A stretch of DNA of 64,000 nucleotides from Oikopleura dioica (GCA_907165135.1 OU015569.1:11284001-11348000), one strand, 5' to 3'; shown: positions 1 through 64,000, counted from the stretch's first letter. Notes: generated from the letters alone by a model not told the origin. Translations and numbers: made by a program.

Positions 1-1098
1 CCATAAGCGATGAACTCTACCGTTTGGCAGGAGAAATGACTGACAGAATATACAATCAAAACAAAGAATGGGACTATCATCCTAGCAGATGGACATACGG
101 ACAAGGTTAGATTTATATCTTATTTTCAGGAACTGACGGCATACGATTTCTTCTCATTCTAGGAAATTTTATTGCTCACGATACTTAGCAGCTACTGTTA
201 ATTACTTTTAGGGCGAACAATTTTTTATCCAGCTGCTGGCGGTTCAGACGATTGGGCTCACAAAAACGGCATCAACATTTCCTACACTCTCGAATTGCGT
301 GACAAGGGCCGGTAAGTTCCATTTTTTCATGACATTTCATCAATAACAGCATTCTATCAGATTCGGATTCGTAGTACCGGACACCTACCTCGAGCGAACA
401 ATGAAAGAAACAGCAGCGGGTGTCTCTGCCGTCTACGATCACGTGACGCGTCATGACGCAGTGAACGCAGCAGCTCAAGCCAGCGCCGGAAGTTCGGGAG
501 GAGCTAAGGCCCCTGTTCCGACTTTCTCTAAGCCGTCGTTTGTCGCCCCGCCGACGAGATGCGGCGATCCGGCTGAAGTCTACGGCTTCAAGAATTCAAA
601 GTCGTCAGTTAAGTACACACCTACCTTTTCCTGCAACGATAGCGGGCGATGCGAATATACGTGTCCAGCGGGATCAAGGAAGGGAAACCTCGCCGCTGTT
701 ACCTGTAGACCAAATAAACAGTTCAAGCCGAACCCCAAAGCGCCCATGGCTAAGCCGGAGAAGTTCTGTTCATACGGTAAATTTAACTTTGGAAAAAAAT
801 CTCAGTCAGTGTAATTTTAATTCTAGCTTTGAGCGTCGACAATGATACCGATTTCGAGAAATACTGCTCAAAGTACGGGCCATATTCGAACATATCCTCC
901 GCATGGACAAACAGTAACTTGACGAAAAACTGCAAGCTGCTCCCCCGAGGAACCAAGATCGTCTGCAACTTCTCGTGCAGGGGACAGAGAAGTCTCGGAA
1001 ACGCAAAGACATTTGTAAAGATGACGAAGAATGGCGTCTCAGCTGGGCCGAAGAAGATAGTGGAACCTATTTGCTCGCTGGCGAAGTCTTGTAATTGA
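1..1098 (+). CDS. M14A carboxypeptidase B-like, 3' part (5' end outside window), multi-exon, with Cys-rich C-terminal extension
   Basis: The exon at ~222-310 reads [31 protein letters not shown] and splices (GT-AG, 311-360) to [17 protein letters not shown]. This matches the CPB motif [13 protein letters not shown]...FELRDTGRYGF, with Tyr248, Asp255 and Glu270 equivalents. ORFs 401-814 and 829-1098 join through an intron at 777-826. Confidence 0.85.
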
Positions 1099-1673
1099 GA
1101 ATTAACGAAGATACAATGTGTACTTCCGCAATGGATAATTCTGTGCGCTGTACAGATACAAAAATAAAGTCTTTCAACATATACAATTTTTCCGTTTATA
1201 TGCGCAGATCCATATGTCGCTATTTGGAATCGTTCTTTTCAAGTTTGGAAACTGTGCTTGCCTGGCTTTTTGCAAGCTATGAGTGTTGATAATATGGGAG
1301 GCCCAGGGAGGGGCTGAAGCTGCATTGAGTATCCTGCAAGTATTTTAAAATTTCATGCGATAAAAGGTCAATTTAAAAGGGGTTATAAAAATCAAGAATG
1401 CCTCAGTAGCATTCTAAATATTTGGTTTGTTTGATTTATACACCGTATTTTATTCAGAATACAGAAGTTTCAAATAAGAATAAACTTAAAACAGTAAAAC
1501 TCGCGAGTTTTACTGGAAGAACAGATCTTTCCCGATAGTAATAGTTAAGGAAATAATTGTTTTAATATTGCACTAAGATCACTTTTTTGGTTACAGAAAA
1601 GAAAGATGAGAAAACAAGGAAGATTCACGGATTCAGGTAAAAATGGATTTAGTGTTCTCTAATTTTCGACTTT

Positions 1674-2455
1674 TCATTTGGTCGAGCGTGCTTTCTTCAA
1701 ATTGGCGATGGAATTGGCGCATTCTGAGATGAGCTTCACCGCGTTGAGCGAAGCCTCGAGGGATGAAGTCTCTTCCAGCTGCTGGGTCGCCCAATTCAAC
1801 TGAAGACAGCGCTAGATTTTGAGCACAAAGGTAGCTTGCTTACTTTTTTGGTTACGACGGAGATCGAGTGAAGAATGCCACTGGTGATTTCGCGATAGGA
1901 CTCGCCGCCTTCACTTCTGTTGTCAGACTGATCCGTGGCGGCGTTGGAGTGGTTGTCGTCGGTCGTGTTTTCTTGGAATCACGTGATTTCGGAGGATTTT
2001 TGAATAACGACTACCTTCTTTTTGGATTTTCATGGCAAGTGGATGGACAAACTCGCTCATTTGCTGCTCTTGCTCTCTTCTGTGATCCTTGACGTGGCTC
2101 TTGATCGGAGTCGAATGTCGAGGAGGAATCATTTGCGACCCATGGGAACTACGGTAGTTTCGAGAGTCGTTCTTTTTACCAATTCACAAATAAGCGTTCG
2201 AAAATTTCAAAAATAATAAATTCAAATGGAATAGAATTGGCACCGTGACAGAATCGGGTTCGTGTTTGAGTCATCAGCAGCGCATCCAGCTTCGGACTCG
2301 CCGCAGGTCGACGCCGCATAAGAAGCGATGATGGTATTGATGACGTCCATCGATGGCTCGCCGCCGTCTTGAAACGCATCCGTCACTTTCGATGCCATTC
2401 GGTCGGAATGAGCAGGTCCGTATCGCGATTGGATTCCAGCCCAACTACCGTTCAT
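1674..2455 (-). CDS. hypothetical spliced protein
   Basis: ORF 2222-2455 ends at a GT donor. A GC-rich middle exon lies at ~1870-2180. The last exon reads LNWATQQLEETSSLEASLNAVKLISECANSIANLKKARSTK* with TGA at 1674-1676. Family not recognised. Confidence 0.5.
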
Positions 2456-2977
2456 TTTTCTTTAATTTTTCTTAATCTCATCAAATTCTTTTATTTATTA
2501 TTTTTTCATTACAACAATACAAAGAAATGAATTTACTCGGAACAGAAAAGAAGTTTTTTGAAAGTTTCATGAAAGTGTTTTTTTGAAAACTGAAGCAACA
2601 AATATAGGATAAAAGATGGGATAAAAACCAAGTTGAACGGGTTAAAAAATACACAAAAAGGTTAAAACGGGTTTGATAGTAAAAAATGGGGATCGTTAAA
2701 ACTGTAATTGATAGAAGAGTTAAACTGATGATTTAGGTCGATATTCATCAAAAGAATCAAAAAAATGAGCAGCTGATAAACTTAAGGATGTACACATGAA
2801 GACACGGATTTTCTGAGTTGCTTTTCCCTTAAAATTAACAAGTTGACCCCCTTATTTTTCCACTAAAGGGAAATCATGAATGCATGACCTTTTTATTGGT
2901 AAGATAAATAGAAGAGGGCCTCCATGTTAATTACTGAAGAGAAGCCCTCTCGAAAATCCGGATCTTTGTTACCAACC

Positions 2978-5900
2978 TCAATGAAATAGACCCTTTGGCC
3001 AGAAAGAAATCATCGTAATTGAAGACTGACTTCCTCTTGGCGAGAAGGTCGAATTTAAAAAAATAAGGATATTAAGCGGACTTCAAGGTAAATAAAGACG
3101 TACATGAAAGAAAGAAATCGGGAGAATGAAGATTTAAGCAATAACATGGAGTTTGAATGTTTGAAGAATCGTTGTTGTTTTTTAAATGAAATGGGTTTGA
3201 AAGAACATTTTGGGAAATTGGGAGTTTCAGTTTTGCCAGCAGAGGAAATAGCTTTTTGAAAGCATGTCTGAAGATGTCGACAGGTTACTTTGATTAGCAG
3301 TTCGGAAATCAATGTAGCCAATTCCACCGGCAGCGATGCGTTCTGAAAATTAGTGTTTTAAAACTATGCGAGCTCTGGAGACATTCTACGAGTCGGGAGA
3401 CATTCTACGGGGTCTTTCTGGGGTTGATTGAATCCTCAATTGGATGTCACAAAGAAGAGCTTCTTAATAGACCCTAACCCTAACCCCAAATAGACCTCTC
3501 CAAAACATACCAGAATCTGAGCAACCAAGATTGATGAAGAACTTGACGGCTTCACGAAATCCGTGGACGCTGAGAAGAGCGGCACTCATCGAACATTCGG
3601 GAAGTTTGAACTCTTTCTTGTTTTCCTAAGAAGATTTTTCTCAAGATAGCGTGTCTTTAGCATTCGACTGTTACCGAGTTTTTGAAGTTTTGCTTGTAAG
3701 GAATGGCTAGAACGATGCCATGGCCAGTGCCGATCCACAGTCGATCTTTGCCTGCGTGGAGTGCAGTTATTCTGACGAAGGAGAACGAAGGACGATCGCA
3801 TAATGAGTCGCCAAATATTTTTGAAACGAAGGGCTCGCAATCCAAGTCCTAGATTGTCAAATTCAAAGTTGAACAAAGAATCAAACCTACCTGTAAGTGT
3901 TGCCCCGTCTTTGCATCGTACAATCTGAGAGTCGAGTCCAAACGAATGGAGACCCAAACGCCACCACCGTGTTTGGAAATGAGTCGAACGCGCGATTCGT
4001 TTCGAGGATGCGCTTGAATCGTTTTCATCTCGCTTTTATCGTCTTTCAAAACTGGAACGATTTTGACTTCATTTCTGTAGCCGCACCAAAGCTTCTTGGT
4101 CTCAGGGATGTAGGCAGCACAGCCGATTGCATAGTGAGGGGCGCCAAAGTCAATGATGTTCACGTCGCTGAAATTCCAAACGCCGTTGATCTGTCGGATC
4201 ACAGCCAGGCTCCCATTTGCCAGAGCAGCAATCAGCGAGTTTTCGCAAGAGTTGAGACTCACGACTGAATCGGCAAGACGCAACTGACCCAGGGCTTTGG
4301 TGTCTTCTGGAGTTACTAAATTTCGACGTTATTAACAGTTTGTTTGTAAAAATCTTTCCCTCATTTCAAGGGCACTTGATCAGAGCTGCAAAAAAAAAAG
4401 GTTTTTACCTGCGACTTTATGAACATAAAGAATCCCATGTTGACTGCCGAACCAGAGTGTTCCTTGAGTAGCATCAATGCTATCTGGCCGCGTAGTGATC
4501 GGCTGCTTGAGCGTGGGATCTGGATTCTTGGGCTCGGGGCATCCCGGAATGTAGATTTGACAGAGCACGACGACATCGCGCAGTGTAAACGAGTTGATTT
4601 GCTTTTGAGGTTCGGAGGATTTGAAGATTGTGATTCGCGAAGCCTAAAAAAGAAAAATGTCAAAAAATGTGTAAAAGGAGATAGTAAATTACCTTCGCTC
4701 GCGAGGCAGAGACGATGCAAATGAGTGGCTCAGGAGCGTCGATACAAGTAGCGCACCAAATCTGTAACAGTGTTAAAATAAAATTAAGCTAGTTCAATCG
4801 TTGGAGCTTCGAAACTTGGCTCTTGAACAGAGAATGATTAAAAAATTAACGTTTCCTTTGAATTGGCGGAGTCACTATCAGCAAGAGGAGCACAATGGTT
4901 GGGAATTGGGATGTTTGACGTGTAGGCTCTGTCGACTTCGCTCTCCGGCAAGATCCAGCCTGACATTTGGGACATGTGCTTTTCGGTATTCTGAGGGCTA
5001 CAATAAGACAAGGAAGTAAAGAACATTTTTACCTGAACAAATCCAGCTACTTTGCAAAGCTCGCTGAGCTCGGCCGAGTTGGACGGGGAAATAGAAGAGC
5101 TCGGCGATTTCAAATCGAAAGTATCCGAGTTTGAATGCGAAACGTGCTTCCCATGAGTTCCAGAAGAAGAGCTGTCCGTTGAAGCACCGAAGAGGCTGGA
5201 GAAAAACTTGTAGATCCCGCCACTTTTGCCGCTTTTGCCACTCGAGTTCTGCGCGTTGGTACTTTCGCTCTTCTTCTCCTCCAGTTGCTCGTATTTGCTG
5301 GCCCTGAGCATTTCCGTCCACCTGACCGCTTCTTGCAGCTCCATCAGCCGTTCTTTGTACTGATTTCGTTCCATCAGTACTCGCGCCATTTCAACTCGCG
5401 TGAATCGTTTTCGCTTCTCGGTCGGTTCATCATCTTGTCCTTCGTTTTGATCCTCGTTTTGCTCCAATGTCGCATGCGACATTCGCATCTTTGCTAGATC
5501 AGCTTCTACCACGCTAATTCGTTTGTAGACAATGTCTGAAAACAGTACTTATGCATATAGAATCATCATCAAATTCGAACCTTTTTCTTTCTTTGCCTTT
5601 TCGAATTCGACTTTGACCGTTGCATATCGATTCGTCATTTCTTCCAGTTCTCTGAGCAGATCATCCTTGACGACGTTGAGTGCATTCTTTGTCTCCATCA
5701 GCCTCGAGTTTTCTTGCTCCAGATCGGCAATTGACCGTGAGCTCGAAATACTACACGACGATTTATGTTAACTTTACTGCCTTTTGTAGAATTTGATGGG
5801 TTTTTGGGCGGTTCATAGGTGGATTTTAGGTGGGTTTATTTCGGGGGGTTTTGGGTGGGTTCGGGAGGATAAGGGTTCTAAAAAGGAGTTAAATTTACCT

Positions 5901-7314
5901 GTTGCTGTCAAAAGTAGCTTGAGTGGAGAGATCACAACCTGTCGTATCTTTGCTCACACTGGCTGCATCTGTCTTTGCGATCAACTCCTCAACGTCTTCG
6001 GGAATCATGTCGCTACTCGTATCTGTGAAAGGCGAGTGATTCTTAGACTGCGTACTCGACTGTGACTCCTTCAATTCCTCGTCCAGAGACTTGTTGTGTT
6101 CCAGCTTTCGAGAGCTCAAGTCGGAGCCAGAAGACGATTCATACTGGTCAGATCGGTTGATGATGTTAATGTTGTATGTTTCTGTGGTGACATTTTCGGG
6201 CGTCGACGATTTCGAACTGATTCTCGGCGGCGCCCGCTGCTCATGAAGCGGGGTCGAGCTCTGACTCGTCCGCAACGATTTGTTTTCCTCGCTTAGTTTT
6301 GGGCTTAGAAACCTGTATATAGGGTCACAGGAGGGGACAGTATTCCTGACCACTTTCTGATAAGCTCTTATAATGAATAAAATATACAAAACAATACTGA
6401 TAAATTTTGACTGTTTATGATTGTTTATTCGATAGGAGTCACATTTTGGTGGCCATTCTATGCCTGTTCCACCACATGCTCTAAGAGCAAGAGCATTGCT
6501 CTTGCTTCATTTTATAACAGTTGATGGTCTTCTTCATAAAAATCAATCTATTTTTTGTTATTATTTTTCTTGCAGAACAACCCTGTTATATCTGTATACA
6601 CGTGCAAAAGAGGGCGCCCCATTCGAGAAACTCTCCACGGGGGACTAGAACGAACTTGATTCTTATCGCCCTGGTCTCTCTTCTACCAAGTTATGGTCGA
6701 CCCACTTTTTTAGCTTTATATGACCTACACGAAAAATACTCAAACAAAAAAAATGAATACTTTTCTAAGCCCAAGCTTAATCCAATGTACTTTTGCAGGA
6801 TTTCTGCGTGTCGCTTCGACAATTCAGCGTATTTTTGCTTCAAATGCTCTTCCGTCTCCGCTGTTTTCCTCGAAATATCATCATAGTTCTGCGCCTTCGT
6901 GTCCAAATAACGCAGTCGTCCTTCTAAATCCTCCAGTTGCTCCTGCAGCGCCGATTTGTCCAAATCCGCTTCATCCTCAGCGATAAATTGCGACTCTTCA
7001 GCTTTTTTTCGCAGCTCCCGTTCGCGCTCATAGTGATTCAGCAGCTGTTCACGGTCGGCCTTGGCCAATTCCAATTCAGCCGCGCATTGTCGTCGCTGCT
7101 TGATCTCCTCGTCGAGCGTTTCCAACAGACGCACTAGGAATGGCGTCACCGTTTGCGCCGGTTCCGGGCCAAACTGGCGCACCATCCCTTCCAGCTCAAT
7201 GTACAGGCTTTGCGCGATCGCCTGCACTTTTTCCGACATCTGGCCGAGTCCAGTGTCCATACTTTCGCTACTGCTGCCATCGCCTTCTCCTTCTCCGTAC
7301 GCCACAAACTCCAT
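2978..7314 (-). CDS. SPAG9: JNK-interacting protein 3/4 (Sunday driver/SPAG9/MAPK8IP3 family), multi-exon; 3' end approximate
   Basis: RH1 region [24 protein letters not shown] (6691-7314). RH2 motif [38 protein letters not shown] (4838-5512). WD40-like exons [18 protein letters not shown] and [24 protein letters not shown] near 3300. Confidence 0.9.
6606..6669 (-). repeat. short dispersed repeat (family D), copy 1, in JIP intron
   Basis: The reverse complement GCGATAAGAATCAAGTTCGTTCT...GCGCCCTCTTTT aligns with 39439-39503. Confidence 0.65.
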
Positions 7315-7462
7315 TGTCTCTTTCTTAAAACAAGCATTCGAAATACCACTTTTTTATTCTTTTAAATTAATCGATTGCACGTCTGAATTAAATGAACTTG
7401 GCTGAGCACTATTCACAGAAAAAGGATGAAGAAAATGTGTAAGTTACAACAGCAGTATATTT

Positions 7463-9298
7463 TTAAACTCTACAACCCGTTATTCGAACCGTCCGACCAG
7501 AGTAATGATCTGACAGGGCTTTTTCCATGAAACTTTTCAACGCATTAATTCGGAACAAGACGCACTTTTTCTCTTCTTGGAGTCGTTTTCCCTCTTCTAT
7601 CAGCTCTTCGCGTTCCTTTAGCGCCGTTTTCGCTTCGTTTTCGCGCTTGCTAGCGGAAATCTTAAAAAGGGATGAGAAGGGAACGTCAAGGAGAGAACTG
7701 GTACCTTGTGAACTTCCAAGTCGTGGACGATTTTGTCGGCTGTTTCTGGAAATTCACTCAATTTGAAGAAATTTTGCAACTGAGGAGAAGCAAGCTCCGC
7801 CTCAATCTGCGCAATCAGTTTCGCCCAATTGTTCATCTTCGCTAGTTCCTCGCCGCTGGCAAGTTCTAAAAGAATGAAATCAAAATCATCAGTTTTGAAG
7901 AAATCCAACGTTGTCTGCCATAGCAAAATGCTTCTAGCTCCGCGATGTCGTCCATTAAACTCTGGCGTATTTCCGCGTCTTCGATCAAGTAAAGAGCCAG
8001 TTTTCCTTTGGCCACTTTGATAGCGATATTCATATGAAAGAATGACCAAAAAGTCGCTTGGAGAAATCAATACAATAAATAAAGGCTCATTTGTAAAATC
8101 GCGTTCCTGTAGTTTGATTGACGAGAACTCCATTACTTTCCTCTTCAATCTCAATGTCCTCTTCTTCTATAAAAAATAATCTTGAGAAGAACAATAAAAT
8201 GACGACTGTACCTAATTCGAACTCCTCAATCATCTCAATTTCAAACTCAACGTCCTCGACTTCGACTTCTTCCACCAGATCGAAGTCCGTTTGATAGACC
8301 TCGCTGTTCACGTCTCTGATGATTTTTGACGGCGCTCGTCCTTCCTGATATTCGAAGACCGTGGCGGCCGGTTTCTCACCGATCAACTTCAATGCATCGA
8401 GAGATGGCGTCGTTATTTCTAGCTGGCAACTTTTCGCAGCAAAGTCGAGGTAGTATTCGCGAACTTCTGCCAAGGAAGCGATCTTTTCGCTGATTGACAG
8501 GAGCTTTTCCGGCATCGAATGGAGCTCTAGAATTTTTTAGGGACATTTACTTAGATTATCAAAAATTGCGAGGTCCTTCTGAGGCTACTCATGCAGGTTC
8601 ATTTTATAGAAATCCAATAGGAGGATTCGTTTATTTTAATTTGAGAATTCAAGACTGACCTGAAGTTATGGTTTTCGGATTTACCTTTAAGGATTTGCGG
8701 CTTGATCGGATGCGCAGAGTCGACAGATAGCTTGCTACATGCTTCTTTGTAACGAGTAAGACAAGAAGCTGCCGATTTCAATAGAGCGTCGTTTCGTTTC
8801 AGACACTCGTCTTGCTTCTGTGAGATCTTCTGGGAGTTCCGTTCGATGGAGACGAGCTCCTTCTGCAAGAGACGCGTCAGGCTGGTCGCACACTCGGCCC
8901 AATGTGCGTTTTCTTTCTTCCAAAAACTTTCAATTATCAACGAACGAAAGGTTGAAGAAAGAAACCTGGTAGGAAGAGACGACGGAGCTCCATTTCTTGA
9001 CGCGATTGCTGGCTCCGATTCCGGTCCATCCGGCGCTGCCGTCTTTTTCTTCCATTCGTCGAAGCAGCTCGCTGCAGAAGACAAAGTCTAGCTCGTCCCT
9101 GCTCCTTTTATAGCCAAAGCTACTCATCAGTTCTTTGTAGATCGGGTCATCGGCGAACTCGTTTTCGAGTTCTTTCGCTGCTTCCCGAGCTGGCAAGACG
9201 CGCTTCTCCCATTTTGCGCTGCAATGTCGCCTGTCTAGCAGCCAGTCGAAGATCTTTCCTGCTGCGATATCGATGGATTTATCCATGTCACTAACCAT
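7463..9298 (-). CDS. CDK5RAP3: CDK5 regulatory subunit-associated protein 3 (C53), multi-exon
   Basis: N-terminus SIDIAAGKIFDWLLDRRHCSAKW. Internal RSILLWQTTLDF and RNTPEF motifs. C-terminus MEKALSDHYSGRTVRITGCRV* with TAA at 7463-7465. Confidence 0.9.
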
Positions 9299-9462
9299 TC
9301 TTTAAAAAATACATTTATCAGCGACGAATTCAACATAAAATAGTCAATAAATACCAATGATGCGAGAATATAAACAATTTTTAATAAGATTTACCGCGGT
9401 TCTCATTTCTGACTGACTAAATTTCTGCCTTTGTCACTAAAAATTGAGAAACGCGCGGCTGT

Positions 9463-9564
9463 CTGGGCTCGGCACCCTGTGTAGAAAAGCTGGGTCAGGG
9501 TCCTTGAGAAGGTCGAATAACCCTAACCCTGACTCAGGTATTAAACACTGGTTGGCGAGCCCAG
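9463..9564. mobile_element. palindromic MITE-like element, family A
   Basis: CTGGGCTCGGCACCCTGTGTAG...CCCTGACTCAGG...GGCGAGCCCAG; imperfect ~38-bp inverted arms shared with the other family A copies. Confidence 0.7.
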
Positions 9565-11107
9565 ATATCCCGCAAGCGGCTTTTCAAGTTTTAGTAGAAA
9601 ATCTTCGGAAAGCCCTTCAGAAATGAGAGTACCAGTATATTTGTATGTAATCTATGCTCTACTATCGTCTGCTCTCAAAAACTCCTGCTGAAACTCAATC
9701 TTCTCTGCAAGAAAAAGGAAGAAACAATGGTGCATTTAATTACTTTATTATGGTAATCGGTTACAAACGACATATGCCAGTCTGGTAACCAGCCACTTTG
9801 AATATATCCTGAACCAACAAGAAAAGGCGAAGAGTGTTGTTTTCTTTTTTTTAACTTGGGAGCTAAAATCGAAAAGCCTATCACGGATAACGCTCTTGAA
9901 TTTTTATATTTTTCTTTCTGTTACGGAAACGGAATTATCTATCAGCGCAAAATGGAGCAAGGTAAAAACAGGTATGAATCGGAAATGAAAAGAAAAAAAT
10001 TAACGAAACAGCTGTAGAAAGGGAGAGAAATCAAGGAAGAGAATCGGCAAGGTGCAGTAAGAAAAAGCACCCCGCTTTCTCGAGTTTTTTTTTTGCTCTC
10101 CTAAACAAGTAAAATGAAAAACTACTCACTCAATATCCAGCCTACAGGTAGTAAAAGTGAGAGAGAGGGAGAAAGAGAGAGAGAGAGAGGATAGGAAAAT
10201 TAATACTTTGAAATTGAGTCTACAGCAGATTGGTGAAGAAAGTTGAAACAGTTGAACTTAAAATTAAAAACAAAAAAGCACTCGAAGAGAGGCTAGATGT
10301 TGTTGTTGCAAAGCGAGCTACAGTAGGGGCGGCTACTGACTGTAGGACGGGGAAACTTAAAACTGGGAACTTAAATTTGGCCAGATTTAGCGAAATGAAA
10401 ATGCTGGCTCAACTGAAAATTGGAAATAAAAATCGGTTTCTTTTAAAATTGGAATTTACTTTTCGGGAATATTAAACTTAAAAATGGGATGGAAAGCTTG
10501 TTTGTCAAACTGAAAGATTAACAAGGAGAGGTTGAAAATAATACTAAAACGAAAATATACAAGAGAACGTAAAGAAAACGGAGGAATCTAAAGAAAAAAA
10601 AATAATTTTGGAATTTAAGAATTTTGAAATTTTCGATTTTGGATGCAATTTTTTTTTGAATTCAGCGAGGTCCGACTCGGTAATAAGATCTAATAAGTTT
10701 AGATTTAGGTAAACCGTGTTTGTTAATTAAATAAAGGCTTGGCTCTTGAAATTATAACTGTGCTCGTGTTTCGGAAAGAAGAACTGGCACTTGTTTTTGC
10801 TTCGTCAGATGCGTCAATTTTCAAAAAGTAGTAACTGCCCGGTTTAGATTTTAGAGGCGCAAAGTAAAAAAAATAACGAAAATGGAAATAAAAAGAGATA
10901 CTAACTAGTTAGTAGATTTAAAAAATCGCATCAAGGCTTGAAGAAAAGTTGAATGAGAAGCTACGTGAATTGGCCCTGTTTCTCGAGAGGAGGTCTTTTT
11001 TATATCGGATAAGCAACATTTTTAAAAACTCAGTAAATTGATGTACAGCGAAATTGAAATCGAATCAATGTACACTCGACTTTGTATATTTGCTTCTGTC
11101 TTCCTAA

Positions 11108-11210
11108 CTGGGCTCGGCAACCTGTGTAGAAAGCCTGAGTCAGGGATTCAGTATTTCTAAGCTTCTTCAAGACCCTGAGTCAGGGTTTCTACACAGGTCG
11201 CCGAGTCTAG
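11108..11210. mobile_element. palindromic MITE-like element, family A
   Basis: CTGGGCTCGGCAACCTGTGTAGAAAGCCTGAGTCAGGG...GGGTTTCTACACAGGTCGCCGAGTCTAG. Confidence 0.75.
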
Positions 11211-11870
11211 CTTCCTAAATAAATTCCTAGTCAGGTAGTGCTTGGTTTGCTTTTTTGTTATTTGGTTTAAATCCTAACTAAGGCACTTTTCGATTTTCGA
11301 ATTTGAAAATTCTAGTTCTGGACATTCTATATCTATTAAGTAGTGATAGATTCAAAGCCATCGCCATTCGATTATTTGAAGAGGTAATATTTATTGTAGA
11401 TAATAAGTCGGTATTTATCGCCACTTGTCAAATAATAGACGGGATAAATCTATGCAAAGTAAAGCAGCAATAGTAGTTACTGTGACACACACTCGGGCTG
11501 CACAGTAGGTGCCCCTGTAAAGTAAGACCGAATCAATAATGTAAAATTGAACGAATCAGAAATTGTTTTGCTACAGAGGGAACTCGTAGTTAAGGCACCT
11601 GTCACAAGGTGGTCGGAACACTTGTCGAGCAATCAACGGGCCGCAGCTTTACATTGAGCTTTTTTAAAAACTAGACATGCACCAAATTCTTTTTTGAAGT
11701 TCAATTTTGGAAAAAAAGGGTTGGAGTCGTTTTTTTTTGTTAGGAATGAAATATAAAATTGCGGCTAACTCTCAATGTCTTTTTGTGTTAAAATTGCCGG
11801 CATTTCAGTTTCTTTCTAGCGCTTTTACTTTAGTACTTGCTCTAGTGTATCTTAGGAGTGACTTAGTGCA

Positions 11871-11989
11871 AGGGCTCGGCAACCGGTGATGAAAACTTGA
11901 GTCAGGATTTGAAAGAGCTGAAGACTGATGAAGCCGCGTAAGCTCTTTCAAATCCTGACTCAGGTTTTCCACACAGGCTGCCAAGACCT
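11871..11989. mobile_element. palindromic MITE-like element, family A
   Basis: GGGCTCGGCAACC...TGAGTCAGGATTTGAAAGAGCT...AGCTCTTTCAAATCCTGACTCAGG...CAGGCTGCCAAG. Confidence 0.75.
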
Positions 11990-12926
11990 GCTTAGTGTAA
12001 CTTCAGAAATGGTAAGACTAGTGCAAAAAGACTTGATTTTAGTGCGCTAATTTACCGCCTCTGAATATGCGAATTAGTCTTCCATGATGTCACTTAGACC
12101 AAAAAAAAGAGAAAAGCGAAAAGATGAATGCGCGGGAGTGGCGTGGATTGCCCGACAAGAGGTGAGGCCGTTCCGACCGGTCCGGACACATGTTACTTTG
12201 TTTTTTCGTTGTGTAAAGTTCGTTTTTTTGAATAGGCAATAAATAGATAATAATAATAATAAAATAGAATGTTGGTTCCTGGGAGCCCTAAACTGTGAAG
12301 AAACTGTTTTTTTGATTTATCAGAGGATTTTTCTGATAGACTGTACGGGGCCCTAGTACTCTAGAAAGTTGAATTGACAAGAGCCCGACCCGTGGCTACA
12401 TCGTAGTTTCGAAGCCGGGCATCTTGAGATGGGTTGAGTCGCGAATACTATCCTAGCAGGTTTTAGGTTTTAAAACAGATTGTTGCAGGCGATCCAGAAG
12501 AGTTTGTTTGAGCACGAATGAAATTATGTTTAACTTAAAAAGTGATCTAACCCTAGCTTTTTGAGAGAAAGGAGTTAACACGAAGACACGGAAATGTTTT
12601 CAAGCCGGGAACAAATGCGGAGCTTGAGAACAAAACTTGTTGCTTTCTTAATTTTTTTGAGGAAGATTTTTTCGAATTTGACCTTTTGATAGAGTGTTGA
12701 CGAAGTAGTTGCTGAAGTTTGAAATTGAAAATTGAATTGGACTTTTTAACTCGTAATTTTGAAAATTAAAACTTTGGAAAATGAAAAATAAAACTTAAAA
12801 TAACTTCACTGGAATAATTTTAGATAGATTTTTTGAGAGTTGTTTCTGTTGGATTTGTTTAAATTTAACGCGAGTAGTAAGATAAAAAAGAAAGCTGGAA
12901 ATTTGGGCACTGTTTTTTTGTAATTT

Positions 12927-15900
12927 TTAGCCAGAGGAAATCCGAGTCAAGGGGCTGTAAGGGACACTGCTCAAGTTACTATTAATATTGGCTTGGTCGT
13001 AATGAAAGGAAAGTTCGTCGTTGTCACGTGTGTCCAGGGAGAGCACGTCCATGCGGGGATGAAACTTGCTCGAATTGAAGTAGTCTACTGGGCTTGCTTC
13101 GCGCTCGAAACTGTTGAAACCAAAACTGCCAGCCTGAACGAGCGATGAGTTTGCTTGTTGATTCTTTGGGGTCTTACTTGTTCTTGCGGACGCGGTTCCC
13201 ACACATTGGGTTTCCTTATCGGCTTGGGTGGACTTGCGTTGCTCTCCAAAGTGCTCGCTGGCCCGTTCGACCAAATCGACCGGTCTGGCACGGAAGACTT
13301 CGCAGAAGTCTTCGGCTCAGAGTCAATCACTGATAGGACGGATTCGTTCGCCAGCTTGCCAGTGCCAAGATCGTCCCAGATATCCTTCTTACTTTTCGTG
13401 TCCTGCTGCGCCCAGATCGTTCGTAGCTTATCGCCAAATGCCTTGTAGTCGTGGCTCGTTGAGCTCACTTCTCCCTGCAAGTACAATATTACGATCAACC
13501 TACTCTAAAAGCCTTTTAGTAAAAGGGCTTACCTTGACAATCCTTGGTTGAAGCGGCGCGGATTGAGAATAAATGTTCTTATTGAATCTATCCGCGTACT
13601 GCGTCGTCGCCGAATTACTTTCAGGATATCGTCCATCATCCGGACTCCTCCATTGAGAGTGGCCTCTAAAGTCATTCTCGTTCGAATGACTTTGAGATGA
13701 CACTTGCCCATATTGCATTCGATCAGTGCTAAGGAATTAAATGTTAATTAATACGTTTCCAAGCGTGATTTACCTGGGAGTAAAGTAGGTTGTTCCGTTA
13801 ACAATTTTCACCTCGCAGCCATGTTCCTTCTCGATTCTAGCGTGAGCTTCATGGTCATAGACGTCAGCGATTGGTGGCGCGTCCTGTCTAATCCAATTGA
13901 TGGCTTCTTCCATCGTCAGCTCTGAGACTTGTCCTTCGTCTTGGCCATTTCCTGGAAAGGATCAAGGATAAGAACACTTTCAAAAACTTGATTTCGATAA
14001 ATGAATAAATGGGAGTAAATGGAAGCTGTAAATGTGTGTGCTTCGTATTCGACACATACCCACAGGACCAACAGAACATGCATTAGCGGCAAATATATAG
14101 GATATGTTACCCGTTGTCTTTCGTCCCCGTCGCCTTCTCGTTCGCTTCTTCTTCAAATCAGAATTGCTCGACGCCGAGGCGGAGCGATTTCTCAACTTTG
14201 CGATTTCATGATCCTCTGTTGGTGCACTACAAACAGCGATCAAAAAGGGATGAAAGAAGAATAGGCAGTACCTTTGTGCAGACAACTCGCGCGTCGGTGA
14301 GACTCCACCGTCCATCTTTTTCCTGCTAGATCTCGGCATAGCCTTCGGCTGCGAGAAGTCTTCCTTATTCTCCTGAAAATAAGAGGTGAGCCTTCCTTGA
14401 TAATATAATTTCTAATAAGAGAATAGTCGTTGATTTGGCTGTTTTACTCATGATTTAGATAAATTGGGAATTCTTGGGAGTTACAGAAGATAGATTCTAA
14501 TCCAAATATTCAAAGAAATATATTTCTAGAGCCTGAATGTCAAATTCAAAGCGTTAAATGCAGAATTCGTTTGTCATTTTCAAAGAAAACCAAGTAAATT
14601 TTCAACAAAGACTATTTCTATTTACGAATCTTGAAACTGTTGCTTACCTTAATTTTGTTCTTCTTGAATGCGAACCGGTACTTATTGTTCTGCGTTCTAT
14701 CGCTTTGCTCATCAAGCGATTCTGAAAAACAGCCTTCGATTCTAGAGATCGTCGGTAAAACTCACCGTCCTGGTTACCGGCTCTTGCATTCGCGTATTCA
14801 ATCTCTCTCTGCTCGCGGCGTTCGTTTTCCTTGCGCTTGTAATCGAGGTTCACTTCTTTGCGCCTCTTCGTCGTCATCGATGGCGCGGTGACTGCGCGCG
14901 GTCGGAAGCTGCTCTCCGCGCTGCCCGAGTTGGCGACTTGAAGCAGGCTCTGCTGATTCTGCCCGTACTGTTGATGCTGCTGCTCGACCGGACTCGCTTG
15001 CCGCACCACCTGTGTCGGGGGTGGCAGCACCTTAATTTTAATTTAGCAGCCTTTTTGGATGAGACAGACACTCTCTTTCTTGAGTGACAAAAGAAAAGAA
15101 AAAACAGAAAAGACAAAGGAGCGCCATGTTTGCTCCAGCGAGCAAGGAGAGCACTTTATCCCGGGCCAAAATTTATTAACGCCGATTTTGTCATGCCTAC
15201 GTGAGTTGCTGACATCTATAAACCCGCCCTAGCCCTCAATAAGCGGCTTTGAATTATCCAATTCAATACGCACCTTGCGCCAAAAATACAACTCGCCCCT
15301 CCGCGAAATTCAAATAAAAAATAAGAATGCTAGTTGGTAATTTCTGAGATCTGTGTATCTTAAATTTCAATAAAATAAAGTACCTTCTCGGCCGTTTTGC
15401 GAACAATCTGCACTTGCTGCTGTCTAGGAACCGTTCTGTCCGTCTCTCGGCGATCCAGCGAGTTGAAAACTGAAAGGAAAAATGTTAACTCAACAATGGC
15501 GAGTGTTGTTGCGTCTGACTTTCACCCGGCTTATCAGTTGGTTTTTAAGTAATCATTAATTAACAAGCTAGTAGCAGGGCGAATCCCGGTCAAGCTCCAC
15601 TAAGAAGTGGAACTGAAACTCAAAGTCACCCGGGCGTGAAACTGGCGGGCTCACCCCGCGAGCGAAGCCATAAAATTTCGCGTTTTTATCCAAAAAAGGG
15701 GGAGCAATTTTGAGGTAAACATGGGATGCCAAAATATGAAAGGATGAGGCGTGATAGCAAAGAAGCATGTGTGCGTGGATTGAATGTTACTTTGTTTTCC
15801 TCCCACATGAGTTACGAAAGGACGAGTCCCAAGATTTTCTCCCAGATTGGGAGAAAAGAATTTGGGACTCCAACTTTGCAGAACCAGGAAATGAAGCGAG

Positions 15901-16776
15901 TTTCTTTCTTTCCAACCCATGAGATTTAGTAAATGGACTCAGGTTTTCTACAGAGGCTGCTTTGAAAGAAAAGAAAGTCGATTTATTTGCTGGTTCAGCA
16001 AATTTTAAGAGTCATTATTGGGGGATGAATGATTTTAAGGGTTGTTGACTTATGCGATTGTTGGAATGCAATTACTTTTCTTAGAAAAGCGCGAATTGAG
16101 TACGTAATTGTTTAAATAAGCAACCACCAGCGTTATGGATTTAAATTCACCTTGCGATAAATTTTTGGCCACGAAACGTCCTTGCCCTTCCGCTGGTGTC
16201 AGAAATCGGGCTATCCTTACGGTCAAAATATAAGACTGAGAATGTGAGCTCAATACCGCTAGGCCCTAGACGCGCGGGCCAAGAAGATAGACCCATTTCG
16301 ACGCGTCTAGGGAGCTTTTATACTAGCTTCAAGTTCGACCGCTCCAACCTCTATTTCCGACTTGCCAGTAGTCAAAGTCGCCAGTTTAGACAAGATAAAC
16401 TGACTGTTAAAGTAGGAACTACAGGATTGACATAACAAACGATTTATTATTATTCACCGTTTCCTGAGCGGCTTTCATTGAACGAGACGGTTCGATTCTT
16501 GCGATCAGCCGAGCCTCCCGCTCCTGGTGAGCCGGGCGAGGAGTCTCCTCTATTCTGCCGCACCGGCGATGAAAGATGGGAATGACTCATCATCGGACTC
16601 ATCGAGGAAGACAACGAGGAGTGTGGCAAGTCACTAGTGCCATTCGCCGCTGCCAAGTGATGCTGGCTCTGCTGATGAGGAGGGTGGTTCTCGTGCGTTT
16701 GCGCTTGATGATTGGGCATCAACAGTGCGTTGTTGTTGTTGTAGGACGGTTGCTCGTTGTTCGTTGCAAGTTGCAT
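12927..16776 (-). CDS. hypothetical low-complexity (Q/S/P/N-rich) protein, about 10 exons
   Basis: Phase-consistent GT-AG joining of ORFs 16450-16776, a small exon at ~15383-15468 (VFNSLDRRETDR...AEK), 14644-15030, 13980-14339, 13500-13718, 13085-13498 and 12927-13274. No family recognised. Confidence 0.65.
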
Positions 16777-16952
16777 CTTTTTCGCTTTTTCGACTTTCAA
16801 GTTTTCGCTTTTTTTGAATTCGCAGTTTCTCAATCTCTCGCTTTTCAACTTTGCAGTTTTCTCGTTTTTGCGCGTTTTCTTTAATCGATCAGAAGTGCAA
16901 TCTTCATCAGCTCTGAAAAAGACAAAGGTTAGTTCAGGACCTCAAAGTCCAC

Positions 16953-17071
16953 GCTCGGCAACGTGTGTGCAAAACCTGAGTCAGGGTCCTGAAAAAGCTT
17001 TAATGAATAGCAATTTTTCGTTGAAGTTTTTTCCAAGACCCTGACTCAGGTTTTTACGCAGGTCGCCAAGC
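16953..17071. mobile_element. palindromic MITE-like element, family A
   Basis: GCTCGGCAACGTGTGTGCAAAACCTGAGTCAGGGTC...GACCCTGACTCAGGTTTTTACGCAGGTCGCCAAGC. Confidence 0.75.
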
Positions 17072-18891
17072 AAGCTTTGCGGCACAGTAGTTACTGTAAT
17101 ACTATTATCTGCAATTTGAATATATGGATAAATGATAAAGAAAATTGGGTCAGAAAGAAGCAGGTCAAATTTTAAGTGTGTGCATATCTCCCTCTCTTTT
17201 CTGAATCTGTCATTTTTATTTGGCAACAAACAATTTGCCGAAATCGTTGCTCATTTCTTTAAATATCCTCTTTTTTGCAAGTCTGAAACTTAGTAAGCCA
17301 GAAATAGATAAATTACAGCTCGTAAAAAGTTTCACCGTAGCTCTTGAAAAACTAGAATTCAAGGCTTTCTACCGCCATTTCAAGCAAAACTCTCTGGCAA
17401 CGTCACTATTTATTATTTCGATGTTCTGGAAGTGACGTATTTTTCGCTATAGAGATTTTCGCGTTGCATAATGTTCAATTCAATATTGACTCTATTACGA
17501 AACGATCTGTAAATCAATCAGAAAACTAAGTCAATTTTTTAATCTTCAAAATTGGAATTCAAATTCGAATCTGAAATTCTCTATTTCTCGATTTTTCGAT
17601 TTCTATTTCTAGCTTCGTTTTTGCTTGTTTCTCTTTTGAGTTTTTTTTTTTTGCGGAGGAATTTGAATTAGCTATCACGTCCCTGGACACCAGAGAAAAA
17701 AAAACGGATCGATATAGCTTATTGACACAGGAGAAAGAAAAACTCTGCGAACGAGCCAATATATTTTAATCAGATATTTCTTTCAACATGGGAATGATTG
17801 TTCACTTCTCTCCGTGTCTATTCGTTTTTTATCGATTTCCCATTGTCTTGGCTTTTCTGTCTGGCCGGCCAAAATTACTGTCTGGGGCAACTACGAATCA
17901 TGGGAACCGAAGGGTTTCATCACCAAAGCTGGGCTTTTTAACCCATTTCTGGACCAAAGGGGCTCAATGGTAGGCTTTAGTTGAAATTGAAAAAAAGCCG
18001 CGACATATTTCTGGAGTTTTATTTACTGTAATGTAGACATGAAAAGTCTAATAAAAAGAAGGAGTTATTCTTGAGTCTGGTATCTTGAACCATTCGTTTA
18101 TAAAAATCAGATAATGTTGATTCGAGCCTTCTTTTTTTATCTGACGGTTATTCCCTTATTTTGTCTTAGTACTATCGACTGTAAATAGAAAGAGCGTCAA
18201 AAGACTCGTTAAAGTTTATATTTTCTTTTCAACCCCCTTATTTAGAAAATTTTCAGCAATTAAAAATTCGAAAATTAATTCAAAAACTCACCTGGTTAAT
18301 ATTCAAAGTAGCAGGTTTTCGCCCGATCTCGTCCGAATACCAAATTACGTCTCTGAAAAACGAAAAGATAAGGATTTCAGCTCTCGGTCTATTTTTCTGT
18401 TTCTTCATTTTCATTTTAGTTGTTTTTTTTCTTGAGTTTTTTTTTCTCGAGCTGGGCGCCCCGTCGCGGTTTGCTCGATTACATAACTCCTGTGAAATAA
18501 AAAAAGAAGAAGAGTCTGAGTTTGAAAAGTTTGATTGCCTTAAAAGGGTCACTCTCAGTAGTAGGCGTCTTTTTTTTCAAAATTACTGTGAAAAAAAAGT
18601 GCGGCGCTTCAAATGGTCGGGGGCGTGTTTGGATGTTTTCGGCGTCAAAAGCGTCTTTTTTTCAAAAAAAAAAAATTATTGAGAAAAAAAATAATATTTC
18701 AAAAATTTAAATTTTTCATTTTCTTTATCTAATTTATATTTTTTCTAAGATCTATCAAAAAATTCGACCAAAAAATGATCGCGTGTTTTTTCGATATTTT
18801 TCTTGCTTTCTCTTTTCGGCCTCGGGGAGTTTCAAGAGTTCCCCAACGAAGAGCCGGCCAGCCACTTCTTCTTCTTTCTCACAGCTCTTCT

Positions 18892-19081
18892 CTGGGACGG
18901 CAGCCTGTGTACAAAACCTGAGTCAGGGTTGTGCTATTTAGACGCGGCTTTTTAAATTACTATCATCATCAATTTCTGATTAATTATGGCTAAGCTACTT
19001 CGCGGCTTCGTTTTAAAAGGCCGCTACTTTTAACTTATGCCTGTTCAAATCCTGACTCAGGTTTTAGACAGAGGTCGTCAG
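18892..19081. mobile_element. palindromic MITE-like element, family A, longer core containing GCGGC motifs
   Basis: CTGGGACGGCAGCCTGTGTACAAAACCTGAGTCAGGG...CCTGACTCAGGTTTTAGACAGAGGTCGTCAG. Confidence 0.65.
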
Positions 19082-20120
19082 AAATTTTTATTCTCTAATT
19101 CATTATTTTGGAGGTTAATTTAAAGTATTTTTTTAATCTTGAAAAAGGTAAAAGACCATTTTTCGCCAAAAACAGCAAAAATAAACGCCTGATAAAAAAA
19201 GTCAGAACAACGGGCCCGTGTTAAGGAGAAGGAAAAAGAGAGAGAGAGAGCGAGAAAGATAGAGGGTGGTTGATGGCTCGGCGCCAACCGATGGCACTCG
19301 AGCTCAATGACCTTGACTTACTGAGCTGCTTCGTTTTTTTTCTTGACGATCACGTCGATCAAAATCGAAGAAAAAGGAAACAAAACATCCATCAGAATCG
19401 TTTTCTTTTTCATTTTGGAGGGCTGCCATTTAGAATTAACAAGAATTTGGTCAAAAGATGAAATTTCAAATTTGAACTTTTGACCAAAAATTTGATTTTA
19501 TTGAAAAACACAAAAATTCAAAGCGATTTTCGGTCAAAGATGAAAAATTAAAGATTTCAATTATCGACCAAATAATCTCTTTGATAAATTTTGTTGCCAG
19601 GTCCCTTGATTGTCATAGAAACAGTAGCTCGGCGGTTAAAAACAGCCACAGGCAGTTTAAATCAGTACTTTTAGCGGGATAGAAAAAAGCTAACTCGTGC
19701 CGCAGGGCGCGATATCAATTTTATTTTTCAAAAACGAAATTTCAGAAAGTCTATTTTTAACTTTCAGTCTTTTTTTCTTCTGAAATTGAAGAAGATTTTT
19801 CTCGATTTTTTTTTTGTTGTTTTTTTCATGCTCTTGTTTTATATACAACAGGGTCGCTTTTCACTGTGTGAGCGTCTCGCTGATGCTTGTCGAATGATGT
19901 TATTCTCCAGTTCTGCTAAGCAAAGCACTGTCTTTGCGACGCAAGAAGCCCGTAGGCATCGAACAGGGTCTGCTAGACCCAGCTGAAATGCTAACAACGA
20001 ATTCCTTAATACTGCTCGCTAGAAAATAACACCGAAATTTTCCGTTTACTTTCAAAATTTCAAAAGAGATTATTCATTTTTGGTAATTTCTTTCGAAAAT
20101 ATTAGGCTTACTAAGACTCT

Positions 20121-20921
20121 AAAAGCCGCTTGCGGCTTCGAGGAAAGAAAAGGAAAAAAGCCGCGCGAATATAACTATCTCAAAGCCGCAAGTCTTAAAA
20201 ACTCAGGCTTTCTAGCAGTAGCTGGGCTCGGCAACCTGTGTTAAAGACTTGACACAGGGTCCTGGAAAATATTTAATGAAAGACGCAGTAACTTTTTTTC
20301 TACTGGAAAGGCTGAAATATTCGAAAATATCCAATATTTCTCAAATTAATTTAAAAAAAAGTTCATTTTCAGTCGCTCTTACTAATTAAAAATAATTGCG
20401 AATAGGAAGTGTCTGGCCCACAGATTTTATCATTATCATAACTATCGTAAAATAAAAAAAAATAACACGCGGAAGCCAAACTTACTCATTTTTTAACACT
20501 TTGTAATTTATAATAGGAAAGTTTCCTCCCTGGAACAGCATTTTTCCCCTCGTCCGCTAGACAAAGAGAGAGAGAGCTTTTTTCAGCACGACCTAAGGTG
20601 ACCAGCGGGAGGAGAGGCCCACTTAGCACGTGCATGGCGCTAAAATTTATTGTTGAGCCTGCAACTCCGAATTTTGGACGAAGAAATTGAAGCTTTCCTT
20701 CCTCGAAAAGATCGAAAAAAGCTTAAAGCGCGGCTTTTTTATGTATTTCTGATCGATGAATCAAGAAGCCGCATTCGGCTCGGAGCAAAATACGAGAAAC
20801 CTGTGGAGAAAACCTGACTCAGGCTCTCAATATAGGTTGCCGAGCCTAAAATGAATTTCAGAGCAGCATTTGCGCGGCTTCTTTTATCTACATTTACAAC
20901 GGAGCCGCAAGCGGCTTCTCG
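20121..20921. repeat. cluster of family B (AAGCCGC-WW-GCGGCTT) palindromes interleaved with family A half-elements
   Basis: AAGCCGCTTGCGGCTT at ~20123 and GAGCCGCAAGCGGCTT at ~20902. Family A halves at 20222-20263 and 20812-20847. Confidence 0.6.
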
Positions 20922-21911
20922 ATTTTTCAAAATTTTATAGAAAAGGAGGACCCTAAAGAAGTGCCTGCTTCTACCCTGCATTTAACAAAACTCTGCCTTA
21001 CCGAATTTGTAAACGATCGAAACTGCCAAGAACTATCAAAAATTGGCAAACAAACAGAACTGTTCTAGAGCTCGCGTTTTATTGAATTCTTGAATTTTTG
21101 AAAATTGAAAACACATCACATATTTTACGATAAAATATCATGACTGAAGTACGAGAAAAAGGGTTTATTTTTAAATAAATAGGAATTAAATAAATAATAA
21201 GAACGGCACAAATGGAGAAGACACTTTTTTGAAATTTGGAATTTTATAATTCTATAATTCTAAAGAAACTGAAAATTTTTGAAAAGAAAAAGGAATGGAA
21301 AGAATTTAGTAAGAAAAAAAAATAAGTAAAAATAGCAAAGAAGAGTCTCTCCAACAAATACCAATAATAAATACGATTCGAAATTACGAGAAAGGATTGA
21401 CAAGTTGATAGAAGCTTAAGTTGAGTACCAAAAGAGGATGATCTTGAAAAGGAAAATGTAAACAATGATGCTTGCTACTGGTTGTATCTGTTGATTCAAT
21501 TTAACTATTAACAAAATAGAAAAAAGTAGAAAATTAAAAATGTGAAATCAAGGAAGAGTACGCTAAATTCCTAAGATTTTCTCTAAAGCTAGAAGGTGGT
21601 AAATTAAGTATTTAAATAATTAGTACGCTATTAATTTAGTACAGTCAAAATATTAATCAAATCTCGCAAAAGAAAAATCTCGTGATTACGAGATACTTCA
21701 AAATAAATTAAAGATTTAAGCTTTCAAAGTTGGAAAGTCGAACGTTTAAATAAATAATATTAATAACGCAAGTTGCAACTGGCGAATAACGAACTTGTGA
21801 CTTTGAAAATAGAGGTATATATTGTTTTTAACAAAGATTGGAAACGACGAAAATAGGACTAGAAAAGAGAGGACTTTGGAAGTATAAATAGTTAGCGGAA
21901 GAAGTGCTTCC

Positions 21912-23035
21912 TTACCAAAGCTTGTCCAGTCCCGATTTTGTCAATTCCATGGCCAAGAAGCACGCGGCGTTGGCGGGGAAAGCTCGCATCATCACAACGC
22001 CGAATCCGCGGAACATTTGCTTGAAGCCTCCTTCGGCCATCACCTCGCTAAACATTCCTCGTTAAAAGAGAGAAAGAGACATCAATATCAGCATCAACAG
22101 CTGCTGCTGTTGTTCTGTTTTTGTGGACTTACGCGTAGACGTCTTTGATACCGGCGTATCTACCAGAGATGTCGGTCTGGAATCGAGTCTTGAGGGTGTC
22201 TGGGGGGATGCCAATCGCCCAGTTGGCCATGCCGGCGAGACCACCGGCGACAAGGATGGAGCTAATCGACATTTCCTGGCCCTCAGGAGTCAATTGGTCC
22301 TTGATGTAGGCGTACATGCCAAAGTAGCAACCAGAAGCAGGCACATCTCTGGCGAGAGTAAGCACTGTACCTCGGTAGAGATTTCTCACTCCACCATCGG
22401 CGATCAGTTGCTTTTTCATGGTTTTCAAATTATTGTCCGGTTGCTTATCAGTCGCTTTATACTTGACTAGACTAGGCAACCTATAACATAGGAAACAGCC
22501 TAACCCTAACCCAGATCATTGAGTTAATCGAAATTCAAAAACCATTCCTTGGCGCAGTCGCCCATGCCTTTGTACTGGCCAGGTTTTGCGACTTGAAGGA
22601 GACATTTGATTCGTTCTCCTGGAGCCATGATGATTGTCGAGTAGACTCCGGCCAGCATACCGCCGCAGAAGAGCTCACCATAGCTCAGCTTCTCGTGGCC
22701 AGTAATTTTGCGGACCATGTTGCAGCCAGCAGCGTTACCAGCGAAAGAGAGGGCAAAGATGGGAGTGACACCAGTGAGCGGAGCCATGACTCCTCGGTAG
22801 AGACTACGAACTCCCTGAGTCCGAACCATGTCCTGAAATTTGTCGTTGAAATCAAGAAAGAGAAGCTCAGAAAAAAAGCTAGACGTGGGTAACTTACCTT
22901 GGCGCAGTCGAGAGATCCTTTGTAATGATTGGAGCTCTGAAGCTGGACTTTAACCATGTCAAAGGGTTGACCAACGACGACGGCTGCCATGCCACCTGCA
23001 CCGCCCGATATGAACGATTTAACAGGATCGGACAT
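21912..23035 (-). CDS. SLC25A20: mitochondrial carnitine/acylcarnitine carrier, 4 exons
   Basis: Three carrier signatures (QPFDMVKVQLQ, APGERIKCLLQ, IPPDTLKTRFQ), plus RDVPASG and RAFPANAACFL. Stop TAA at 21912-21914. Confidence 0.92.
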
Positions 23036-23248
23036 GATCCTGTTTTAGTTCAGTGAAAATTCTAAACAAGAAATAGCGCGTTAATCAACTGAAAGTGAAA
23101 CTATTTTGCAAAATGAAAATTAATAGTGTTTCTTAAGTATAAGTGAAAGAAAGGAATGTCAGTGAAGATGAGCTTTAACAGAAAAAGTTGAAAATTAAAA
23201 AAATAAGTTGCAAACGAAGCTCAGTAAAGCTGCAACTTGAAAAGTGTC

Positions 23249-25279
23249 TCAGGACATTTTGGTGTTGGCGAAGAAGTCACGAATATTTGGCTTGCGCGTG
23301 GACGACTTGAGTTTGATCGGATTCGCTTTTGAGGAGCCGCCAAGGCGATTGAAGGGTCTGTTTCCGCGGTTCGTCCGTTCTTTCTTGAAGAGGTTCGATT
23401 GAGCAACGAGTTTTGAAACGTCCAGCGAGCTCGAGTCTTGTTCGCTTCTAGTTTTCTTCTTTGGCGAGCGCTGTGGGACGGTTTTTACTTTGACGCGAGC
23501 GAAGACTGATGGAGGACTTGAGTGAATTGGCGGGGGTTTTTCAGGACTCTTGTTTCTTGCTTCGACTGGTCTAGCTGAAGAGCGTTGAATAATTGGACTG
23601 TAGGAGCTCTCATCGTCCAAGTCGTCGTCTTCCATGTCTCCATCACTTTCGTTGGCAATCTTTATCGCTTCCAGCCGCTGCATTCGGCTTTTTAAGTCGG
23701 TTTTCTGCGTCGCTTTTTCCGGAAGATTCGGCGTGTTGCTTTCCGTCAACGCAAGTGCATCGTTGAAGAGGGAGCTGTCGCAAAAAGTCGAGGAGCAGCT
23801 TCCATACGGCGTCGTTTTCTGCTTCTTCATCGGCGGCGTTGTCAAATCGATGCAACTCGAGCTGCCAGCGTCGCTTTTTCGCTTCTTGAGTTTGGCCAGC
23901 AAATCATCCGACAAAGGCGACTCGGTACAGATGCGCACAAAAGTCTCCGACTCTGGGTTCGCTCTTTTTGCAAGATCGAACTTCATTCTAATCGCGGTGA
24001 TCTCTTCTTGGGCGCTTTCTTTTTGTCTTATTAGCAGTTGGTTATCCTAAATTCCTATGTCAAATCAGCACTAAAAAGCGAGCCATATTCTAGCTTCCCT
24101 CTTTTTAGATATAAATATCGCTATGAAATCAAAATTTTGATTAAAATTTTTTAGTTAATTCGATTAAAAGACACTGTTACACCCGAAAAAATGCCCTTTT
24201 CCGCCTATTTTGTGCACCAAACTGATTTTTTTCTATGAAAATTGGCCCTGATATCAACAAATGTTCTAGAAACGCTCAATTTTAGAAATTACCTCTTTGA
24301 GATTTTCGACACGCATCTTTTCCCTGCGCAAGTCCCTCTCCAAATTGGTGATTCTAGAGTTTCTCTTTTCATGTTCTGCAAGTAGACGGGTGTACTCTTT
24401 CTGGATCATGGTCGCATATTTGAATGTTTCGTTGATGTCCGCGCGGCTCTGTAGACCCTAGGTCGATCTTTAGCAAACGTCAAACAAATAATATTGATCA
24501 TTTCAGGCGACCTTCGGATTCAAATAAATCCGACCAGCCAAAAGTACAAAAAAGTTACACAGCCATCATAGTGCTCTTGGTAACTGATTTTTTGAACTGT
24601 GAAGAAGCAAATTCGACGAATATTGTTTTGAAAAAAGAACTTACTTGAATCCAAGACGGATCATCTGTAGTACACTGTCTCAAGTTCTTGACTCTGTCGA
24701 CGATCCTAATGTCGCTTTCCAGCTCCTTGACCTTGTCGTACTTGCTCTGAACAGTCGCCAGGTCGCAGCGTAATTCATTAGCTTCTGCAGCGATGTGATC
24801 GCATTTCATCTTCAATGCGCTGAGACGCGTACTGTCAGCCTTTTCTTTGTTCTTCAACTTGTCGCGTGATTTTTTGAGTTTGGTCACTTCTTCCGTCAGC
24901 GACTGTACTTTTCCCTCGTTCTCGCGCTTCGATCTTTGTTCCTCGAGCACTTGAGCCTCCAAAGCGGAGATTCTGTTTCGCAGGCGGGAGCTGTCTTTAG
25001 AAGGGCTTTCGCTTAGAGTTGTGTTGTTGGGAATCGCAAACTACAAAAATGATGATGGAAAAGAAGAAACGAAAGAGAATTTCTTACATAGAGCTGTTTA
25101 ACAATTGAAGACCTGTTCGCTTTCGAGCGACATGTCGGGCAAATTGGTTGATTTCTGCACTGCTTGAGCCACTCATCTAAGCACGCTCGGTGGAAAGTAT
25201 GGCCACAGGGGCATGCTGAGATGGCGCATTCGTTGGTCAGCTCATCAGTGCAGACAGAACATTCCGTTACGATTGTCAT
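23249..25279 (-). CDS. TRAIP: TRAIP-like RING E3 ubiquitin ligase (RING-H2, coiled coil, C-terminal PIP-like motif), 4 exons
   Basis: CSVCTD...CPCGHTFHRACLDEWL...CPTCR...IVKQLY|FAIP, long coiled coil, SETFVRICTESP (TRAIP-like), C-terminal PNIRDFF. Confidence 0.8.
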
Positions 25280-25449
25280 ACGACTCTGAAAAGAAATAGG
25301 TCAAATAAAGGTGGAGAAAATGAAAGCTTAGAATGGAAAGATTCAAGCGGATAATATGGCAGTGAAAAGAGATGTAGAAAAAGATGAAATAATAACTCTG
25401 GTGGTGAAATGGCAGTAGTTTTAGTGAAAAGAGTAATAAAGCAACTGGT

Positions 25450-26455
25450 CTAGGTCTAGGATTTGGGGTGACCGGAGGTGATCTGAAATGAGTCGCCGAA
25501 AATGAATCACCGAAAGATGTGATAGAGCTTCGCGGATCACCTAAACGAGGTGATCGGAACCGATCACCCGCCTGAATTTTCTGGTGATTTAGGTGATCGA
25601 GATCACCTCTGACTGGTGATCCAAACATTTTCGATCACCAAAGTCGTGTGATTATGGTCAGGGCAGGGGTGGATATTTTGATGTCAAATCAATTTTTCGA
25701 CCACCCTTTATTTGAAATTTAAAGAGATAATCTCCATTTCACCTTCTACTTTCATGAAAAGGGCTCGTCCCGGGAGCGAAATACGCTTCAACCCTCTTAT
25801 CCGACTCAGTAATACTTTGCATCTACTTACTTACCCTTTACTTTGGATTCATTAGTTACTAACGGTAAGGGTTCTGAATTTCCGTAAAATCAAAAAAGGA
25901 ACTAAAGAAAGGATTAACTTCTCAATACACGGGGTCGGTAAAACCGACCACGGTGACTTAGGCCCTCTTTTACTTCGAAGGTGGTAATCCATTTGACCTG
26001 ATTTTTGCAATGTGCGAATTTTCGTGAAATCTCTCAAGAAAGATGGCGTTTTGCACCAGATTTCTCTCGCGCTCTCTATCGAAAAAACGGAAGGTTTTAA
26101 AAATGATTCAACTGATGTCAAACCACAAGTCTTCTCTTAGAGAAGATGACAATTCTGAATAAAAGCTTTCTGACACTTGAAGCGACTTTTTGTCGGAAGA
26201 AATATAAAACTTTATGAAAAAAACTTAACAAAAAATGAATTAAAAAGTAAATTAAAAAACTTCATAAACCGAAATTCGAGGTAGGAGATCCAATCACCCG
26301 AATTTGGTGATCGAGGAACTCCCAGAAATTGATTTGGTGATCGGGACTCGATCACCTTTTTGAGGTGATCCGAGAAACCCGATCACATCTTTTGGTGATT
26401 CATTTCTGGCGACTCATTTCAGATCACCTCCTGTCACCCCAGATCCTAGACCTAG
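25450..26455. mobile_element. non-autonomous hAT-like DNA transposon, 1,006 bp
   Basis: Ends are CTAGGTCTAGGAT / ATCCTAGACCTAG, with imperfect inverted arms of more than 130 bp rich in GGTGATC/GATCACC. 8-bp direct repeat CAACTGGT at 25442-25449 and 26456-26463. Confidence 0.85.
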
Positions 26456-26468
26456 CAACTGGTAAAGT

Positions 26469-26972
26469 TCAAACGCAGAACCACTTTTTTTGACATTGAT
26501 ATGCTTTATCAATGTCCTGCTTTCGTCTTTGCTCTTGAAACCAAAGGACTGCAATTAATCCCATAAATACAAATAAGAAAATGCGCAACGATTTGTTATA
26601 CTTCTTCTGAACAGTAGCGAGTGCGGAACGCAAACCACGGGCTTCAGCAGTAATGAAATCATATGCGGCCATCAAGTCGCGGTTATCATCTCTGAGCGTG
26701 ATGTTGGGAATCGCAAACTATAAAAAATTATCATAAAGAGAATATACTAGTTTACGTTTCAGCAAGAAAGACTTTTCACTTACATAAAGTTTTTTGACGA
26801 TGGAAGACCTGGCCACTTCTGCGCGGCATGTCGGGCAAATGGGTCGTCGTCGGTTGTGCCGTAGCCACTCATCTAAACACGCCTGGTGAAATATGTGCCC
26901 ACACGGGCAAGCCGAGATGGCACTTTCGCTTGCCATTCCGGCCATGCAGACCGCGCAATCCCCAACAATCAT
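26469..26972 (-). CDS. short TRAIP-like RING protein with C-terminal transmembrane segment (~146 aa, 2 exons)
   Basis: CAVCM...CPCGHIFHQACLDEWL...CPTCR...IVKKLY|FAIPN has the same intron position as the neighbouring TRAIP. It is followed by the hydrophobic stretch IFLFVFMGLIAVLWF and a stop at 26469. Confidence 0.75.
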
Positions 26973-27274
26973 GATCTAAAAGGAAACAAATTAAAAACGA
27001 AAAGAAGATAAAGTTGAAGGAGTTGTTAAAGCATGTTGCGTGCGAGGGGTTCACTTTGAATATTGCAACTGACCCAGTTTTGAATTGAAAGAGTTAATTT
27101 AATAAAAGTTAATCGGAAAACGTTAATTGTTAAAATACTCTATCCCGCGAAGAAGAGCTTGTACAGCATGTAAATATTGATCTAGGGAATAATATTCTTA
27201 CAGATGAAATTGTCTCTAACTAGACACTACACTAGCAACACAGTAGTTTATCACTGTATCACTATATGGCGAAT

Positions 27275-28508
27275 CTAAGTGTCCTTTTTGTCGTCTAGCG
27301 CGATCGTTCCAGGACCCAAGGCGAGCAGTAGATTCAATCCGCCGACGACAGTTAATGTTTGGAAGAAATCTGAAGGCAAAAGCGGATGAGAAAGTGGCTT
27401 TGGCAGAAATCGTTACCATATCTTTTGAAATCGTACATGACCGACGTGTTCGAATGCGACCAGAAATCGTTGACGATGAAGTTGAGCGTCACCATCCAAA
27501 TGATGAGTATAAAGGAGCACAAACGCGTTCTCAAGCCAACCGCGACCAAAATGACGAGAAAGAGGCCGACGGCGTCAGAAATCATCTCCTTCTTGATACC
27601 CACAGCGTCGAAGAAATAGTCTAAGAGGGGTAAAAGATGAAGGAGGGAATGATCTTTACCTGGAACTTGATCTGGTCCTTGGGCATCCTTCGACTTGTCT
27701 TGGTTGAAATGAAGAAGGGTGCAGAAAAGAAGCACTAGAAATACACGACCGAAAAGTTGCAGCGCGTCTTTAGGCTTCTTTTCCTCGAGAATCGGAAGAC
27801 CGGGAGCAACTTTTTGTCCTTTTCCTTTTGCTGCCGATGTTGATGCTCCGCTAGCAGCAAACACAGAGCTCCTATCATGGCTAAAAATACAGTTCTAGCG
27901 CTAGTTTGAGAAGAAAAGCAGCTACCTAGATGGCGCATGAGGAATTTTGCATCTTGAATTATGGAATATACAATTGTTTGAAGAATAACGATGACAGAAA
28001 GCAATAAAACACTTGAACGAAGAGATCAAACTACGAAATCTACAAAAAAACGATGATTCTAGAGATGATCTGCCTCTTTCCTTGGGGTAACGAGAATACG
28101 TAGGAGGACCAATACGCCACAGAGACACTGGCCAACGAGATTGACGAGAACGATGAATGTGGCGATTTTGTCGGAAAAGCTCCATGATTTTCCGATGTAG
28201 TCTTTGTGGTCGTGCCACTGATGCCACATTCGAATTCCATCCTCGATGAATGTGGACACTGCAAAAAGAAATTTACGACAAAGCATTATTTTTGAATTCG
28301 TAGTCTTGGCCCAAAAAAAAACTGAGGCGGTGTCCTGAAAGAGCTAAGAGCGATTTTCGGTATTCTGAGTGAGGTAACTGACTGATAGCATTGAAGAATC
28401 TGCAGCTTTACCTAGAAAGAGACGACCAACCCAGATGATGCCCTCTCGAAAATCTTTCAAAATGTCTTTGGCCACATTGTCCGCTTCCTTTATGAAGCTG
28501 CCTCCCAT
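27275..28508 (-). CDS. SURF4: Surfeit locus protein 4 (ER cargo receptor), multi-exon
   Basis: [64 protein letters not shown]...[13 protein letters not shown] (di-lysine end). Confidence 0.92.
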
Positions 28509-28749
28509 TCTGAAGGCTAATACTTTATTAAAAGAAACAATCTTTTTTGTATATAAAATTTATTCAAGTATGTTTTGCCACAGATACAGACAGGTTTCAA
28601 ATAAAAACAAATATGCAAAAGGAAGGATTATAACTTAATGTTTAACAATAAAGAAACCCGTGAGAAGGAGAATAAGCGAGAATATTTTGAACTAATAAAA
28701 ATAATATTTCAGACTGTCCCTAAAACTAAATAAAATCTCCAGAATTTGA

Positions 28750-30180
28750 AATCATGGAAGAGAATCGAAATCAATGGGCTGTGAAAAGAGTAAATTTTCA
28801 ACTTTACAAGTCTTGAAAGTTCTACTGAGTCAATACAGTGCTGAAAGCGCAGACTATACTCGATGAGAAATTGAAAATGAAAAGACTTGCCGAATCGTTG
28901 CTTTTTAAATAATATATTATCTCGTCACCAAGAGGAATAAATCCGAATTTATAGATTTAAATTTTAAAACAAACGCGTGAAAACTCTCCCAAATGTCATT
29001 TTGGAGGTTCAACAATTTCGAAAATTAAGTAGAAACAAGAGAACACTAAAAGAAACACTTCTCCTTTCAAAAATTAACTGAACGCTTTCACTTTTACTCG
29101 GAAGAACTTTGAAAATCGCTTGCTCACCAATAATATAAATACGTATAGCTATAGTTGTGCTCTTAATCTATATGATGCAGACGTTTTTCGTCCGAAAAGT
29201 AGAAGATCAAGCGTTCAAGCAACTCTTAACCTGAGGGAGTGAATGTCTATTGTAGCGTTATTCGGGAATCTGAAGCCAATCAGATATCAGAATCATTTTT
29301 CTGGGCCAATCAAAGGCTACCATAACCCACTAGAATTCAAGTAACACCACTCTTGCCTGGGACATGAGCATTTCTTTAATAATTCTAGTGCCTCTCAAGA
29401 AACAAATAAAAACGCCCTCAAGCACCTATGAAAAGTTAAATAGTTTATAAGTTGGAGAAGAGTAAGAACTACAAGTAAACTAACAGTAACAGCCATTACT
29501 GAATCGTCGAAATAATATTTTTAGTTATTCGTTAGAAGTAAAAACAAACTCAGTATTTAAAATAAGCTTTAAATAAGACAGAACGCAAAAATGCTTTGTA
29601 AAGGCCACAGAAGAATAGGATTGTTGATTACAAAAAAAAAATAACTTAAATATTGCACGTGTTGGATTATCCATGTCGATTAGGATAGAATATAACTTAG
29701 GGGGAAGGGAAGCTTGGGAAAAGCGTCAAAATTAATTGTGATGTGTTTAATTATTTTTTAACGAGAACTGCGTGTTGGTAAGCAGGGCGAAACCGCGTCA
29801 AGGCCGACTCAAGAATCTCGAAAGAAGAAAAAAAAATATTGCTTGGGGCGAGTGTATTGAAGAATTGATCAAAATCGGAATAATGCTGTGAAAACGAACT
29901 CAAGCACTCGCCCCTGCCAGTAGCTTATGACCATAAGATTGATTTGATCTTGGAGACAACGAGGACTACCTTCAATAATTCAATTGAAAAGCAAGCCCAA
30001 GAAACCATGTCTCTTACCTTAACTGTCACATTGGAAAATCCACCCTTTTCAAACCCAAATTCAAGCATTTTACCGCGTCAAAGGAAAAGAAAGTAACAAT
30101 GAGCGTTTTGAAAATTAATAGGTAAATCTGGAAGAAGATCGGAATTTTGCGAACGTTGCCTTTTCATGCGAAAAAAAATG
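28750..30180 (+). CDS. possible unresolved multi-exon hypothetical gene
   Basis: Several short open segments bounded by AG and GT, e.g. ~29922-30095 AYDHKIDLILETTRTTFNNSIEKQAQETMSL... No consistent full model was obtained. Confidence 0.25.
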
Positions 30181-30487
30181 CGAATTATAATTTTAAAAAA
30201 GAGTGAATTAGGTCTGTTATTAATAAATTTAGGAGATTGATGATTCTTGAGTCTGGCCCCACGGGGCGCTCCTGGTAATCCGTAGATTTTCTTTTTTTTT
30301 TTATTTTTGTAAAAGCGTAAATGGAAAAAAGTGGAACATTTGGCATGGCACTAGAATCGCGCCACGACAACAACAAAAAAGTGGATAGTAGATATTTAGA
30401 TAGTATCAACTTGAACAACTTGGAATAAAGTTGGGATTGCACAGAATAGGTATAAGATAAAATAAAATAAAATGAGCAGATATTAGA

Positions 30488-33400
30488 CTAATGCGAAGAA
30501 GAAGAATTGGGCGGTGGTGGACTTTGAGCTGCTTCTGTTTCTGTGTTGCTGCTGCTGCTTTTCGTTGGACTGGACATGAGCTGAGCCCACTCCTCAGTCT
30601 GCGCGCGTAGCAATTGCTTCACGTCCGCCAAATCGTACTGTAGCTCTTCGACGCGTTCCACCTTCTCGCCGTACAGTGTCAATAGGGCCGAGTACTTCTT
30701 CTCCAACTCGACGATCTTGCGCTTCTGAGCCGAGTTGAGCCCCTTGAACTCGTCGATTTTGTCGGCAACTTCGCTGAGTCGAACCACTTCTTGGGCGAGT
30801 TTTTCGCGCTGCGCCTGAGCCTCGCTTCTGTCACTGCGGAGCTGATACAGCTCGCCTTCACGCTGCTTCAGCTGGGCTTGCAGCGTCTCGATGATGCCTG
30901 GCCCGAGCGGGGTCGATTTCAATGAGAAGGAAGAGTCAAGGATATTTTCAGAAACGCCGCTGAAGGAAATGTCGCCATCGGAGGTGACGGACTCGCGATC
31001 GTTTGGAAGATTGAGGGAGTCCTGCTGAAGGCTGGTAGATTGCTGCGAGGGGTAGTTCCAAAGCCGCTGGAGCGCTAGAAAATCGAGATGAATAATCATA
31101 AGGAATGTATAAAGATAATTACCTTGGGTCTCTGATTCTTGTTGCAGTCTCTTGGCCCTTTCGCTCTCCCCAATGGCCTTTTCTTTCTCTAAGCTCCCCT
31201 CTAGAATGACGATTTCCCTGCGAAGCTGCTCGACCTGACTGTTCAACTGCTCCCTCTCCGATTGGTATTCCGAAATGAGTGTTTCCTTCGCTGCCTCTGC
31301 TTCTTGAAGCGATTTGATTCTCTCGTCAAGCTGAAGTTGGAGCTTGGCTTGGAGGTCGTTGGCTTCGGCGCGCGATCGCTCGAGGATTTTTATTTGCGCT
31401 CTGAGTTCGCTAATTGTGTCGCGGATTGTACGATCTGACTCATGATGAACGGCGATCTGAAGGTTTGGTTGAAGATAAAATATAAAAGCGTATGTTTGAT
31501 GATATGAGGGAAAATGGATAATTATTGCTGGTTGTACCTGCTCTTGAAGTTCTTCTATTCTCGTCTGGAACGACTTTTCCAGCGCTTCGAAATTCGCTGC
31601 TTGACTCGAGTTCGTCGATTGTAAGTTTTCAATCTGTCTCAACAGGGGGCGAGTAGCGCTTTGGATCGATTGTCCGAGATCGTGATTTCTTTGCTCGGAT
31701 TCTTCTAGCTGAGACTGATAGTTAGTCAGTTGCCGCTTGAGATTGTCTTCTCGTCTACCGAAGTCGCCTTCTATTCTGAGCGCCTCGTCCTGGAGCGTTT
31801 GAATGCGCTGCCTCAGCTGGTGCCGTTCAAGTTCCCACTGCCGGGCGGACTCGTCAAACTGCTTTTGCAGCGTGAACTTGGCCTCCTCCAACTTCACCGC
31901 TCCCTCCTTGTCGTGCTCTTTCTCGATGATTGTGCGTTGCAGCTCCGCGATTTCCTTGTACGCTGAGTCGAGGGTCACTTCCAACGAGCGTATCTTCTCC
32001 TGGTTGTCTTCCAAGCTTGCGCGCAAGGATTGAATCTCGTCGTGCGCTTTCTCACTCTCATAAGTCAGGCGACGTAGCGCTTCGGACTTTTTAGACTCTT
32101 CTTCCTAGACAAAAGCAATTAAAATCCACCCTAGCTTTGGGTTACTTAAGTACCTTGACAGTTTCAAGTTCTGCTTCGAGTCTCGTAGAAGAGTCTTCAC
32201 CCTTTTTCGCCTTTTCATCCGACTTTTTCAGTTTTTCGTCGGTTTCCTTGACGCGCGATCGCAGCTTTTTTATGGTATTGTTGAGGGTGAGCTGCTCCTT
32301 GGAGAGTTTTTCGCCCTCCGACATCAACCCTTGGATTTGATCGTCTTTTTCTTTGATAATGTCGTCCACATGATTTTTTGAAAAAGACGAGGCGATTTGA
32401 TCCTTGGCTGCTTTGAGCTGGAGTTGTCGCTTGTGCAGTTCTTCTTCCAGAATCTACGAAAGAAACAAGTTATTACAAAGAACATCAAAAAGATGTTAAA
32501 AGATGTCAAAAGATAAAGAAATTGATGAAGTACCTCTATTTTGCTTGAAAAATTGGCGACGTCACTTGAGTACTCTTCCAAATAAGCAACCTTTCCTCTG
32601 AGTTCATCGTTTTCCGCCTGGAGCTCGGCATTGTTGGTGCTGACGCCGACGAGTTGCTGCTCACGGAGGGCGAGTTGCTTCGTAATCTCGTGGAAGCTGT
32701 TGCCCATCGCTTCTGTGTGTTCCTTCAGGAAGTCAATCTTCAGCTGGCTTTCGAGGGCAACCTCTTCCTCTGCCGGACTCCGAGGATCCCCCAGGTCGGC
32801 AGCTACTTTCAAGCTTAACTTTTCCTCCTCTTCCCTCTTTTGAGTGTGTTCCTTTTCTCCGCCACCTGGATCCTGGTCGTGGGGATCGATGAGCGAGTTG
32901 ACACCATTCACTTTCTTTTCGCTTTCCTTATTCTCTTCTGGAGGCGCTTCTGCTTTTGACAATCGCTTTGCCTTGATTCTCGAGGAACGCGGAGACGTTT
33001 TCTTCGGAGGAGAGCGGCGTGGCTTTGGCGCGTCTTCTGACCACTGATCGTTCCAATTTTCAGACTTGGATGGATTACGCGTCGGGGGCGCTGAAAAAGT
33101 TTTAAAGTTATTGCTTCATTCATGTTGACGAGATTGTATAGTCCCAAGAGTTTTCTACGAAGTGGGTCGATCTTTTTGCATAAATCTACCGTAAAAAATC
33201 TGATAAAGATCAAAAAAATTACAAAGGCAGATAGCTACTCTTTTGCAGCTGTTGGAAACAGAAGGCCTTGCTTGTTGGCTAGGTATAAAAGCGGAAAAGT
33301 TGCAGAAAAAAGTATCAGTTTAAAATGATCTATCTAAAGGAGTATTTCGGTTTATTGCAATCCGTCGAGCGTAAGTCAATATAATTTTGTATGATTTTCA

Positions 33401-33768
33401 ATGTTAAAATGATTCAATAAGATTTTTGACATCTGGTAGGTTAAAATCTTCCCAGCCTTTTCCCTGATTATGAGACAACCTTTCTTGAAAGTACTTGGAA
33501 ATACAATATCTATGATAAACCACGACGTCAACTAATTCGATATATCATTTTCATTTGTGTTACCTTTTCTATTTGTTGTTTCCTCGCTTTTTTCTTCGAC
33601 GGGTAAGACTGGTGGGTCGGTGGCATTTTCAGTTGAACCGATTTCGGGATTGCTTTGTCCAGCTTGCGGCGTTGCATTACTCGCCGCTTCCTCGTTGATG
33701 TCGAGGACGATGTCAATGCCCCGCTGGGCCTCCTTAGCCAGAGTTTTAGCCCAGGAGCTCCAACTCAT
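30488..33768 (-). CDS. TMF1: TATA element modulatory factor 1 (golgin), multi-exon
   Basis: N-terminus MSWSSWAKTLAKEAQRGIDIVLDI. LMSEGEKLSKEQL. ATRPLLRQIENLQ. C-terminal LLTLYGEKVERVEELQYDLADVKQL. Confidence 0.9.
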
Positions 33769-34995
33769 GCTAAAACGTAACAAACACGTTAGAAATCGCT
33801 ACTAGTGATTTTCTTTCAAAAAATATTCGGGGTGATTAGTTTTTCTGCCTATACTAGCTATTCAAAGATACTGTAACTGTTTGTTCATTTGTTTATTAAT
33901 GAATCTAATAACGAAGAATAGAGAGATGCAAATTAAGTTTATTAAATAGGAAAGAAAAAAGAGCACCATCCGGGTGAGTATCTTCAGGAGCAAAATAAAA
34001 TAAAAAAGAAAGAGTTCTAACGATGATTTTTGAATATGTCCAAGAAAGAGGGTTTGACAGAATAGACATTTAATTACTGTAATAGTTCATCTTCCGAATG
34101 GTGCAATCTGAGACAGAAAGAAATGAAAGGCACAATTTTCGGAAGATCCATTAAAAAAGTGGGATTTTTTTCATTTGAGATTGAGGGGGAACGTAGAAAG
34201 ATAAGAAAAGGCAATTTTTGAACTCAGATATTGTAGCAAGAAGAAGCAGAGTTAAACGAGCCTCTTCAGTGTCATTTTTTGTAAGTAGAAATAAAAAAAA
34301 GTTTTTCATCATTTTATTTTTGTAACGTAAAATAGAAGGTAAACAAACGGCGAAAGAAATATTATTTTTTTTTAATTGAAAAGTTGGATCATTGAATAAA
34401 AAATGTTTAGCTTATTTTTCAATTTGAAATGAAAAATTTTGGCTTTTTAATTTTAACTTTGATTTTTTTCAACAGAAAACCAAGAAATCGAAGAATGGGA
34501 AAATAAAACGATTGCTTGTGGAAACTTAAAAGAGTGATTTTTAATATTGATAGCATTTAGTTATTTTTAACAAAACGGATATTAAATTAAACCGAAAAAG
34601 AAGGAGTCATGTTTTTTGACATTTTAAATTAGCGATTTTAACCTTTTCCTTGATTTTTTGAGAATGCGAAGTATTTTCATTGTAGTTTCAGTTTTGGGTC
34701 AGTTTCAGTTACAGGTTGCTACAGTTGTTGGAATCTTGACTGGAGCTGACTTGTTATTGGAGCAGTTATTGGCCAGCAATTGAACTGAGATTACGATTTT
34801 CATTTTTGTTTTGTTAATTAGGGTTAGGAACAGCAATAGTTTAGATTTTTAAGTTCGAACCAAAGTGGGCTCTAGAGTAACTTATAGCGACCTACGATTC
34901 TTTTTTTGCATGATCCAATATTTTAATAAATTTAGAAGATCCATTTTTAACCTAGAAATAGTGCAAATCAACGGAGAGTTGGAACCACGGTTGAT

Positions 34996-38874
<3,879 letters not shown>

Positions 38875-39074
38875 CGTCCGAAATCGATTGTTACTTCCGC
38901 CAAAATAACCACAATAGTCTAAAGCGGTCAATATTATTTCCAACATTATTTTTTTATTTTCCCAAGATTGGGTTTTTTTTGGCCCAGAGCTCTTTTTTTC
39001 GTAGAAAATGCAAATCTACCACACTTTGACCGCATTGTTTCCGTATTATGCTTAAATCAACTCAAGATCATATT

Positions 39075-40772
39075 TTAAGACAGATTTATCACTTTTAATA
39101 ATTCAGGCACGCCAGTGTCATTCTCTTTCTGTACAAGCAGGATAATATCACTCAGAACTTTCGTTATCAGTGGAAAGTGGGACTCGTTATCACTCGATAA
39201 CTCGCTGTGCTTGAGTTTTTCCACAAAGATGCAATTCTCGCGCCAGGACTCTTCAACCCAAAGTGGCTCCATGTCGATGTGTATTAATTCCGACTTCTTT
39301 CTGTTCATTCTTGATAACGATTTCACGTAATCACTGTTAAGGCTTCTCAATTTTCAATTTAGAAGATTCAAATTTTTGAGCGTAGTTATCAACTAGTCCT
39401 GCGTAAAAAACTGTAACAATTTTAGCAAAGAAACTAGAGCGATAAGAATCAAGTTCGATCTGCACCCCCGTCGAGATCTCCTTGCATGAAGCGCCCTCTT
39501 TTGGAAGAGAATCCAAATAAATCAAGACAGCTTTGCTAATTTTTATGTCCTTTCAAAAAGTAAAAGTGAATCAAGGAAACAGAAACTGAATGTTCGAACT
39601 CGACCGAGAACCACTGTTATAAAATGAAGATGCATGTTCATTAGTTGTCTCGAAATCTTTCGTGTCCCGGAGTCTTTTGCCAATCATATTGAATAAATAA
39701 ATAACAATGATTTCTTATCAAATCAGTACATTTTATATTTATACTCTGCTCAAGTTTCTGGTTGGCCTGGAAATTGGTTTCTACGAAAAATTTTTTGAAT
39801 ACTATTTATGAAGCCTTTCCCATTGTCATAAGTACACGAGTTCACAAATAATTTGTAATTGACGCCTTCCGCCAGCGTCGGTTCATAATTCTCGCCTCCA
39901 GTAAGATTGAGAATTCCGTCGGTTTTCTTGTAGAACTGCTCGGCCATTTCTTGCAGCGTGTTGAAGCTAAACGTCGTGTAGAGAACGAGCTCGCAGTCGA
40001 GGCGATTCAGCTCGCGGAGAAATTGTAGCGCTCCGCGTCTGAAACGAAATCGCCACCCAGATTCCACTTAATTCGTCTTAAACTTCAAAAGCAACCAAAA
40101 AAGTAGACGCTTACATGTATAGTCGGCTTCTATTAGCGCGTGTAGTTCAAAAGAAACTGTCAGTTTCGGGGCATTTTTATGTTTTTCTGGCAGAAATGAA
40201 TCGTAATTCGGCCGTTTTAAACTCTCCCACCAGCTTTTACAGTAGTTCCATCTTGTTCCCGTCGAAATGGTTTTAATTTTTTTCAAAAAAAACGAGCCTG
40301 AAGCTCAGAATTTCAACATAGTATCTAAAACCATAGCTATGGATGCTCCTTTGAGACGCTCATGTGCTACCATAAATCTGTAATTGTTTGGAAAGAATGG
40401 AATCGGATTCATCGCTTCGTGGAATTGCTCTTCGGTGAAATTCTTGATCACTTCTGGAGGATAAATTCCCGTCTCTGGAAGAGGCGGCATTTTCGGAGCA
40501 TCTGGCAAAGCAGCGTAAATTGGTAACTAAAACGCTCAGGTTAATTTCTAGTGAGGCACCAAAGAAGCAAAAATACCTGATAGCAAAGAATTCCAACAGC
40601 GATGCCCTGAGAAGTGATTATTCGCCTTGTTCGTTTCCACGATTCTGGAACCTAAATATTCTCAATTACGAAGTGAAAACACTCCAAAAAGTACCTCATT
40701 CCATCGCTTGACAAGTTTCAACTCGCGAACTTTCGTCTTCAGCTCTTTTATCGCTGCAGAGAGCCGATTCAT
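39075..40772 (-). CDS. TIMM50: divergent TIM50 (mitochondrial import inner membrane translocase subunit, FCP/NIF-like domain); 3' end approximate
   Basis: PKLTVSFELHAL..SGWRFRFRRG resembles PYTLVLELTG..TGWRFKKRPG. ELVLYTT resembles EIVIFTS. YVKSLSRMNR resembles HVKDISCLNR. A hydrophobic N-terminal segment is present. Confidence 0.7.
39439..39503 (+). repeat. short dispersed repeat (family D), copy 2, in TIM50 intron
   Basis: GCGATAAGAATCAAGTTCGATCT...GCGCCCTCTTTT, homologous to 6606-6669. Confidence 0.65.
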
Positions 40773-41138
40773 GGTCCAACTACAGGACCGATTCTAGTTC
40801 TATCAATTTCGATTGTTCCCCCCGAAAACAAAGTCCGAAATCAGTCTGATTTTCAAACAGTAACTGTCTTGCTTGCATTACTTCTGATTACAGTAAGGTA
40901 CTCAAGGAAGAGCAAGTACCAATAATCAATATTGACAGTAAAAAGAAGTGTGACGGAAGTCGAGTCCAGTTCAAAGGGGAATTTAAGGCAATTTCATTAT
41001 TAGCTTTTTTTCAATAAGAGCATTCAATATTTAAATCCATAGCAACGCCTTCTGAGCGTCAAACAAGAGAGAGAGAGTCTCAACTCTGAGTATCCTGAGA
41101 GTGAGCGTCTGGCTCTTATAAATTCTAGCGATAAGATA

Positions 41139-43701
41139 ATGAGCAGACAGAGTTACTATGCATTCGACCCGACGAGAAGGACGAGGGAGAAGTACACAAG
41201 ATTAATCAAAGAACATGAGGTGCTATTTTTATTAATGTTAATAAAAAAAGAAGTAGATGCCTCCCTAAATTGACGATAGATAGGGGGTGCACAGTGGGAA
41301 AATCGAATTTTTTATCATCCTCTTATTGGGATGAAAAATATATCGATAGAAAGCCCATGATCTACTGATCATTTTAACATGTGAATTGGGGTCATTGAAG
41401 GTCACGTGAGGTCACTTGAGGTCAAAATCTGATTTTTCTCAAAGTCGACGTAACTAGGGTTTCTTTGCATGATTTTGATCGCTAATGATCACTGATCATA
41501 AAAATTATCATAAAACACTCATCCGGACCAATCCTGAGCAATCAGAGCAAAAAATAAAAAAATGAGGAAACTTAAATTTCACTGTAAAAATTCTTGAATA
41601 TAAAATCTTGACAAAATGATAACCATAAAGCTAATAAAATCTTGAGCAATAAAAATTTAATAATGACGGGAGCGGGTGGGGTTGGGGACAACACTATAAT
41701 AATAATCAGCGAAATCAAGAATTTCGGATCAAAGGCCTTTGTCAATCCCATTTAAAATTAAAAGCCAGGGACGGGGCTGAGACGGCCCGAAGGGCCGTCA
41801 AGCCCATTTAAAATTAAAAGCCAGGGACGGGGCTGAGACGGCCCGAAGGGCCGTCAAGCCCATTTAAAATTAAAAGCCAGGGACGGGGCTGAGACGGCCC
41901 GAAGGGCCGTCAAGCCCATTTAAAATTAAAAGCCAGGGACGGGGCTGAGACGGCCCGAAGGGCCGTCAAGCCCATTTAAAATTAAAAGCCAGGGACGGGG
42001 CTGAGACGGCCCGAAGGGCCGTCAAGCCCATTTAAAATTAAAAGCCAGGGACGGGGCTGAGACGGCCCGAAGGGCCGTCAAGCCCATTTAAAATTAAAAG
42101 CCAGGGACGGGGCTGAGACGGCCCGAAGGGCCGTCAAGCCCATTTAAAATTAAAAGCCAGGGACGGGGCTGAGACGGCCCGAAGGGCCGTCAAGCCCATT
42201 TAAAATTAAAAGCCAGGGACGGGGCTGAGACGGCCCGAAGGGCCGTCAAGCCCATTTAAAATTAAAAGCCAGGGACGGGGCTGAGACGGCCCGAAGGGCC
42301 GTCAAGCCCATTTAAAATTAAAAGCCAGGGACGGGGCTGAGACGGCCCGAAGGGCCGTCAAGCCCATTTAAAATTAAAAGCCAGGGACGGGGCTGAGACG
42401 GCCCGAAGGGCCGTCGAGCCCATTTAAAATTAAAAGCCAGGGACGGGGCTGAGACGGCCCGAAGGGCCGTCAAGCCCATTTAAAATTAAAAGCCAGGGAC
42501 GGGGCTGAGACGGCCCGAAGGGCCGTCAAGCCCATTTAAAATTAAAAGCCAGGGACGGGGCTGAGACGGCCCGAAGGGCCGTCAAGCCCATTTAAAATTA
42601 TAAGCCAGGGACGGGCCCGGGTTTAATAAATTTTATTAAATTATGATTACTTTTTCCTCTTCCAGGAGCATTCTTCCACCAGCGAAGTCCTCCGGAGGAC
42701 AATTTATGACTCACGCTGGATCACATGATCAGTTTCAATCGTTTAGAGTGGAAAACGGTCATGAAAAAAAAATGTCATCGTCGGGATTCGAACACCCCAC
42801 TTGGCCGAAAAGTGAAGGATTTTGACAGAAAATCGGCTCTAGAATTTTTTGCTCACGAGTGCACAAGATCATATGACTATCATTTGAAAGCGCATGATCT
42901 GCTCTCTTTAATGCTAGAAAATTACAAGGTAACCTTTTGGCACTTTTTTTCTATAGGCAAAAGTATGTTTAGTCTACCCTTCTCACGTGATTTTAGGGGT
43001 GAAAATGTGCTTTTTGGGTTTCCGTGTAATGAAATAAAATGATCCTTAGAAGAAAACGGATCTTTTTGATAGGTTACAATATAGATACATGTACTTTTAA
43101 ATTATCCGATTTTCCCACTGTGCACCCCCTAACGATAGAGGATTAGGAAATGACTAGGGACTTTAGGGAAAATCACTGATATAATTTGAATCTATCATAT
43201 ATTCTTTAGGAGTCGATGGCAAGTACGTATATGAGCGAGTACCAGAGAACATACAAGAATCTGAATCCACTAGTAACTCATTCCATCGATGTTCCAGAAG
43301 ATGTTTCTTCCAATTCTGCTGACACAAGTAACCAGGAATTAACATGGGAAAGATACTTGTCGACTGAGTCGCCACGCTTTGAGTACACGCCCCGGGCGAG
43401 ATTTGCATCAGAAACCAGTGGCTTCTGTCGGACGAGTGAGCCGTTTTCGAGCGCAAAATGCACCCGTGGCAATCTGGCCCAGCCCTCTGAAATTGACCGA
43501 GAATTGAAAGAAGCAGAAACGAAAAATGGTGGAAAAATCAAGATTTACAGAGACGCGGCGACAGAAACAGTAAACACTACTGGCACCCAAACACCCCTAC
43601 AGCCAGTCTACAGAGCTTCAAATTACAGACAGAAACTACAGGCGGTGAAAGAAGCAAACTACCGGCGGAAACCGCAGAGCATCGGTTTTTACTTAAAATA
43701 A
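41139..43701 (+). CDS. hypothetical protein, 2 exons (41139-41219 and 43210-43701), intron inflated by the hAT element
   Basis: Exon 1 MSRQSYYAFDPTRRTREKYTRLIKEHE ends at a GT donor (41220). It joins in phase 0 to TTTAG|GAG TCG ATG, in frame with ORF 43216-43701. Confidence 0.65.
41281..43131. mobile_element. non-autonomous hAT-type DNA transposon, 1,851 bp
   Basis: Perfect 25-bp TIR TAGGGGGTGCACAGTGGGAAAATCG (41281-41305 and 43107-43131). Perfect 8-bp TSD ACGATAGA (41273-41280 and 43132-43139). The TAGGG start is Ac-like. No transposase ORF. Confidence 0.92.
41747..42615. repeat. 56-bp tandem minisatellite, 15 full units plus one partial
   Basis: Unit CCCATTTAAAATTAAAAGCCAGGGACGGGGCTGAGACGGCCCGAAGGGCCGTCAAG, starting at 41747+56n. 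One A>G variant at 42416. Confidence 0.97.
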
Positions 43702-44002
43702 AAACAAGACCTGCTGAAATTAAAAAAAAACAAGATTTTATGTACAACGTATTCTTTATTGAAATATGTTTCTTTTTCTTTTTCAAATCAAATGAATGTT
43801 ACAACTGTGTAAAATTTGAACTGTGAAATGAGTGAATGGAATCAAACCAAAAAAAAACAACGGTGAAATGTTTCGTTAGCATTTACTATCGGCGGCCACA
43901 ATGACGATCTGAAAAAGGGGTTGTTTTTTAGGGAAATGAATCTGGAATAAGAATGATATCGGTACCATCAGATAGCGACATAGAAGAGAACAGGGACTTA
44001 CA

Positions 44003-45109
44003 TTAAGTGAAGGTCTTGAGTTGATTTATGGAGAGAATGAGCTGGTCGGTGTCTGCTTCCGTGCTCTTCGCCCGTTCCCTCGTCGTCTCCGGTATATAAG
44101 GAGTGTTGACCGACAGACGCCGAAAGAGCGCGGGCGTTGAGGCGTGCGCCGAGGTCACAGTCGACGCTCTGGGCCGACCATGATCCGTCGTCGTCACTTG
44201 CGAAACTAGTTTTGTGTTAATGTAGTCTTTGGCCAGTTCCAGAGAGTCGATAGTTTCGAATGTACTAAATATAGATAGTCAATAATCAAACGAATAGAGT
44301 TTGGTTTACCTTTTGCGTTCAGGGTTGATTGAATTTAATCTTTCAGATTCTATAGCATTTAGAGTTGAACATATGCTTGCTTGTCTTCTGCTTCTTTTTG
44401 CAACTGGCAGCTCGGGATACTGCTTCCTCAGCTCCTCGACCAGTTTACACACATTTCCTTCTCCAACCTCCGAACTTCTTACATCTGTGCTCACAATCAG
44501 TCAAGAGCTCTTTCTCAAAAGCCTTACCTTTCATACTAATCAATGGCCTTATACCCTGGCGTCTTTTGTGGTGTTTAGTGATATAATCGTCTGATGATCC
44601 GAGATTCTCCTCCTCGTCCGCGTAACCGGAGTCGCGGCGATCATCTGGAGCATCGACCGGTCGACCGGCCTCATCAGCGTCTTCATCGACTTCTCTACAA
44701 AGCAACTTTTACGACAAGTAGCATAGTTGATATCGAAAAAAAAATTTTGTGGGCTAAAAATTCTTCCTGGAACATCTGAAGGTCCAAAAAAGGATGAACC
44801 AACTCGCAATTGATCATGCTACTCTCTTCTTGGTTCTAGAGTAGAAAATCTGGTATCAAGAAGGGTCGAGGAAGAAAAAAGAAGGAAAGAGCGACCGAGA
44901 AGCCGCTTGCAGCTTCGAGTAAAAGAAAATATAGGTGCGGCTTTTTCAACTTATATTCTCTCGAAGCCGCAAGCGGCTTATCGGTCGCTTTTTCCTTCTT
45001 TCTTCTTCCTCAATCCTTCCTGATACTAGAAGCAAAAAAGAGTAAGAAACTAGTAAAAACGGAAAAAATTCTCTGAGTACCTCTGGATGGCTTCTTTGAC
45101 TGCAAACAT
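44003..45109 (-). CDS. hypothetical protein, ~4 exons
   Basis: Phase-consistent GT-AG model: MFAVKEAIQR|EVDEDADE...MK|DVRSSEV...ERKS|TFETIDSL...QLKTFT*. Confidence 0.55.
44849..45030. repeat. family B foldback element in intron
   Basis: Inverted arms of ~70 bp, each containing CGAGAAGCCGCTTGC(A/G)GCTTCGAG. Confidence 0.8.
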
Positions 45110-45610
45110 TCGTAACGATTATAAAAAAATATCAAAAACAAAATAGTAGTAGTGCGGGAAAAACGAGTAATGTAGCGAGTGGCGGTGAAAATTCGTAAAA
45201 AATATTCAAAAAAACGGGCGAAAAGCGACTGGATGTATTTTTCGTCCAGCTCTTTTGGGTTCCAAAATCAGTTTTGTCGGTGTTTTTTTCAGAAAAAAAT
45301 TGTTTTTGAGAATGCAAAATCGAGCCGACTATAGGCACCGCTGGGCGAACTCTACCGCCCCTTGTTTTCCACCTATTTTGGAAAAGTACCAACAAAGAGG
45401 AAAGCAAAAGAAAAAGTAACGAAAATCACTCTTTGTTGAACTTTCAACCCGCGGGACCTTTTCTATCTAAGATGAACTTGATTTTCCGTCTTTTTTTCGA
45501 AAGAAAGAAATTGGGAGTTTTGAATCAATCGGAATTTAATTGAATAAGATAGATAAAAAGTAGTCGAAAGAAGAAATAGAAGAAGGATCAGCAGATACAG
45601 AACGGTGGAA

Positions 45611-47453
45611 TTATTGCATTTGAAGAAGGCTTTCGATGGCGGCGTCCTTAAATTTGAGTTAATTTTATTGGAAAGCGAGAAGCCGCTTGCGGCTTCGAGT
45701 GAATGAAAAAATAAGCTGCATTTTCGCGGCTTTTCCATTCTTTTTGATAAGTTTAATATATTTTTAAATAAGAATAAGCCGATTTTGGCTTCCGGTATGT
45801 AAGAATAAAAAGCCGCGCAAGCGCGGCTAATTTTAATTTAACTCGAAGCCGCAAGCGGCTTCTCGGTTTTACTCAAGTTTTTTTTATTTTTATATTTTTT
45901 TGTAATTTTACCTTGTTGCCGTTATTAGCAGTAAGCACTGTTTTGATGACGGATTTGTCGGTCGTTGGAAACATTTCGTGAATTTGATTGATATCCTAAA
46001 ATTGGAAGGGTTCAAAGGGATTTCGGATAATTGCTGATTACACTTTCGGTGATGGCCGGACGCGGAGGTGCTTGCTGAGCGGTTTGAAAGGACTGACTGA
46101 TGATGGCTTGTTCGTAGGGTTGGTTGAACATTGGTTGCTGGTATTTGTTGTAGGAGAGGATCAAATTTACTTTGGCAGGATAGCAAATGATGAAAATAGT
46201 CCGTAGACGGCTACCTATTGCGGTATGTTAGCAATAATTTTTCGGTAAAATGACTTTTTCTATCTATTACAGAGGTGTCTCACGAATACGAACACGTCCA
46301 TCAAGCGCACTGACTGGTCGAGCCAAGAACCTTGTTTCTAGCTTTGAGGTTGACTAATCAGGTCGCTTGATGGAGCTATTCAATATTCTAAACCACCTCT
46401 GTAATTGAAATAAAAGCTGACTCTGTTGATCTCATAATGCTGTTATCCGTTCCTTGTCCCTCCTGATCGAGGCCTTGCTTTCCAGATAAATTGTAAAACT
46501 CGTTGACAGTTTCTCCATCGAAAACTCGCGGTGGAATAGGAATCGTTGCGTAGGCCACTCGTTCGTCTTTGGTGAAGCTTTTTTCGTCGAAGATTTCCAC
46601 TGTGAAGCTGTCGACTCCATTTGGAAGCGTCGCTGAAATGCAAAGGTTACTTTTCCTACATTCAGATTGACATTTACCGTAGAGGATTTTGCCCCACATT
46701 GGGTTTTTTCCTCCGTTGTGGCTCGTTTCCGTTTCGTAGACATTGTGGCCGACGCGGATTCGACAGTAAGGGTCCATTCTCGTGATTCCCAACATCGAGT
46801 AACTCTTCGCCAGGCGCGCTTCGACTACTGTCACGCTCAGGCGACCCACAGTAACGTAGGGAACATGGCTTGGAAACTGACCAGGACTGGCGCCAGCGAC
46901 GGGAGTAGCTGATCCTCGGGAAGCTTCTTGGGTTGCTAGTGCTTCTGCGGCGCGGACTGAAGCTCGTTCTCCTTGTTCTCGCTGCAGTTGACTATAAAGA
47001 GCAAGGGTTAATTCAGTGTGCCTATAGCAGTAAATTTAAAACTCAGAGATGATTGTAGAAAATTGAATTCTATGCAATGAGAAGATAAAGTAGATAATTG
47101 ATAGTAATCAACAGCCGGATTCAGCTGCTGTGAAAATTGTGGCGCCCTTTTTCTTGAAATAAAAACGATCATTGCAGAAAATCTATGCTCATATGAAATG
47201 ATAGCCCAAGGATTGAGTACTCTTAACCGAAATCTAACAAGATATTTGTCTGATTATTATCTCTAAGTGTTATTTCTACTATAATCTGTTCCTTTTTCGA
47301 AAAATATTATTTATGAGATGAATCACAAAGAAATTCAGTACACCATAGCCGTTCGATGAACTGTGAATAAAAACCGTTTACTTACACATTGGATCTAAGA
47401 AATTCATCCGGCAACTGACCAAGCATCAACTGGCCCCTGTGAGTAGATTGCAT
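45611..47453 (-). CDS. TOLLIP: Toll-interacting protein (TBD, C2, CUE), multi-exon
   Basis: [36 protein letters not shown]...[14 protein letters not shown] domain [15 protein letters not shown]...NK|[10 protein letters not shown]. Confidence 0.93.
45676..45865. repeat. family B foldback element in TOLLIP last intron
   Basis: Perfect 25-bp inverted ends CGAGAAGCCGCTTGCGGCTTCGAGT / ACTCGAAGCCGCAAGCGGCTTCTCG. Confidence 0.85.
46270..46401. mobile_element. 132-bp MITE with TA flanks (Tc1/mariner-like) in TOLLIP intron
   Basis: TA|CAGAGGTG...CATCAAGCG...CGCTTGATG...CACCTCTG|TA. Confidence 0.7.
47083..47206 (+). repeat. family C dispersed intronic repeat, copy 1
   Basis: Blocks GATAATTGATA, CAGCCGGA, CAGCTG, GTGGCGCCCTTTTT and AAATGATAGCC are shared with 48349-48483 and 49838-49969. 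Confidence 0.7.
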
Positions 47454-47699
47454 TTTCTTCTATTTTTTTTTCTATTCTAGCGTTTCTTTTGCTTCCTTTT
47501 CTTGATTTTTCTCCGTTCTTTGATTTGATTCTTTCTCTGAAGCGGCGCTTTTGAAGTTTCTTGTTCTTCGGAGCTGATTTCTGATTCTCTCAAAATTGGC
47601 GCGCGCGCTGATTGGCTGCTCGCAGAACGCTCGAGAACTAAAGAAGAAGAACTTGCTGAAGAAAGAGGAGTCGAAGAAAATCCCAAAATACAGTCAGGG

Positions 47700-50325
47700 A
47701 TGCTCCAGTGGGCGAAAGAGAACTTAGAAATAAAACGAATCAAGTCAGCAGATTTACCTATAGAAGATTTCCGCAGTAAGAATTAATTTCAATATCTGTA
47801 TTTTTGATAGTTCAATTTCTAGGTTTCCGCGGCTTTATAATATTATTATCGGAAAGCTGCTTGCGGCTTAAAGTAATAGAAAATTTATCGCACGCAAGGC
47901 GCGGCTTTTCTGAGTTCATTTTCGCTCGGAGCCGCATGCGGCTTTTCGATGGGGCTTCGACTGAAAAATCAGAAAAGCCGCGCTATGGGTTATTTTGCTC
48001 GAAGCCGCAAGCGGCTTTTCGGATTTACGCGGTATTAGAAATATTCTCTTTTTCGGGTATAAAAGTTTATTCAGTATTTAGCCGAATATGTTCACAAAAA
48101 CGTTCCAGTAATAATCGAAGGCGCATTGGCAAAGCTCGACTGTCGAGCCTGGGACTTGGATTTTCTTAAAAGAAATATTGGAAGCTGCAAGGTTCAATGC
48201 AGAGGAAAGACGAACTTGGAGAGTTACCGAAAAGGAACGAAGTACTGTATTCACGAAACTACAGTTGGAGAGTACATTGAAGACCTCAAGACTGGACACA
48301 AACGATCTGAAAGGAGCTGGTCAATTTTACTCAGTAGATTAAAAAGTAGATAAGGTAGATAATTGATAAGATACCAACAGCCGGACTAGCCAGCTGTAAC
48401 TAGAAAAAAAGGCTCGTGGCGCCCTTTTTCGATATAAAAGCAATTTCAAAATCTGGAATTATCATATTCAGAAAATGATAGCCTTTTCTCTTTGTTTTTC
48501 TAGCAAAACCGGAAATCCATTTTTCCGACATTGTTAATTTTCATTTATTGAAATTTTGATTTATAAAATGAAGCGTTTCCTTTGAAATCTTGACTTGTAC
48601 CCTTAGTTGAAATTTTGAAATGAATCTTCACTTTCACTTGACTCACGTTCAGGGCAAAAGTACTGTAGTCCCTTTATTACTGAATCAATCTTAATTTATT
48701 ACTCCAATTACCCTAAAATGAATCTGATTATTTTATCTGTCGTTGAGTATATATTATCCAATTCATTTTTCATTCAAAAATACAAATTGATGAAGCCAAA
48801 GAAAGCCGCTACCTCGCAGCCCAAAACATAAAACGCGCCTTTCCCGACATCGCGCATTGTCACTGCGTACCTCCCTACGTCGAAAAGAACAAAATCCACG
48901 CAGGTCCGTTTCTTTGGTTTGCGAGAAAAGACCACTACGAGTACACGCATGTTGATCCGGATGAAGGTTGTTTGATGATTTTGGAAGGCGAGAAGACTGT
49001 TCGGCTCATTTCGAATGAGTTTTGGAAGGAGCTCGAGCCCAATCCACTTGGATCTATGGGAAGAACTGTCCAATCAAGGAAAGAGCTACTGAGATTAAGA
49101 TGATCATTAGGAGTCCTATAATTTATGACTCTTTAGAACCTGACCCAGGTTTTCTGTACGGAATGCCGAGTCTCTCGATCTATAATCGTCCTTTTTGGAG
49201 CTCTAGACAGCGTCGACTTGGAAAACCCAACCCCTGCCCAGATAGAAAACCTCAAAAACATAACTTGTCATTTCGCCACAATCCGCCCCGGCGATCTTCT
49301 TTACATTCCAGCTCTTTGGTGGCATCAAGTTTCTGCTCTGTCGCACGGACTTTCTATTAACATCTTCTGGGGCGAAAAAGGCGACAACAACTTTACGAAG
49401 AAGGTGCTTACCGAGCCGACACTGACTGCTTTCAAATACTGGATGTTGAACGTCGTCGAGCAAAATAAGAAACATTCTTCGTGGACGCGCATTCTCGCTC
49501 GTTTCCCGAAAGTGCTCGAGAATTTCTTGCTGAAGCAGTGGCACGAGTACCCCACCGACGAACAGATCGAAACCATCAAACGGTTCGTGATGCAGCATTT
49601 GAAGATCACAATACTGCCAGCTTTAGAAGCCAACCCGCCGAAAAATCCGCCGCCGCTGAAGATTCGGGGCTTGCTTCATCGGGATAGAGGACAAGGTAAA
49701 ACAATATTGAAATCATCAAACGCTAGAATAGAGAGTATCGGCTTTTTTGATGGTTGTTTTCAAGAAGTAAAAGGCCTTTGACTCGCCGAAAAGTGCCCTA
49801 AAAGGTACTGGTTTGTTCAAATATTCATGTGAATGGAGTAGATAACTAGAAAAGATAATTGATAATGATCGACCGCTGGACTAAACAGCTGATTAACACT
49901 AGTGGCGCCCTTTTTGTCAAAATAAAACCGAGCATTTCAGAAAATCTTTACTCAAAGAAAATGATAGCCTCTACTTGAAAATTCCATGTAGGTCGTGATT
50001 GTCCTAGTATTTATATAATATATGTTATGTTAAATGATTCTGAGTCATCAAGATTTTCTTCAACTATTTCTACGAATAAAATTGAACAAATTTATGTCTA
50101 TTTCTATGAAAAATTATTGTCGAAATCGCTTGTCTTCTTTCGCTTAAATCCTAATAATACTCAAATGAAATTCTTAAAATTAACTTAGGACAGGAGAAAA
50201 AGAAAAAAGCAGTACCACGAAAGCTGAAGAGGACCAAGGAAGAAAACCTAGCACTCGTGGCAAAGAAGAAAAAGTTTCAGTTAACTTATTATCATGAGGA
50301 CACCGACGACAGCGCTCCTCTCTAA
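47700..50325 (+). CDS. JmjC/cupin-8 family Fe(II)/2-oxoglutarate oxygenase, multi-exon; start uncertain
   Basis: EYVHKNVPVIIEG, YLAAQNI, LWF...YTHVDP (HxD) and IRPGDLLYIPALWWHQV...SINIFW (distal His). The last exon ends at TAA 50323-50325. Confidence 0.85.
47850..48021. repeat. family B foldback element in JmjC intron 1
   Basis: AAGCTGCTTGCGGCTT ... GAGCCGCATGCGGCTT ... GAAGCCGCAAGCGGCTTTTCG. Confidence 0.75.
48349..48483 (+). repeat. family C dispersed intronic repeat, copy 2
   Basis: Same conserved blocks as 47083-47206. Confidence 0.7.
49838..49969 (+). repeat. family C dispersed intronic repeat, copy 3
   Basis: Same conserved blocks as 47083-47206. Confidence 0.7.
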
Positions 50326-50360
50326 CCCTCCTGATGGCGTTTTTCGTTTAGACTGAAAGA

Positions 50361-50640
50361 ATGGCGGACTTTGAGGCGAAAATGCAATTGGCAGAGCTGG
50401 AAGGGATGCGAGATCTTTTCCAGAAAATCACGGACTTGTGCTTCACACGCTGCATTCGCGGCAATTATTCAACTGGCGAAATGACTCGGCCGGAGTCGAT
50501 CTGCGCCGACGAATGCGTAATAAAAGTACAAAAATAGCCAGTTAGGGGAACTGTAACTAACATGCATTTAGTTTATGAATATTCACCAGAAAATTGGGCC
50601 GATTCTCAACGAAATGGCTGAGGAACAAGCTCGTCTGTAG
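50361..50640 (+). CDS. small Tim chaperone, divergent TIM10-like paralog (2 exons; missed by the ORF track)
   Basis: MADFEAKMQLAELEGMRDLFQKITDLCFTRCIRGNYSTGEMTRPESICADECVIK|FMNIHQKIG...*. Twin CX3C with 16-aa spacing; intron 50526-50571. Confidence 0.85.
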
Positions 50641-50762
50641 CGTCATTTCTGAAGCCGTCTCTATTAATTAAAAAATTGAAACCGTTCTCAAAATGTATAT
50701 ACGCGATGAAGAAAAAGCCCCTTCTATCAAGAATCTGATCCATCCATTGTGTTCAGAGAAAA

Positions 50763-51113
50763 ATGGCGGACTTGGCTCAACAGTTGGAGGCGGAGGCCAT
50801 GGCTGATATGTTCAACAAAATGGTCGATTCCTGCCACTACAAATGCATTGGTAAGCAATCCAATCCGCTTTTCTGAGCTAATCGATAATTCTAGCGCAAA
50901 ATTACAAAGAAGGAGAAATGAATAAGGCCGAATCGGTGTGTGTCGATCGATGCTCTCTCAAATATATGGAAATGCACGGTAAGAAGCATTCTTCCTTCTT
51001 GAAAAACTAGAAGTGCTGCCCTTCTTACAGTAGCTTCTTTAGATGAAGTGGGCCGCTTAATCGCAGAAAAGTCAAAGGAGAACGAAGAAAAGCTACTGCT
51101 TGAGAAGCAATAG
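50763..51113 (+). CDS. TIMM10: mitochondrial import chaperone TIM10 (3 exons; missed by the ORF track)
   Basis: EAEAMADMFNKMVDSCHYKCI|AQNYKEGEMNKAESVCVDRCSLKYMEMH|DEVGRL matches the TIM10 motif MMADMYNRM..CHRKC...GESVCLDRC. Confidence 0.88.
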
Positions 51114-51227
51114 TCTCAATAACTCTTTCTCTCTCTCTGTGATTATCTACCAAAACCAAACTAGGATAATAAATTATTTACAATATTTCCACAAGACGGA
51201 AATAAGAGTGCATCTTGTTTTCTAAGA

Positions 51228-52738
51228 ATGACAGTACCGGGGCAAGAAATGAAGTTCCGACCGGGTTTTCGCCCGGAATTCCGCGGCCCAGCGCCTCCTC
51301 GTAATCAGGGACCTCGTGGACCACGGCCACAAGCCTTTATTCCTCATATTCCTTTTGACTTTTACATGAGTCCGGATAGTTTTCCAATGGCTGTTGATCC
51401 CGAGTGCGAAGCCGCGCGTGATCTCCATCTCGAAGAATGTCTCATTCAAAAGAACGACGACTTGCTTCCCACCGAAACGCTTTGCCGGGAACTCGCCTTG
51501 CTCGCCAACAGGGTTTGTTCTGCGCTGGAAGAGTTGATCGTCAACCCTGGAGAAGGTAGACGAATGAGTGTTATAGTCCGAGGCTGTCTTGTAGCCTCGA
51601 GAGATTATTTATTGAATAAATATTCGATCCTAGAGATCTTAATTTTATACGATGAGCGACCCCATTTTTCTGACCGTGGTCCTAGTAGCAAATCATTTTA
51701 TCAACGGTAGCTGTACTCGTTCATACACATTTTTCTCAAAGTGAAGTAGCAATTACGGTCTCTCCTTAATCAATCCTAAATGAGAAGGAATAAATAGTAA
51801 AATCCACCTAGGATGCCCTGGAATCGAAGACGTCAAAGTAGTGGGAAGCTTCAAGAAAGGAACGATGCTCAACGGATCAGTAACGGCCGATGTCGTCGCT
51901 CAATTGCGATCGCTTCCGACTCACGAAGTCGTGCAGCGATTATCGCGCCGTGTGCTCGAAGAAATGCGTGCTATCGCCGGTTACACGCCAGTTACACTTC
52001 TCCCAAATGAAAACGGTTTTGAAATTTCGTCGACGGATTGCTCTGTCCGAGTGATGGTCGGTACAGCGCCGGAGAACTTGAACAAACTCGAGCCAGGACT
52101 GCACTTGGAAAAGAAGCACGTTTCCAAAGCGGTAGAAGCGGTCAAACATGCGAATTGGTTCGAAATCGAGGCGAGTGACAACACGATCAGAACGCTCGTC
52201 AGAATAGTCAAAGATCTCAAGTCGCGCTACAGAGAAATGGACGCTCTCTCGCCCTGGATGATCGATTTGCTGTGCCACCACGCGGTTCTCTCAAATCCTC
52301 TTGGAGAATCACTCCCTCTTCCAAAAGCTTTCAGAAGATTGATTCAAGTCCTCGCTGGTGGCATCTTCCTCCCTGGCTCTGGTAAGCCTTCGAGCTCTAA
52401 CCCTAACCTAACCCCTACTCAGTTGGTCTAACCGATCCCTGCGCTTCCGGCCCCTACAGAATCCACACGACGCTTTCTCTCGAAGAACAAGACCAAATTT
52501 GCATGATCGCACAGACGTTACTACGCGCACTAGGAAAGGTCCAATTAATAATTTCTACGAATCATTGATAATTGAAAGCGTTATTGTTTTTTGATCAATC
52601 TGACGACCTCGGAAAAAAGCTCACGGTGCAGTGAAGCGTGTGCTTGGAATGGAAGAGGAAGGAGTGATCAATGATGTTCTTTTGCTGGAAGAAGTGACGG
52701 TCATTCCGTCGGAGAGGGTTTTCATGGGCAAGGCGTAG
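51228..52738 (+). CDS. ILF2: interleukin enhancer-binding factor 2 (NF45), 4 exons
   Basis: FIPHIPFDFY, VGSFKKGTM, LSPWMIDLLCH, GIFLPGS|VGLTDPC, HGAVKRVLG...VTVIPSERVF. Confidence 0.93.
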
Positions 52739-53019
52739 TCAACAACAGACTGCTTTTAGTAAGTGAAGATATAGGCTTTAGTTCAAACTTAATCAGTTAT
52801 TCTCGTTTTTCTGCTCATCAACGTTTTCGGCGCATAACTTATTTTCGATTTTGATTTACATTTCAACAACCCCACCACATCTATCGAGAATTCTTTTTCT
52901 CGAAGCCAAATTGCCATTATGGTCTTTGCTAATTCAACCCTAATAATGTATTATCTAACCAACGCATCGTATTTATTGATTCGAGTATTCTTTTTTGAGC
53001 GCAGTAAACATCGTTTTAT

Positions 53020-54118
53020 TCAGAGTCGCACTTCATTATCGACCCCAGTGGAATCGTGTTCCATGTTAGACAGTGTGGCAAACGAAGTCGGAACATCCTG
53101 GAACGCCGGTTTTGCTGCATACCTAAAACTCATTTAAACAAAACACGCATTTACATTTTGTGCAATTTTATCTGCCGTTTATCGCCAATTTATCAAAAGA
53201 AAAAATTACCAACCTCGGTCTGTAAAAATCCGTCGATTGGGGCAAGTCCCACTCGTTTTGCTTGCGACACTTCGTCAGCCCTTAGAAACAATTTAACTAA
53301 ATTTCAAGTTACTGTTTGAAAAAATGCTGTTCATACAACTTTAATAATAAAAGTTAATATCAATATTGTAAATTATCATCAGTTTATTTTTACCATAAGC
53401 AGCTACTGCCAGGATGAGCACTGCGCCAACTATTGAAAAGACGATTATGAGCACCAGTCGCGCTAGAAATCAGTTAAAAATTTTAACCCCTTGTCGCGGT
53501 ACGAGCAATTTTTCGGTCCATTGAAATCCAGTTGAATTATCAAACTATCTTTCCAGCCAATCGGTTTTAGAATGAATTAAGGGTATACCATCAATATCAA
53601 TTGTTTGAAAAGTCTGTGTCCTAACCCTAACCTTATCCATAGACTCCTTATTCTAACCTTTCCAATCAAGGCCAGTAGTCATTTTCGCGACAGTAGTCAA
53701 ATCGGCCATGCTCAACGCTTCAGTGAAGTTCGCCCCCAAATCAGTGATCGTCGAGTTTGTCGCCGGTTCCTGATTATAAAGAACCGAAGCAGTATTACTC
53801 TCCACTCCCCCAACTTCCGGAGGAATCGAATTTTCAACTGCATTTGCTTCTATCTTTGCAATGGCTTCTGCTTCTTTCTAGAACAAAAATTAACTCAACC
53901 CTTTTTTCTCTCTTTTTCATTTCCATTCGTTTGTTCTCAACCTTTCTCATCAAATTGGACATTGCCATCAACATGAATTTCTCTATAAAAGCTGGATGTA
54001 AACCCGACATCGCCATGATCCTTTTTTCTATTCTTCTTCCTCTTTTTTTCACATGGAGAGTGAATGCGACGATTTTTTCCGGATCCGCTTTTCTCTTTGT
54101 CGTCAATAATTGACGCAT
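53020..54118 (-). CDS. hypothetical single-pass membrane protein, multi-exon; start uncertain
   Basis: Short exons encode an S/T/N-rich region, the hydrophobic stretch LVLIIVFSIVGAVLILAVAAYGL, and a cytoplasmic tail ending GVDNEVRL*. Confidence 0.5.
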
Positions 54119-54194
54119 TCGTAATTGCCTGACATGAATGTTTCAAAAATGCCCAGAAAAATAAATTTGAAATTCTCTTCCTCCGAATTTAAGA

Positions 54195-56802
54195 ATGGCT
54201 GATCAAGATGCCTTTAAAAAAGCTCTTGCCGAAGCGAGGGCGAAGGCGGCCAAGTTTAGGGAGGAAGGAAAGCTTCCTCCCGAAGACCCAAATGCTAAAA
54301 ATATTAAGGTAAATGTCCCTTACTGCATTTCATGTTTAAATCATTCTTCAGCATTTCGTGGCCCCGAAAGGATCGCAACAAATCATCGCCGCTGGAGGAC
54401 AAGAGTATCGAGATCTCGGCTTGGGGCGAAGGCCAGCCCGGCTCGCCCTAGAAGACAGAGACCATGGATCCAGCTGGAGTGGGAGAGGCGGCGGTGGGGG
54501 CGGAGGATCTGGAGGATACGTCGGGGCGAGTGGTGCTGGTCCAGATTATAGGGATGCTGCTGGATCCGCGCAGTCGAGAGAGGGAGGAGATGATAGGGAC
54601 AATTCGTCGAGATATAATAGGAAACGGGCTTTTTTTAATTCGGTAAAGAAATGAAGGGCCGTACTATTTCATAAAGAAAAATAATCATGCTTGTATTTTG
54701 TCGACGCTCGTCGCATAGTCTTTAAAATCTATTTTCTAATTTGAGATTAACTTATGGTTTTCATATTCGACATTTACTTTTACCCTTCGTTTCTAATCCA
54801 CAACAATATTTGAAAAGTCCCTTCTACAGAGACTCCTACAACGGCTCCTTTGTCGGTTCCGGCGGAAACGGACCGGGCGGCTATTCCGGAGGCCGAAATC
54901 AATACGACAACGATGGTGGAGGACGATTTGGAGGCGGAGGCGGATTCCACCGCGACCGAGAAGACCCAGACGCCGATTACAAGATCTTCGTCGGCGGGCT
55001 CGATCGGACAACGACGACCGAAAGACTGCAAGAGTACTTTTCGGCGTACGGGCCGATTAAATATTGCCAAGTCAAAGTAGGGCCGGGAGTAGTTAACCCG
55101 GGGCTGACTGTTTAGGTTGATCCGGATTCGGGTGAATCGCGCGGCTTCGGCTTCATCGTCTTCGAATCGACGCACTCCGTCGACAATGTCATCAAGAACC
55201 TGCCTCATTCGATCGACGGAAAAAGGGTGGACGCGAAGAGACAACACCTCAAGACGAAAAACGGCGACGACAAACTCTTCTGCGGCGGCGTTCCATCCGA
55301 CTTCTCCGATGGCATGCTTGCCGACTTCTTTACTACCTACGGAATGGTCAGTTCCGTTCATTTTTAAATTGGTCTTTCCCTTGATTTTTGATGGTTTTGT
55401 GCGAAAAAAGACCAAAAAACCTGCGGTTTCAATGGTTTTTAGTCTTAAAACAACCAAAATCGTCGTAATAACGGCTTATTTTATTGGCTTTTTTGACAGT
55501 TTTAGCGTTAAACCATCAAAAAACCAACGAATTCGGTTGGAAAATGTTGAAATTTTGAGTAAAAAAAAATTTACAAAACGACACCGATGGGATTCGAACC
55601 CACGCGTGCAGAGCACATTGGATTAGCAGTCCAACGCCTTAACCACTCGGCCACAGTGTCTTGGACGCCCAGCTGGGATGTTCCATTTATGAAAAAGAAC
55701 ATTTGGGGACTTTGGTTTTTTTATTCTTGAGTTGTTTTAACCGAGGCTTTAATTTTAATACCGGATTTGTTAGTTTTCCAAAATTAGCTAAAAATAGCTT
55801 AGAATTCATCTCGTAAAATGGAAAGGCGTGGTTTTTCTAGGGTCTACTCTTCAAAAAATCATTTTAGGTTGATGCCGTCGAGCGACCACGTGATATGAAC
55901 ACAGGCATGCCAAAGGGCTTTGCGTTTATCACCTTCAAGGACCCCGGAATAGTCGCCAAGATTGTCACCCAAAGGTGATTAGGCTCAATCCCCACTTTTG
56001 GGCTCATTTCTTTCAATTTCAGGTGGCTAACACTGCCCAACGGCGCTAGAATCGAATGCAAAGCAGCAGTACCTCAAGACAAATCGAAAAATAATGCTGG
56101 CACGCAACAGGTAATACAGTTACAGCCACTGTAAGCGTCTACTGATCGTGTAATGAATAGAGTTCTTACGTATCCGGGTATTCGGACGGGTACGATCCGA
56201 CTGCCGGCGTTGGATATACCGGCGAAGACTGGCAAAAAACGGACTGGAGTAAAATGGCTGAAAATGATATGTTCGTCGCAGGGGGAAATTCGCAATCGGC
56301 GATGGGACAGAATCCTGCGTTCAATATGATGACCGGAATGGAAGGAATGAGCCAGAAACAAATGAACAAGTAAGCCTCTTACTGTAAGACCATAAAACAG
56401 CTGGGACTCTGGGGTTTTCCTATCGAATCAGAAGCCATGATTTGTTTTCTCGGCCAATCAAAAAGCGAAGGACGACTTTTGTCGATAGAGTCGCTATTTT
56501 GAGGAAGTCCGTGGATTTATATGATCTGTAATTTCTAATTCAGGCAAATGAAGAAGATGATGAAGCAGTTTAACACAATGATGGAACAGATGGCGGGCGG
56601 TGACCAGAACCAAATGATGCAAATGATGATGATGATGGGTGGAATGGATCCATCAACGATGGACCCAAGCGGCGCCACAGCCAGTGGCAACCCTCCACCA
56701 CCTCCAGAGGAAAGCAGTACCGGCTCAGGTTAGCACTTTCGATTGAATAAAAACGTAACAATCCTACTTCCAGCGAAACGCTCGAGATTCACACCCTACT
56801 GA
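54195..56802 (+). CDS. two-RRM hnRNP D/AB (squid/Musashi-related) RNA-binding protein, multi-exon
   Basis: KIFVGGLDRTTT...SRGFGFIVF (RRM1). KLFCGGV...KGFAFITF (RRM2). G/R/D-rich N-terminal region, M/Q-rich tail, C-terminal KRSRFTPY* (PY-NLS-like). Confidence 0.85.
55579..55660 (-). tRNA. tRNA-Ser(GCT), antisense within an hnRNP intron
   Basis: GACACTGTGGCCGAGTGGTTAAGGCGTTGGACTGCTAATCCAATGTGCTCTGCACGCGTGGGTTCGAATCCCATCGGTGTCG; long variable arm; T-rich run downstream. Confidence 0.97.
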
Positions 56803-57382
56803 TAAAATGCTCTTCCACTACTAGCCTTTCATGAACAGAGAAGGTAATTGCGATTATGAAAAATTCTCAAATTTATTTTTTAAAAATGTATTTCTTTCTA
56901 ACTTTCCCTACTTTGCGAAATAAATGTGCAATCATCAATGATAAAAAAAATTAATTACCTTTCTTTCGCAAGGTAAGAGTTCCATTATTGTTAGATTTAT
57001 TAATTTTCACGCGCAATTTGAAGCAATTAAAAACAATCTTAAGGGGTCCTCAATCACCAAAACCGCGCGAATGCTTCTCCCACTGAAGTCACGATGTCGG
57101 TATTACTATTTGAGATTTACCATGATTTATGCCATTTGAGAGAGATTCACCCTTTTAGATTGTGCTTATAAAAAAAGACTTTCCTCCCTGACTTTTTTTA
57201 ACATTTAAGGTTACCGTCTCATCACATGTAGCGAGCGTGTTAAAAACAAAAAATACAAACAAACAAAATAAACTAGTGTGTCACAAGTTACTGCACTATC
57301 ATCATATTTGTTACTCGTAACCGTTTAAAACAATGCTGGTCATTCCTGGTCAAATAAAACCAATTTTTTTGTAATTATAATT

Positions 57383-57440
57383 GCTCGGCAACCTGTTTGA
57401 CAGGTCCCCTCCTGTACCCAAACCTGAGTCAGGGTTTTAG
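57383..57440. mobile_element. truncated family A element
   Basis: GCTCGGCAACCTGT...AAACCTGAGTCAGGGTTTTAGGCAGG. Confidence 0.5.
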
Positions 57441-57645
57441 GCAGGCTCATTAATGTCTCTTCCTTTCTTCCTTGATTTCAGGCATCATTCAAGACATCTT
57501 TTCTTTCGCTGATCTGAAGATAGGTTGCCGAGTCTGGTAATAGTTTTGGTTGGTTGTTTTTCTTTTTTATTATTTACAGCAACGAAATTGAAAGATTGAT
57601 TGCTTGAGCAGGAAGTTTGTACAGTAAGTTGCCTCTTTCTTTCTC

Positions 57646-60269
57646 TCAGTTTTTGGTCGTGTCGAGGACCATGAGCGCGGCGAAGAGTGTGACGAGCATT
57701 TTTTGTTTGACCTCGATGATGTCGTCTGGCAGCGCGTAGACAGTGGCTCCCAATTTTCGAGCTTGGGATAGAGCGTAACGAGCGTTGCTGTACTTGTCTT
57801 CCTCCTTCATCATGTCGGGACGGGAAGTGTTGACGACGGAGAAGTCGATTGTTCCAGGGACGATGGCGTTGATCAATCTGTAGATGGGAAGAGAAGTCGA
57901 GATGTTCTGGTCTTTGAAGGAAGAAACTTGGTGCTCTTGAGGCAACTTTTCGTTGACCCATTTGAGGATGTCCGCGTCGGAGACGGGTTTTCCATCGCCC
58001 AGTTCTTGCAGAACCTTGGTCGTGTATGCTCGCATCATTTGCCAAAGAAGCGCCTGGACGAATGTTTTATGCTCGTCGTAAATGTCTTTTCCCTCGATTC
58101 CGGTCAATTTGAATCCCATCTCTTTGCCCATATCCACGACTCGCTGGCAGTTTCCGATCTTGCTCATCATCGCAGTAAAAGACTGAAATAATCAGGTAAC
58201 AATTGACGGAGAATAGAAGCGTTACCTTGAAGTTTCTATCGACCTTGTATTTCCCAGCGATATTAGGGTCAATTTTCTTCATAACATCGTAAAGAGCAAC
58301 ACCGCTTCTGATATCGTTGTAAATTCTGATGATTCGTGGGTTGGCTCCAAGCGAGTTCATCCAATTTCGATAACTTTAAAAATCTCCAAGTCAGTTTTTG
58401 TTCAACAAGAGGCGGACTTACGTTTTCTCCTCCCTGGTCTCGTTGATGATTGCAATGTTTTCAGCGACGAGGGCAGGATGATTGTTGAAGAGATTCGCGA
58501 TGAAAGCCAGGTTTAATTTTTCTTTCTTGTTGACAACGTCGCGTGGAGTCAGGAAAGCTCGGCACTCGAGCTGTTCGGCAAGCTTGAGCATCTTTTCCGC
58601 TCGCTCGAGGTCGCTGTTAGCGCTGTGGTCGGAGCTGATTCTGGGCATGTGATCTTCGGGTTGAATCTGGCTCAGCAGATGGATGTAAGCAATAGAATCT
58701 GAAGAGGAAATCATTCTTTTGAGCAATTATTGCTTGTTTTACCGGCCAAGTCTTTCTTGAAATTGGTGATGAGCGGCAGTCCTTCGTAAGACTTGTCATT
58801 TCGAAGATGGAAGTTGAACCAACGAAGAAGAATTCCCTCTGGTCCGAGTCGCTGCAGATCGCTGAGTTCTTCATCCTTAATTTTGAGGATTATTTTTACT
58901 CAAATGGGATTATCATTACCTCTTCAAGGAGAGCCGCGATGTGGGGATTTTGCTCGAGAGAAACACCAGCCATGAGTCCGATTTCAATGATCTGCCAGAT
59001 CAAGCTGAAATTATTCATAAGAAAGAGGTTTGAAAACTGATGATTACCCCAAGATCAGATGTCCCTTGCCTTCCATGATGTCCTGGGCGCCGACATTGAC
59101 GACGGTTGCGCCGATGGAAATTGCAGATTGGATCGCTAAATTGCAGTTTTCTGTTTGTCGGAAAGTGTCGACCGAGTCTTTCCCAGGCTTTGGCTTGTTG
59201 ATTGAGCGTTCATCAATCGTGTCGGGCACGGCCGAGTTGATTAGCTTGCAAAGGAGAATTCCGTCTTTGCATTTTTCGAAGAGATCTTCATTTTCGATCG
59301 AAAGTGGCTGAATGAAGCGATAAGTGACTGTAACAAGCAGCGCTGGCGGATCAAATATATAGTGCTCTTGGCGGTGGAGGTGCAGGGCCTGGTTAGCTCA
59401 GTCGGTAGAGCGTTGGACTTTTAATCCAACGGTCGCGGGTTCGAGTCCCGCATTAGGCTCATATTTTGATTTTCTAGCAGAGTGAGTGATTGAAATTCGA
59501 AAAGCTCGGTTTTCTGAAGAGCTAAGGTTCGATCAATAGTCATTTTCTTAATTTATATGTTAAATATGGGGCTTATGGGTTTTTCAGCCAATAAGAAGCC
59601 TGTTTTCTCACCCTGAGCCAATCACAAACCAGCATACCCACGACGAAAACCCATTATTCTCACACCTCCACCTGGGTTCCCAGGTTGGACCCGCGTGAGA
59701 AAAATACGTGAGAAGTTCAGTTTGTTCTTACCAGTAAATGTTTGAGATCCTTGTCTTTTCCAAGGACCCGATTGCACCAATCTGCAAATCCGACTCTTTC
59801 TTCAACTGGATACGAGTGGTAGGACTTGGTCACTGAGCCGATTCTATTGACGCCCTTGGCCTCCTTTGTGTTCTCAGCAAACGTCCGCCCAATATCCCTG
59901 TAATGAACTTTACAAACGAATCTGCAAATAAAAGGCGAACGAACCCTTGGTGCCGGAGCTGAACAAATTTCACGACGAATTCAGCCCATGTGATTGCTGT
60001 CGGGGAAGCGCGCTGCCATTTGGAAAGCAAGTCTCTGACCTCGTGACCTGTGATTTTGTGGCCAGCGTCGTTGAAGGCCTGGCGCAGCTCAGATACGTCT
60101 ATTTCTCCGCTGTTGTCTCTGAAGAACAAGATTTTTATATGTTAGTCGTCCATGATTCCAACCTGTCAATTTTGATAAATGCTTCTGCCGCGTCGTGAAT
60201 ATCTTCATCCCTGTTCTCTTGAATTTCAAGGTTCTTCGTTTGCTCAATAAGTTGCTCGACAGTAGTCAT
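57646..60269 (-). CDS. PLS3: plastin/fimbrin (EF-hands plus four CH domains), multi-exon
   Basis: D|RDNSGEIDVSELRQAF, HSYPVEERVGFADW, CKDGILLCKLINSAVPDTIDER, IGATVVNVGAQDIMEGKGHLILG, LNLAFIANLFN, LTLALLWQMMRAY-like segment, ARKLGATVYALPDDIIEVKQKM. Confidence 0.95.
59387..59459 (+). tRNA. tRNA-Lys(TTT), antisense within a plastin intron
   Basis: GCCTGGTTAGCTCAGTCGGTAGAGCGTTGGACTTTTAATCCAACGGTCGCGGGTTCGAGTCCCGCATTAGGCT. Confidence 0.95.
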
Positions 60270-61745
60270 CTCGATTGATCTTCAGTAGTTTTGATTTCGA
60301 TAATTTCCCGGATATTCTCTTTCAAAGTTTCGAGTATCTGAAAAAATAATCCACGGTTTATATACCCGAGTCTGGGATGATGGTGCACATACACATACAG
60401 GTCTCGTGAATCATGAGAAAATGACTGTTGAAAAACGTCAGTAAGCACAATAACGCGAAGGGCAAATATATGCATTGTTGCCTTTCGGGGCAAAGTCCTT
60501 ATAAAAAGAGTTCTCTCCAGCTGCGAGCGAAAAAAAGGAGAGTGGGAGGGTCCGCTTTCTTTTTTCCTTCGCTGGGCAAATATTTTCCATCCGGTACGAT
60601 TTTTTTTTGTAACAGTGAAGAAAAAATAAAGTGTTTGGACGGGGCCCACTGTCTTTCCATGCGCAAATACCGAGTGGCTTCTTTATGCTCGAGTTTTTCT
60701 ATTATTCAAACGGATTTGGCCAGAATCCTTTGTAAAATTATCATGAGCGGACGTTTCAAGGTCGAAATCATATCGTAAAAAGACAACTTTTTTGAAGCGG
60801 AAAAGATATTGATAAAACATTAGTGAAGAAAAATCTTTTACTGGATACTGGAGTTAGGCTTTAGGGTTGAGTAGGGCTTGGGTCAAGGGCCCTGACTCAG
60901 TCTTAAAAACTCTTTTTTAGACAATTACTAAGAATTAAGGGATCGCCCAATCTACTATCAAAGACCATAACTAGAGCATTATTTTGAATTATTGAATGAA
61001 AATGATTCCTAGTATGGTTGTAAAAATGAATAACCGAAGCCGTCAGTGTATGCCAAATCCTTTTTAGAATGGATGGTCATTGACCATTGGTCAATTAAGA
61101 AAATGAACGCTTCCTCTTAGTGATATACGCTTCGATTTAGCAAATCTCTGTATTTGAATTTGAAATATATCGAGGAAAAGAACAAAGGGGAAATGATGTT
61201 CCATCTCAGCGAAAAACGAGAGCGAGGCACAAGAGTGTGTTCCTTTAAACAAGCACCCTCAAGGATGTCGTTTTTGTTCGTGCCCTCTGACTGAGAAGGT
61301 GGATAACTCAAATACTCGATATTATTTCTTTTCAGAAATGGGTAACACCTTCTCAGTATTCGCCGCTCAAATATTGACTGTTCCCCGTAAACAAAAACAA
61401 GAAAAGAACGCTTCTATTTACTGCCATTTTATAGAATAATTACTGGATTATTCGCAATTTAAATCTGTCACAATTAGAAGTGCCCGTCGTTTTAGCTCTT
61501 CAAATTGAATATTTATCCTCAAATATTTATTTTATATCTCTTTCTTCTCTGGGCGGTATTAATACTTCCGCTTTACTGTCCAAAGAAATTCGCCAAATGG
61601 ACTAAAATTGACTTTGTCTCTCTTTCTTTTCGCCGCGAAAAAAACACACTAAGAGGGCCCCAATAAAACATCAAGAAAAGTATTTTACGGGGGGTTAATA
61701 AACCTAACTCTCTACTTAGTACTTGGTGGGTTACAGGACAAAAAG

Positions 61746-61859
61746 CTGAGCTCGGCAACCTGTGTACTAACCCTGAGTCAGGATTTGAAAGAGCTTTGCC
61801 AATGGATAAAGCCCTTTCAAATCCTGACTCAGGGTTAGCACACAGGTTGCCGAGCCCAG
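61746..61859. mobile_element. palindromic MITE-like element, family A (best-preserved copy)
   Basis: CTGAGCTCGGCAACCTGTGTACTAACCCTGAGTCAGGATTTGAAAG...CTTTCAAATCCTGACTCAGGGTTAGCACACAGGTTGCCGAGCCCAG; near-perfect ~50-bp arms. Confidence 0.85.
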
Positions 61860-62667
61860 AGCGAAAACACTCTATAACAGAATTTTCTTTTCTCTGTTTT
61901 CGGGGAAATCGTTTCTGAATGAGAAAGAAGAAAAAAAAACCGTGGGTTAAAAAAAAGTATGCAGTAGTAGGTAGCGCCTCCCCCACTGCGTGCTGATTTC
62001 ACCCTAATTAGCGGAGGAATTGTTGTGCCGCGGCATTGCTCTAATTTAGGCGAAATAATTAATTGACTTGCAATTTATTGAGCCAAAAAGGAGGCTTTAT
62101 TGGGTGAAAAGCACGCAGAAGAGGAAGGGACCCACAGATGGCGAAAATAGTAGAATCGATTTTGAACAGGAGGGTGGGCTAGCTACGACAGATTTTTTGA
62201 TTAGCCGAATTTCAAATTTAGAAATTCGCAATCTTGGGCCAAGCATCTGAATTTTTCTCGATAAGAAGTTTCTTCTAAAAGAAAGCTAAATCTACCGACT
62301 GAGATCAAGGAAGAGAACAATTGTCTAAAAAGATGTAATTTTAGTTTGTTTATTTATCAAAAAAAAGAATAAATAAGGCAGTAGAATATATAAAAAAAAG
62401 TGAGTATATGACAGTGAATACATGTGAAGTGCTTTTTTCCAATTAGAATTTTAAAAGTTTGCTTGTTTCTTTTTCCAGTCCATTTTTTTTTCTTAAAATC
62501 GTTTTGACATTTCTTGCAATATTTTGTTTGAAGAATTCTGTGTAAAGATAAAATGCATCGAATTTCTGATTGGGCGATGCTCATGCTACAGCGCCACCTC
62601 TCTAGCAGCTGATGGAAAAAAGGCATTTTCTAGCCCAGGTTTATAAAGAACCTTTTTTTATCTTTTC

Positions 62668-64000
62668 CTATTTTTTGGACTTCTTATTCTTCTTCTTCTT
62701 TCCAATTTTGAGACTTTTCTCAATGTTGGCGATGGCGGCTTCGTTAGACGTGTACTTCGCGCTCTTTCCCGGCTGAGCTTCGTCTTGCGACCATTTCATG
62801 ATTTGAAACTCGAGGCCGTATTTTTCTGAACGAAGTGCTGCATTTTCCTCCATGTTCGCATGCTTCGCGAAGAGAAAAGCCGCGCGCCACTAGAAATCGA
62901 GTTCATTTGAGAAACCCATTGAAATCGGCTTACCCTGTCGCGGACTGTCTTCGATTCTTGCAGCAAATAGTGCCTTACATAGTCTGGACCGTAATCGACA
63001 AAAGGCGTCATGTCGTAAGTAGGCACCCATTTGTTGATCGGCCGCTGGAATTTGCCGAGCTCGCAAGGCATCATCGTCACGTGAACGCTTAAAATTTTGG
63101 TCGTCATTTCCTGGGATTTCTTTTACCTGTCGTGGTCGCCATTGTTTCGCATAAACTCGCCCCTTTCTTGGTCAATTTCAACTTTCAAGGTTTGAAAAAT
63201 TAATTCCAACATATTTCAAGTGATTTTTCTACAATTTGAGCTACTTTTTTCAGACCAAAAACCCATAGCAGGCCATGGTAATCCTGGAGCATGAATTCCA
63301 ATCCAAACAATGGAGCCAACTGTTAGTCGAATATCCGAGTAAATCCAGTATTTTGACCCGCCCTTGATAAGTACTCTTAGAGGATTTCGCATTGACTGAT
63401 TGCTTACCGGATGGTCAGGCTTTTCCTCAGGTTTCGAGCAGTGGTTGTATTTTTTGCGGGGATCAGGGTTCATTTCGCAAATCCAGTAGTCTGGCAATAA
63501 CGCAGGGTCTTCAAATTTGATTAAGAGCAGCTCTGAAGATTTGATTTACCTGTGCATTCTTTGAGATAGCGCCACTTTTTGCACTCGACACATTCGACCC
63601 ACGTTCCTTCGGCTTGGAGAACCTCACTCTTCCACTCCTTACCATTCCAATTGCGGCCGTGGAGCTTAATTATTCCGATTCTTCGTTTCTTTTTCCCGTT
63701 GGAAGAAGAAGCATGAGACGCTGTACTGTCGTAGTTTCGGATGACGTTGGTCCTCACGACCCGAGGTGTGTTTTCTGGTTGATTCGATGGTGCAGCTGGC
63801 TCTGTTGATGTCGAGGTTGTCTCTGACCGTGTATCGCGCAAATTAGAAGCCGATTTTTTCTTGTTGTTCGCAGTTTTCATCGGCTTCGGAAGAGGGATCT
63901 CGCTGCCCTGTGTGATTGCAAATGGAATCTTGGAAAAATAGGGTGGCCGAGTTGTTTTACGAGCTCTTCTTGACCCTCTTCTTTTCGACTGCGACTCGTC
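62668..64000 (-). CDS. zf-CW plus PWWP-like chromatin reader (ZCWPW-like), 5' end outside window
   Basis: WVECVECKKWRYL...PDYWICEMNPDP...NHCSKPEE (CW finger), then GSIVWIGIHAPGLPWPAM and VHVTMM (PWWP-like). Short Lys-rich tail with TAG at 62668. Confidence 0.75.

Follow-up and report, generated by a model that had tools for sequence, protein, structure and literature searches.

The window, by which we mean the whole stretch of 64,000 nucleotides of Oikopleura dioica DNA that was analysed (GCA_907165135.1 OU015569.1:11284001-11348000), contains at positions 41281-43131 an element of 1.85 kb that separates two divergently oriented genes, with the 5' end of each facing it. In the assembly, the locus corresponds to C2:11325273-11327139. 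The neighbouring gene on the minus strand shows NIF-phosphatase-like exons (39075-40067), and the one on the plus strand, for which we obtained a weak cathepsin-propeptide-like match, has the ATG of its first frame at 43216, 77 bp from the element. From left to right, the element and its flanks consist of the following parts:

41273-41280, no strand: target-site duplication, left copy, 8 bp, ACGATAGA, identical to 43132-43139
41281-41305, plus strand: left terminal inverted repeat, 25 bp, starting with TAGGG, 0 mismatches against the right end
41306-41740, plus strand: left arm, non-coding, at least 40 genomic matches with 76-96% identity, with conserved blocks
41741-42615, plus strand: array of 15.6 units of 56 bp (TRF), with a GC hairpin core of 33 nt and an A/T spacer of 23 nt in each unit
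42616-43106, plus strand: right arm, non-coding, at least 40 genomic matches with 70-95% identity, with conserved blocks
43107-43131, minus strand: right terminal inverted repeat, 25 bp, 0 mismatches
43132-43139, no strand: target-site duplication, right copy, 8 bp, ACGATAGA, identical to 41273-41280

An earlier note on this DNA had described perfect 25-bp terminal repeats, a perfect 8-bp duplication and two arms enclosing a central tandem array, and all of these were recovered: the repeats pair with no mismatch, the same 8-mer stands on both sides, and the arms measure 460 bp (left) and 516 bp (right) with the terminal repeats included. The duplication of this copy is exactly 8 bp, because the bases beyond the two 8-mers differ. 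As for the terminal repeat, we found 0 matches to its 25 nt in 100 shuffles of the window. The absence of coding capacity, also claimed before, held as well: the longest frame of the element encodes 105 aa (42725-43042), has no match in Pfam and is interrupted by stops or frameshifts in four of the five other copies that were compared. The element is without coding capacity and has no conserved reading frame.

Several short motifs stand out in the arms. GATCA is found 15 times in both arms of the window element together, compared to the 2.15 occurrences expected. In the left arm, three AGGTCA half-sites preceded by GGGTCA lie at 41399-41424 with a 10-bp period and 4-nt spacers, in a DR4-like arrangement that is kept among the left arms of diverged copies; these half-sites may bind the transposase or a host factor. 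Regarding the right arm, its minus strand carries a B-box-like motif, GGTGTTCGAATCC (42784-42797), with a T9 run 11 nt later (42764-42772), and both were kept in five of the six right arms that extend that far. This combination resembles the 3' portion of a pol III-type unit of tRNA origin. A tRNA or a known RNA in the arms was discarded as an explanation, given that neither ARAGORN nor Rfam gave a match.

The OKI2018_I69 assembly of O. dioica comprises 64.3 Mbp in 19 scaffolds, comes from a single male and is haploid-merged, and 44% of the repeats predicted in the genome paper were left unclassified (PMC8008620). Our searches covered 64,281,565 bases in 19 contigs. Using the terminal repeat to collect copies, as the earlier note had suggested, we obtained 39 matches with 2 mismatches or fewer, 26 of them perfect, while the reversed control gave 0. 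Nine complete elements with paired ends were identified among them, with sizes of 435, 986, 1066, 1158, 1254, 1420, 1851, 2425 and 4377 bp. All nine are flanked by a perfect 8-bp duplication, different at each copy, which points to transposition and not to segmental duplication. The locus is not single-copy, and with 39 ends and nine copies bearing duplications of their own, the proposal of a multi-copy, non-autonomous hAT-type family that spreads a structured repeat stands: we consider that 41281-43131 is very probably one copy of a non-autonomous transposon family of the hAT superfamily. This family is not described in the genome paper (PMC8008620) or in the other papers that we searched. 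Neither the terminal repeat nor the hairpin core had an exact match in the metagenome contigs scanned.

We also compared the copies with each other. Matches to each arm are present in at least 40 places of the genome, with identities of 70-96% overall. The closest copies among the matches listed are C5:15069564-15070549 (95-96%) and C4:5960078-5961143 (92%), most matches falling between 76 and 92%. Arms diverge by 8 to 24% among copies while the 25-bp terminal repeat stays constant, and related sub-families with variant terminal repeats are present in the genome. The element had been called young; its perfect ends and perfect duplication agree with this, but its closest sister among the matches listed is already 4-5% diverged. 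The insertion in the window is recent in relative terms only, and the family it belongs to is old and diverse.

Nearly half of the terminal-repeat ends (19 out of 39) are located on contig C3, which has 2.9 Mb and represents 4.5% of the genome. The binomial probability of this pile-up is P ~4e-17, a value computed from a manual count that gave 20 ends. In size, C3 agrees with what we take to be the Y-specific scaffold, on which insertions would be expected to accumulate in this way. Besides, family members are nested on this contig, with variant-end copies inserted within arms (L031, L008 and L015). One of these loci holds a composite of 4377 bp (L031 1001-5377; C3:1355878-1360254) that has arrays in both orientations and is flanked by a perfect duplication, GCTATAAG.

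The duplications revealed a target-site preference. AT occupies positions 4-5 of the duplication in 24 of the 25 distinct insertion sites, whereas its frequency in the window is 7.1% (P ~6e-27), and in the single exception the first base of the terminal repeat is mutated. A weaker preference was observed at the adjacent positions, T at 3 and A at 6. In published hAT elements, the Ac group targets nTnnnnAn and the Buster group nnnTAnnn (PMC3517528), while the Tip group had not been examined in this respect (PMC3517528, PMC3942097). Our 25 sites follow neither the Ac nor the Buster consensus, as they show no signal for T2 and A7 and no TA at positions 4-5, and no transposon paper that contains nnnATnnn came up in a full-text literature search. 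The central-AT rule is a real, if small, novelty, and constitutes a third pattern beside the two published for hAT elements. It argues against mobilisation of the family by a typical Ac-like or Buster-like enzyme.

Regarding the array, that of the window has a period of 56 with 15.6 copies, 99% matches and no indels (TRF). As single-stranded DNA, the unit is predicted to form a hairpin whose GC stem of 8 bp carries a GAA loop and continues into an outer stem of 5 bp, and two units together give a predicted fold of -24.1 kcal/mol (z = -3.3). Tabulated per insertion, as had been proposed, array copy number is variable, from 0 to ~26 units: the simple copies have 0, 3, 4, 5, 10, 15.6 and 25.8. 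In these copies the order left arm, array, right arm and the orientation of the units are the same throughout. The right junction of the array is constant and the left one varies between arm positions 185 and 460, which is expected if expansions and deletions ate into the left arm. Movement does not require the array, as the copy that lacks it, of 435 bp, retains perfect ends and a perfect 8-bp duplication. Arrays elsewhere in the genome reach ~2.8 kb.

Within each copy, arrays are homogeneous, with core divergences of 0-1.5% (0.2% in the window copy). Two spacer variants match two lineages of the arms, one formed by the window element with L034 and L036 and the other by L032, L033, L037 and L001, implying that the array is inherited together with the arms. 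Across seven elements, variable sites amount to 1 of 33 in the core and 1 of 25 in the terminal repeat, compared with 8 of 24 in the spacer and 45 of 156 in the arm (Fisher tests: 0.0007 for core versus arm and 0.003 for core versus spacer), and the only variable site of the core falls in an internal loop. According to these counts, the hairpin core is conserved as strongly as the terminal repeat. As the stems are invariant, no compensatory changes in the hairpin could be counted, and covariation neither supports nor refutes the structure.

hAT termini are of the YARNG type. The family has features of this superfamily: 8-bp duplications that differ among copies and a terminal repeat that begins with TAGGG and whose 25 bp fall within the 10-25 bp of hAT terminal repeats (PMC3942097). 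A link to a hAT protein is found at locus L054 (C3:1852000-1861999), where 24 of the 25 bases of the terminal repeat are present, facing inward, at 9445-9469. Inside this end, at a distance of 1.4 kb and on the strand that reads towards it, there is a hAT C-terminal dimerisation domain (PF05699; L054 7788-8069) with 28.7 bits against a cut-off of 21.4. The remnant is decayed, with two in-frame stops upstream of the domain in the same frame. A protein search of the genome with this remnant matched only itself and its duplicate, and a search of 1.84 billion representative proteins with the 94-aa fragment gave five relatives (E <= 1e-3), all five being short fragments from metagenome or run assemblies that carry PF05699. 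The remnant shares ~30 bp with the non-autonomous arms, essentially the terminal repeat, a common situation in MITE-like derivatives; the GATCA motifs of the arms are absent from its end, where TGCCCGAA is found 6 times versus 0.01 expected. From the number of ends and of dimerisation-domain matches on C3, we estimate the chance of an accidental association between remnant and terminal repeat at roughly 1-2%. The membership in hAT is supported by the 8-bp duplications, the TAGGG ends and, on the protein side, a single decayed remnant in a repeat-rich contig.

Beyond this remnant, the hAT transposase gene with the same terminal repeat that the earlier note had hoped for was not found intact. 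In the assembly there is no intact transposase associated with the terminal repeat of the window element, and no catalytic core or BED finger was found with it either. PF14372, PF14291 and PF04937 gave no genome matches, and PF02892 gave three weak ones elsewhere. Scanning the genome with a degenerate pattern of the terminal repeat yielded short sub-family copies only, and no two terminal repeats at a distance of 3-6 kb enclose a sequence that could encode a protein. Similarly, tblastn with the exons of a second hAT family, described below, found nothing near any end of the first.

The 7-mer GCCCGAA is common to the tip of the array hairpin and to the repeated motif in the end of the L054 remnant. 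A derivation of the 56-bp unit from the subterminal region of the remnant was tried and rejected: the top local alignment, with a score of 23, was equalled by 23 of 500 shuffled units and by 5 of 26 control segments. We retain the shared 7-mer as a weak lead on the relation between unit and remnant.

Other features were observed around these loci. In L054, 3192-6007 and 6427-10000 form a tandem segmental duplication of ~4 kb, with duplicates that are ~4 kb apart and 99.5% identical, that includes the transposon end and its flank, and in one of the duplicates a deletion of 760 bp removes most of the dimerisation-domain remnant. The same locus contains perfect 197-bp inverted repeats (234-430 and 1969-2165, within L054 234-2165; C3:1852233-1854164), between which lies a reverse-transcriptase-like frame of 555 aa (L054 375-2039; weak RVT_1 match). 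On the same contig, L055 has a variant terminal repeat with 19 of 25 identical bases (5477-5501; C3:1687477-1687500) and a flank, CATATATA, with a central AT. The interior of this variant end shows retroelement-like frames (CCCH finger, aspartyl protease), and outside of it there is an unrelated decayed remnant of a hAT dimerisation domain (L055 7026-7199; C3:1689025-1689198), with 24.9 bits and one stop.

The second hAT family has seven copies with a perfect 21-bp end that starts with CAGGGTG (L049-L053), among them L050 3494-9431 (C4:376493-382430) and L051 from 5233 (C4:391232). It has apparently intact, exon-like transposase frames, with spacers rich in tandem repeats between them. Two inverted copies on C4 have swapped flanks, so that TGCTCCAG, found at the left end of one, is repeated in reverse complement beside the inner end of the other, a pattern that is expected after inversion by recombination between two copies. 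As a partner of the window family, we rejected it: the terminal repeats are different and share the first few bases only, the flanks have no central AT, and the two dimerisation domains, its own and that of the L054 remnant, have only 32% identity. It is unlikely to act as a helper.

The earlier note had presented the array as cargo. Taken literally, a pre-existing host minisatellite would have been captured, for instance by template switching during post-excision gap repair, and would have been merely carried since then. In line with this, roughly half of the array loci, among the matches listed, have no arm or terminal repeat of the family nearby. At C3:2358248-2360655 there are at least 43 units that are 99% identical to the window array, with no arm or terminal repeat within tens of kb among those matches, and C4:10075883-10078687, C1:12155363-12157040, C5:7497696-7499332 and C5:2771471-2772870 are further array-only loci. 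The array at C3:2358248-2360655 may be escaped or differently embedded. However, array-only loci may sit in more distant relatives of the family, and the position and orientation of the array are fixed in the simple copies, where the spacer diverges together with the arms, so that any capture would pre-date the diversification of the family. We find a capture of this kind improbable, and regard the array as an old, inherited part of the element instead of cargo.

One could also argue that the family is now a fossil, with its transposase lost from the lineage and its perfect ends left by a past burst. A single decayed remnant of a transposase, no coding pair of terminal repeats at 3-6 kb and mutual differences of 4-24% between copies (among the matches listed) would fit this scenario. 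It is hard to square, though, with perfect duplications in nine of nine copies and 26 perfect terminal repeats after a long residence in a fast-evolving genome; moreover, an autonomous copy might have escaped assembly or be polymorphic, as the assembly is haploid-merged and derives from one male (PMC8008620). Overall, we view extinction of the family as possible, if rather doubtful. A different superfamily with 8-bp duplications (P, Merlin or Zisupton-like), or mobilisation by the second hAT family, is a further alternative: the central-AT target is atypical for hAT, and the second family does have intact-looking, exon-like frames. Against them stand the hAT dimerisation domain that lies inwards of the matching terminal repeat at L054 and, for the helper, the differences in ends, flanks and domain given above. 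We hold both to be very improbable.

For the preferred reading, a non-autonomous hAT family, the following mechanism can be proposed. A hAT transposase supplied in trans would recognise the terminal repeat, and GATCA-type motifs, present in the two arms, are perhaps candidate subterminal sites for its binding. As the copies show, the family inserts by cut-and-paste and duplicates 8 bp of its central-AT targets. The array would grow and shrink by replication slippage or unequal exchange, presumably favoured by the stable C-GAA-G hairpin. DNA mini-hairpins of the C-GAA-G type are very stable. A near-invariant core next to a freely drifting spacer suggests that the core is under constraint. Such constraint might arise if only those units that still form the hairpin get re-amplified, an explanation that we would place somewhat short of even chances; a cis-acting role in mobilisation is conceivable and would be our more hesitant guess, for which the 7-mer common to the hairpin tip and the remnant's end is a lead. 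Putting these elements together, a hAT lineage with an unreported central-AT rule and a hairpin core selected as a cis-acting module is a reading to which we assign little probability. If true, hairpins tipped with GCCCGAA would act by recruiting either the transposase or some host factor, or by stalling replication, and array-bearing parasites would out-compete their autonomous partner, which has nearly vanished from this genome.

Ac/Ds and Hermes, both hAT elements, have subterminal repeats to which the transposase binds. As in these repeats (bioRxiv 10.1101/2022.09.16.508221), short motifs are over-represented near the ends of our elements, GATCA in the arms of the window element and the six-fold motif in the end of the remnant, and both are candidate binding sites; unlike in Ac/Ds and Hermes, the motif of the arms and that of the remnant's end differ from each other. 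The family also resembles hAT non-autonomous elements and MITEs such as Mar and BuT2 from Drosophila (PMC3517528, PMC3942097), with which it shares 8-bp duplications that differ among copies, short YAGGG-like terminal repeats, lack of coding capacity, a few dozen copies and a similarity to the putative autonomous partner that is limited to the ends. It departs from hAT MITEs in its nnnATnnn target, in having no intact partner in the assembly, and in its length of ~1-2.4 kb, which is due to the internal minisatellite.

The note had ranked the element as a candidate for an undescribed system, and this is not supported, since non-autonomous DNA transposons with variable internal tandem repeats are documented (PMC9659126). 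Elements that bear tandem repeats and seed satellites include the miDNA4 MITE of Xenopus tropicalis, Xstir/Xmix, pearl/CvA from bivalves, DINE-1 and Tetris (PMC9659126; PMC4079207). Like them, the window family is of class II and non-autonomous, and its members enclose an array whose number of units varies; as in the miDNA4, Xstir and pearl group, its arrays are homogeneous in each copy and differ between copies, with longer arrays elsewhere. In contrast to that group, its unit is built on a GC hairpin, perfectly paired and with GAA in the loop, and conservation is about ten times higher in the 33-nt core than in the spacer and the arms. The family is a further example of the known link between transposons and satellites, and does not represent a system of a new kind.

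Our general understanding of these elements is left unchanged by this family. Its host, O. dioica, is among the animals whose genomes are the smallest and most rearranged. With its ends, target rule, lineages, array dynamics and pile-up on C3, one repeat family is now defined, which aids repeat annotation, and it gives insertion-polymorphism markers between the cryptic lineages of O. dioica. Besides, an invariant core next to a drifting spacer offers a concrete case in which to test whether the minisatellites that transposons carry have a function or are passengers.
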